From Mobula birostris (Eukaryota): a DNA stretch of 64,000 nucleotides. Made by a program: the position numbers and the translations under genes. The DNA is taken from positions 39,910,777-39,974,776 of the forward strand of contig NC_092390.1 in NCBI RefSeq assembly GCF_030028105.1, written 5' to 3'. The notes under the pieces were generated by a model. The model ran no database searches, was not told where the DNA came from, and saw only the letters and a program-made list of their open reading frames with translations. Positions 1 through 64,000 of the stretch are shown one piece after another. How positions within the stretch are numbered: position 1 is the first letter of the stretch; every line of letters starts with the position of its first letter.

Positions 1-286
1 TCCCCTTACATTTGACTCCCAAAATGCAAATCCTCACTCGTCTGAATTAACTCAATCTGCCATTTCTCTGTCCATGTTTCCAACTGATTCATATCTTGTT
101 GTATCCTTTATCACATCTTTGAATCTTTTCCTCTGTTTGCCAAATAACTACTTTCCATGGCTCTGTCTTATAAGATAATTGGTGACTGACAAGCATGTAA
201 GACTGTCTGATGCTGTATGCTTTGTATTGTCTGAGTAGTAATTTTGCTAATTAATTGGCCGTAATAATGCAGTTTTTCAGTTTTGT

Positions 287-675
287 GTTGGTACATATTG
301 TTCATTCATTATATGCCATGTCGTATGATGTGGGCGATCATGGTCTTCGTATGACCACGATTGCTCTGGGCAGATTTTTCTACACAAGTGATTTGCTATT
401 GCCTCCTTCTGGGCTGTGTCTTTACAAGGTGGGTGACCCCAGCCATGATCGATACTCTTTAGGGATTGTCTTCATGGCGTCAATGGCTGCATAACTTGTG
501 ATATGCACCAGCTGCTTCTACGAACATCCACCCCCTGCTTGCATGGCTTATTGTGACCCTTATCAGGGGGCTAAGCAGGTGTTACACCTGGCCCAAGGGT
601 GACCTGCCAGTTGGCAGAGGGAAGGAGTGCCTTACTTACACCTCCTTTGGTAGAGATGTACCTCCACCCCACCAC
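287..675 (-). mobile_element. RTE-tailed SINE-like repeat (second copy ~25428-25793)
   Basis: Colinear copies; gaaggcaatggcaaaccact motif resembling RTE/BovB 3' ends; (gaat)n tail. Confidence 0.55.
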
Positions 676-1806
676 CTGGAAACCTATTGATTATACAGCA
701 AATTCTCCATATTACTAAATAATATTCTCTGTTCTTTGCATACAGCTGGTTATTATTTATATTTTTTAATCTAAGAAGTTTAATATAAGAAATACTATTT
801 GTGGTAAAAGAAAAAGTCTTTTAGCTCAACAAATTTGTCTTTCAAGTAAATACATCAGTTTGCTGTTTCACTAACTCTGCCCATTTTTTTTGTCCACTAA
901 GAAATTAAATGAAATATAATAAACCCATAAGAAAACAAATCGCGGTAAAATTTCAAGTGCTGTCTTTACTCAAATGAATGGGTAGGAATACCAATTATTT
1001 TCAATGAAACTGTCTTTGAAATAGCCACAGTGACCTTAACATGTTAGGATCTTTCTGTATTTTCTGTGGTAGATCAACACTAGATATTTTCATCATTGGG
1101 TCAGAACTGTTATTACCAATGGTGGTTCCATCCTATGCTTTCCTTCAGACCACAGCACTGTTATGTCCCAAGGTACCTGTATGTGTATCCAGAACAGTTC
1201 AAGAGGTGAGTGGGGAACATTCATGAAGTCTCCACGCAGAGGATGGTCTGTGTAGCTTTCCATGGAAAAAGTACCCTCTCAATGCAGCTGCACCATAAAT
1301 ACCCGGGGAGAAATGTTAGACAGCATTTGTTCAGGGCTCCAGGGAGAGCATTACTTGCAGAACCTAGCTGGACATCCAGTATTTACATCTCAGAGAGGTG
1401 ATTGTTGCAGAGACCATTGCCAAGTCGTGGAGTTCTCCCACTGCCTTACCTATTATTACTGGTACTCTAAACTCAAATAGTCAGATTGGCTGGCTATTTT
1501 TAAATACGGACAGAAGCCACGGCTGATCTGAAAACTCATTTTGCATGCCAGGGGATTCTAAATGAGATTATTTCAGACAATTGTTGACTATTTAACTGGA
1601 GGGAATTGCAGTGGCTTGCGTGACAACATAAGTTATGTTCCTTCCTTTCAGTGTATTTACAATGAAACAGCAAAGCAGAGAATGCAGCAATTGCAAAGCG
1701 AGTCCAGGAAAGTGCATGTATATAGCACAGTACCTCAGTCTTCCCGGCTGCAACTACAACCTAAAGCAAATTGTAATTCCATTGTTTTCCATTCTATGTT
1801 AATGTA

Positions 1807-2341
1807 CAATTCTGTGCAAAAGTCTCAGGTACATATATAAAGCTAGAGTAAGACTTTTGCACAGTACTGCAGTAATTTTATGCATTGAACTGTAATGCTG
1901 CCACAAAAAAATATCTAATTTCATAACATACGTGAGTGAAGATAAACCTGTTTCTGATATGGGTTTCTGTTGTGGGCTGAGAATGGGAAGGGGGCAGGGA
2001 GAGGGGAATCATGATTGGGAAGGGGGAAGGGAGAGGGGAGGGAACAGGAAGCACCAGAGAGATATTCTGTAATGTTCAACAATCCAATTGTTTCGAATCA
2101 AATGACCTTGCCCGGTGTCTCAGAGCTGGGTATATCTGCCCCCCCCACCCCCCCGCACCACCTCCTGCCCCTGGCACCGCTTCTCTGCCACTGTCCCACA
2201 CCCGTCCCACGGCGCTCCCTCCTTGCCATTCCTAACATTCCCGCCAGATTTACAAACCTACTCTCCGCTCAATGTTGACAAAAACAGAATTGTGTAAGAG
2301 TCTTAGGCACACTGGCTATATATATTTTTGCAATGCTACTG
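1807..2341. mobile_element. Second copy of the composite MITE (a third, partial copy is at ~9400-9580)
   Basis: Colinear with 8310-8839 through the hairpin end, LINE tail, G-rich block, gaatcaaatgaccttgc and ccagatttacaaac motifs. Confidence 0.72.
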
Positions 2342-3636
2342 GTCTTAAAACTACTTGGCCCATGGGAATAAACTTGCAATGGGCTGCAATGGGAGGCCTC
2401 AGAGGTCCCCAGGATGTCAAAGGTGACAGGTTTTCAACGGGATTGGTGGAGGGGTGGGATGGGGTAGGCACAGAGTGTTTGTCAAAATTTATCAAGAATT
2501 TAAGGACTACATTGGGGATACACTTAGAGATATTGTAACAAATGATTTCAATACATTTAAGGGCAACCAGGTAAGCATGAGGGAGAATTGAAGGTTATGT
2601 TGATGGGGTTAGATAAAGAAGAAAGAAAGTTTGATGAAGCATAAACATAAGCATAAATCTATTGGAACAAAAGCTGTGTTTCTGTTTTGTTAGCATTCTG
2701 TATTACTGGATAACTGTGTAATTCAATGAAAGCAGTTCTAAGCTTATCAACTAGAAAAAATAAGACTCCAAATAGTGATAAATTGGTGCACCCAGTGGCC
2801 ATTCATTCACTGGTCCAAATAAATTTGTTTAATTTCAAAATTTTGGAAAATAGAGAAAGAGTTGGATCAACATTATTGATTTTGTTTCTCTCTTGACAAT
2901 GCTTTCTTAATCATTGTCAAGTAGTCAGAGGCATTGAATTGCACAGCACTCTGTTATTTAATCATTGCCGTTTTGTGACATAGCTTACAGATAAGCAGAC
3001 AGCACAGCTTGTTAATCTTTAGTATATTGCTGATATTGCTGATGCTTTTAAGGGATATCAGATTTATGACAAGTAATATTACTCCTCCCACGTCAGTAGC
3101 AAGTCTAGACTGTATTCAGTTTGGATGAAAGACTGAATCTTCCCATTTTTTAAAGCATTTGGTTGTGGTTCATAATTTTTCACTGTTTCACTGATAAATT
3201 ACCATCTCACATGAAATGATTTAACACAATTTTACAATTTCTTGTTGTTTATTCTTCTGGGCTGTGAAGTTAATGTTACTCCATTTATTATATATGCAAT
3301 ACATGGCTTCAGGCTGCAGCGTTGCGGTATTTAACTTCTCTTTTTATGTACCTACAGTCTTAAAACAAAATATCTGAATTGTTAAATCTCAAGCACAGCC
3401 AAGGTTTTGATTATTTGGTTTGCATTAGGGTGGGATCAATGAATTCTTCTTCCTCTCCCTGGGTTCTGCAACCATAATCATGTGTCGAACAACACACACA
3501 CAAGGCTGGAGGATCTCAGCAGGTCAGGCAGCATCTGTGGAGAGGAATAAACAGTTGATGGTTTGCGCTGAGCCCCTTCATCAGGACTGGATATCCAGTA
3601 TCTGCAGAATTTCTTGTGTTCATAAATCATGCTGTT

Positions 3637-3890
3637 TATTTATTGAAAAGGAACAGCCACAGCACCCAGCAATCCCCCGATTTAACCCTGGTCTAATCGC
3701 AGAGCAATTTACAATGACCAATTAACCTACCAACTGATATGTCTTTGGACTGTGCGAAGAAATCAGAGCACTGGAGGAAACCCACATGGTCATGGGGAGA
3801 ACGTACAAACCCTTTACAGACAGCGGTGGGAATTGAACCCAGGCAACTGGTACCGTAAAACATTGTGCTAACCGTTATGCTACCATGTCG
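3637..3890 (-). mobile_element. HE1-type V-SINE
   Basis: B-box gggttcaattccc; V-domain (ttctccccatg...gggtttcctcc...tccaaagacat...ttaattggtcattgtaaattg). Confidence 0.8.
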
Positions 3891-4044
3891 AAATAATGTT
3901 TAGCTAACTAAACAGGAATTTCAACAAAGGTGGATTAGACTAATGATTCTTAATTATTTAAGAGTGTTTGATTGGACATCTCAAGTTATTTATACAAAAA
4001 TTATAAAGCGACATTACTCATAGCTTCAAGGCTCTAAGCTCTGA

Positions 4045-4197
<153 letters not shown>

Positions 4198-5097
4198 TGA
4201 ACATTGAGCTTCCATTCCAAATTGTTCTTGCGAATATGGTGCTGAGCTACCGTCTTCAACTGCTGCAGTCCTTCTGGTGAAGGTTCTACCGTAGTCCTTG
4301 TGGGTAGAGTGATCAAGCAGTCTGATCCAGTGACAATGAAGGACTAGCAGCATTCTTCTAAATCAGGATGCTATGTGACTTAGAGAGAAACCACAAGTGG
4401 TAACACTTCCATATGGCTCTGCACTTGTTGTTCTTGGTACTAGAATTATTAGGTTTGTCAAAGTACCACAGTTGAGTAACTGTAGGACATATATTTTTCA
4501 GGTGGTACACACAATAATCACTATACATTGGCCTTGGAAGGACTAAGTGTTTAGAGATATTGATGGTGTATCAAGCATCAACTTTACTTGGGCTAACTTT
4601 GGACTTCTTGGAAATTTCCTTTGCTTCACTCTTCCAGACCAGTGGAAAGTATTACTTTTCCCTTTCACTTTGTAGATGGTAGAAAGGCCTGGTGAAGGCA
4701 CACAGCCTTTGATCTGTTATTGGAGCTATGCCATTATGTTGAGAAACTCCACTGAGTTCTTGGTCAATAGGATATTATGCTGTGGGGACCATATAATGGT
4801 AATACCATTGGATATCAAGAGTTTTGGTAGAGATGGTTACTGCTTGACATTTTTGTGACAAATGTTACTTGCCACTTATCAGCTTATGTCTGGATCTTGT
4901 CTACATCTTCCATGAGCTACTTCCTTTATTGAGGAGCCATGAATAGAATTGAACATTGCACCACCATTAGCAACATGTCCATTTCTGGCCTTACGACAAA
5001 CTATCTGATGATTTTGGATCCAGAGTCCTGCCCTATGGCTAGGTTAATTGATTTGAAGCAACCAAAACATCTTTCTTTATGTGATAAATTACTATAA

Positions 5098-5360
5098 TTA
5101 TGGGGGTTTTCTGCCTTGGACAGTTCCAGGCCTGGCTGTGAAAGAAAGAAGGTTGGGGATGGGGCTAGCGGTCCCATCTATGGAAACCCAGAACTACAGA
5201 AACACCAACAGAAACCCCAAAGACCTCATCCCTGGAGGATGGACCTTCAAAGATGGGCTAAACCTGGGCCAACTTGAAAGATTGGCCCAGGACAGAGGAC
5301 TATGGCGAGCTGTTGTCAGCAGTATGTAGCCTAATAAGGTGATGGGCTTAAGAAGAAGAT
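5098..5360 (+). mobile_element. Internally deleted RTE-X-like non-autonomous element
   Basis: 5' UTR-like segment joined to LGQLERLAQDRGLWRAVV (RTE-X C-terminal motif) and an aagaagaag tail. Confidence 0.65.
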
Positions 5361-5636
5361 AGGAGTTTTGCCTTTGAACCCCATTTGCTTTATTTTTACC
5401 AGAAGCCTTGAAGCCACACACTATCAACTGCTGCCTTAATGTCAAGAGAATCACTTTCACTTCAGTTTTAGAATCAAACTATTTCGTTCTTGTTTGAGCC
5501 AACAATGAGTTGAAGGATCCTAGTTGTTGGTAAGTGGGTTATCAGGAAATTGGTATCACTTGATTATCATGTCACATTATTTTGCTGATGATTGTGGCTT
5601 GACTATTTGGTTGGCGGTGAACTACATTGGATTTGT

Positions 5637-5871
5637 AAACGCAAACACGAGGAAATCTGCAGATGCTGGAATTTCAAGCAAGGCGCATAAAAGTTGCTGG
5701 TGAACGCAGCAGACCAGGCAGCATCTATAGGAAGGGGTACAGTCGACGTTTTGGGCCAAGACCCTTCGTCAGGTTAGTCTTGACCAAGGGTCTCGGCCTG
5801 AAACGTCCACTGTACCGCTTCCTATAGATGCTGCCTGGTCTGCTGTGTTCACCAGCAACTTTTATGTGTGT
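5637..5871 (-). mobile_element. Short palindromic Penelope pLTR insertion with hammerhead motifs on both strands, 14-bp TSD
   Basis: Inverted arms centred near 5775; TSD tacattggatttgt at 5623-5636 and 5872-5885; minus CTGACGA-agggtcttggccc-AAAACGTCgact, plus TTGACCA-agggtctcggcct-GAAACGTCcact. Confidence 0.88.
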
Positions 5872-6358
5872 TACATTGGATTTGTTCTGCTTTTTGTGAA
5901 TGAGATACATCTGGGCTATTTTCCATGTTGTCTGTGTTTTAGCTAAATTGGATCATCTTGGCTAGAGGTTCATCTAGTTCTGGAGCACAGGTCTTCCGTA
6001 TCAGAGCTAGGATATTTCCTGGTCCCATGGCCTTTATCATATCCAGTTCTCTCTTGATATCACATGGAACAAACTGAATTAGCCGGAGGCTGGCCTCTGT
6101 AATGGTGCCAGAGGAAACGGATACAAATCATGTAGATAGTCAAGAGGCTTTTTCCCAGGGCTGAAATGGCTAACACAAGAGGGCACAGTTTTAAGGTGCT
6201 TGGAAGTAGGTACAAAGGAGATGTCAGGAGTAAGTTTTTACACAGAGAGTGGTGAGTGTGTGGAATGGGCTGCCGGCGACGGTGGTGGAGACGGATACGA
6301 TAGGGTCTTTTCAGACTCCTGGATAGGTACATGGAGCTTAGAAAAATAGAGGGCAATG

Positions 6359-7250
6359 GAGAGGATGCTAAGAGGATGCAGGGTGACTTGGATAGGTTGG
6401 GTGAGTGGGCAAATTCATGGCAGATGCAATTTAATGTGGATAAATGTGAAGTTATCCATTTTGGTGGCAAAAATAGGAAAACAGATTATTATCTGAATGG
6501 TGGCCGATTAGGAAAAGGGGAGGTACAACGAGACCTGGGTGTCATTATACACCAGTCATTGAAAGTGGACATGCAGGTACAGCAGGCGGTGAAAAAGGCA
6601 AATGGTATGCTGGCATTTATAGCGAGAGGATTCGAGTACAGGAGCAGGGAGGTACTACTGCAGTTGTACAAGGCCTTGGTGAGACCACACCTGGAGTATT
6701 GTGTGCAGTTTTGGTCCCCTAATCTGAGGAAAGACATCCTTGCCATAGAGGGAGTACAAAGAAGGTTCACCAGATTGATTCCTGGGATGGCAGGACTTTC
6801 ATATGAAGAAAGACTGAATGAACTAGGCTTATACTCGTTGGAATTTAGAAGATTGAGGGGGATCTGATTGAAACGTATAAAATCCTAAAGGGATTGGACA
6901 GGCTAGATGCAGGAAGATTGTTCCCGATGTTGGGGAAGTCCAGAACGAGGGGTTACAGTTTGAGGATAAAGGGGAAGCCTTTTAGGACCGAGATTAGGAA
7001 AAACTTCTTCACACAGAGAGTGGTGAATCTGTGGAATTCTCTGCCACAGGAAACAGTTGAGGCCAGTTCATTGGCCATATTTAAGAGGAAGTTAGATATG
7101 GCCCTTGTGGCTACGGGGATCAGGGGTATGGAGGGAAGGCTGGTGCAGGGTTCTGAGTTGGATGATCAGCCATGATCATAATAAATGGCGGTGCAGGCTC
7201 GAAGGGCCGAATGGCCTACTCCTGCACCTATTTTCTATGTTTCTATGTTT
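6359..7250 (+). mobile_element. CR1 3' fragment (~0.9 kb), same young family as 59168-62482, inserted into an older CR1 3' end
   Basis: About 97% identical by eye to ~61582-62480; RT C-terminus; tttctatg tail. Host CR1 3' end lies at ~6112-6358 and 7251-7348. Confidence 0.93.
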
Positions 7251-8042
7251 CTATAACCCGAGGTAATTTCTAAAGTAAGTACATGTTCTGCACAGCATTG
7301 TGGGCCAAAAGGCTTGTATTGTGCTGCAGGTTTTCTATGTTTCTATGTTTAAATCATTTAGAATTTTAGACTCAAAGAGCAATACAGTGAGGAAACAGGC
7401 TTTTCAGCCTAATTCATCCATACCAACCACGTTGCCTGTCAGAACTAGTCCCACTTGCCTGGGTTTGGCCTAAACCCTTTTCAAACGTTCCTATCCTAGT
7501 CCTTGTTTAAATGTCTTTAAACATTGTAATTGTACCTGCTTCACGTGGCTATATGAAACAGGCTGCCAGAGAGAGTGGTAGGCATGGCTACATAGGTACT
7601 TGGACAGGTACTGTACATGGTAAGGGAAAGTTCAGAGGGATATGGCCCAAATGAAGCAAATAAGAACTTAGTTAGGGAGCTTGATTTGTAAGGGCAAGTG
7701 AAATTGAATGGCCTGCTTTGCTGCTGTACAACTCTATGATTCTATGCCTCTAAGCCTCTTGACCTTTGAGTCTCACCCAAAAAGTGTAGTGAAGTAGCAT
7801 CTGCCTTGTCCACTATGAGGACAGATGACTGGGGTAAAAATCAGAAGGAAGGGAACTAGGTGCTCAGAATAACCATGGGAAAACATTTCTTACAATGCCA
7901 CGTGGACCCCAATGAAGCAACAAAAATAAGGGAAGAAATGACTTTACTGCTTTAGGTAGGTAACATTTTATCAGCTTTCTTTTCAGTTGATCTTAATGGG
8001 TTGCAGAGATTTTTTTTCTCCAATTTGATTTTCATTTTCATC

Positions 8043-8297
8043 TATTTATTTATTTAGAGATGCAGTATGGAACAGGCCAGCAACCCACCTATGTAACACT
8101 AGCCTAATCACAGGACAATTTACAATGACCAATTAACCTATTAGCTGATATGTCTTTGAACTGTGGGAGGAAACCAGAGCACCCAGAGGAAACCCACACA
8201 CTCATGGGTAGAATGTACAAGCTCCTTACAGGCGACACTGGAATTGAACTCGGAATGCCACAAGCTGTAATAGTGTCACACTAACTGCTACATTATG
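8043..8297 (-). mobile_element. HE1-type V-SINE
   Basis: Same V-domain and B-box as 3637-3890. Confidence 0.8.
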
Positions 8298-8309
8298 ATT
8301 ATTCATATA

Positions 8310-8839
8310 CAGTACTGTGCATTAAGCATAAGGCACATACATACATATAGCAAGAGTGCCTGACTTTTGCACAGTACTGTAGTAATTTTATGTATTGTGC
8401 TGCACAACTGCCTCACTGTACTGCAAAGTTCATGACACATTTTGAGTGATGATAAACCTGATTCTGATATGATTCTCTATTGCGGACTGAGAATGGGAAG
8501 GGGGCAAGGAGAGGGGAATCATGGTTGGGAAAAGAGGAAGGGAGAGGGGAGGGAAGCCCCAGAGAAACATTCTGTAATGATCAATAACTCAGTTGTTTAG
8601 AATCAAATGACCTTGCCTGGTGAATCAGGGCTGGGTGCGTCTGCACCTGCACCACCCCACGCCCCTGGAACTCCTTGTCTACCACCTGTCCCACACTCCA
8701 CCCTCACCACTCCCAACATCCTTTTCTCCCTCCAGATTTACAAACTGGCTCTCCACTCCACATTGACAAATACAGTACTGTGCAGAAGTCTTAGGTACCC
8801 GAGCTATATATATGTGCCTAAGACTTTTGCACAGTTCTG
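8310..8839. mobile_element. Composite Tc1-like MITE with ~68-bp self-palindromic TIRs and a captured Rex-Babar 3' tail
   Basis: TA-flanked. 8310-8379 and 8773-8839 are each hairpins (cagtactgtgcaaaagtcttaggcac-like arms) and are inverted relative to each other; LINE tail at ~8382-8470. Confidence 0.75.
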
Positions 8840-9884
8840 TATATAATTGTTGTCACTAATACAATGAATTGAGTTAATATACTTTATTTTATATGTATTT
8901 CCCAACATTAAAAACAATACTACCCCCATCGAGTGAATGTTATAGTCAGTGGAACTGAAGACAGAAGTAGGGACATTATGCTCCTGTCACAGAGGGCATT
9001 GTGAGACCATACGTGGATCGCAATGTGCAGTCGTTGTCTCATACTTAATGAAAGATACTAATGGTTTTGGAAGCAGTTCATGGAAGGAGTATCTTACAAG
9101 GGAAGATTGGGCAGGCTAACCTTGAATTTAGAAGAGTGAGTAGGGCTTGACTGAAACATTGAAGAACCTGAGGAGCATTGACAAGGTGATGTCAATAGGA
9201 GAGCACTCCTTGTACAGAATCTAGAACCAGTGTTCAATGAGTTAAAATACTGGATTATCCATTTAAGATAGGAATGAAGTGAATTTTTTCCTCTCAGGGT
9301 GTTGGGAGTCTTTGGAATTACCGTCCATAGTGACTGGGGAAACGGAGTCTCCAAATAATTTTAAAGCAAAGCTATACAGGTACTTGATAAGCAATAAACC
9401 ATTTGTTTGGAATCAAATGACCTTGCTGCCTGTCCCACACCCCTCCCGCAGTGCTCCAACCTCGCCATTCTCAACATCCTTTGCTCCTGCCAGATTTACA
9501 AACTCGCTCTCCACTCCATGTTGACAAATACAGTGCTGTGTCTTAGTCACCCTGGCTATATATATATGTGCACAGTACCGTAAGATTATACAGCTGAGTA
9601 GTCTACTGTAACTACTTAGCAGATATGTTGCTGGCAAATTTTGTAATCCTCTCTTTATCTCCATTCTGTTGATAGCAGTGGATTTCTATTTTTTCATTTG
9701 CAAGGCTCAGTTTGATTTCTTATGGGTGCATTAGCCACCTGAATATAGCTGGGAGCAGATGAGAGTCAGGAAGGAACAGGACAGTTGGGCTAACATCACG
9801 CACTTTCAACAGATCACTCCCTCTCTGCTGGACTGATACGATTAAGTTCAGAGCCATAGATCATGAGAAAAAAGACCTGGTAGT

Positions 9885-10245
9885 AGTACGCAGCCATCGA
9901 TCCCAGGTTTGTGCCTCTGCGGGCCGTACGCCTGGGCGGGAAGATTTGAAGAACCAGCTGTTGCCCATGCAGTGGGTTCCCCCTCTCCACATCACTGATG
10001 TGGTCCAAGGGAAGGGTAAGTGCCGTTACAGCTTGGCACTAGTGTTGTCGCAGAGGTTGCCAGAGTGAAGTTGTAAACAACATCAAACTGCCTTAGGGAC
10101 CCCAGCTCTGGATTTCTTCCTCAGGATTGACTCCCGAAGCCTTTTCCATGGGTGGGTATGGCCTCAAGGCGGTGGAGTTTTAAAATCAGAATTAACTTCT
10201 CCTAGGTGGGCTGCCATCCAAGGCTGATGAGCCCCACCTGCCCAT
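9885..10245 (-). mobile_element. RTE-related non-autonomous repeat (related copy ~16085-16500)
   Basis: Shared motifs ccccctctcc, cagcttggcac, ggatttcttcctcagg...ctcccgaagcc, aaggcggtggag; (tac)n tail. Family assignment is tentative. Confidence 0.55.
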
Positions 10246-11456
10246 TATTCATTATTATCATCATAAAAAGCCCCAAGCATTCATTATCTATATATTTTTA
10301 ACCATTTTTGACTTATACATTTTACTTTCCATTGCCCTGTCACTGTTGCCTCACTCAGTCTGTCAACGTGCTTTAAGAGTCCAAGAACACAAAAACCAGG
10401 AGTAAAAAAGGCCACATGACCGTTCGAGTCTGCACCATCATACTTTCAATTATGGCTGAACTGATCTTTAGCTTCAACTCACTTTGTGGCTTTGTTCCCA
10501 TAAGCCTTGATCCTTCAGTGCAGAAAAAATCCACCTTAGCTTTAGATATATTTAACAACAGTTATTCATGAATATAATATTAAATGGAGAAATGTTTGAT
10601 GATCACCGTTCATTGAATTTGCACTGCACAAGGAATACATCTGACCCATCATTTTTTGCCTGGGCTACGGCTTCAATAAGATCTCTCCAGAATTGCAAAA
10701 TTTTGTTTATATCGCATTATGATGTGGAAAAAAAATCCTAAAGTGCTTTCCAGAGCTCTGAGAGAAAGGAAACTCAAATTTAATCTATTTCAATCCCTTC
10801 TCCAAGTTCAGTCTCCATACACAAGCCATTAATGACTTTGATATTAATCCTGGAGCATTACTGAAGAATGATTTTCATTTAATTATAGAGAATTCACTGT
10901 CCATCATAGTATCAGCCTCTCAAAATCTCACATGCTCCATAATATAATCAACATTTTTAATAGGTCATGAAAAATTAAGGGAAACTAATAGCATTTATTT
11001 AAGATATATAAGCATTTGTTCAGCAGAAATATTACTGCAGTGCCGTAAAAACAATGCCTTTTACAAGCTGTGCGGACATTGACAGTCCTCTGGAGGCCTG
11101 GAAACCAATGATAAAGTGAAGGCAGCACAGGTTGACTTTTTGCATTGTAACCTTGTCATAGGAAATAACATCTTGAAAAGGTTTAGCATTAGCAATTAGG
11201 GTGGCCTGATATGGCAGCTCTGGCCTCCTGTGTGGAAGATGAGGTTTGTCACATGGAGTGTCCTTACAAAGCCATTTCTTTTTTTTTAACTATTTTGCAA
11301 ATAACATGAGCTGTCAGAAGCATGAAAGAGAAAAATTGAATTTCACTAGCTTGACAGTAGCTTTAAAAATGTTGAACTGAAGGTCATAGACAGATACCAT
11401 TTTCTTTATATTTATGATATACTGTTTTATAAATTTGCCAATTTTATCTTTGTTAA

Positions 11457-11906
<450 letters not shown>

Positions 11907-12149
11907 TAAGTCCATTAATGGCTCTGAAAACATACCCCGTCTCAAGGTTTTCTTCTTTCCTGCTAACTCCCACCCCGAACTCTAGGCAACAAAGTAGATT
12001 TTCTGATTCCCTGCAGAATTGAACACAGACCAGTTAGTTTAATCTTGTGGTGAATAAACTTTTAGAAACAATAATCAGAGTCAGGATTAGCAGCTTGGTT
12101 TAGGGTGGACTGAATGGTGAAAGACAACATGAATATCTTTCTAAAGGCC

Positions 12150-13620
12150 GTCCATGTCCAGCTAAGGTGATAACATTTTTGATGAAGTAATAGAGAGGTT
12201 AGCTGGCCAACGGCGTAGTGGCATCCGCACTGGACTTCGAGGCGAGTGGTCCTAGGTTCAGACCTGGTCAGCTCCTTGCAAGCTTTCCATCTGAGCTGGG
12301 TTGAGCTAGCAATTCAGCTTCATAAAAAGCAGACAAACGCTAAAGAAACAGCAAGGTTGCCACCCAATGCTCCACAAGGAGCAGAGAGAAATAACATCAA
12401 CAACAATAGAGTGGATAATGGCAAATTAAAGCTGATGTGGTATGTTTGGAGTGCCAAAAGGGTATTGGATAAATTGCCACATAATGGGTTTGTCATTAAA
12501 TTTAGATTGAGTTTGAATCAGTATGCATAGAAACCTGGCTATTAGGAAGTATAAGGTAATAGTAATAAGGAGAAACAAAACTAAGTCTTAAGATCAGAAA
12601 GCCTCTCTATGTGGGTCTGTTTCCTTGTCTGTTCACCAGTTTCCATAAGCACTTAGGTTAGAGTGTACAGTGTAGTGTTGTATTCCTGAGGTCAGTATTG
12701 GGAACATTCAATGCTCTCGATAGATATACAGACAGAACTTGCAGATGAATCAAAACTTGGAGGTTTAATGAGGGTAGTGATGCATTTCAATGAGGAGATA
12801 GATTTAGACAGCTGATGTAATGCACGGATAACTGACTGCTGACATTTAATGTTAAGCAAAATGAAATGTTTGTGGTCCGATTGGAAGGATCAGAATCGGG
12901 TTTATTACCACTGGCATGTGACGTTGAAATTTGTTAACTTAGCAGCAGCAGTTATTCACTGGAGGACAAAATGGTGAAGTATGTAGAAGAACAGATCTGG
13001 GGGTACGGGTGCAGAGTTTGTTGAAAGTGTAAGGGCGAGTTTCTGGGCTTTATATGACACGTAAGGTAAAAAATCAAAAAGGTCACAACAAGACTTTATA
13101 AAACTCTGGCTTGGCCTTACCGGAGCTTTGCGTCCACTTATGTGCATTATGCTTTCTGAAAGGTCAGCAGGCTTCGGACAGGGTGCAGAAGAGATTTACC
13201 AAATGATTCCTGTAATAAGGGTCTACAGTTATGTGGATAGACTGTAGAAAAGGAACAGAGAATATTGTGAGCAGTTCAGATTTATAATCATGGAATTTAC
13301 AAAGAGAATGGATAAGGAGAAACTGTTCCTATTGATTAAATACAATGAAGCATAAGAGTAAAAGAATTTGGCAAAAAAAGTGTCGTGAAAAAAAGTTTGT
13401 GTGCAGAGTTGGTGAAGCATCCGGAGAAAACTTATAATGGTAGCAGTGGAGGCAGTTTCAATTATAACATTAAAAAGGAACATGCGTAAGTACCTGAAAG
13501 AAAAGAAGTTGCAGGGATATGGAGAGATGGTGGGAAGTGGAATCAGCTGCTCAACTCCTAGATACCGAACCAAGGGGCTGAATGGCCTGCTGCAGTATAA
13601 CTATTCTGTGTTTCTGTAAA
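12150..13620 (+). mobile_element. Old degenerate CR1, interrupted by a SINE and a Rex-Babar tail
   Basis: Remnants of DK.PH, GSVLG, ADESKLGG, LYKTL, RRFTKMIP and the CR1 3' UTR (gggctgaatggcctgc). Confidence 0.65.
12203..12415 (+). mobile_element. tRNA-derived SINE
   Basis: A-box-like ggcgtagtgg, B-box-like ggttcagacc, (aac)n tail; not a complete cloverleaf. Confidence 0.6.
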
Positions 13621-14674
13621 AGGCAATATATAGACAAATCAATTCAACATAAACCTGTGTTTTGGCCAGCTAAATATGGATTGAAACAGCAGTGAAAATC
13701 CATTTAGGACAGACAGTCACATTGAATAATTTGATACAAAATAATTGAAATGCAGCCAGCCATGTCTAATCTACACCTACACAGTACTTTGGCCTAAGAA
13801 TTAAATAAATCTTGAGCAGACGTCCCAAAGGCATAGCTGGCTGACACAATTTTTAATAATTATTACATTAACAATTTTAAATTATACAGAAAGAAGACAG
13901 GAATCTAATTTTATAACTTTTTGGTTAACTTTCTAAAGAATATGTCAATATCATCTGCATTACAGTGGATGAAGATGATGTTGTAATTTTACACTATCCA
14001 TTGCTCTTTGGAATCTCCAGTATTGGACATCCTGATTCAGGGTCTTAATCTAAAACTTTGACTATCACTTTGTCTCTACAGATGCTCCACAATGTGCTGA
14101 GTTCCTCCAGTAGTTTGATTTATTTTTTGATCCAAATTCCAGCATCTGCAGTATTTTGTGTCTTCATCAGGGATCTATTATCGCTATGTGCTTTTGCCAG
14201 TTTAAACCAATAAATGGATATTCCAAATATTGCTTGTCCTTCTACATATTCAAGAGTTATTCAGGTATTATACAGAGGAGTAGTAACATCTTTACTACTG
14301 CTGCAGTTACCAGGAGATAAAGGGCACATGCTCACAGAGACAGTGGCATAGACTGAGAAAGGCTTTAGGTAATTGATATCTAGTCCAGCTTCATTTCAAT
14401 GCTGCCTGTTTATTCCAAACCCAAAGAAGGTGGAAAGCAATAAACAGCAGAATGCTACTTGTCCCCATTAGTACATGTTGAGAAGGGTCTTTCTGCTTCT
14501 TCTGTAGTAAAATTGAGATTTGGGAACCAGAAAAGTCATAATATTGGAATTCAGCCTCTTTGCATAAGAAAGGGGAGTCTTAGATAATCTGAAAAGTTGT
14601 ATAAATTCAATTGAAATCTGGTCTCTGTCTAGTAGGAAAGCCAAAGTAGCTTAAGGTCAAGATAAAATTACATA

Positions 14675-15499
14675 CAGTGCCTATAAAAAGTATTCCCCCC
14701 CCCCCGGAAGTTTTCATATTTTATTATTTTACAACATTGAATCACAGTGGATTTAATTTGGCTTTTTTGACATGGATCAACAGAAAAAGACTCTTTAGTG
14801 TCGAAGTGAAAACAGATCTCTACAAAGTGATCTAAATTAATTACAAATATAAAACGCAAAATAATTGATTGCATAAGTATTCAACCCCCCCCCCCCCTTT
14901 AATATGAAAGACCAAATCATCACTGGTGCAGCCAATTGGTTTTAGAAATCATATAATTAGTTAAATGGAGATCGCCGTGTGCAGCTAAGGTGTTTCAACT
15001 GATTGTAGTACAAATACACCCGCATCTGGAAGGTCCAACTGCTGGTGAGACAGTATCCTGGCAAATACTACACCATGAAGACAGAAGAACACACCGAGCA
15101 ACTCTGCAAAAAGGTTATTGAAAAGCACAAATTAGGAGATGGAGACAAGGAAATTTCCAAGTCACTGAATATCCCTTGGAGTATAGTTAAGTTGACCATC
15201 AGGAAATGGGAAGAATGTAGCACAGATGTAAATCTGCCTAGAGCAGACCATCCTCAAAAACTGAGTGACTATGCAAGAAGGGGTCTAGTGAGGGAGGCCA
15301 CCAAGAGACCTCCGACAACTCTGGAGGAATTAGAAGCTTCAGTGGCTGAGATGGGAGAGACTGTGCATACAACAACAGTTGCCTAGGTGTTTCACCAGTC
15401 GGAGCTTCCTGGGAGGGTGGCAAAGAGAAAGCCACTGTTGAAAAAAGCTCCCATGAAATCTCTGGTAGAGTTTGCCAGAAGGCACGTGGGAGACTCTGA
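14675..15499 (+). mobile_element. Tc1/mariner (IR/DR type) left end with truncated transposase N-terminus
   Basis: TA|cagtgcctataaaaagtattc with an inner repeat aagtattca at ~14875. MKTEEHTEQLCKKVIEKHKLG.G.KEISKSLNIP.S.V...IRKW (paired HTH), P.KLS, RVAKRKPLL. DDE domain and right end absent. Confidence 0.88.
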
Positions 15500-16804
15500 A
15501 TTTTCTTATAGTCTTGGTGAATGCTATGTTTAGTATTTGAAGAATTCAAATGGGAGGAAACCTGAGGGGGGGGGAAGCTTATAAAATAATAATGAGTAAA
15601 GTTATTTTACATCTTAGCTATTTTACTTGTTTTGCTTGCCAATTCTTTGTCTCTGCATATTTTCCTAGGCATTATCATTGCAATCGTTCTTTGTGTTCAT
15701 TAATTGTCTGCTTTTTTTATTCACTATGAGGATGGCAGTGCCCACCCTCACTGGTGTAAGCTGCCTTCTTGAATCTCATGTAGGGAATTCCTGCAGTGTG
15801 ATTCGGTGAGGATTAAGGTTTAGTGATACGTTTCTAGCCTAAGATAGTATATTTTCTTGAGGAAATTGCAGTCAATGGGATCCAAGCTGTCTGGTACCTT
15901 CACCTTTCTGTGTGGTGTTTTCAGCTGCTGCATATCTATAATTCCCTTTGTGATTCTCTCTTTGCTTTCTAGGTTCTCTTTGTTTTTGCCATCATGGACT
16001 TGATTCACTTTTTTTTAGATTTGTTTATTTTTCCAAACTGTGTGCGTGGCCTCCGTCGGTCGTTGTCGACCAAGGATACTGCGCCTCTGGTAGTCACTGG
16101 GAGTGGCCCCTCCAGGGTGCAAGCCAGGGCAGAGTTGATATGGAGATCCGTCTGTTGCCCATGCCGTGGGACCCCCTCTCCGTGCTGATGACAGGTCCAA
16201 AGGAACGATGAAAGTCGATACAGTTTGATGCCAGCAGCATCACAGGAGTTGCTGTGCCGGTGCTGGGTACAGCAGTCAGCCGCCTTCGGGATTCCGTCTC
16301 CGGATTTTTCCTCAGGGTTTATTCCCAAAGCCTTTCCCGTGAGCAGATATAGCCGCAAGGCAGCGGAGGTTTGAAATTGGAGCTTTCCCTCTCCTAGATG
16401 AGCTACCATCTGTGGTTAACGAGCCCCATCTGCCTGGAGCAACTGGTTTTAAGGCGCCAGTGGCCCACCTTTGCCCCTTCTCCTGTCAGTGAGAGCAGCT
16501 CCGCCGGGCATAAGAGCTATGCCACACGTGAAGGCCAGGAGTTGGACTTGGTAGTCAGAGGCTGTTTGAGATGCACGGCATGAAGAGCATTTGTTTAACA
16601 GTAGGAGCACGTCTATGACTACCTTTGGAGCCTTTTCCAAAGTAAGCTTCAACAAAAGACACCTCATGGATACCGGCTCTACTCTTTCCACACTCATGAC
16701 TCTGTGTGGCTAAGCACAGCTCAAATGCCATATATACATTCTTTGGTCTTCTGTACACCTCCTGATTGTCTTCTGAGATTTTATCAATGGCAATGAGAAG
16801 ATGT

Positions 16805-17460
16805 ACAGCAGTGAGATTTTTATAGGTCAGCAGTGGGAAGGGTCAGCAGCTTTCTTGGGTGTCAACATCTCCAAAGATCTGTCCTGGACCCAATACCTTG
16901 ACACAATTATGAAGAAGGCACTCCAGTGGCTCAACTTTGTTTGGAATTTTGGAAGACTTGATATATCAACGCTTACAAATTTCTACGAATGTACAGTGCA
17001 GAGTTCTCTGACTTGTATGCATCGCTGCCTGATATGGAGGCTCCAGTGCACAGAATTACAAGAGGCTGCAGAGGGTTCTAGATTGAGCTAGCTCCATCAG
17101 GGGCTTAACCCTCCAACCATTGAGGACATTTTCAAGAGGTGTTACCTGAGGAAAGCGGTATCCAACGTTAAGAAACCTTACCATCTGGGACATGCCCCCT
17201 TCTCGTTAATACTGATAAAGAGGAGGTACAGAAGTCTGAAGACTCACACTCAACAATTCAGGAACAGCTTCTTCCCCTCCATCATCATATTTCTGAATGG
17301 TCCATGAACCTATGAACACTATCTCATTATTCAGTTTTGGCCCTATTTATTTGTTTTGTAATTTATAGTAAACTTGATGTCTTTGCATTGCACTGCTGCA
17401 GCAAAACAACAAATTTCATGTCTTGTAAGACAGTGATAATAAACCTAATTTTGATTCCAC
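16805..17460 (+). mobile_element. Old Rex-Babar 3' fragment
   Basis: FLGVNISKDLSW, TNFYECTVQS, QFRNSFFPSII and the gtgataataaacctaattttgattc tail. Confidence 0.8.
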
Positions 17461-18954
17461 TTTCTCCTTGTCTCCATTGGTTTTATATTGATTATGTCTG
17501 TGTCCATGTTGCATCCCCTTTTATAAATATTTCTTTGCATTTCTTTGAACTTTTGTATTTCCTTTTCTTTTCCTGTGTGCTTAACTCTGTCACTTAGCCA
17601 AAGCATAGACATGGTTTGAAACTGCTTTACAAACACTGCAAGTTAAATGTAGTGTTGCACAATGAATTGAGAATCTCTGAGACATTTAGAGAATATCTCA
17701 GTGCCCATTTAGGTTGAGTTTCTGCCAAGAACTGAGCAAATATGCCAATTTGTGTCCTTTTGTTTGAAGGTACATAAATGCTTCATGAAGAGAAGATTAC
17801 TACAAAAATTGGGAGATTTGCCAGGTACACAGATTGTCCAGTCAGTTCACCTTGACACCCTATTTTTGGCTCACTTTTACAAAGGCATCAAAGGAGAAGG
17901 TGCATAATACACAGCATAACAGATGGTCAAGGGATGAAGTACAGACATGTTCAGGTCTTTGATTGCTTAGGGACTTGTAGTCCTTGAGTGATGACATGGT
18001 ATGCACTTCTGTAATCCATCTTTCAGCCTATTCCCGCCATAACCCATAAAAAATAAGAAGTTATTTATTAAAGTACAGCTTGCTTCTTGTTAGTGGAGAG
18101 GATGTCGGCAAGGAAAATACAAAAGAAAACAAGAACATATAAAATATGAATGTACTTACAAATTATTCACTGATAGTAGTAATGGCATACATTTGTTGAA
18201 TGAGAAAAATAGACAAAATCTGGTTTCCCTTCTAATGATATATTCTGCATTACCAATAGGGTAAACGCTGAGCATGAAAAGGCAACATTTATCACATAAT
18301 AAAACTATAATTTATTTAATAGTCAATCTACTTCTTTGCTGCCACTTAGAATGAACATTGCAGTCTGTCTAGTTAAATTTATATTTTAACTAGCTCCTTA
18401 TCTTCCATGTTTGCTTAGAATGCACGGAGAAGCTCATCATTTATATTGAAGTGTCTCAGATTATATAATGCAGATACAGTGAAGATTCAGTGTTGTAATT
18501 GCTTCAAAATCCTACTCTCTGCTGCTTGATTATCAGCTTCCGAGATCGGAAGACCATCCAAAAGGACAATCGTGATCCATTTTAAAATTAAAAAAAAACT
18601 GATGCCAGAAGCATTCTTCAAAATGTCAAAAAACATTCTAAAGATTTTTGATGACCTCAGCCGTTCATTGAGGATCAACTAAAATCATAGGCATCAAACA
18701 AACAACAACTAGCTTGCAAGGCACTGCTGCAGTAGCAAAGTCATAAAACAGTTTGGAAACAATTTTTAATCTGTTTTTTCAATAAATGGCAAAAAAGTAA
18801 AATTACAGATAAATACTTAATAACTAAATAAATTTAATAAGGGTATGTAAAGTTATGAGAAGTAGACAGGGTAGTTTGAGTCTTCTTTTAGGGTAGAAAT
18901 GCCAAATACTGGAGCACATAGCTTTAAGGAGAAAAGTTAAAAGGAGATTTGCAA

Positions 18955-19892
18955 CACACATCAAAGTTGCTGAGGCCAGGCAGCATCTGTAGGAAGAGGT
19001 GCAGTCGATGTTTCAGGCCGAGACCCTTTGTCAGGACTAACTGAAGGAAGAGTGAGTAAGGGATTTGAAAGTTGGAGGGGGAGGGGGAGATCCAAAATGA
19101 TAGGAGAAGATAGGAGGGGGAGGGATAGAGCCAAGAGCTGGACAGGTGATAGGCAAAAGGCAATACGAGAGGATCATGGGACAGGAGGTCCGGGAAGAAA
19201 GACAAGGGGGGGGGGAGACAGGACCCAGAGGATGGGCAAGAGGTATATTCAGAGGGACAGAGGGAGAAAAAGGAGAGTGAGAGAAAGAATGTGTGCATAG
19301 AAATAAGTAACAGATGGGGTACGAGGGGGAGGTGGGGCCTTAGCAGAAGTTAGAGAAGTCGATGTTCATGCCATCAGATTGGAGGAACAACACCTTATAT
19401 TCCGTCTGGGTAGCCTCCAACCTGATGGCATGAACATCGACTTCTCTAACTTCCGCTAAGGCCCCACCTCCCCCTCGTACCCCATCTGTTACTTATTTCT
19501 ATGCACACATTCTTTCTCTCACTCTCCTTTTTCTCCCTCTGTCCCTCTGAATATACCTCTTGCCCATCCTCTGGGTCCCCCCCCCCTGTCTTTCTTCCCG
19601 GACCTCCTGTCCCATGATACTCTCATATCCCCTTTTGCCAATCACCTGTCCAGCTCTTGGCTCCATCCCTCCCCCTCCTGTCTTCTCCTATCATTTTGGA
19701 TCTCCCCCTCCCCCTCCAACTTTCAAATCCCTTACTCACTCTTCCTTCAGTTAGTCCTGACGAAGGGTCTCGGCCTGAAACATCGACTGTACCTCTTCCT
19801 AGAGATGCTGCCTGGCCTGCTGCGTTCACCAGCAACTTTGATGTGTGTTGCTTGAATTTCCAGCATCTGCAGAATTCCTGTTGTTTGCGTTT
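18955..19892 (+). mobile_element. Penelope-like element 3' end with inverted pseudo-LTR (~430-bp arms, 28-nt spacer), 13-bp TSD
   Basis: Spacer plus right arm encode the GIY-YIG protein C-terminus EQHLIFRLGSLQPDGMNIDFSNFR*. 18955-19385 is the reverse complement of 19414-~19850. TSD aggagatttgcaa at 18942-18954 and 19893-19905, inside a CR1 remnant. Confidence 0.9.
19753..19788 (+). ncRNA. Minimal type I hammerhead ribozyme motif in the Penelope pLTR
   Basis: agtc-CTGACGA-agggtctcggcct-GAAAC-ATC-gact: stem I agtc/gact, stem II agg/cct, intact core. The stem III ACGT palindrome is mutated to ACAT. Confidence 0.75.
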
Positions 19893-22800
19893 AGGAGATT
19901 TGCAAAGCAAGTTCTTTTACACAGAACATAACGTATCTGCAACGTGCTGCTAGGGGAAGTGATGAAAACATACAAGAGCAACACTTGGGAAGAATTTAGG
20001 TAGTCACCTGAATACATGGGAAATGGAGCGTTATTGGCAATGTGCAGGCAGATGGGATCAGTTTCATTTGCCAGTCATGGTCAGCATATCATGTGTTGAA
20101 AGGCCTTTTCCTGCACTGCGCTGTACATTCTATGCTCTAATGTTTAATGGTGTGATATTAATAGTCTCTTGCATATTATTTTTAAAATTTAGATTACAGG
20201 TTAAATTCTCTATTCATGTTTCAGGCAATAGAATTTTGCTGAAGTGTGGTCGCATTTCTAACCTGAACTGTAATTTAAGTATAGTATTTTACAGAAGTAT
20301 TATGTCATTTCACAACACTGTAATGAGAACTTTCTGAATGAAGGAAAGTATAGGGTTGGATGTGATTTCATCAGAAAGTCTGGAATAGATTGTAGCAGGT
20401 TTATAAATCCCTAGATTTTTATTTTCTGTCAAGAGCAGCCTTGATATTGAGGGCAGTCAGCTTCACCTCACATCTGGAATTCTGTTCCTTTGTCCAGCTT
20501 TAGATGAAAGCTATTATGAGGTCTGGACCCATGTATTCCTGGTGGAATCCAATATGAAATCAGTGAGTAGGATATTAATGAGTAAGTGCTACTCGATAGC
20601 ACTGTCAACGATCCCTACCATCAATTTGCTGGTGAATGAGAATTCATGGATGGGGTGTATAGTTCGCCAGATCAAATTTGCTCTGTGGCTAGGACATACT
20701 TGGGCAATTTTCCACACCACTACACGTCTTTGCTTATGGTACAACTAGATTTGAAGCACTGGTCTTCATCACTGCAGCCTGGATTTTGTCAGGGGCAATA
20801 TACCTGGAATCTAGACCGTGTAACGATGTACTTTTGTGCACTATACCATCAGAAAAAAATAAAACTAAAGAATAATTGGAGACTGAAATGCCTGATGAAG
20901 TGCTCTTCCTAACAAATCTTTGTGTGTTTGGAGTAATACTGTACAGATAAGCTCAGTTATATAAAGGAGTACCCAATGTTGTGCAAAGTACCACTTGTAG
21001 AGTTATCGCCTGCTTGAGTGTGGCCATGGAGGTCGACTTGGACCCCATCAGTAAGCATTTACTTACTTGACATTTCCTCCCATATAAACCCCTTAGCTCA
21101 CGCCTTCCCCACCTCCTGGCCAACCAGCTTTCAAAACAAACAATGATCTATCAGTCACATCACTCCAGTCTACCAGATTGAGCACCCCCACATAACCATG
21201 CCCCACATACTACTCTGCCCTCTCCTCGCCCCCACCATAACCAGCACAATACCCCCATCTACGAACACCCACACACATACCCACCACTGCTCAACCCCCT
21301 GACTTGGCTAACAGCGTCCTACTCTGAGATTCCCATAGTCCAATCCCAGTCCAATGACTCAACCACCCTCATCATCTCAGCCCAATGGTTCCCCCATTTA
21401 CAGGCTGTCAACCCCAGGTCAGTGTGCTTTGTATGACAATGAGTTTTGTAGCAGAGGCCCTTGGCTCTCCTTCCTCCAACAGTGTAGCTGGGCATTTTAA
21501 TGGATCTAAACATTCATCGTTCAGTTTATTGGATACATATGGAGTACATGTTTTTTTCTGGATATCATGTGAAATGAATTAAATTTTCTAAAGCTTGGCA
21601 TCTCCAGTTGGGAGATGCAGAAGGAGACTGCAGCAATTGGCAGAACTAGCAGATAGGTTTACAATTTTGGACATTGGTGCAGGGAGAACATGAGGAACTA
21701 CTGTGTGTGCTTACTTAGAAAGTAGTTATGACCTGCAACTGATGAAAACAGAATCAGTGCCTTAAAATATACCTTAAAAAGAATAATCAGTAGTGCTACT
21801 GGGAAAGAATGAGGCAAAAGGATTGCAGCAATAGGAATGTTCTAAAGGCAATGTAGAATTGATAGGTTGAAAGGTCTTCTTCTTCACATTCATGTTCCTC
21901 ACATTTTTTCCTCAGTCAATTCCTAATGGGAAGCCAAGTACTTAAACTTAAAGTACTGAACTTGAAGTGGTAAATATCAACCTATGGTAACAAGACTGCT
22001 CTCGATAGGTGGGCAAAATAAATTACTGGTGACTACAGTAATTAACAACAGGCAGGAAAGAAAACCTCATTTTAGCTCTGAAGCAGAAGGTTCACTTTAG
22101 AATAAATGGTGGAAAGAACCTGAATTCTGCAAAATCAGACAATGAAACTTGGTGTAATATTGTTCAGCAAACAATCACGTTGGGGACAGCCACTGCCCTT
22201 TGAAAATGGGTACTCAGCCAGTCAAGAGTGCTGCTGCTAAAGGCATAATAACGGTGGACCAATCTGCTTAATTATAATAATTTGGGAGAAAGGAATGAGG
22301 CCAACACATACTTGCAGCGTGACCTAAAAAAAGCAATTAACTCTAATGGAACTGTGAATTCAGCACCAAGTGCACTGGGCTGTCTGACCTGCTGAGTTCC
22401 TTCAGCGTTTTGTGTATTGCAATTGTGCTTAGCCGCCTGAATCTGCAGGGTTCGTGTCCTCAGAGGGGGTTGGTGGAGAGTCAGGGCTATGATTCACTGA
22501 GTACAGGACCGGGGAGTGGTGTCTAAATAAAACAGCTTAGTTTTATCTTTATTTCACTGATTTTCTATGTATTATCATTAAAGTTCTCAAAGAATAGTCC
22601 AACCAGAAATTCCTGTATAATCTAATGCCAACTGATGACAGAATTTAAGGTGAATGTATTAGACATACTGTAGGTGTGAAATAGTGGAATAATGTCTTTG
22701 AAAGTTTGTTGTTGAAGTACAGCTTATTTTAAAGTTAAATTTCCACGTTTCATTTCAGGTAGCACTGGAGTGTCAATGGAACTTCTGTGACAGTAGGTAG

Positions 22801-23369
22801 AGGCAGCTGTAGATGGCTAATTATGCAGACTTTAGTTTGGCTGGGTGAGCAAGGAAGATTCGACTGTTCTCAGAATAACATGCCAGAGTAATTTAGGCAA
22901 TATGCACTACTACTACTACTACCACGTCGACTCAGGCCTTGTTACTGGTACCACGTAGCCCAGTACTACCAGTCTCGGGTTGGGTTGTCAACAACTCAAC
23001 CGGCACACCCCCTGGTGCACTTCGGTTACCCAGGGAGGAGGGTGTGTAGGCACCCAGCAGGACTAAAAACAAAACCTGTCAAAGGGCGGATGAACTCCTT
23101 GTGAGTCAACGGCCACCTACTGTCTGTGTGAGGAGTGGCGTGCCACACAGTCTTTCGTTTTGCACCTTGTAAGGCATAAGGCATAAGGCAAGGCAATATG
23201 CAACTGTACATTAACTTCTTGTGTAACCGTTGTCATAATGCACAAAATATACAAAACACCTTTTATTTGAATTTACTTTTAAGGATCAAGGACATAAATC
23301 TGTGATCATAAGGTATGAATCGAAATATAATATTAGCCTGTTGTACTGTCAGAATGTCAAACATCTGAC

Positions 23370-24375
23370 CACAAGAACACAATTCAAAGGAGCAGAATTA
23401 GGCTATTCAACCGATTGAATCTGCTCCACCATTTCATCATGGCTGATTTATTATCCCTCTCAACTTCATTTTCCTGCCTTCTTCACATATCCATTGACAC
23501 CCTTACTAAACAAAAACCTATCAACCTCCACTTTAAATTTACGCAATGACTTAGTCTGGAACAAATGATTCAGTTGAAACATTTAAGAGAATTTGAATGA
23601 GTATGTGGATATATAGGCATCCGTTAGTCTCATGAGACCGTGGATTTGCGCCTTGGAAGGTTTCCAGGGCACAGGCCTGGGCAAGGTTGTATGGAAGACC
23701 AGCAGTTTCCCATGCTGCAAGGCTCCCCTCTCCATGCCACCGATATTGTCCAAGAGAAGGGCATTAGGACCCATACAGCTTGGCACCGGTGTCGTCGCAG
23801 AGCAATGTGTGGTTAAGTGCCTTGCTCAAGGACACATATGCTGCCTCAGCCAAGGCTCGAACTAGCGACCTTCAAATCTCTAGACGAACGCCTTAACCAC
23901 TTGGCCACGTATATGGATAAGATGGGTATAAATGCATATGGTCTGCGTGCAAGTGAAAGTGAATAGAACTAGACAAACATGGACTAGATGGGCAGATTCA
24001 CCACCCTCAGGCTAAAGGAATTTTTCATCATCTCTGTTCTAAATGGATGTCCCTCTATTCTGAGACTGTGTCCTCTGGTCCTAAACTCCCTCACTATTGG
24101 AAACATCCTAATTTGCACATCCAATCTGTCTAGGCCTTCCTTTCAATAGTCAATAGATTTTCAATGAGATCCTCCCTCATTCTTCTAAACTCCAGCAAGT
24201 AAAAGTTGTTTCAGCATCTCTATTTACAATGGCCACTCATCATTGTTGCCAATCAGGAGGCATAGATCTACAGAAAGATGGACCTTTTCCATATTTCAGT
24301 TGTACCTGGCCAAAGCTTCTGTGAACTGCTGACAAAGATGATGGGCCGAATTGCCTAATTCTGCTCCTATGCCTT
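23370..24375 (-). mobile_element. Cluster of degenerate CR1 3' fragments around a SINE insertion
   Basis: aggagcagaattaggctattc, gaatctgctccaccatt and tgtcctctggtcct are CR1 3' UTR/C-terminal motifs in antisense. Confidence 0.6.
23617..23910 (-). mobile_element. tRNA-derived SINE whose 3' half is shared with the RTE-related repeats
   Basis: A-box tggccaagtgg, B-box agttcgagcc, gtgtccttgagcaaggcactt body; 3' half resembles 9885-10060. Confidence 0.75.
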
Positions 24376-26846
24376 ATGGTCCCTTTCCTACTTTTGACAG
24401 ATTTCCCCGTTTGATGGAATCCAAACATGAATCACTAGCCACGTTTAGTGAGTAGCTAATTCCACCTGAAAGCAAATCAAAGGGAAGGTAACTCATTGAA
24501 GAATTAGACAAATTTCTTTTCCGCTCTGCGAGAGCTAAATCAGTAATCACAGCCAACTCTGATATTGCCCATTCGATTCCACCTTGTAAACTACATTGAT
24601 TATCTTTGACTGCTAACCACATCTACACAAAGGAAACTTAAGCAATGTGGAAGTGCTACTGTAAGAAAAGTGATTCACTACCCCTCAAGTGATGGAAACT
24701 TTGACTCACTACGGTCAAAAGTCACAGTGATTTGCTGAAGGTACAGTATATCTCTCTTCCATCCACATCTACTAAAGTAAAGAGCTAAGGTCAAATCACT
24801 TTTCTATAATTTGTAACTATAGCAATACCACATGAACTTGCTGGCACTTAAGCAAAATTTGCACATTAATAGGAGGCACAAAATAACTTCGACATTTGGC
24901 AAGAGTTCGAAAGGTCATATATAATCACTGCCACACAGCTTCATATACCGTTTCCTGTATCTATGAACTCTCACTCATTCAAGATTGTTGCTGTTATTAT
25001 CTAAAGTTAAACTGCAGAGTTAATTACCATTTTTTGAAGTAGGGTTATTGGAGCATTTCTTTGCATGTGTGAAATCTGTCACTTGTCCTTTGGCAGATGA
25101 GCCAAAATTTCCCAAAGACTTTGTTTATTGAGTAAGCGCTAGAGTTGATTTAATGAGACATCTGTTCTTGTTCCAGTTGTGTTTTGTTCCACACTGTTGT
25201 TACGCTACCTTATCTGTTGCATCTGCTGCAGTTTGAACTTATAATTGCTGCAGAGCTTCTGAAATATACACCTTCTGATTGATCCAAGAATTTAATCCAA
25301 AAATTCATCTATACAGTTGCATTGGTTCTAGGAATTGGAATGCTTCAGCTGAGTTCATAATGAATGCATTGGAGAAAATCTCCCAAAAAATCCTTAAAGA
25401 TTTTTGACTGAAATACTTCACGTCTGTACTCATTCATTCGTTATATGCCGTGTTGTGAGACACAGATGATCATCGTCTTTCCATGACCATGACTGCTCTT
25501 GGCAAGTTTTTTCTGCAGTTTTTTTCCGCAGAAGTGGTTTGCCATTGCCTTCTTCTGGGCAGTGACCCCAACCATTATCAATACTCTTCAGAGATTGTCT
25601 GCCTGGTGTGAGTGGTCGCATAACAGGACTTGTGATATGCACTAGCTCTTTATACAGCCACCCACCACCTTCTGTCATGGCTTCATATGACTCTGATTGG
25701 GGGAGGGGGTAACTAAGCAGGTGAACTGCAGGCTAGTGGAGGGAAGGAACGCCTTTCTCCTCCTTTGATAGAGATGTATCTCCACCCCACCTCCCTGCAC
25801 TGAGTAGTGCATCTGTACTACTCAGTGGAAATAGTAACCTAGTTACTTTAATTATGTTTTCAAGTACAATATGGAAGAGCAGTAGTGCAGATAGGGTAAT
25901 ATATTACATGTTGGTTGCTACAGATGTAGTTTCCATTCTAAAATGGTGTCCACAGTGACAAGAGTAGCAGTTTGTTTTACCTTCTCTTATTTGATGCAAT
26001 ATATCATTGTTGGTTTAATATTATCGCATTAAATGAGATACAGCTTTTGATCTGTGTGCTATCCAGTCAGATTATGCCATACATAACTGCATCAAGGTTG
26101 AAAAAGAAATCAGAATGAAAAATATAGTGTTGCAAGTACAGAGAAAATGCAGTGCAGGCCGACAAATAAAATGCAAGGGCCACGATGAGGTAGACTGAGA
26201 GATCGAGAGTCCTAGAGTTCACCCTCTATTTCATGAGAAGACTGTTCAAGGGTCTGATAACAGTGGGATAGAAGTTGTTCTTAGTCTGCTGGTTCATGCT
26301 CAGCATAATGAGACCATTAAACCAATTACTGTGGAACACAGATGCAATATCAGTGCTGCCTTTTTACAATAGCCTGCCTAATGTGCTCTAACATCGTGCA
26401 TTGCTGAAGGCACTCGAACGTTACTTGTTAAAAGATTCATCAGTTCTTACAAATAATTACTGATTTCTGCTGGCTGTAATAGTAATGCTACAAGTTGATT
26501 AAGTAGTTTTAGGTATATGAACTGCTGCTGGAAGTTGCAAGAGGGCTACTGCTGTTCTGTCTATATGGCTTCTGCACAGCTCAAATTGTCCCAGATATGA
26601 CTGTGTTCTCCTTGGATAACAGCATTACTGCAAGACGGGTTAAAGGGCACATAGTGGAAGACAAACTGCTGAAGCTGGTGGAAGAGGAGGAAAGATCTTT
26701 CAGCAGCCCATATCTGCGCAAGGTGTTCAGAGAGAAATTCTCTATCTGAACCATTAAGGATCATAGAATAAGACACTTAATAAAAACATCCTCATTGAAA
26801 CCCCCCATCTGCTGCAGCCATGATTACAATTTCAGTGTGGGGCAAT

Positions 26847-27945
26847 CAAGTCAAGTCAAGTCAAGTCACTTTTTATTGTCATTTCAACCATAACTGCTGG
26901 TACAGTACACAGTAAAGACGAGACGACGTTTTTCAGGACCATGGTGCTACATGAACAATACAAAAACTACACTGAACTACGTAAAACAACACAAAACTAC
27001 ACTAGACTACAGACCTACCCAGGACTGTGTAAAGTGCACAAAACTGTGCAGGCATTACAACAAATAATAAACAAGACAATATGCACAGTAGAGGGCAGTA
27101 AGTTGGTGTCAGTCCAGGCTCTGAGTATTGAGGAGTCTGATGGCTTGGGGGAAGAAACCGTTACATAGTCTGGTCATGAGAGCCCGAATACTTCGGTGCC
27201 TTTTGCCAGATGGCAGAAGAGAGAAGAGTTTGTATGAGGGGTGCGTGGGGTCCTTCATAATGCTGTTTGCTTTACGGATGCAGCGTGTGGTGTAAATGTC
27301 TGTAATGGCAGGAAGAGAGACCCCGATGATCTTCTCAGCTGACCTCACTATCCGCTGCAGGGTTTTGCAATCCGAGATGGTGCAATTTCTGAACTAGGCC
27401 ATGATGCAGCTGCTCAGGATGCTCTCAATACAACCTCTGTAGAATGTGGTGAGGATGGGAGATGGACTTTTCTCAGCCTTTGCAGAAAGTAGAAACACTG
27501 CTGGGCTTTCTTTGCTATGGAGTTGGTGTTGAGGGACCAGGTGAAATTCTCCACCAGGTGAACACCAAGAAATTTGGTGCTCTTAACGATCTCTATGGAG
27601 GAGTTGTCGATGTTCAGTGGAGAGTGGTCATTCTGTGTCCTCCTGAAGTCAACAGCCATCTCTTTTGTTTTGTTCACATTCAGAGACAGGTTGTTGGCTC
27701 TGCACCAGTCCATTAGCCGCTGCACCTCCTCTCTGTATGCTGACTCATTGCTCTTGCTGATGAGACCCACCACGGTCGTGTCATCGGCGAACTTGATGAT
27801 GTGGTTCGAGCTGTGTGTTGCAGCACAGTCGTGGGTCAGCAGAGTGAACAACAGTGGACTGAACACACAGCCCTGGGGGAGCCCCCATGCGCAGTGTGAT
27901 GGTGTTGGAGATGCTGCTTCCAATCCTGACTGACTGGGGTCTCCT
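26847..27945 (-). mobile_element. Rex-Babar (Rex1-like) LINE 3' part
   Basis: GLPQGCVFSPLLFTLLTHDC...IIKFADDTTVVGLIS...YREEVQRL...NNLSLNVNKTKEMAVDF; (ttgac)n tail at 26847-26868. Confidence 0.9.
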
Positions 27946-27949
27946 TGCT

Positions 27950-28371
27950 ACCAGTATCCACCGAGGAGACAGTAGTTGTTTCAAAGAATGGGTGAACCCA
28001 AATGCAGGACACTGGCATGGAGATAGAGTTGGGATGCAGACAAGGGTGTAAGCATGTTGGAGTGGAACAACAAACAGGAGGATGAATGGAAAGGCAGGCG
28101 GCAGGCAATGCTTCTCTTGACATGGAGAGACAGTGTTACACAGGCAACCCTCAGTACTGAAACAAAACTTAGAATACACAATCCTAAGCGGCCGGGAACG
28201 TGAATTACCATACTGGCTGAAACAATGATCTGGCGATGAGTAGATGCAAAGCCGGGGTATTTATGCTGCAGGTTTAGATGAGAATCAGGTGTGCTGCAGT
28301 CAAGGAGCCTGGAAGGACATGGGGAAAGGGAATTAGGAGAATATGAGGAATCAAAGATCGGGACCATGACA
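27950..28371 (-). mobile_element. Solo or partial LTR of a second, unrelated gypsy-like family
   Basis: Minus strand starts TGTCATGG and contains cacacctg...cataaatacccc...cgccagatc, a typical fish LTR layout; the other end is unclear. Confidence 0.55.
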
Positions 28372-28721
28372 GTAGTCACAAACTTATAGATGCTCCTTTC
28401 ATCTTGTAGCTTATATTACATTGGGCGGTGGGGTAGTTGAGGGGTAAACAAATAAAACAGAATTAGAAAGCAGAATGAAAAACGTTTTATTTCAGTTACA
28501 GAAATAATGCAGTGTATAGGTAGACAAACCAAATGCAAGGAACACATTGAGGTAGATTGGGAGATGCAGAGTCCATCTTTTAGTGTATGAGGGGACTGTT
28601 TAAGGGTCCAATAATAATGTGATAGTGGTTACCCTTGAGTCTGGTGAGTCATGTACTCATAGATATGTGTATGGAAGAACATCCTCTAAAATCAGTGTGT
28701 AATGCATGGAGTGCAGCTGTG

Positions 28722-29082
28722 GCTTGGTAAGGATTAGAAATCTACAGCACATTACAGGCCCCTCGGCCCACGATGTTGTGACGACCATGTAACCTACTCT
28801 AGAAACTGCCTAGAATTTCCCTACCGCGTAGCCCTCTATTTTTTTAAACTCCATGTACCTATCTAAGAGTCTCTTAAAAGACCCTATTGTATCCGCCTCT
28901 ACCACTTTCACTGGTAGTGCATTCCGTACACCCACCACTCTCTGTGTGAAAAACTTACCTCTGATAACCCCCTTGTGCCTACTTCCAAGCACCTTTAAGT
29001 TATGCCCCCTCATGTTAGCCATTTCTGCCCTGCGAAAAAGCCTCAGGCTATCCACGCAATCAGTGCCTCTCATCATCTTATA
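28722..29082 (-). mobile_element. CR1 3' fragment
   Basis: EAYKMMRGTDCVDS...FFTQRVVGVRNALP; CR1 3' UTR. Confidence 0.88.
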
Positions 29083-29560
29083 GGCTTCCCTCCAGTACAG
29101 GGTCATATTGATTGCTCATGGTTCTCTTTGTGGATGCCCTTGAACTCTGAGTTGTTCCGCTATCAAGAGGGACCTTCACATTCTGGCTGAGAAACACAGG
29201 CAGCAGGTCACACAGGGCTTCACCCAGTCGCCCGGAAGCAGTCATGATGAACTTATTCCACAGCAAACTGCTGGCACCAACTTGCTGAAGCTGCTGCAAC
29301 TGAAATAGGGGTGGGTGACTGGATGACGCTGTGTACCCACTGATATCAAGGCCCAGGGCTCCTGAGTCATGGACAAGCATGAAGTACAGACATTGTGGGT
29401 AAGGTTAGCAATTATTGTCCACCTTTGGTTGCCTAGAAAGGTATTGAGTTGCCTTCAAGAACTGCTTCCCTCTGCCTTAGCTCATCTGTCACCTCCAACA
29501 AGTCCTGTTGAACATTTACCTTTGTTCTTGATTGCCTTTTGCTGGGAACAGATCAGATAT

Positions 29561-29925
29561 TGTGGAGTGTGAGGGGAGTAATGAATTAGAAGTATTATAT
29601 ATGAATGCACAGAGTATAAGAAATAATGTAGATGAGCTTGAGGTACAGTTGGAAATTGGTAAGTATGATGTTGTGAGAATAACAGAGACATAGCTTCAAG
29701 TGGACAGGGCCTGGGAAATGAATATTCAAGGATATACGTCCTATTGAAAGGACAGACTGATGGGCAGAGGGGGTGGGGTGGCTCTGTTGGTGAAGAATGA
29801 TATTCAGTCCCTTGCAAGGGGGGACATAGAATCAGGAGACGTAGAGTCAGTATGGATAGACTGAGAAATTCTAAGGGTAGAAAGACCCTAATGGGAGTTA
29901 TCTACAGGGGGGATCTTATTGAAAT
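29561..29925 (+). mobile_element. CR1 left part (APE N-terminus fused directly to the ORF2 C-terminus); host of the LTR element
   Basis: LYMNAQSIRNNVDEL...ITET...GRGGGVAL...KTLMGVIYR followed immediately by GDLIE (C-terminal region). Confidence 0.85.
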
Positions 29926-30724
29926 TGTTACATACCCCGTAACTGGGTTGCCAAACCAGCAGAAATGGAACGCTCCTTGGAGTCTGTGATTACTAGGAAC
30001 TAATAAAGTTTTATTAAAGAAATAAGTAATACAGTACACTAATCGCAAGGATATAAATGTACCAGGTTAGCAATGATAATACACACATATATGCACAAAT
30101 AGGGTAATAGGAATCAACCAAGCTCTATCACAGTCTAGGGGTAAAATGATCAGTCTTAAGTGAAGCAGAGTTCAGTTCAGTTTAGTGCAGTTCGCAGTAA
30201 TCGCTGTTGCTGTACTGTTGGAGAGAGAGAGAGATGCAGTTGGTTTCGGGCAGACCTTTTGATGTCTTCTAATCTCGCTGTGGTCACCGACTGTGACCCC
30301 TCCGTTCCGGATACGATCGTTCTTCCGTGGTGAACCCAGCACCCAGGCAAGGGCGGACACACACCCCAGGTTCCCACCGATTGTACCTTTACATACTGTG
30401 AGCCTCTTGACCGATTCCCGTGAACCAATCCTCCAAACTTCCACCAACTTGTGGGGGCACATTGCTCTTTCCAGGGTCTCGTGGCGTGTCTCGTGCCTTA
30501 GAAAACCTGCTCTTTTTATCCCCCTGCTGGGGTATCACCTGTCCATCAAACTTCAAACATTTCAGGTTCAAAGCAAGCGATCTGTCAATATCTGAATTGT
30601 GTTTCTTTCTGGTTAATCTCTCTCTTCTCCCTTATTAGCATTTTGAATGTTTCTCCATTGTCTTCCGTTATCTCTCTCATTAGCATCATCCGTCCGGTAG
30701 CTCTGCTTGGCATCACACGTGACA
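29926..30724 (-). repeat. 3' LTR of the Gmr1-like element (799 bp)
   Basis: tgttacataccc...cacacgtgaca; PPT directly internal; about 5% divergent from the other LTR by eye over the first ~240 bp. Confidence 0.95.
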
Positions 30725-30845
30725 CCCTCACCCTTAAAAGGATTTTTACCGGGGTAAAAATTATGGGCATGAATGCACATTATAAGGTACACACTAATAT
30801 ACAGGTAGTCATCAGCTATTCGGCTAATACAGAGAACTTTAAGTT

Positions 30846-33800
30846 TTAATGCCTTGACAGACAATCAGCAATCACATTGTCAGTTCCTTTTATATGTTTT
30901 ATCTTAATATCAAATTCCTGTAATACCAGGCTCCAACTTAATAAGCATTTGTTTTTATCCTTCATTGTGGCCAAAAACACTAATGGATTGTGATCAGTGT
31001 AAATTATCAGTAGTTTCCGTGCCGGACAAATATAAACCTCAAAATGTTGTAATGCCAGTATGATTGCCAGTAATTCCTTCTCCACAGTGGAATAATTTCT
31101 CTGATGGACATTAAACTTCTTAGAAAAATAAGTCACTGGGTGGTCAATCTCCTCTTTGTCTGTCCGCAACAGCACCACCCCTGCTGCTTCGTCGCTAGCA
31201 TCTGTTGCTAGGGAGAAGGGTTTTGAAAAGTCAGGCGGATTCAATACAGGGTGGTGACACAGAATCGCCTTCAGACTCTCGAAGGCTTGTTGACAAAGGT
31301 TGTTCCACGCAAACTTCGCACTCTTTGGCAAGAGCTTAGTAAGAGGGAGGGTAATGTCCGCAAGGTTTTTGCAAAACTTCTGATAGTACCCCACCATCCC
31401 CAAGAACCTTCTCAGGGCTCTCTTGTCCATCGGGATGGGAACTTCAGAGATAGCCTGCACCCTAGCCTGCATGGGTGCCAGCTGCCCCCGTCCTACCACA
31501 TACCCCAGATAAGTGACCTTAGTGTGGCCGAACTCACTTTTTGTGAGGTTCACTGTCTGGTTGGCTTCAGACAGCCGTTTAAACAGTTCCTCTACTGCCA
31601 CAATGTGCTCCTCCCACGTGTCACTCCAGACCACTAAATCGTCAATATACGCTTCTGCATTCTTTAACCTTTTTATCACTGAATTAATCATCCTTTGGAA
31701 GGTCCCTGGGGCGTTTTTCATGCTGAAAGGTAAAACATTATACTCGTATAACCCGGATGGAGTGACAAATGCTGAGATTCTTCTAGCCCGGTCGGTTAAA
31801 GGAACACACCAGTACCCTTTCAGCAAATCGATCTTTGTGATGTACTTAGCTCTCCCCACTTTATCGATGCAATCGTCTACCCTTGGGATGGGGTAAGCAT
31901 CAGTTTTTGTGATGGCGTTCACCTTTCTGTAATCTGTACAGAATCGTATGCTCCCATCGGGTTTCGGGACAACCACACAAGGAGAGGCCCATTCCGATTT
32001 GGATGGCCTAATAATACCTGTGGCTAGCATGTGTTCAATTTCTTTCTCCACTAGCTTGCCCTTCTCCAGGTTCATCCTATAGGGGTGTTGCTTAATAGGC
32101 TGATCTGATGTGACAACAACATCATGTACCGTCCCCTTGCATCGCCTCGGGACATCTGGACATACATCTGCATGCTGGTTAATTAGCTTTATCAGCGGCT
32201 CACTCTGTTCAGGGGTTAAGTGAGAGACCCTATCAGCAAAGTTGGCCAAAACAATAGAGTTTTCCAATCTGGTCGGCACCATATTTATCTTTTCAAGATG
32301 GGTTTTTTCCTTATCATTTGGCACCCCAGCCTCATTTATTTTTGTGATAACACCGACTAGATCTGCTTTCTGATCGTGGTAAGCTTTTAACATATTAATA
32401 TGTACTAATTGGGTCGTCTTACGTCTGTCCGGCATTTCAATAACATAATTCAAAGAGTCTATCTTTTTAATCACTTTGTGTGGACCGTGGAATCTCGCCT
32501 GGAGGGGGTTGGTTACCACTGGAAACAGAACTAAGACCCTATCGCCCACTTGAAACACTTGTTCGCGGGCACGAATATCAAACCACTGTTTCATTTTAGT
32601 TTGGGAGTGTCGTAGATTTTCTTTGGCAAGGTCACAGATCCTTTTAAGCCTCTCACAAAATTTTAAAACATAATCAATCACATTGACTTGTACTGTCGGA
32701 CTGGACCATTGCTCTTTCAGTAAGGTCAGAGGTCCTCTGGGCCGATGGGCGCAGACGAGCTCAAATGGGCTGAACCCCAATGACTCCTGAACCGTGTCCC
32801 TTACGGCAAATAACAGAAGAGGCAAGACATCATCCCAGTCCCTAGCGTTCTCTTGACAATAAATTTTAATCATGGTCTTTAATGTTGCGTGGAATTTTTC
32901 CAACACCCCTTGGGACTCCGGGTGGTACGCGGAGGCCAAAATCTGCTTTGCTCCCATCTCATCCAACATCCGTCGAAGTGTGTGAGATGTGAACACACTC
33001 CCCTGATCTGACTGGATTTCCCTGGGCAGCCCCACCGTAGTGAAAAATTTCACAAGCACCTTTACCACTGCGGGAGACTTGACACTTGCCAGGGGCACAG
33101 CCTCCGGAAACCTGGTGGCGGCGCACATCATTAGTCATCACATACTCTCGCCCACTCGCAGTTCTGGGCAGGGGACCGACAGAATCCACAATTATTCGGG
33201 AAAAAAGGTTCCCCGAAAGCGGGTATCAGTCGAAGGGGCGCTTTAGGCAGGACCTGGTTCGGCTTTCCTACCACCTGACATAAATGACATCGCCTACAAT
33301 ATTCAATAATGTCCTTCCTCATGTTCGGCCAGTAAAACTCTTTCATAATTCTATCGACTGTTTTCCTCACCCCAAAATGTCCACCGAGGGGTATCTTGTG
33401 GGCCAGGTTAAAAATCTCGTCCCTATAAATTTTCGGCACTACCACCTGGTGTACCACCCCCCCACTCCTCATCCGCGGGCACAGTACTTGGTCTCCACTT
33501 CCTCATTAGTACTCCCTCCTTCACATAATAGCCCACTGGTTCCCTTTTTATTTCTGCTTCAGAGAGAGCTGTCTCCGCCAAAACCATCAGTTCCTCGTCT
33601 CACTCCTGTGCCTGTATAAATTCCTTCCTCGCTAATAATAAATCTACCTGAACTCCCTCACTTCCTTCCGCTCCACTATGCTCCTTCTTCTCACTTCCTA
33701 ACCCCTCTTGATACAAGCCTGGTAAAAACATCTCAGCTAAATATACATTCGCTTCGGCAGCCTTTCTCAACGTGCACCGAGTTACTGCACAAACAGGATA

Positions 33801-34258
33801 AACCTGTGAGTCCATGGACGGGTCTTCAGTCCTGGCAGGCTTGCTCGTCAGCTTTACTGCTGGGTACACATCTCCACCTGCAAGGTCGTTACCGAATAAG
33901 ACCTCTACGTCTTCCTTCGGTAATTCGGGCCTCAGCCCTATTGTGACCGGTCTGGAGACCAAGTCACTTTTTAGGTGTATCTGGTGCAAAGGTACTTTTC
34001 AGTACATTTCCCAATGCCTTTTATCACACTGACCTCCCCAGTCTCGGTCTCTGTACTAAAGTCTAACACCCTCCTTAAGATCAATGACTGACAAGCCCCA
34101 GTGTCTCTCCAGATCCGTACTGGAACTGGGGTTGATCCCTCCTTCACTGACACCAATCCGGCCCAAATAAACTTCTCGTGCCCTTCCTGAACTCTATCAG
34201 ACCTCTTCTCCCCTAGGGGTTTGTTTGCCAGCTCAATACAGCCAGTCGGAGTCGCCAT
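30846..34258 (-). pseudogene. pol: pol of the LTR element: protease, integrase (HHCC + D,D35E), RT, RNase H; several frameshifts, last 761 codons open
   Basis: WRDTGACQSL (PR); HKIPLGGHFG...CRRCHLC (IN Zn finger); VDSVGPL / SDQGSVF / PESQGVLEKFH (IN core); DYRKVN, LPFSMKNAPGTFQR, YIDD (RT); ATDAS, ELLAII, YTDHNPL, ADCLSR (RNase H). Confidence 0.95.
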
Positions 34259-34260
34259 TT

Positions 34261-35558
34261 TTCCTATCCACGTCTCCTTCTTTGGGGCAAAACACCTGGA
34301 CGCAATGTGACCGGCTTTCCCACAATTATAGCATACGACCCCAGGAGACTTCCTACCAAACTGCTTCCTGTCTTCCTTATCCTTCTCACTAGTCCCCGGC
34401 TTACTTTCTGGCTTTTCCGGCGGACTTCCTCCGCCATCTCGACTACCCTTCTGGTAGCTCTTACTCGGGGTAAACTTTGTGTGTTAACGAGTATTCATCC
34501 GCTAACTTAGCAGTTGCGGCTAAGTTTTCTGCCTCTTTCTCATCTAGATAGGGCCTCATACCTTCAGGGACCCAACCTTTAAATTGCTCAATCAGTATTA
34601 GCTGTAGCAGTCTGTCATAATTCCCAGTGACCCCTTTTGAGGTGCACCAATGCTCACAATACATCTGCATCTCACGGGCAAACTCTAAATATGTGCGGCC
34701 CCACTGCTTCCTCACATTCCGGAACCTTTACCGGTATGCCTCCGGGACCAACTCATAAATCCTGAGTATCGCCTCTTTCATCACATCATACCTCTGGTCA
34801 TCCTCTACTGACAACATGGAGTAGGCTTGCTGAGCCTTCCCCTTAAGTACGCTTTGAAGCAAAACAGCCCACTTATCCCTCGGCCAGTCCTGACTTGCAG
34901 CGACTTTTTCAAAATGTAGAAAGCACCGATCAGCATCGGCCTCCTCAAATGGGGGAACCAACCTAACCTCCTAGGTCACCCTGAACCCTCCACCTTGGTT
35001 CGGCATTTGGCCCCTCTCTAGTGCCATCCTTAACTTCTCCAGCTCAAACTCCCTTTCCTTCTCTCTCTCTTCTCGTTCTAGCTGCTTTACTCTCTCTTCC
35101 CGTTCTAACTGCCATACTCTCTCTTCCCGTTCTAACTGCTTTACTCTCTCTTTCCGTTCTAACTGCCTTACTCTCTCTTCCCGTTCTAACTGCCTTACTC
35201 TCTCTTCCCGTTCTAACTGCTTTACTTGGAACTCGTGCTCGAGTCTTAATTTTTCCATCTGCAGCTGCACTGCCTCTCCACCAGGTTTGCTCATAGACAC
35301 CACCTCCAGCTCCCCGTGGGGAAACACACCTTTAGATACATAATACTCAATGATAGCTCTGTCCATCTCCGCACTCCTCATTGTCGGCTTCCCCTTAAAA
35401 AGATTCAACCATTTGGCAACAGTCGCCAATTCTGATTTCCTGGCATCCTCTAATGCCTCCAAGGTTGGCGCCTTTAGAAATTCCTCAATCTCCATTTCTG
35501 CTGTTTGCCCTTTTTTTTCTTTCAGGAATTTTAACCCAATCAATTTACCCAGTCCCAA
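34261..35558 (-). pseudogene. gag: gag of the LTR element (frameshifted; coiled-coil repeats, capsid/SCAN-like, CCHC knuckle)
   Basis: ORF pieces 34971-35558, 34728-34961, 34461-34715; VPPFEEADADRCFLHFEKVA...W...LQSVLKGKAQQAY capsid-like; CYNCGKAGHIASRC at ~34280-34330. Confidence 0.85.
35062..35225 (-). repeat. 27-bp coding tandem repeat (~5 units) in gag, encoding ERV(R/K/W)QLERE
   Basis: ctctctcttcccgttctaactgccttа-type units; frame preserved. Confidence 0.9.
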
Positions 35559-35595
35559 TTTTGGCGTTCAAAATCCCGGCCGAGATCCCCACTTA

Positions 35596-35892
35596 TGTTA
35601 TGTACCCTGTAACTGGGTTGCCAAACCAGCAGAAATGGAAGGCTCGTTGGAGTCTGTGATTACTAGGAGCTAATAAAGTTTTATTAAAGAAATAAGTAAT
35701 ACAGTACACTAATTGCAAGGATATAAATGTACCAGGTTAGCAATGATAATACACACATATACACACAAATAGGGTAATAAGAATCAATCAAGCTCTATCA
35801 CAGTCTAGGGGTAAAATGATCAGTCTTGTGAAGCAGAGTTCAGTTCAGTTTAGTGCAGTTGGAAGTAATCGCTGTTGCTGTACCGTTGGAGA

Positions 35893-35939
<47 letters not shown>

Positions 35940-36432
35940 ATGCAATTTGGTTCAGGCAGACCTTCTGATGTCTTCTAATCCCCGCTGTGGTCACTGACTG
36001 TGACCCCTCCATTCCGGATACAATCATTCTTCCGCGGTGAACCCGGCACCCAGGCAAGGGCGGACACACACCCCCAGGTTCCCACCGATCGTACCTTTAC
36101 ACCCTGTGAGCCTCTTGACTGGTTCCCATGAACCGGTCCTCCAAACTCTCACCAACTTGTGGGGGCACACTGCTCTTTCCAGGGTCTCGTGGTGTGTCTC
36201 GTGCCTTAGCAAACCTGCTCTTTTTATCCCCCTGCTGGGGTATCATCTGTCCGTCAAACTTCAAACAGTTCAGGTTCAAAGCAAACGGTCTGTCAATATC
36301 GGAATTGTGTTTCTTTCTGGTTAATCTCTCTCTTCTCTCTTATTAGCATTTTGAATGTTTCTCCATTGTCTTCTGTTTTCTCTCTCATTAGCATCATCTG
36401 TCTGGTAGCTCTGCTTGACGTCACACGTGACA
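35596..36432 (-). repeat. 5' LTR of the Gmr1-like element (837 bp, with GA microsatellite expansion)
   Basis: tgttatgtaccc...cacacgtgaca; aligns end to end with 29926-30724; PBS directly internal. Confidence 0.95.
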
Positions 36433-36808
36433 AAACATATAAGGTTATTAAGGGATTGGACACACTGGAGGCAGGAAGCACGTTCCTGCTGATGGGTGAG
36501 TCCAGAATCAGAGCCCACAGTTTAAGAATAAGGGGTAGGCCATTTAGAATGTTGAGGAAAAACTTTTTCACACAGAGAGTGTTGGATATATGGAATGCTC
36601 TGCCCCAGAAGGCTGTGGATGCCAAGTCTCTGGCTGCTTTCAAGAAAGAGATGGATAGAGCGCTTAAAGATAGCGGAATCAAAGGTTATGGGGATAAGGC
36701 AGGAACTGGATACTGATTGTGGATGATCAACCATGATCACAGTGAATGGTGGTGCTGGCTCTCGAAGGGCCGAATGGCCTACTCCTGCACCTATTGCCTA
36801 TTCTCTAT
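36433..36808 (+). mobile_element. CR1 right part (ORF2 C-terminus and 3' UTR), resuming after the LTR element
   Basis: TYKVIKGLD...RGHSL-like, FFTQRVLDIWNALP, ctattg tail; continues gatcttattgaaa|catataagg across the insertion. Confidence 0.9.
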
Positions 36809-37871
36809 TGGAACAGTGTTGAAGGCCACTATGTAGCTAATAGGATGTGGCATCTGAAGCTCATGTCGAGATGTTTGGGGTCATTAAGCTTTTTATAATG
36901 CTGCATCTGAATCCTCAGGACCTGACTTCTGGCAATGGTGCTCACAGCTATCTCTACTTATTGTATTTTGTAGAGGTTATTTCAGGGGGGGCGGGCCTCT
37001 TGGTTCCTTCCACTAAGGTTCCAAAGTGGCACCTGAAAAACCCCCATTCTGTTTGCCTTTCTAATTAGAATGATTTCTGCAGTCACTTTTATTACTTACG
37101 GCTGCCCCAGTTCTACATTTGGGTTTTTAAGTGTCTCAGGCTAACAGATCACTCATAACTACAGGTCCCTGGCCATGGCACACAGGCATTTAACAGCATG
37201 GTTAACAGTGACTGCAATTGGACAGGCAACAAGAAAACAGTGCAAGGGAAACGAAGTGTTAATCATGCATTGAACTCTCTATACCAGTTTTCGGGAGCTA
37301 TCCAACTGAGGCCTCCAGGGCTTTCTGTGTGTAACAATAATTACTACACTTCACTTTGAAGAATATTTTACATGCTGGTTTACAATAATTAATTGTGTGA
37401 TGGTGATCCAACTCCAAATGATATGGGTCAAGTGATGAATATACAACACTTATTATCATCAAGGTAGCAGTATTGATATATTCAAAGGGCACTTTGTGAA
37501 AAAGTTGCTGACAAATCAATTTTGGCTTTTTATAGATACACTGAGATGATGCACATCGGAATGGAGCAAAAATGATAGATCCACCCAGCAAAGTAAATGG
37601 TTTACATGGGGATATTTTTGTAAAGACACTTGGCTTTAAGTTTATTCCTGATTAGTAGCACTGAATGCATCAGATATCTGTATCCATATTTCATATCATT
37701 GACACTCATGCTTTGTCACATCCTATCAAGCTGGTTAACAAGTTGGTAAGTTGGTCAATAAATTACTGCTGGAACATGCAGTGAGATTTTTCAATAATCT
37801 GAAAAACAACTTTCTGTCAAGTTTCCTGAAAGGTTAATGTAACTCTTTCTTTTATTTTGTCTTTCACATAG

Positions 37872-37955
37872 CATTTTGAACGTGACTTAAGAAGATATGC
37901 CAACCGCGTGAAATACATGTTACTCGACAACCATGGTCTATATGACAAAAAGAAG
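37872..37955 (+). CDS. DNTT: TdT coding exon (exon 10 equivalent)
   Basis: ctttcacatag|CAT TTT GAA ... AAG AAG|gtaaaa. 84 bp, phase 0/0, [28 protein letters not shown], versus mammalian TdT [28 protein letters not shown]. Has the TdT DNH motif; in frame with the previous exon. Confidence 0.97.
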
Positions 37956-38017
37956 GTAAAATGAAGTACAGCAAATGATGTTTTATGTTTGTATAGATAT
38001 GTTTTAAGGAGATTATG

Positions 38018-39812
38018 AATCAGAACCAGATTTATTATCACCGGCATGTGACGTGAAATTTGTTAACAGTAGCAGTTCAATGCAATACATAATCTAGCAG
38101 AAAGAAAACAATTATAATAATAATAAATAAACAAGTAAATCAATTACATATATTGAATAGATTTTAAAAAACGTGCAAAAACAGAAATACTGTATGTTTA
38201 AAAAAAAGTGAGGTAGTGTCCAAAGATTCAACGTCCATTTAAGAATCAGATGGCAGAGGGGAAGAAGCTGTTTCTGAATCGCTGAGTGTGTGCCTTCAGG
38301 CTTCTGTATCTCCTACCTGACGGTAACAGTGAGAAAAGGGCATGCCCTGGGTGCTGGAGGTCCTTAATAAGGGACGCTGCCTTTCTGAGACACCGCTCCC
38401 TAAAGATGTCCTGGGTACTTTGTAGGCTAGTACCCAAGATGGAGCTGACTAGATTTACAACCTTCTGCAGCTTCTTTTGGTCCTGTGTAGTAGCCCCTCC
38501 ATATCAGACAGTGATGCAGCCTGTCAGAATGCTCTCCTCGGTGCATCTATAGAAGTTTTTGAGTGTATTTGTTGATGTGCCAAATCTCTTCAATCTCCTA
38601 ATAAAGTATAGGCACTATCTTAGGCCTTCTTTATAACTACATCGATATGTTGGAACCAGGTTAGATCCTCAGAGATCTTGATGCCCAGGAACTGAGGCTG
38701 CTCACTCTCTCCACTTCTGAGCCTTCTATGAGAATTGGTGTGTGTTCCTTCATCTTACCCTTGTTGAAGTCCACAATCAGCTCTTTTGTCTTACTGACGT
38801 TGAATGACATTTTGTTGCTGTGGCAGCAATCCACTAGTTGGCATATCTCACTCCTGTATGCCCTCTCATCACCACCTGAGATTCTACCAACAATGGTTGT
38901 ATCGTCAGCAAATTTGTAGATGGTATTTGAGCTATGCCTAGCCAACAGTCATGTGTATAGAGAGAGTAGAGCAGTGGGCTAAGCATACATCCCTGAGGTG
39001 CGCCAGTGTTGATCGTCAGCAAGGAGGATATATTATCACCAATCCGTACAGATTGTGGTCTTCCGGTTAGGAAGTTGAGGATCCAATTGCAGAGGGAGGT
39101 ACAGAGGCCCAGGTTCTGCAACTTCTCAGTCAGGATTGTGGGAATGATGGTATTAAATGTTGAGCTATAGCTGATGAACAGCATCCTGACGTAGGTGCTT
39201 GTATTGTCCAGTTGGTCTAAAGCCATGTGGAGAGCCATTGACATTGCATCTGCTGTTGACCTATTGTGGCGATAGGTCCTTGCTGAGGCAGGAGTTCAGT
39301 CTAGTCATGACCAACCTCTCAAAGCATTTCATCACTGTTGATGTGAGTGCCACCGGGCAATAGTCATTAAGGCAGCCCACATTATTCTTCTTTGGCACTG
39401 GTATAATTGTTGCCTTTTTGAAGCAAGTGGGAACTTCCGCCTGTAGCAGTGAGAGGTTGAAAATGTCCTTGAATACTCCTGCTGGTTAGTTGGCACAGGT
39501 TTTCAGAGCCTTACCAGGTACTCCATTGGGACCTTCTGCCTTGCAAGGGTTCAATCTCTTTAAAGACAGTCTAACATCGGCCTCTGAGACAGAGATCACA
39601 GGGTCATCAGGTGCAGCAGGGATCTTCACACCTGTAGTTGTGTTCTCCCTTTTAAAGTGTGCATAGAAGGTGCTGAGTTCATCTGGTAGCGTAGCATCAC
39701 TGCCATTTATGTTATTGGGTTTCACTTTGTAGCAAGAAATGTCTTGCAGACCCTGCCAGAGTTGCAGTGCATCCGATGTCGCATCCAACCTCATTCAGAA
39801 TTGTCTATTGGA
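38018..39812 (-). mobile_element. Rex-Babar LINE, 5'-truncated
   Basis: [61 protein letters not shown]; taataaatctggttctgattc tail. Confidence 0.92.
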
Positions 39813-40961
39813 ATTATAATTGTACATAATTTAAAAAATCATTTGACAACTCACCTGTGTTGCATTCAGTAAAGTTACAGATAGCTTTAAAGAGAACAAT
39901 GCTACTGCCTTCTTGTAGCCATTTATCAGACCCACTGATTTTTTCAGTGATGGACACTGAACATTAGAAGTGTAATGGGATGGTTGATAGTCCAAGCAAC
40001 TCACAGAATGCTCCCACTGTGCCCCCAGAGGTGCTATAAAGTGAACTCCGAATGTACTCAAGACCTGTAAAATAGTGAAGCGTTTTCTAATGAGAATTGT
40101 ATTGGATCCTAATGAACTCTTCCAGTTGTATGACAATTTAGTTTTTTCCTTGACAGCCAACATCCAATTATTTAGAGCCTACAGTAAATGGAAAAATTCA
40201 GTGACAATGATTCACATGACTACTGAGTGATGAAGTTAACTATTTGTGTACAATTACAGGAGTGGGAGGAAGAGAAGCACTGGTACAGCACATTTTTTAC
40301 ACTATGTCATTAACACCCTTCCCTATTCTCCTTGTTACCTTCAGTCAGGGTGCTTGCTCACTATCTTACAGTGAATTTGCCACTATGGGCAGGGTCAATG
40401 TAAAGGCTGAAGACCTAAAAGGGATTGGCTTGTGTTGGTATTTCGATAGCACCCTGATAAACACCAGGCACCACTCGCAATGATGTGTGAGTGGGAAAGC
40501 AGGACCTTATGGCAAATGAATTGGGTTTTCATTGAACACCATTGATCTCCTGCTTGGTATATCCTTCATATTCATCAATTAGTATTTTTCAAAAGTATAG
40601 TTTACATTTTTCAGAATATTATAATCATCTAGTCATGTGTTCAAAAATGTTTATTCCTTTAATTACTATGTTACATGTTGACATTAATTAATCTGCTGTT
40701 TCAAACCACGGTGTGATAATTTTATTGAGTCATTGTAGATTGCTCATGCTTTTCCAACATGTAATACTTAGCTACAAAATCTATGATGAATTTTCATTTG
40801 CTTTTGTTTTCCAATTGCAAAAAGATCTGAATTATTTTGTGAAATGTTAACTTCATCTTCCACCCTCTCTATACTCCTGAATTTGGTTTTGTTCGCTTAC
40901 GTCAATAAGACAGACCTACTATGCCCGAGTCTGAGATTGGGCTTCACAGGAGAATATACTG

Positions 40962-42895
40962 GCAGTCATCACTTTATTAGGTACGCCTGTACATCCGCTC
41001 TTTAATGCAAATATCTGACCAGCCAATCATGTTGCAGCAACCCAATATATTACAGAATCAAGATTTAAGATTATTTAATGTCATTTCCTGTACATAAGTG
41101 TAAAGGAGAACAAAATAATTGTTACTCTGGACCCAATGCAGTGCAAAAAACCCACAAAATAATCATAAATTACACTATATATATATAAGCTAGCTTATAT
41201 CCAAAGATTGATTGTATGTCCATAAAGTGACGCTAGGCTGTAAATGAGGTGACTGACAGGAAATAAAATAGTGGTAGAGTTAGTGGGTGGAGGTGTTGTT
41301 CTGACTTACTGCTTGGGGAAAGTAACTGTTTTTGAGTCCCGTGGTCCCGGCATGGATGCTACCTACCCTCTTCCCTGACAGGAGTGGGAAAAACAATACG
41401 TGAACAGGGTGTATGTGATCCTTCATGATGCTACTGGCCCTTTTCAGGCACCTTTCTGTATATATGTCCTGATGGCATGCAGGCTGGTGCCAGTGATGCA
41501 TTGGGCAGTTTTGACTACCATTGTAAAGCCTTCTTGTCCACCACAGTGCAGTTTCCACACCAAGGAGTGATGCAGCTTGTCAGGATGCTCTCCACTCCAC
41601 ATCTGTAGGATTATGTGAGTATGTGCTTCCCCCACCCCCCCCCTCAGAAAGTAGAGATGTTGGTGAGCTTCCTTGACTGTGAAGGATGTGTTTTGGGACT
41701 ATGAATGGTTATGTGTGGTGTGTACTCCAAGGAGTTCGAAAACTGCTTGCCGTTTCCACTGGTGTTCCACTGGTGTTACGGGGTGGGGGTCTCCTTAACT
41801 TGATGACCATCCCCTTTGTCTTGTTGAAATTAAGGAAGAGGTTATTTGCCTGGTGCCAGACCGCCTCTCTGTAGGCCATCTCACTGTTGTTGGTGACGGG
41901 TCCCACCACTGTTATGTGTTCGGCGAACTTGACAAGGTGATTGCTCAGGTGTCTGGTCATGCAGTCATGTGTGAGCAGAGTGTACAACAATGGGTTGAGC
42001 TCACAGTCTTGGATGACAGGAAGAAGCAGCCGTTATGCATTCTGACCGAAGTATTTAGGCCAAAGAGTAGGAGTTTGTTCACCAAGGTCTGTGGGACAAT
42101 GGCATTGAATACCGAACTGAAATCCAGAAGCAACATTCTGACATAAGTGTCTTTGTTTTCTATGATTGTCAGGGCCTGGTGCATGACAGATGTTATGCCA
42201 TCTGATGTAGAGCAGTTCCATCGTTAAGCATATTGGAGAGTGCCCATTGTGGCAGGAATGGAGATTTTGATACGTGCCATTATCAGCCATTCAAAGCACT
42301 TCATGTTGATTGGTGTCAGTGCCACTGGGTGGTAGTTGCATAGATCTGAAGGTGTAGAATTCTTTGGTAGAGTGATGATGTTGACTGATTTGAAGCATGT
42401 GGGGGTATGAGTCTGGATGAGTGAAATGTTCATGAAAAGCATGCAGACATGGTCAAGCCATTTAGTTGTTTTTTGGACCTAACATCATAATGGAGAAGAA
42501 ATATGTTTAAGTTCTTTGTTCATGGACTAACTGTTGGTGCCAGATGGGGTGGTTTGAGTATCTCAGGAACCGCTGATCTCCTGGGATTTTAATGCACTGC
42601 AATCTCTAGAGTTTACAAAAAACGGTTTGAAAATCAATAAACATACAGTAAGCAGCAGTTCTGTGGGAGAAATGTCTAGTTAATGAGAGACCAGAGGAGA
42701 ATGGCCAGAGTGGTTCACGCTTACAGGAAGGTGACAGTAACTCAAAAAACCACAGGTTACAACAGTAGTGTGCAGAAAAATATCTCTGAATGCACAGTGC
42801 GTTGAACCTTGAAGTGGATGGGCTATATCAGCAGAAAAGCCATGAAAATCTACTCAGTAGCCACTTTATTAGGTACCTCCTGTACCTGTTTTCTG
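40962..42895 (+). mobile_element. Non-autonomous Tc1 derivative split by a Rex-Babar insertion
   Basis: cactttattaggtac terminal motifs; decayed VGARWGGLSISGTADLLGF...RGQRRMARVV...RK.TVTQ...GY transposase N-terminus; sequence resumes across 41052-42425. Confidence 0.75.
41052..42425 (-). mobile_element. Older Rex-Babar LINE nested in a Tc1 derivative
   Basis: [63 protein letters not shown]. Confidence 0.85.
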
Positions 42896-43007
42896 GAAGC
42901 CCAGCCAACCTAATGAATTACCTCTTTTTATGCATGATACATTCAAAACGTTTTTGTCACTGTGATAACTCTTCATTATTGTGTTCTTGCCACTGCTATT
43001 GTGTTGC

Positions 43008-43618
43008 ATGTCGAGCACCTCCGCTCCGTCAGCCACAACAGACAGGATCTCCCGGTAGCCACCCACTTCAACTCTGCTTCTCATTCCCATTTGGATATGT
43101 CCATACATGGCATCCTCTACTGCCGTGATGAGGCTAAACTCAGGTTGGAGGGGCAACACTTCATATACCATCTAGATAGTCTCTAGCCCCTTGGTATAAA
43201 CATAGAATTCGCCAGCTTCCGGTAATTCCCTCCCCTCCCTTCCCCTATCTCTATTTCACTCTGCCCCCTCCCCCAGCTGCCTACCACCTCCTTCATCGTT
43301 CCGCCTCCTTCTACTACCCATTGTGTTTTCCCCTATACTTTCTTCACCTTTCCTGCCTATCACCTCCCTGCCTCCCTTCCCCCACCCCTTTATCTTTCCC
43401 CTTACTGGTTTTTCACCTGGAACCTACCAGCCTTCTCCTTCCCATCCTCCCCCCACCTTCTTTATAAGGCCTCTTACCCTTCCTTCCCTCTTCAATCCTG
43501 ATGAAGTGTTCCGGACGGAAACATTGACTGATCGTTTCCACGGATGCTACCCGACCTGCTGAGTTCCTCCAGTGTGTTGTGAGTGTTGCTTTGACCCCAG
43601 CATCTGCAGATTATTTTG
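43008..43618 (+). mobile_element. Penelope-like element 3' end (GIY-YIG C-terminus + pLTR with hammerhead motif)
   Basis: EHLRSVSHNRQDLPVATHFNSASHSHLDMSIHG...LEGQHFIYHLDSL*PLGINIEF; CTGATGA...GAAAC at 43498-43522. Confidence 0.85.
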
Positions 43619-44467
43619 TGTTGTATGTAAAGTCTTCTTTCGCTTCTAGTTGTGAATATAGCTCTTGGGTGATATTCCTGAGGTCTGATTTAATCTCTCT
43701 TTAAATATTTGGATTATGTTGTAAACCTATTGCTCTGCAGAATTTCTCCAAGGCCGAATGATTCTATTCATGTTCTGCAGCATCATGAAAATGTCCTTGC
43801 CAGTTGCCTTGATCTCCTTAAAATGTTTCTCATTTGCCAGGAGTTTTGCCAGTCCAAAGTTCTTAACCTAACAGATATTCCCTGTTTAAGAGAACCTGAA
43901 AATGTTGGAATATTTCTTTCACAAAGATTTCAAATTCTGATACTGATTGTTATGTTCAGAATTGTAATCATATTCAATGTTCTCAATTGCAATCAAGGGG
44001 ACCATTTTGTTCTGGATGGCATCAGGCTTCTTGAGAGATGTTAGAGCTGCTCTCATCAAGCTTAATGGAAAAGATTCCACTGCAATCCTGACTTGTATCT
44101 TGTAAGTACTGAAAAGGTTTTTAGGGTGTCGGAAGATGAGGCACCCACTACAGGACTTTGTTCTTATAGATGATGTATTCTTTTCATTGGTACAGTGGAG
44201 TTTCTAATCATTGTTTACCCCTGGATGTTGGGATTGGGAAATATGGTGATTCCGATGACTGTAAAGGGGAGGTGCGGTTGGACTCTATCTTGCTGGAAAT
44301 AATCATTACTTGGCATTTCTGTGGTGTGTTACCTAACATTCCTCAGACCACACTTGACTATTGTATGGGCCTTGTTTAAAGCGGCTCTCCATGATTATGC
44401 CCAGGAAACTCATACAATGATATCCTCCAACAGCCACAGTCATCCTCCTTTGGGCTACTGGAACATG

Positions 44468-45240
44468 GAACATAGAACGTAGAACAGGCTCTCCGGCCCA
44501 CACTGTTGTGACTTTCCAATTAAATTAGTAATCAAGTGGCCAACCTACCTCATCTGCTCTGCCTACACAATGGCTGTATCCTATTTTCCTCACATTCCTG
44601 CACCTATCATTCATTCCACAGTCTTTTAAAGTCTCTAATGTATCTGTCTCTACTCCAGCTGGCACATTCCAGGTACCCATCTCACTCTGTGGAAAAAAAA
44701 AACAAAAAAAATATGCCCCGCACATTTACTTTGAAATTACCCTCTCTCCCCTGGAGCTTTCATTCTTTGTTGCCCTTGGACTTCAGATTTCATCTCAATC
44801 CTAAATGGCCAACCACTAAATTTGAGACCATGATCTATGTCTTTAGGCAGTTGAGGCCAAGGAAATATCTTCCCAGCACCTACCAGGTCAAGCCCAATAA
44901 GAATCTTGTTTCAATGCAATCACTTCTCATTCTTCTGAATTCAAGGCAGTCTAGGCTCAGTCTTAATCTCTCCCGATAGCAATCAATCTTGTGAAGCTTC
45001 ATTGCACTCCCTCTGTCCCAAGTATACAGTATCTGAGTCAGAATCAAGGTTCATATTGTTGTTTAGGTAGTGAAACTAGACCTATATACCATGTTCCAGG
45101 CACAACGTCATCTGTGAAATCTATACTCTTAAATCCTTTTGTAATAAAGACTAGTATATAGTTCACTCACCCAACTACTTGCCTGCACAGTAAATTTGAA
45201 TAATTTGTAAGCAAAAGGACCCCATGCCCCTCTGAACACC
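44468..45240 (-). mobile_element. Old CR1 3' fragment
   Basis: catagaacgtagaacagg tail and decayed antisense RT C-terminal sequence. Confidence 0.55.
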
Positions 45241-45599
45241 TATAGCTTTTACTTTCTCACTATTTCAAAATATAATTTTTTATTAGTAATATTTATTTCC
45301 TGCTATCTTTTTTTCTTCCTATGCATTTTAACCTATTGCAAACATATTAAAATGCAGAGTGGCTCACAGCATTACACTTGTTATGAGGCAAAATGTAAGA
45401 TACAAGATCAATGGGATCCCAGCACAGCCACTGCTGGTTATTCAGCAGAATTACCCTCCGTCAGACAGTATCTTCCCCCCCAATAACCCCTCTGCCTCAA
45501 TCCCTACACAGAACGTTTATGGTTTCAGCTGGATTCATTTTCAACATTAACCATACACAAACATTTTAGTGATTTTTTTCCACACCCTGGAGATATTTT

Positions 45600-46175
45600 T
45601 AGCTCAACAGGTATGTTTTTATTCGGTCCAACTGTGCAACTGCTTGTTATTGCAAATAACTAATCAGCCAATCATGTGGCAGCAACTCAACACCTAAAAG
45701 TGTGCAGACCTGATCAAGAGGTTCAGTTGCTGTTCAGACTAAACATCAGAATGGGGAAGAATGTGATTTAAGTGACGTTGACTGTGGAATGAATGTTGGT
45801 GCCAGACCGGGTGGTTTGAGTATCTCAGAAACTGCTGAACTACTGGAATTTCCATGCAGGACAGTCTCTAGAGTTACAGAGAACGGTGCAAAAATCAGAA
45901 AAAAACATCCAGTAAGCTTTAGTTCTATGGGGAAATTGCTTTGTTAATGAGAGACGTCAGAGGAGAATGGCCAGATTGGTTCAAGCAGAATGCAATAGTA
46001 ACTGAAATAACCAAATGTTACAGCACTGGTGTGTAGAAGAGCATCTCTGAACATATAACATGTCAAACCTAGAAGTGGGTGGGCTACAGCAGAAGACCAC
46101 AAGCAAACACACTGTGGCCTCCTTATTAGGTACAGAAAGTAACTGATAGAGTGCATATTTATTGAGTGTATAAAT
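45600..46175 (+). mobile_element. Second copy of the same non-autonomous Tc1 derivative
   Basis: Colinear with 40962-41051 + 42426-42895; same truncation after gggctacagcagaagacc. Confidence 0.75.
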
Positions 46176-48324
46176 ATACCATTGAGTGTATAGTTATATG
46201 TAGATAATATTTGAAAGCATTTTGAAAAATAGAAGTTTTCTGTTATTTGTTAGAGATAATTTAACAATTCCTCAAATAGATTGTGCATTTTTGGTTCAGG
46301 GTATAAATCCTTGGATAAGATTTGCGTTGTTCAAAATGACTTTTATCTATCACGGGGCACGTGAGCGAGGACTGGCCTTTATGTAGGCAGCTTGCATGTC
46401 TCGGGCTGTTGCCATTTTTAATTAAAGATTGAACAATTCACTAGCTGCAAATCTAATCTGAGTGATGGTTACCATGTTTGCTTAAAGATATGTGTGTATC
46501 TGCCCATCAAGGACAAGGCTCTGAAAGGTTCTTTGTTGATGATGCAATCAAGCTTAAATCATCTTGTGTGCTGAACAGCAGGTTTTCCCCAAATAACTTA
46601 TGCATGTTTGAAATAAACTCATTCATGTGGAGATATAGCCAGAATTTTTTGAAGACCAATACATCTATACAACAATTTACAGATGTTGCCTGATTAGATA
46701 TAATTGTATTAAGTGCCTACCAAATTTAATCTCAAGTGGAGATCATGAAAGAGAGAAGAGAATTTTAGGCATGTATTATGTAACTTCCAAAATTGATCTC
46801 AAACTGAGAAGGTCAAGCAAGGGAGATGGGAATTTTACACTTGTACAAAATTGTTGCTCAAGAATTAAAGTAATTTGGAAAGTTAGATTGACAAGAATGT
46901 CATATGTTAATCAATAGAAGCTGGTTAACAGCCAAGAGATTGTTAACAAACAATTCATAGACCTAGGATTAAAGAAGCAATTGATATTATTAAGGCTTCT
47001 TCTAATGACTGCAGATGTAACATCTTGTCTGTATAGGAATGGAGACTCACCGGAATCACATACAAGGATCAGATTACATGATTGACCCACCATCTTGTTG
47101 ACTTCTTGTTGCCTGACAAAATTACATAATTATGCATGTTGCTGGAGCTGACACCGTTCTGAGTGACTGCATGAACACTTTGAGTGGTTAGCACTAACTA
47201 ACTCACACAGTTAATGTTGATCTTAAAGGAGAAACATGCACTGGCAGGCACTTGGGAACTCAATCTGACCTGGGAGCTATATTATATGTGAGTGGCATAA
47301 GACAGGAGAAAGGGAAAGACTAGATTTACTGACTTGGCACTAGAGATCTTAGCGGAAAGAAGGAATGATGTACTGTATCCACAGGGGACAGATGGTCTCC
47401 TGACAAACTTTCAAATGACAGAGGAAGGAGACAGCCATGACAGTCATTGTCAAAGGTCAGCTTGGAAGCAATTCAGCAAGGAGTAAAGGTCTAGTGAAAG
47501 CCAGTGAATGCATTATTAAGTGAAATACCCTTCCACATAAAAATAGCAGTTTTACACACTGCCCACATCCCTACTTGACAACTACCAACAACTTCTACAA
47601 TAAAGGGTAACTATCTAACAGTCATAGGTTCACCTCACCTTTACGCATTTGCATCTGTCACAAGCCTCACACCTACATCTGCATGCACAAATCCTCAGCA
47701 GTGACAGGATATAACCCAAGTACATTATGAAACACATACCGAGACAGTTTGTCCACTCTAGGGCACGGACATCGGTAGTGGGACTATAGGAGGATAGGCA
47801 AGCTTGAAGCAGAAATCACTCTTGCTCAGACTAGAATGACTACTGTTGAGATCAGAGCCAGCAATAGGAGTGAGTCAACAGATGAAAGTAATTCATAACC
47901 TCCACTCCTTCTGCTACCTCACTATATCTGCTGATTTACAATATGTGGATAGTATACATATCCGCTTAATAATTTTTTCTCCTTCCCTCATGTTAACTGT
48001 CTTGGTACCATTTTCAATCTGACAGAGATGATCTGCAAACTATTCTGAGGAGGGAAGACAACAGGTAGAAGAGTGAAAATGTAGGATAAATGAAGAACCA
48101 GAGTGACCCAGATTGAGACCTACAGCTACCATCTCAGAAACTGCATAATTTTGTCAGTTTGTGGGCAACAGTATGTGTTTGTTTCACTTTTCACCCAAGG
48201 CGATAAGTCTCATTGACATAAGCCACTCAGATTTGGCCCATGGCTCTGTTCATTTCATCCAATTCCACTTGCTTTTATCCACCTCCGACTCCAATTATGT
48301 GGTTGGTCCAATTATCTCTTTACA

Positions 48325-48812
48325 AGATTCAAGATTCAAGATTCAAAAATTTTATTGTCATTCTAACCATACATCAGCTCTGCAGGGCAGAATGAGACAG
48401 CGTTTCTCAGGGGCAGTGCAATCATAACATAACAAATGCAACACTAAATAATAAACATAACAATAAATAGTAAAGCACAACAGCCACATGTCAGTTAAAA
48501 TCAGTTATAAGTGTCCAGTGCAAGGTAAAAGTGTCCAAAGCAGAGTCAGGTGGAGCAGCTATTTAGCTGTCTGACTGCCTGTGGGAGGAAGCTGTTTAGT
48601 AGCCTTGTGGTTTTAGTTTTGATGCTGCTGTAACGTTTGCCTGATGGCAGAAGAACAAACAGTTCATGGAGAGGGTGTGAGGAGTCTTTAATGATGTACC
48701 GTGTCTTCCGGAGGCATCGACTCTGAAAGAGGTCTTGGACAGAAGGTAGGGAGACCCCAATAACCTTCTCTGCTCCCCTAACCACCCTCTGCAAGGCTTT
48801 TTACATACATAC
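48325..48812 (-). mobile_element. Rex-Babar LINE 3' end
   Basis: LQRVVRGAEKVIG...DSSHPLHELFVLLPSGKRY...RLLNSFLPQAVR; (ttgaatc)n tail. Confidence 0.88.
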
Positions 48813-49377
48813 AATCAGTCTATAAGCTAATCTAAGACAGCTAATTTTATGTATATATGGTCATACTGAAACAGTTATTTGTACATTGTGTTTTAGACAA
48901 TTGCTTTTATATTTACTATATTTATTGTTCTTTCTTTTGTTTTTCACATTGTGTTCTTTATGTGCATTGTGTTTGTTTATTCTACAAAGGACCCAAAGTA
49001 ATAATCATTTTATTCTCCTTTACACTGCAGAATGACAATAAACAATCTTCAATCTTTAGCACAGTCTAAATACCCAGTTCCTTGAAAGAAAGCGTGCAGG
49101 TTATTGAAGGACCAGTTACACTGGTAGTAATTAGGGGACTGATTTGAGAGGCTGGTATAGGTTAGATTAGAGATGGGGTCTTCATGTAATGACTTATCTG
49201 CATGAGTGGCTTGCAACCTAGGCAAGGTGGTAGCTCACAACAAGATGAAGTCATACAAGTTCTCCTTCAGAAAACAAGTTAACGGATTTTCATTCTGAAA
49301 TTCATGAGGTCAGTTTGAAAACCTACATGCTGTGCCAAACAAAATGGAGAAGTCCAGCAGCAATGATTCATGGGTCT

Positions 49378-50063
49378 TTATAAGACTAAAAGGCATAGTA
49401 GCAGCATTAGGCCATTCAGCCCATCGAATCTGCACTGCCATTCCATAATGGCTGATTTACTTACCTTCTCAACCCCATTCTCCTGCCTCCTCCTCATATC
49501 CTTTGACACCCTGATTAATCAAGAACCATTCAACCTCTGCCTTCAATATACCCAATGACTTGGCCTGCATAGCTGTCTGTGGCAATGAATTCCATAGATT
49601 GACCACCCTCTGGCTAAAGGAATTTTCCTAATCTCTCTTCTAAAATGGATGTCCCTCTATTCTGAGACTGCGTCCTCTGGTCCTAGACCAAAACCGCCCA
49701 CCACTATAGGAAACAACCTCTCCACATCCACTCTATCTAGGCCTTCCAATATTTAATAGGTTTCAGTGAGATCCTCACTCATTCTTCTAAACTTTATCAA
49801 GTACAGGCCCAGAGCCATCAAACACTCTCCATGTGTTAACCCTTTCATTCCTGGGATCATTCTCGTGAACCTCCTCTGAACCCTCTCCAATGTCAGCATT
49901 TTGTTTCTTCAAAAAGGGGTTCCAAAACTGCTTACAATACTGCAAGTGTGGTCTGACCAATGTCTTATAAAGCCTCAGCATTACCTCCTTGCTATTCTAT
50001 TCTAGTCCTCTCAAATTGAAAGCTGACATTGCTTTTCCCTTACTTACCACCAACTCAACTTGC
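49378..50063 (-). mobile_element. CR1 3' fragment (degenerate)
   Basis: MLRLYKTLVRPHLQYCKQFW, RT C-terminus and CR1 3' UTR (gggctgaatggcct). Confidence 0.85.
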
Positions 50064-50399
50064 AAGTTAACCTTTCGGTGATAGGCAAGGAAAAGAGAAG
50101 TGATAAGAAGGGAGCCAGAATGGGAAATGGGGAAAAAAAAGAGGTGGGGGGGAATGATCACTTCCCTCCGGTACCCCTCCTCCTTCCCCCTATCCGCTCC
50201 TCACTCTTCTCCCAGCAGACTCCCCCTCCTTATGCAGAGCTTGTGGTGGGAAACTCCATTACATCACATACATCTGATGGCCAACGTGTCATCTTCTATT
50301 ACAAAAAGCTTCTGAAACCCTGGAGCTGCAGTAGATGCTCATACTGCTCTCATGTCAATCACACTTTAGTCAAGTCCACTCGTCAGGTCAGGTCACTGG

Positions 50400-50825
50400 T
50401 CTGAATGCTACTGGTACCATGTAACCCAGTACTACCTGTCGCATGGTCGGGTGGTCGGTGACTTTCTACCCCACCAGGCTTGCCTGGTGAGGAGGGTGGC
50501 TAGACACCCTGCAGGATGAAAAACAAGATCTGTCAAAGGGCGGATGAACCCTCTTGTGGGGTCAACGGCCATCTAGCAAACACGTGCCGTGAAGCGCGGA
50601 AAGGGCATCCCTTGCATGAAGCTTGGTCTGGCCATTCACTGCTACAGAACTTCCCCCAGCCGTCTTGGACCCCACCATGCTGCTGGATCTGTGAGGGGAT
50701 GTTGAGATGGTGGGTCTGGACCTGTGCAACCCCCTACTCACCTAAAATCCATTCACGCACACACTGTTCCTTTCTGAGGAGTGGGGCAAACCCCATTAAC
50801 TGACTGAAAGGAACCATCATCATCC
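50400..50825 (+). mobile_element. RTE-like bipartite repeat (partial copy ~22945-23160)
   Basis: Shared ctgtcaaagggcggatgaa...gtcaacggcca block; (cat)n tail. Confidence 0.5.
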
Positions 50826-52877
50826 TATGGGATGGATAGCCAGAGAGAGTCAAGTCCAGAAGCAAGGATGATGAAGAGGTGCAGGTAGACCTGTAGTATA
50901 ACATTCTGGACGAAGAGGGATGTAGTTGGTAGCTAAGGAATTTAATTGCTTGAGAAATGGGAAGACATATTGCTAAAGGGAATGGATAGAATTGGGGATT
51001 AGTCTGGATTATTTTAGCAAAGTGCTAGATGAGCAATTATGAACCACCAACCTCCTTCATCTCCTTCTGCATTATGGATGACTCACTTGGTGGCCAGTAG
51101 ATTCCTGCCCTCTTGCTTTCCCCACATCAATGCAATTTATCTCAGCCGTGGTGTTTTTTCTTGTAACTGTTCTGGCAACCCTTGATGAGGAGGATGTTAA
51201 TGTTTTGTGGCTGTGCCCTGCTCCGGATCACTGGTGGTGTTAACAAGCTGCCATTCCAAGCCTACAATTAAGTAAATAGCACAAATGTAAGACATCTGGT
51301 TCCCTAAACCTTCCCAATGGAGCTGAAAGTTCAATGCTGCATGTAAAAAAAATACCCACAGATTTGTTTCTCCTTCAAATTATTAGGTTCTACAGAGCTT
51401 ATCAAATATTTTTCAATAGATTTGCTTTTTATGCATTAAAAATCTAACACATGCTGATCGAACTAATCTAAACAAATTATTTAAGGAAGTTCTGTAAGGT
51501 TTGAGTGATGTACTGTATATGTGTACATGGGGGTAATGATGTAAGATGGCATTAAGCCTAAGCATAGGGGAATGATTTGATTAATCTTTTTACCTCTGTT
51601 CTATAGTAAACTGACAGAATACATACACAGTCAAACATCCAGCCTTTAGGTTAAGTTGGGATTGGCGAGAAATGGCACATTATTCACATCCATTTCATTG
51701 CAATTATTTCATATTTGAAATGCTCAGAAGTGGCTTTCAACTATAGGTTATACGTTGCACTTTGAAAAGTATGCCCTGCTGAGATATAAATATAGATGAG
51801 ATACAGTGACAGCTGTAAAGCTGTGTGAAGGTTTGATACAGGCAAGTAGTATGGGGAGGGCAGATTGACTGGCAGCATTTTGTGGGCATGAAGTGTGAGA
51901 TATTTCCCTTGTGCATGGATGTTTTTGATAGGTTCCATAAAGTGTGCCATCCTCTCCATTTCTATTCTCAAGTTGTAAAGAGACTGTGCACAGTATCGAG
52001 AGTGTAGCCTCCTCCTCTTTCACGCCTGATGCATTGCCACCTCTGAGGAGTGTATCAAATTTAGTATACTGGTCGTTTGTTACTGAAGAGATGTCAGTTC
52101 AATCTTCCTCAACTAATTTCATAGTGATTGCTTTAAGCAGGAGACATTAGTCTATTCCATTAAAGTACCGGGCATTCTTTTGCATGATTCATCTCATTAA
52201 TGATAGACTACACCACGGAGATTCCTGCCATACTGGGAAATGAGATGAAATAAAACGTTTTGATGAAGGTACTGAAAAATACCCGACCCTGTCTAAATAA
52301 GGAAATGGCAGCAGTAGGGAAATAGTGTTACAATATTTCTCAGCCAGTAAAGCTCTAGTTAATTGAAAATAACTGACTTTGCTCCTGGTTATAATAAAAA
52401 AAGATTAACAAACACACTTTAATACTTTGCTAGATTATTTAACACGACGGCTTCTTAAGGTTAAAACCCATTGACATTCTGTAAAAATAAGAGGAACTTG
52501 TATACCAGATGGTGACTTTAGTGCACCTTCAGCCCAACCATGTCCAATATGCTGCTCACTTTGTTGTTAATGTCACAACAATACACAAACGTAGCCACTT
52601 CGGTCGCAGTTTGGGTTAAAGTTACGATCCCACATTTATCAGAATACTATGAAGGTAGTGGCTACGTACTCAGTCATCACTAAATCTGATCCCGTTATTA
52701 GGATACACGCACTAAACGTGTGCTTGGGCTAGAAATATAATCAAAGTTCAAAGTTCGAAGTCAATTTTATCATCAGAGTACATATCTACCACCACTCACA
52801 ACCCTGGGATTCCTTTTGCTGTAGGCATACTCAGCAAATCTATTGAATAGTAACTATAACAGGTTCAGTGAATATGG

Positions 52878-55298
52878 ATTTAGAATATAGAATAGTACAG
52901 CACATTACAGGCCCCGCGGCCCACAATGTTGTGTCGACCCTCAAACCCTGCCTCCCATATAAGCCCCCACCTTAAATTCCTCCATATACCTGTCTAGTAG
53001 TTTCTTAAACTTCACAAGTATATCTGCCTCCACCACTGACTCAGGCAGTGCATTCCACGCACCAACCACTGTCTGAGTAAAAAACCTTCCTCTAATATCC
53101 CCCTTGAACTTCCCACCCCTTACCTTAAAGCCATGTCCTCTTGTATTGAGCAGTGGTGCCCTGGGGAAGAGGCGCTGGCTATCCACTCTATCTATTCCTC
53201 TTATTATCTTGTACACCTCTATCATGTCGCCTCTCATCCTCCTTCTCTCCAAAGAGTAAAGCCCTAGCTCCCTTTATCTCTGATCATAATGCATACTTTC
53301 TAAACCAGGCAGCATCCTGGTAAATCTCCTCTGTACCCTTTCCAATGCTTCCACATCCTTCCTATAGTGAGGTGACCAGAACTGGACACAGTACTCCAAG
53401 CGTGGCCTAACCAGAGTTTTATAGAGCTGCATCATGACATTGCAACTTTTAAACGCTATCCCTCGACTTATGAAAGCTAACACCCCATAAGCTTTCTTAA
53501 CTACCCTATCTACCTGTGAGGCAACTTTCAGGGATCTGTGGACATGTACCCCCAGATCCCTCTGCTCCTCCACACTACCAAGTATCCTGCCGTTTACTTT
53601 GTACTCTGCCTTGGAGTTTGTCCTTCCAAAGTGTACCACCTCACGCTTATCCGGGTTGAACTCCATCTGCCACTTCTTAGCCCACTTCTGCATCCTATCA
53701 ATGTCTCTCTGCAATCTTTGACAATCCTCTACACTATCTACAACACCACCAACCTTTGTGTCATCTGCAAACTTGCCAACCCATCCTTCTAACCTCACAT
53801 CCAGGTCGTTAATAAAAATCACGAAAAGTAGAGGTCCCAGAACAGATCCTTGTGGGACACCACTTATCACAGCCCTCCAATCTGAATGTACTCCCTCCAC
53901 CATGACCTTCTGCCTTCTGTAGGCAAGCCAATTCTGAATCCACCTGGCCAAACCTCCCTGGATCCCATTCCTTCTGACTTTCTGAATAAGCCTACCGTGT
54001 GGAACCTTGTCAAATGCCTTACTAAAATCCATGTAGATCACATCCACTGCTCTACCCTCATCTATATGCCTGGTCACCTCCTCAAAGAACTCTATCAGGC
54101 TTGTTAGACACGATCTGCCCTTCACAAAGCCTTGCTGACTGTCCCTGATCAGACAATGATTCTCTAAATGCCCATAGATCCTATCTCTAAGAATCTTTTC
54201 CAACAGCTTTCCCACCACAGACGTAAGGCTCTCTGGTCTGTAATTACCCGGACTATCCCTACTACCTTTTTTGAACAAGGGGACAACATTCACTTCCCTC
54301 CAATCCTCCGGTACCATTCCCGTGGACAACAAGTACATAAAGATCCTAGCTAGAGGCTCAGCAATCTCTTCCCTCACCTCGTGGAGCAGCCTGGGGAATA
54401 TTGCGTCAGGCCCCGGGGACTTATCCGTCCTAATGTATTTTAACAAATCCAACATCTCCCTTAATATCAACATGCTCCAGAACATCAACCTCACTCATAT
54501 TGCCCTCACCGTCATCAAGTTCCTTCTCATTGGTGAATACCGAAGAGAAGTATTCATTGAGGACCTCACTCACTTCCACAGCCTCCAGGCATATCTTCCC
54601 ACCTTTATCTCTAATTGGTCCTACCTTCACTCCTGTCATCCTTTTGTTCTTCACATAATTGAAGAACGCCTTGGGGTTTTCCTTTACCCTACTCACCAAG
54701 GCCTTCTCATGCCCCCTTCTTGCTCTTCTCAGCCCCTTCTTAAGCTTTCTTGCTTCCCTATATTCCTCAATAGACCCAGCTGATCCTTGCTTCCTAAACC
54801 TCATGTATGCTGCCTTCTTCGACCTGACTAGATTTTCCACCTCACTTGCCACCCATGGTTCCTTCACCCTACCATTCTTTATCTTCCTCACCAGAACAAA
54901 TTTATCCCTAACATCCTGCAAGAGATCTCTAAACATTAACCACATGTTCATAGTACATTTCCCTGCAAAAGCATCATCCCAATTCACACCTGCAAGTTCT
55001 AGCCTTATAGCCTAATAATTTGCCCTTCCCCAATTAAAAATTGTCCTGTCCTCTCTGATTCAATCCTTTTCCATGATAATGCTAAAGGCCAGGGAGCAGT
55101 GGTCACTGTCCCCCAGATGCTCACCCACTGAGAGATCTGTGACCTGACCCGGTGCATTACCTAGTACTAGATCTAGTATGGCATTCCCCCTGGTCGGCCT
55201 GTCAACATATTGTGACAGGAATCTGTCCTGGACACACTTAACAAGCTCTGCCCCATCTAAACCCTTGGAACTAATCAGGTGCCAATCAATATTAGGGA
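52878..55298 (-). mobile_element. CR1 LINE, 5'-truncated, ORF2 (end of APE + RT) frameshifted
   Basis: ORFs 54430-54987, 53274-54494 (YMDFSKAFDKV, PQGSVLGPLLF, FADD) and 52941-53252 (ERRRMRGDMIEVYK...FFTQTVVGAWNALP); ctattctat-type tail near 52880-52900. Confidence 0.95.
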
Positions 55299-55593
55299 AA
55301 GATCAGCTGGAGTGCAGAAGACAACAAACTGTACAAATATAAATAAATAAATAGCAATAAATAACGAGAGCATGAAATGACAAGATAGAGAGACCTTAAA
55401 GTGAGATCATTGGTTGTGGGAACATCTCAATAAATGAATGTAGTTATCCTCTTTTGCTAAAGCTTGAGGGGTAGTAACTGTTCTTGAATCTGGTGGTGCG
55501 AGTCCTGAGGCTCTTGTGGTGAAGTGATTTTATATGCCATGCATTTTTTTTAAATCTGAGGAACAATCGCTTCAGTGTGTGTATACAGTATTT

Positions 55594-56747
55594 CAGTAAG
55601 TTATAGTGCAGACTGCTTTGTATATGCAAGTTGATTCATGCTTTTCGTGAGCAAATTCCACATAAAAGTCATTTTAGCCATCTGAGGCCACACTGATAAT
55701 GATTTGTGGGTGATATTGTCCTCAGTGTGAATCCAGCCTGTCCTCTGTGTGCAGTTCCAGCATCCCTCAAGCACATCTTGGTTAGTTGCAGATAACACAA
55801 GGCAGATAGACCTGGCGACACAACCAAGTGCTGAGGTGTTTGGCAGCTGAACTTGAGTGTAAGAGAGTAACCACCAACTCCAGGCCTCTCAATGTCCAGA
55901 CAACGGTTCCACAACTACCATCCTTCATCCGGGAAGGAGAGAAACCCAGGGCTAGTCCCTTGCCCACTGAGTGCAGCCAGGGACTGGGAAATGCGTGTTG
56001 ATTTAGGCCAGAAATTTACCTTCCCATCTGAAATTGCAACGACCAACCTGCGGCCTGACCTGGTCCTTTGGTCCAACTCCTTTATCATTGAGCTGACAGT
56101 CCCCTGGGAGGATGCTGTGGATGGGGTTTACGAACGGAGAAGGCTGCAATATGCCAACCTCGCAGTTGAAGCAGACGTACGTAAAAGTGCGCCCAGTTGA
56201 GGTTGTGTGCAGGGACTTTGTAGCCAGTTCCACCGTAAGGCTGCTGAGGGAAGTAGGGGTCAGAGGGCAGGCCCATAGGGAGGCAATCAGAGCACTTGCT
56301 AATGCCGCCGAAATGAGCAGTCACTGGCTGTGGCTGAAAAGAAGGGGTGCTGTCTGGGCTGCCAAGTGACCATCTAGAGACTAACCATGTGACACACACC
56401 CAGGGCTGATCAGCCAGTGGTGGGCCTGCCTCGGCTGAGGGTGTCTTGTGATAAAAGGCCCAAACACCCAGCGATGTCGAGGTACACAACTGAAGATGTG
56501 TCGTAATGGTAGTAACATCATCTAGTGGTCATCTTTGAGAACTACTTCCACTCAAGTCAAGTGCAGTGCAGAAACTTTAGGGATTGTAACATCTAATCCT
56601 ATTAATCTAACAGTAAGTAATAGTGCAGACTGCTTTGTATATGCCAGTTGATTCATGCTTTTCATGAGCAAATTCCACATAAAAGTCATTTTACCCATCT
56701 GAGGCCACATTGACAATGATTTCTGGGTGATATTGTCCTCAGTGTGA
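55594..56747 (+). repeat. 137-bp direct repeat pair (55594-55730 and 56611-56747) flanking the HERO fragment
   Basis: cagtaagt...gtcctcagtgtga occurs twice, same length, 7 substitutions counted by eye. Confidence 0.9.
55731..56610 (+). mobile_element. HERO-type (R2-related, restriction-like endonuclease) LINE 3' fragment
   Basis: ACPLCAVPASLKHILVSC (CCHC), QGR*TWRHNQVLRCLA, DWEMRVDLGQKFTFPSEIATTNLRPDLVLWS..IIELTVPWED (PD-(D/E)xK), VEVVCRDF, SSHWLWLKRR...W, then a HERO-like 3' UTR (gagggtgt...aaacaccc...ctgaagatgtgtc). 3' boundary is inferred from the flanking repeat. Confidence 0.85.
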
Positions 56748-57212
56748 TCTGGTCTGGGTACTTTTTGTACAGTATTCATCTTAACACAGCTGCTGTTAAT
56801 TGGGCATTGGTCAAACACCAGTGGATATCACAGCTCATCTTTCTTACATCAGTGGCATAAATTAAAGCTTTTGAGCTGTGACTTTTGACTTCTGCCGTTA
56901 AAGAGCAGAACTAAAGAAGCATGGTCTAGTGATCAATAGTGAGATTGTAATTCAAAATATCCTGCATGAGGAATTTGCCAGCCTCAGTTTTATATGATCA
57001 GGATTACGGAACTGGCAGCAGCCGTGCCCCCTTCACTGTCTACAGCCTTTTTATTTTAACCATTTGTGTGTGGCACGCTTGATCAGCCGACACCTCTCAA
57101 CAGTCTGAGACAAATGGAACTCCAACCCATCAGGAACACGCAGATGCACAGGGGATCACTGTATCCTATCGCCCTTTTATCCCTTATTCCCGTGGCAATC
57201 ATTACTGTAGCA

Positions 57213-57356
57213 ACATACGCAAAATTCTGGAGGAACTCAGCAGGTCAGGCAGCATCCATGGAATTGAATAAACCGTCAACATTTTGGGCCGAGGCCCTTC
57301 CACAGGACTGTATGTTGCTTTAGATTTCCAGCATTCTGTAGAATTTCTTGTATTTA
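57213..57356 (-). mobile_element. Penelope pLTR remnant with degenerate hammerhead
   Basis: ggaggaactcagcaggtcaggcagcatc...ttttgggccgaggcccttc; same motif family as other pLTRs (similar remnants at ~3487-3620, ~14040-14160, ~22370-22420, ~50070-50300). Confidence 0.7.
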
Positions 57357-59167
57357 ATCTTTACTGTAGCTGTATTGTAGCTGCTATGAGAGAGAGCTTT
57401 AAGGTCTGATAACTCACTTTTCTTAGACATTTTTCCGCAGTTTCATAATTTTTTTGTGAAATCTAATTGGACATTTATGCTGTATGCAACCCATGTTTAG
57501 AGAAACACGTTTTACAGGAATACTGCACAGCATCCAATGGGTAATGTACAAATGAGATCATTGCTGCAATATTCCTGTGTAATTATGTGCTTAGGAAACT
57601 GGAAAAGTCTCAGAAAGTTGAATTCTTCCTTTGCCTGAGAAGGACTGCTTTAACATAATTAAAAAGATCCCTTCAATCTTGAGCCATTGTCTGGAGTCTG
57701 TCAGTAAAGCCAAGCCTGGAACAGAGTACGATGGTTCTGATTTATTTGAAATCTACAGGGTTTCTACCTTCTTGCTTAGCAGAGGACCCAACCTCAGCTA
57801 GCCACTCACACATAATGTTTCTACAAACTGATGGAAACATACGGTGCCAATTATATTTACCAAGCGGCTAGACAATTGTTAAACCCATTGGAAACTGACC
57901 CTTTAAGAGCTCTGGTCATGCAAAGAGATAATTGTGCTGACGACCTAATATCTGTGATACCTACATTAAAATCACATTACCTCATTACCTGCAGAAGAAA
58001 TTCAATTTTAAGTTACTTATAGAAAAGATGACTGAAAAGCAATGGGGTATGGAAAAATATGACTGATTACTATTTCCCTAACTAGGCAGTTTGAACTATC
58101 ACAGTGATTAGACGTAGACAAAATTTATAGTTATTGTTTTACACACATTTAATGATATGGATGGAGACACTCTACCAATTTGAGATTTCTTCACTTGAAT
58201 TTCTTTCAATAGTACCTTAAGAAACCCAAAATGTATTGAAATGGACCTATAAAATGGTCCATTAAAAATACTCACATTTCTCAGTGCACTTAAGTCTGAT
58301 GATTTATTGCAGTTTGATTAATACAATATCATAAAAAATGATGTCAAGTTAACATTTTTAATCATGACAAAGGTCTAGGATATCATGCTGGAAATCTCAA
58401 GGAAAATAATATTGAATCAAATGTAGCGTTTAATCAAAAAATAAGTAAACAACCAAAATAATGACACTAAAGAGCGGTATATCCACAGAAGCAGACTGTT
58501 TTAGTTCAGCATTTTGGAAGAAGTGAGAACACTAGTGCTGCCCTAACAGTAATCTTCCAAACCAATCTGTTAATTTATAAAGTTGACAAGTAGACCCCAG
58601 AAAATAATAATGCAATTAATCAAAAACCAATTGTCTGAAAATTGTAAGGCCTAGGTACTAGAGTTCACCTTTATTAATATGCTGAACTGGTATGCTTATC
58701 AAGTTCAAGTTTAATTGTTCTTCTGCTATATGCATGGATACAGCTAAACGAAACAACATTTCTCTGGGCTGAGGTGCAAAACACAGATCATGCAGTCAAA
58801 CATAGCACCCAAAACATCTAGTTACAACAGCACATACAGTCACAAAGTAATGTTTGTATTAGTCCATCATTGGCATTATCTGAAAATTGATGGTGCATGG
58901 GATATTGTTCTGGAGCCATGTTTCTGCAAAAATAAACACGCAGCAGTTTCTCATCTTATGGGGGGGGGGGTCTGCTGCAGATGAATGCAATCCAGCTTGT
59001 CTTCCAGGGAGTGAACAGCATCGAAGGGAGAGCCGGCCTCCTGGAGCCAGGTGCCCAATCTAGCGCTCCAGCCATATCTCTGCTCTTTCCCACACTGCCT
59101 CAGGTATCTCCTTCCATGGCTGGCAGTAACAGGTGACTAGGCGGCATGAGACCCTGCTCTATGCAAC

Positions 59168-62100
59168 AAATGCGTGGCTGAGGGATTGGAGCAGGGGGCA
59201 GGGATTCAAGTTTTTGGATCATTGGGATCTCTTTTGGCGCAGGCGTGACCTGTACAAAAGGACGGGTTACACTTGAATCCTAGGGGGACCAATATCCTGG
59301 CAGGGAGATTAGCGAGGGCTACTGAGGTGACTTTAAACTAGAATGGTTGAGAGGTGGGAATCAAATTAAAGAGGCTAGGCGTGAGGAGGTTAGTTCACAA
59401 CAGGGGGATGGGAACCAGTGCAGAGAGACAGAGGGGTGTAAAGTGAGGGTAGAAGCAAAAAGTACTAAGGAGAAAAGTAAAAGTGGCAGGCCGACAAATC
59501 CAGGGCAAGCATTAAAAAGGGCCACTTTTCAACATAATTGTATAAGGGCTAAGAGAGTTGTAAAAGAGCACCTGAAGGCTTTGTGTGTCAATGCAAGGAG
59601 CATTCGTAATAAGGTGGATGAATTGAAAGTGCAGATTGTTATTAATGATTATGATATAGTTGGGATCACAGAGACATGGCTCCAGGGTGACCAAGGATGG
59701 GAGCTCAACGTTCAGGGATATTCAATATTCAGGAGGGATAGACATGAAGGAAGGGGAGGTGGGGTGGCGTTGCTGGTTAAAGAAGAGATTAATGCAATAG
59801 AAAGGAAGGACATAAGCCAGGAAGATGTGGAATCGATATGGGTAGAGCTGCGTAACACTAAGGGGCAGAAAACGCTGGTGGGAGTTGTGTACAGGCCACC
59901 TAACAGTAGTAGTGAGGTCAGAGATGGTATTAAACAGGAAATTAGAAATGTGTGCAATAAAGGAACAGCAGTTATAATGGGTGACTTCAATCTACATGTA
60001 GATTGGGTGAACCAAATTGGTAAAGGTGCTGAGGAAGAGGATTTCTTGGAATGTATGCGGGATGGTTTTTTGAACCAACATGTCGAGGAACCAACTAGAG
60101 AGCAGGCTATTCTGGACTGGGTTTTGAGCAATGGGGAAGGGTTAATTAGCAATCTTGTCGTGAGAGGCCCCTTGGGTAAGAGTGACCATAATATGGTGGA
60201 ATTCTTCATTAAGATGGAGAGTGACATAGTTAATTCAGAAACAAAGGTTCTGAACTTAAAGAGGGGTAACGTTGAAGGTATGAGACGTGAATTAGCTAAG
60301 ATAGACTGGCAAATGACACTTAAAGGATTGACGGTGGATATGCAATGGCAAGCATTTAAAGGTTGCATGGATGAACTACAACAATTATTCATCCCAGTTT
60401 GGCAAAAGAATAAATCAAGGAAGGTAGTGCACCCGTGGCTGACAAGAGAAATTAGGGATAGTATCAATTCCAAAGAAGAAGCATACAAATTAGCCAGAGA
60501 AAGTGGCTCACCTGAGGACTGGGAGAAATTCAGAGTTCAGCAGAGGAGGACAAAGGGCTTAATTAGGAAGGGGAAAAAAGATTATTAGAGAAAACTGGCA
60601 GGGAACATAAAAACTGACTGTAAAAGCTTTTATAGATATGTAAAAAGGAAAAGACTGGTAAAGACAAATGTAGGTCCCCTACAGACAGAAACAGGTGAAT
60701 TGATTATGGGGAGCAAGGACATGGCAGACCAATTGAATAATTACTTTGGCTCTGTCTTCACTAAGGAGGACATAAGTAATCTTCCAGAAATAAAAGGGGA
60801 CAGAGGGTCCAGTGAGATGGAGGAACTGAGCGAAATACATGTTAGTAGGGAAGTGGTGTTAGGTAAATTGAAGGGATTGAAGGCAGATAAATCCCCACGG
60901 CCAGATGGTCTGCATCCTAGAGTGCTTAAGGAAGTAGCCCAAGAAATAGTGGATGCATTAGTGATAATTTTTCAAAACTCATTAGATTCTGGACTAGTTC
61001 CTGAGGATTGGAGGGTGGCTAATGTAACCCCACTTTTTAAAAAAGGAGGGAGAGAGAAACCAGGGAATTATAGACCAGTTAGCCTAACGTCGGTGGTGGG
61101 GAAACTGCTGGAGTCAGTTATCAAAGATGTGATAACAGCACATTTGGAAAGCGGTGAAATCATCGGACAAAGTCAGCATGGATTTGTGAAAGGAAAATCA
61201 TGTCTGACGAATCTCATAGAATTTTTTGAGGATGTAACTAGTAGAGTGGATAGGGGAGAACCAGTGGATGTGGTATATTTGGATTTTCAAAAGGCTTTTG
61301 ACAAGGTCCCACACAGGAGCTTAGTGTGCAAACTTAAAGCACACGGTATTGGGGGTAAGGTATTGATGTAGATGGAGAATTGGTTAGCAGACAGGAAGCA
61401 AAGAGTGGGAATGAACGGGACCTTTTCAGAATGGCAGGCGGTGACTAGTGGGGTACCGCAAGGCTCAGTGCTGGGACCCCAGTTGTTTACAATATATATT
61501 AATGACTTGGATGAGGGAATTAAATGCAGCATCTCCAAGTTTGCGGATGACACGAAGCTGGGTGGCAGTGTTAGCTGTGAGGAGGATGCTAAGAGGATGC
61601 AGAGTGACTTGGATAGGTTGGGTGGGTGGGCAAATTCATGGCAGATGCAATTTAATGTGGATAAATGTGAAGTTATCCACTTTGGTGGCAAAAATAGGAA
61701 AGCAGATTATTATCTGAATAGTGGCCGATTAGGAAAAGGGGAGGTGCAACGAGACCTGGGTGTCATTATACACCAGTCACTGAAAGTGGGCATGCAGGTA
61801 CAGCAGGCGGTGAAAAAGGCGAATGGTATGCTGGCATTTATAGCGAGAGGATTCGAGTACAGGAGCAGGGAGGTACTACTGCAGTTGTACAAGGCCTTGG
61901 TGAGACAACACCTGGAGTATTGTGTGCAGTTTTAGTCCCCTAATCTGAGGAAAGACATCCTTGCCATAGAGGGAGTACAAAGAAGGTTCACCAGATTGAT
62001 TCCTGGGATGGCAGAACTTTCATATGAAGAAAGACTGGATGAACTAGGCTTGTACTCGTTGGAATTTAGAAGATTGAGGGGGGATCTGATTGAAACGTAT

Positions 62101-62482
62101 AAAATCCTAAAGGGATTGGACAGGCTAGATGCAGGAAGATCGTTCCCGATGTTGGGGAAGTCCAGAACAAGGGGTCACAGTTTGAGGATAAAGGGAAAGC
62201 CTTTTAGGACCGAGATTAGGAAAAACTTCTTCACACAGAGAGTGGTGAATCTGTGGAATTCTCTGCCACAGGAAACAGTTGAGGCCAGTTCATTGGCTAT
62301 ATTTAAGAGGGAGTTAGATATGGCCCTTGTGGCTACGGGGATCAGGGGGTATGGAGGGAAGGCTGGGGCGGGGTTCTGAGTTGGATGATCAGCCATGATC
62401 ATAATAAATGGCGGTGCAGGCTCGAAGGGCCGAATAGCCTACTCCTGCACCTATTTTTCTATGTTTCTATGTTCTATGTTTC
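59168..62482 (+). mobile_element. CR1 LINE, 5'-truncated in ORF1; complete ORF2 (APE + RT) with three in-frame TAG stops
   Basis: ORF1 esterase C-terminus (NAWLRDW...FLDHWDLFW...DGLHLNPRGTNIL). ORF2 59347-62379 in a single frame: LCVNARSIRNK, GITETW, MGDFN, SDH (APE); PQGSVLGP, FADD (RT). (tttctatg)n tail. Confidence 0.96.
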
Positions 62483-63253
62483 TAACTGAAGCCACGTAGC
62501 TCCTTTCCCATCGGTTGCCAATGAGCCAATGAACCAAACTTGCAGTATTTTGTATTACCAATGTCCAACAGGGTCATGCAATCACAAAAACAAACATGCT
62601 TTGCATCTTTTTTTTGGACCCAGAATGGCTGCTGCAATCTAGCATGCTGCCATCTTACTGGAAAATACACTTACGTTCAGTCAGATGAACCACTAGACTG
62701 TGCATATATAACTTACCTGCATGGTTCTAATGGCAGCTCACTGCAGAAGTCTCAGCTGCAGCATCATTGCTATGGCAGCCATGTTTTCCTTGGGGTGGTG
62801 AACCACATGTCTGGCCACCTTTTCCCCACCCATGAGTGGCCCATGCTTGCTATGCTGGCAAGATCACAGGATGTATTTGTCAGTGAATTATGTTAAAGGG
62901 CTGCTATAAGTAAAGAGATATTCAGCAATGCTGATATAAATATGCTGATGATTGAAAAACTGAGGCTAATGGATGCAGAGCTTAGTACATTTATGGAATA
63001 ATGAAAACCACTCAAGTCATGTTTCCCTGCCGATCTGTTGCAAGGGTTGGCCCTTATTTTCCTGTAAGCTATAACAAGACTGTAAGTCATAACTTAAAGG
63101 TTCTGAATTGTGAGATCAATATCTTGCAGAAAGAATGTGACAGCTTCACATTTTAATGGTCAAGATAATGGAACTGCTATTAGATGCTCTATGAATGTAA
63201 CCATTTGTGAGTAACCAATAGCTTGAGACAATTGGAGCACACCAACCAATGGG

Positions 63254-63255
<2 letters not shown>

Positions 63256-63290
<35 letters not shown>
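63256..63290. repeat. (CA)n microsatellite
   Basis: About 17 CA units. Confidence 0.97.
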
Positions 63291-63292
<2 letters not shown>

Positions 63293-64000
63293 GACTAAGG
63301 ACAAAATATGAATGAGATAGCTGTTATCACAACCTGCAAGAAGATGAATGTCAAGGTAGTTTATGGTAATATATATGTACTTTGATAATAAATTTTACTT
63401 CGAAATTTGAACTTTGAAGAGAATTAGAAAATGTGAGTGCTCCTTTAACAACTATGCATACTGTTGGGGTGTAACTATTCATTCATTCCCACATCAGTCA
63501 TTTCTATGAAATCGCTATTAAGTAGCTTCAGCAGAGAATGTTTTGTTGGCAGCTCCAATCTTGTAAGTTTTCTTAGGGAGTAACACCTCAACAGAGCCTA
63601 CATGAACCCTCAAGGATACTCATATGGGTTACCTGCTCAGCACTCTTTTATGGGTTATGTTTCAATACACAAATGAATTTCTAGGACAGTGCTCTAAAGA
63701 CATGTAATTCATCTTCAAAAGTGCTTTAAAATGCACTCCTTTCATCTACGGTTAAGAAAGCACAAAGAAGGAGATGACAGTTTTTCCTTGATGATTTTTT
63801 TTTAAATTGCAAGTTTAAGTGATTTCAAGCAGCCCAAACAGTTCCAAATGTAACAAATAACTTGGCAGTTTCTATGATATTGCAGGAAAATGATCTGGAA
63901 AGTAGAAATTTCAATTGCATTCTCTTGGGGAAGGGAAGTCTTTCTTTCAAGATTAAGGCTAATACAGCACTGTTGGTTTGGTAAAATTGAATCAAAGTGA

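What the first reader, a model, noticed from the sequence alone, without database searches (positions are those of the whole stretch)
55594..56747. HERO-type RLE retrotransposon bracketed by a 137-bp direct repeat: possible very long target-site duplication
Seen: a 5'-truncated HERO fragment (CCHC + PD-(D/E)xK endonuclease + 3' UTR) starts exactly after 55594-55730, and an equal-length copy of that block (7 differences, ~5%) lies at 56611-56747. The block is not part of the other repeats I recognised. Known: non-LTR TSDs are usually under ~20 bp; a reported exception is the RLE-bearing R9 element of bdelloid rotifers (126-bp TSD). Inference: this HERO family may nick the second strand ~137 nt away, which would be unusual for a vertebrate element. 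Caveat: about 90 nt between the recognisable UTR and the second repeat must then be element tail.
Basis: partly seen in the sequence, partly recalled or inferred. Interest (0 to 1): 0.7.

Follow-up and report, generated by a model that had tools for sequence, protein, structure and literature searches.

The report
Occasional long insertion scar of retrotransposon
A dead, front-truncated jumping gene sits exactly between two copies of 137 bases of host DNA that a related species carries only once; about one in eleven copies of its family has such a long duplicate, of very different lengths, so it is likely an occasional repair outcome already described for other jumping genes, not a fixed long-distance cut.

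Summary
The 137-bp direct repeat is real (7 differences), unique in the genome (2 matches) and flush with both ends of the element; the family's 3' end falls at 56610. One contig of a related organism joins the flanks with one copy of the block and no element, so this is a target-site duplication. It is not a family constant: 7 of 79 independent insertions have long junction-exact duplications (62, 88, 137, ~180, ~255, ~297, 1125 bp); the rest show none, and 10 with inferable empty sites are +2 to -24 bp. This two-peaked pattern matches R2 protein in cells: small deletions normally, ~1-kb duplications when its second nick fails (PMC13486585). A fixed ~137-nt nick is refuted. The scan found similar cases in other genomes. 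Side result, more surprising: copies lying within 10 Mb of each other share patchy substitutions (14 of 18 pairs above the 99th percentile), likely megabase-range gene conversion; no clean control family was obtained.

The parts
55594..55730 (+). left copy of the duplicated host block (137 bp)
   Evidence: present once in the organism D contig
55731..56610 (+). 5'-truncated RLE non-LTR retrotransposon copy (880 bp of a ~3.8-kb unit), HERO-like
   Evidence: 87-93% to most other copies over its whole length; 5' junction flush with the block; shared 3' end; unit length from tandem copies
55739..55789 (+). CCHC zinc-knuckle remnant (CPLC..H..C)
   Evidence: read from sequence; same motif in longer copies
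56051..56110 (+). restriction-like endonuclease motif remnant (RPD...ELTVPWE), frameshifted and dead
   Evidence: motif name recalled; no Pfam family matches it
56370..56610 (+). 3' UTR, no poly(A); ends at the family's shared 3' boundary
56611..56747 (+). right copy of the duplicated host block (137 bp, 95% identical)
   Evidence: organism B contig runs from the element tail through it

Best explanation
The 137-bp repeat is a target-site duplication made when this retrotransposon copy inserted, and it likely arose because the element's own nick on the second strand, normally right beside the first, failed and a more distant break was used instead. Shown: the repeat is flush with both element ends, a relative has one copy and no element, 7 of 79 insertions carry such duplications of 62-1125 bp, and the others are blunt or slightly deleted where this can be inferred. 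Inferred: reverse transcription was primed at a first nick with a few bases of microhomology (C, CT or CTG at the start of most 3' flanks); in about 9 of 10 cases a nick next to it gives +2 to -24 bp junctions; in about 1 of 11 the cDNA is joined at an unrelated break tens to ~1000 bp downstream and host repair fills both strands, duplicating the DNA between.
For: Junction-exact repeats in 7 of 79 independent insertions; empty site with one block in organism D; contigs from the host repeat around L038 skip 2849-2910 bp, about element plus one block (paralogous copies, indirect); 10 paralogue-inferred empty sites of +2 to -24 bp; among 72 other copies short repeats are close to the shuffled control, with a mild excess at 4 nt (31 vs 16.4). 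Arm differences of 2.0-8.1% fit the family's age (8.1% mean between copies). PMC13486585 (passages): wild-type avian R2 protein gives junctions within ~10 bp upstream, nick-crippled variants give duplications of the order of 1,000 bp. PMC5223499 (passages): L1 TSDs over 100 bp at up to 10% in HeLa.
Against: No nick was observed; the mechanism is borrowed from R2 and L1 in cultured cells. The empty site rests on one contig at depth 5 in one run, about 9% diverged, with 49 letters not shown; recombination between the two repeats would also leave one copy. A second lay, on L038, gave no orthologous empty site. The excess over a control family is not significant (7 of 79 vs 0 of 28, Fisher P=0.19), so a family-specific weakness is not shown. 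The window copy was the seed: without it the count is 6 of 78.
Confidence: 0.7

Rival explanations
1. The family's endonuclease nicks the second strand at a fixed distance of about 137 nt, like R9.
For: The window copy itself; R9 precedent of 126 bp (cited in PMC9977147 and PMC13486585; the R9 paper itself was not held).
Against: 72 of 79 insertions lack a long duplication; the 7 lengths span 62-1125 bp with no two alike.
Confidence: 0.03
2. No second nick is needed: the cDNA flap persists until a replication fork or a template switch resolves it, and the 5' end is joined to a sister strand downstream of the nick, giving a duplication of variable length.
For: Four of the seven have 3-8 nt overlap between duplication end and element start, and two (L104, L107) carry extra rearranged element pieces; all seven inserts are 876 bp or longer, 0 of 30 under 800 bp (P=0.04, threshold chosen after seeing the data).
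Against: The same features fit repair at a distant nick; the window copy is a clean flush junction. The product cannot tell the two apart.
Confidence: 0.22
3. The duplication is independent of the insertion: an older tandem duplication that the element hit at its junction, or a later local duplication.
For: The single copy in organism D could be a secondary loss by recombination.
Against: Seven loci with both repeat ends within a few bases of both element ends; arm divergence no greater than the family's age.
Confidence: 0.05

Closest known systems
Avian R2 protein with crippled second-strand nicking (PMC13486585; passages read)
   Same: RLE-type element; small deletions as the normal junction, large duplications as the second class.
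   Different: Engineered, site-specific, human cell culture; here natural, not site-specific, fixed in a vertebrate genome. Protein similarity only at RT level (E 4e-12 to 9nl3).
Long TSD class (>20 bp) of L1 and ZfL2-2 (PMC5223499, PMC2666801, PMC4245944; passages read)
   Same: Minority of insertions with variable long duplications (up to 10% over 100 bp for L1 in HeLa; 1 of 25, 1228 bp, for ZfL2-2 in DT40).
   Different: APE-type elements whose main class is a short TSD; this family's main class is blunt or slightly deleted.
Dualen-4b_cRei (PMC9977147; passages read)
   Same: RLE-bearing LINE with variable long flanking duplications in natural insertions.
   Different: More than half of insertions, median 900 bp, two endonucleases, green alga; here about 9%.
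R9 of bdelloid rotifers (126-bp TSD; known here only from citing passages)
   Same: RLE element, similar length to the window copy's repeat.
   Different: R9 is rDNA-specific with one length; this family is dispersed with scattered lengths.
HERO clade / Zebulon of Tetraodon (title only seen in a reference list; details recalled)
   Same: One ORF with RT, CCHC and RLE motifs; dispersed; head-to-tail tandem copies in which a 3' piece precedes the 5' start (5 insertions, plus a 7-nt piece in a sixth).
   Different: Clade assignment was not tested by a tree; what is published on HERO TSDs could not be read (not held).

Membership tests
Target-site duplication | Repeat abuts both element ends | tested here: met
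Target-site duplication | Empty site has one copy | tested here: met
   one contig, one run, joint 55740 to 56804; 59 letters after the block versus 56 expected
Target-site duplication | Block is host DNA, not element or dispersed repeat | tested here: met
   2 matches, both here
Target-site duplication | Arm divergence fits the element's age | tested here: met
   5.1% (7 of 137) versus 8.1% mean between copies on different chromosomes
R9-like fixed long-TSD elements | Most copies carry a long TSD of one length | tested here: not met
   7 of 79, lengths 62-1125 bp
R9-like fixed long-TSD elements | Sequence-specific target | tested here: not met
   flanks share only C (65 of 80) and T (51 of 80) at the first two 3' bases
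RLE non-LTR retrotransposons | RT domain followed by CCHC and PD-(D/E)xK-type motifs in one ORF | tested here: met
   RVT_1 E 6.6e-20; best PDB hits R2 proteins; motifs seen in natural fragments, motif names recalled
HERO clade | RT phylogeny groups with HERO references | not testable with these tools
   no HERO reference sequences held; Atlas search unavailable
HERO clade | RLE element, dispersed, in deuterostomes | tested here: met
   copies on many chromosomes; clade description in PMC9004415 (passage)

The most novel reading that the evidence does not exclude
HERO-type proteins are intrinsically unreliable at the second nick, so about one germline insertion in ten duplicates 60-1100 bp of host DNA: a natural, heritable counterpart of the engineered R2 failure mode. 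And the scattered dead copies of this low-copy family keep overwriting each other by gene conversion across 1-20 Mb, a thousand times the ~10-kb range reported for Alu and fly elements.
Probability: 0.35. Interest if true: 0.62.

Novelty: new member of a known kind. Interest (0 to 1): 0.36.

Why it matters
It gives a counted, natural example in a vertebrate genome of the two-peaked junction pattern just shown for engineered R2, with an empty-site check. That bears on how RLE elements finish insertion and on R2-based gene insertion tools. It also means TSD finders capped at ~20-50 bp miss a class of insertions. The phenomenon itself is known. The side result may matter more: if copies megabases apart convert each other, divergence-based dating and source-gene trees of low-copy repeats are biased, and such families record long-range chromosome contacts in the germline.

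Tried and rejected
Fixed 137-nt nick: rejected by the length spread. Block as element tail or dispersed repeat: rejected. Second empty-site test on L038 with runs X10, X12, X9, X5: flanks are multi-copy, no orthologous contig could be told. Pfam on four window fragments: nothing. Host gene: not identified. Control for long TSDs: 29 loci of a ~310-bp family, 1 dropped (L118, no usable alignment), 0 of 28 long; too few, and a different kind of element. Controls for the neighbour effect failed: two high-copy families showed no nearby copy among their best 40 hits (one query each, one family only 2% diverged), which is weak evidence against a genome-wide effect; a third was confounded by a young expansion on C17, where near pairs were not consistently more alike. 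Local hopping as the cause of the neighbour effect: disfavoured, since insertions are not significantly clustered. Papers on Zebulon, R9 and the HERO classification were not held. No supplements were read.

Full report
Observation. The repeat is as described: 55594-55730 and 56611-56747, 137 nt, 7 substitutions, no gaps. A search of the own genome (G000, 4.0 Gb) with the block returns only these two places. Between them lie 880 bp that match a dispersed family. Homology starts at 55731, flush with the left copy. The fragment has a CCHC knuckle, an RPD...ELTVPWE motif and a stop at 56369; longer copies add an RT domain (RVT_1, E 6.6e-20) whose best solved relatives are R2 proteins. The label HERO is plausible from recalled motifs and the tandem structure but was not tested by a tree. 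The DNTT remark could not be confirmed.

Is it a TSD? Contigs of four public runs were laid on 55450-57200. In organism D one 709-bp contig (depth 5, about 9% different) aligns to 55470-55740, has 49 unshown letters, and continues at 56804-57142. That leaves 59 letters after the block against 56 expected for an empty site with one block and no element. Organism B has a contig running from the element tail through the right copy, so it shares the insertion. Caveats: one contig, one run, and recombination between the repeats would give the same product. A second lay on L038 gave only paralogous evidence: contigs skipping 2849-2910 bp, about element plus one block.

Family survey. I collected the 3' ends from a DNA search (40 of 99 candidates scored) and a 30-base pattern with up to 2 mismatches (81 matches) and fetched flanks. 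That gave 83 oriented copies; three are upstream halves of tandems and two (L087, L088) share flanks, leaving 79 independent insertions. Seven have a direct repeat that starts at the 3' end and stops at the 5' truncation: L086 62, L112 88, window 137, L038 ~180, L081 ~255, L104 ~297 and L107 1125 bp. The interval computed for 7 of 79 is 3.6-17.4%; without the seed copy it is 6 of 78. Flanks searched were 1.0-1.5 kb downstream and 0.6-5.6 kb upstream, so much longer duplications could be missed. Among 72 other copies the best short repeat was near the shuffled control, one reaching 11 nt; L059, completed later, had no long repeat. For 10 copies that sit in other repeats, paralogues give the empty state: +2, +1, 0/-1, -2, -2, -4, -3/-11, -17, -24, -24 (alignments 65-96% identical, so approximate). 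Arm differences are 2.0-8.1% against 8.1% mean divergence between copies, as expected if the duplications date from insertion. A ~310-bp control family had 0 of 28 long duplications and mostly 8-17 bp repeats; the difference is not significant (P=0.19).

Mechanism. Shown: two classes of junction, blunt or slightly deleted in most, long and variable duplications in about 9%. Inferred: priming at a first nick with microhomology (65 of 80 3' flanks begin with C, the first base of the next tandem unit), then usually a second nick beside it; when that fails, a distant break is used and repair copies the interval. PMC13486585 (passages) shows this switch for avian R2 protein: junctions within ~10 bp upstream for wild type, duplications of about 1,000 bp when second-strand nicking is crippled. 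PMC5223499 (passages) reports L1 TSDs over 100 bp at no more than 10% in HeLa and far more in NER-deficient cells; PMC2666801 one 1228-bp TSD in 25 ZfL2-2 insertions; PMC4245944 names the class; PMC9977147 reports Dualen duplications of median 900 bp. Resolution at a replication fork without any second nick gives the same product and is the main rival. A fixed 137-nt nick is excluded.

Novelty. Long, variable TSDs in a minority of insertions are known. Two searches listed no paper on them in HERO elements, but the main HERO, Zebulon and R9 papers were not held, so absence from print is not established. The scan noted similar single cases in at least six windows of other genomes, two with family rates of about 7% and one in eight (AI notes, not support).

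Side result. A tree of 61 copies is star-like, yet all 12 starred branches join copies on the same chromosome. Shared non-majority changes fall with distance from 20.5/kb under 2 Mb to background beyond 20 Mb; 14 of 18 pairs under 10 Mb exceed the 99th percentile of 2378 between-chromosome pairs, and 0 of 2000 permutations reach the mean (71 copies; pairs within trios are not independent). Insertions are not significantly clustered (6 versus 3.2 pairs under 2 Mb, P=0.12; 13 versus 8.0 under 5 Mb, P=0.053), sharing is patchy at P<0.05 in 4 of 14 pairs, and two trios show conflicting patterns. This favours gene conversion after insertion over local hopping. PMC8230782 and PMC11226609 (passages) give about 10 kb as the usual range, though the latter also lists more distant events. 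Four searches listed nothing on megabase-range LINE conversion by title or abstract start. Against: three control queries gave no matching signal or were confounded, and assembly error was not excluded with raw reads.

Verdict. Observation confirmed; TSD reading supported; fixed distant nick refuted. New member of a known kind, interest 0.36, part of it owed to the side result.

Noticed in passing
window 55731-56610 versus L033 (G000 C25, 1.45 Mb away), and family-wide: Copies near each other on a chromosome share non-majority substitutions (CpG excluded): 20.5/kb at 0.01-2 Mb (6 pairs), 13.8 at 2-5 (7), 11.5 at 5-10 (5), 4.9 at 10-20 (7), 1.9 beyond, 1.55 between chromosomes (2378 pairs); 0 of 2000 permutations reach it. 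All 12 starred tree branches join same-chromosome copies. Sharing is patchy and, in two trios, not tree-like; the window copy shares 16 changes with L033, all in its 3' ~500 bp. Likely megabase-range gene conversion; papers put it at about 10 kb (PMC8230782, PMC11226609, passages). No clean control family.
   Followed up: partly
L044/L068, L093/L102, L037/L106, L042, L097, L050: All six copies that keep the element's 5' start have a piece of the 3' end (7-906 bp) directly in front, so source transcripts likely came from head-to-tail arrays; most 3' flanks begin with 1-6 bases matching the next unit's start (65 of 80).
   Followed up: partly
L107 (C22:58.23 Mb) and L104 (C20:21.78 Mb): The two longest duplications go with rearranged inserts: L107 has three tail pieces, one inverted, and an internal piece; L104 has a 128-bp internal piece at its 5' end.
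   Followed up: partly
L067 and L100 (C7, 2.4 Mb apart): Two separate insertions share the same 133-bp secondary insert with a 14-bp TSD.
   Followed up: no
L087 and L088 (C6, 9.4 Mb apart): Same 241-bp element with the same flanks on both sides: one insertion later duplicated; counted once.
   Followed up: yes
G000 C17:1-32 Mb (L163-L173): A repeat related to the 2-kb insert in L109 has 14 of its 40 listed hits on C17; the eight fetched are 0-3% apart: a young, chromosome-restricted expansion.
   Followed up: no
window ~59326-62489 (+) and ~52881-55517 (-): Other LINE-like repeats: a young family (98% to its best hits, 5943 candidates) and an older reverse-strand one ending just left of the duplicated block.
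   Followed up: no
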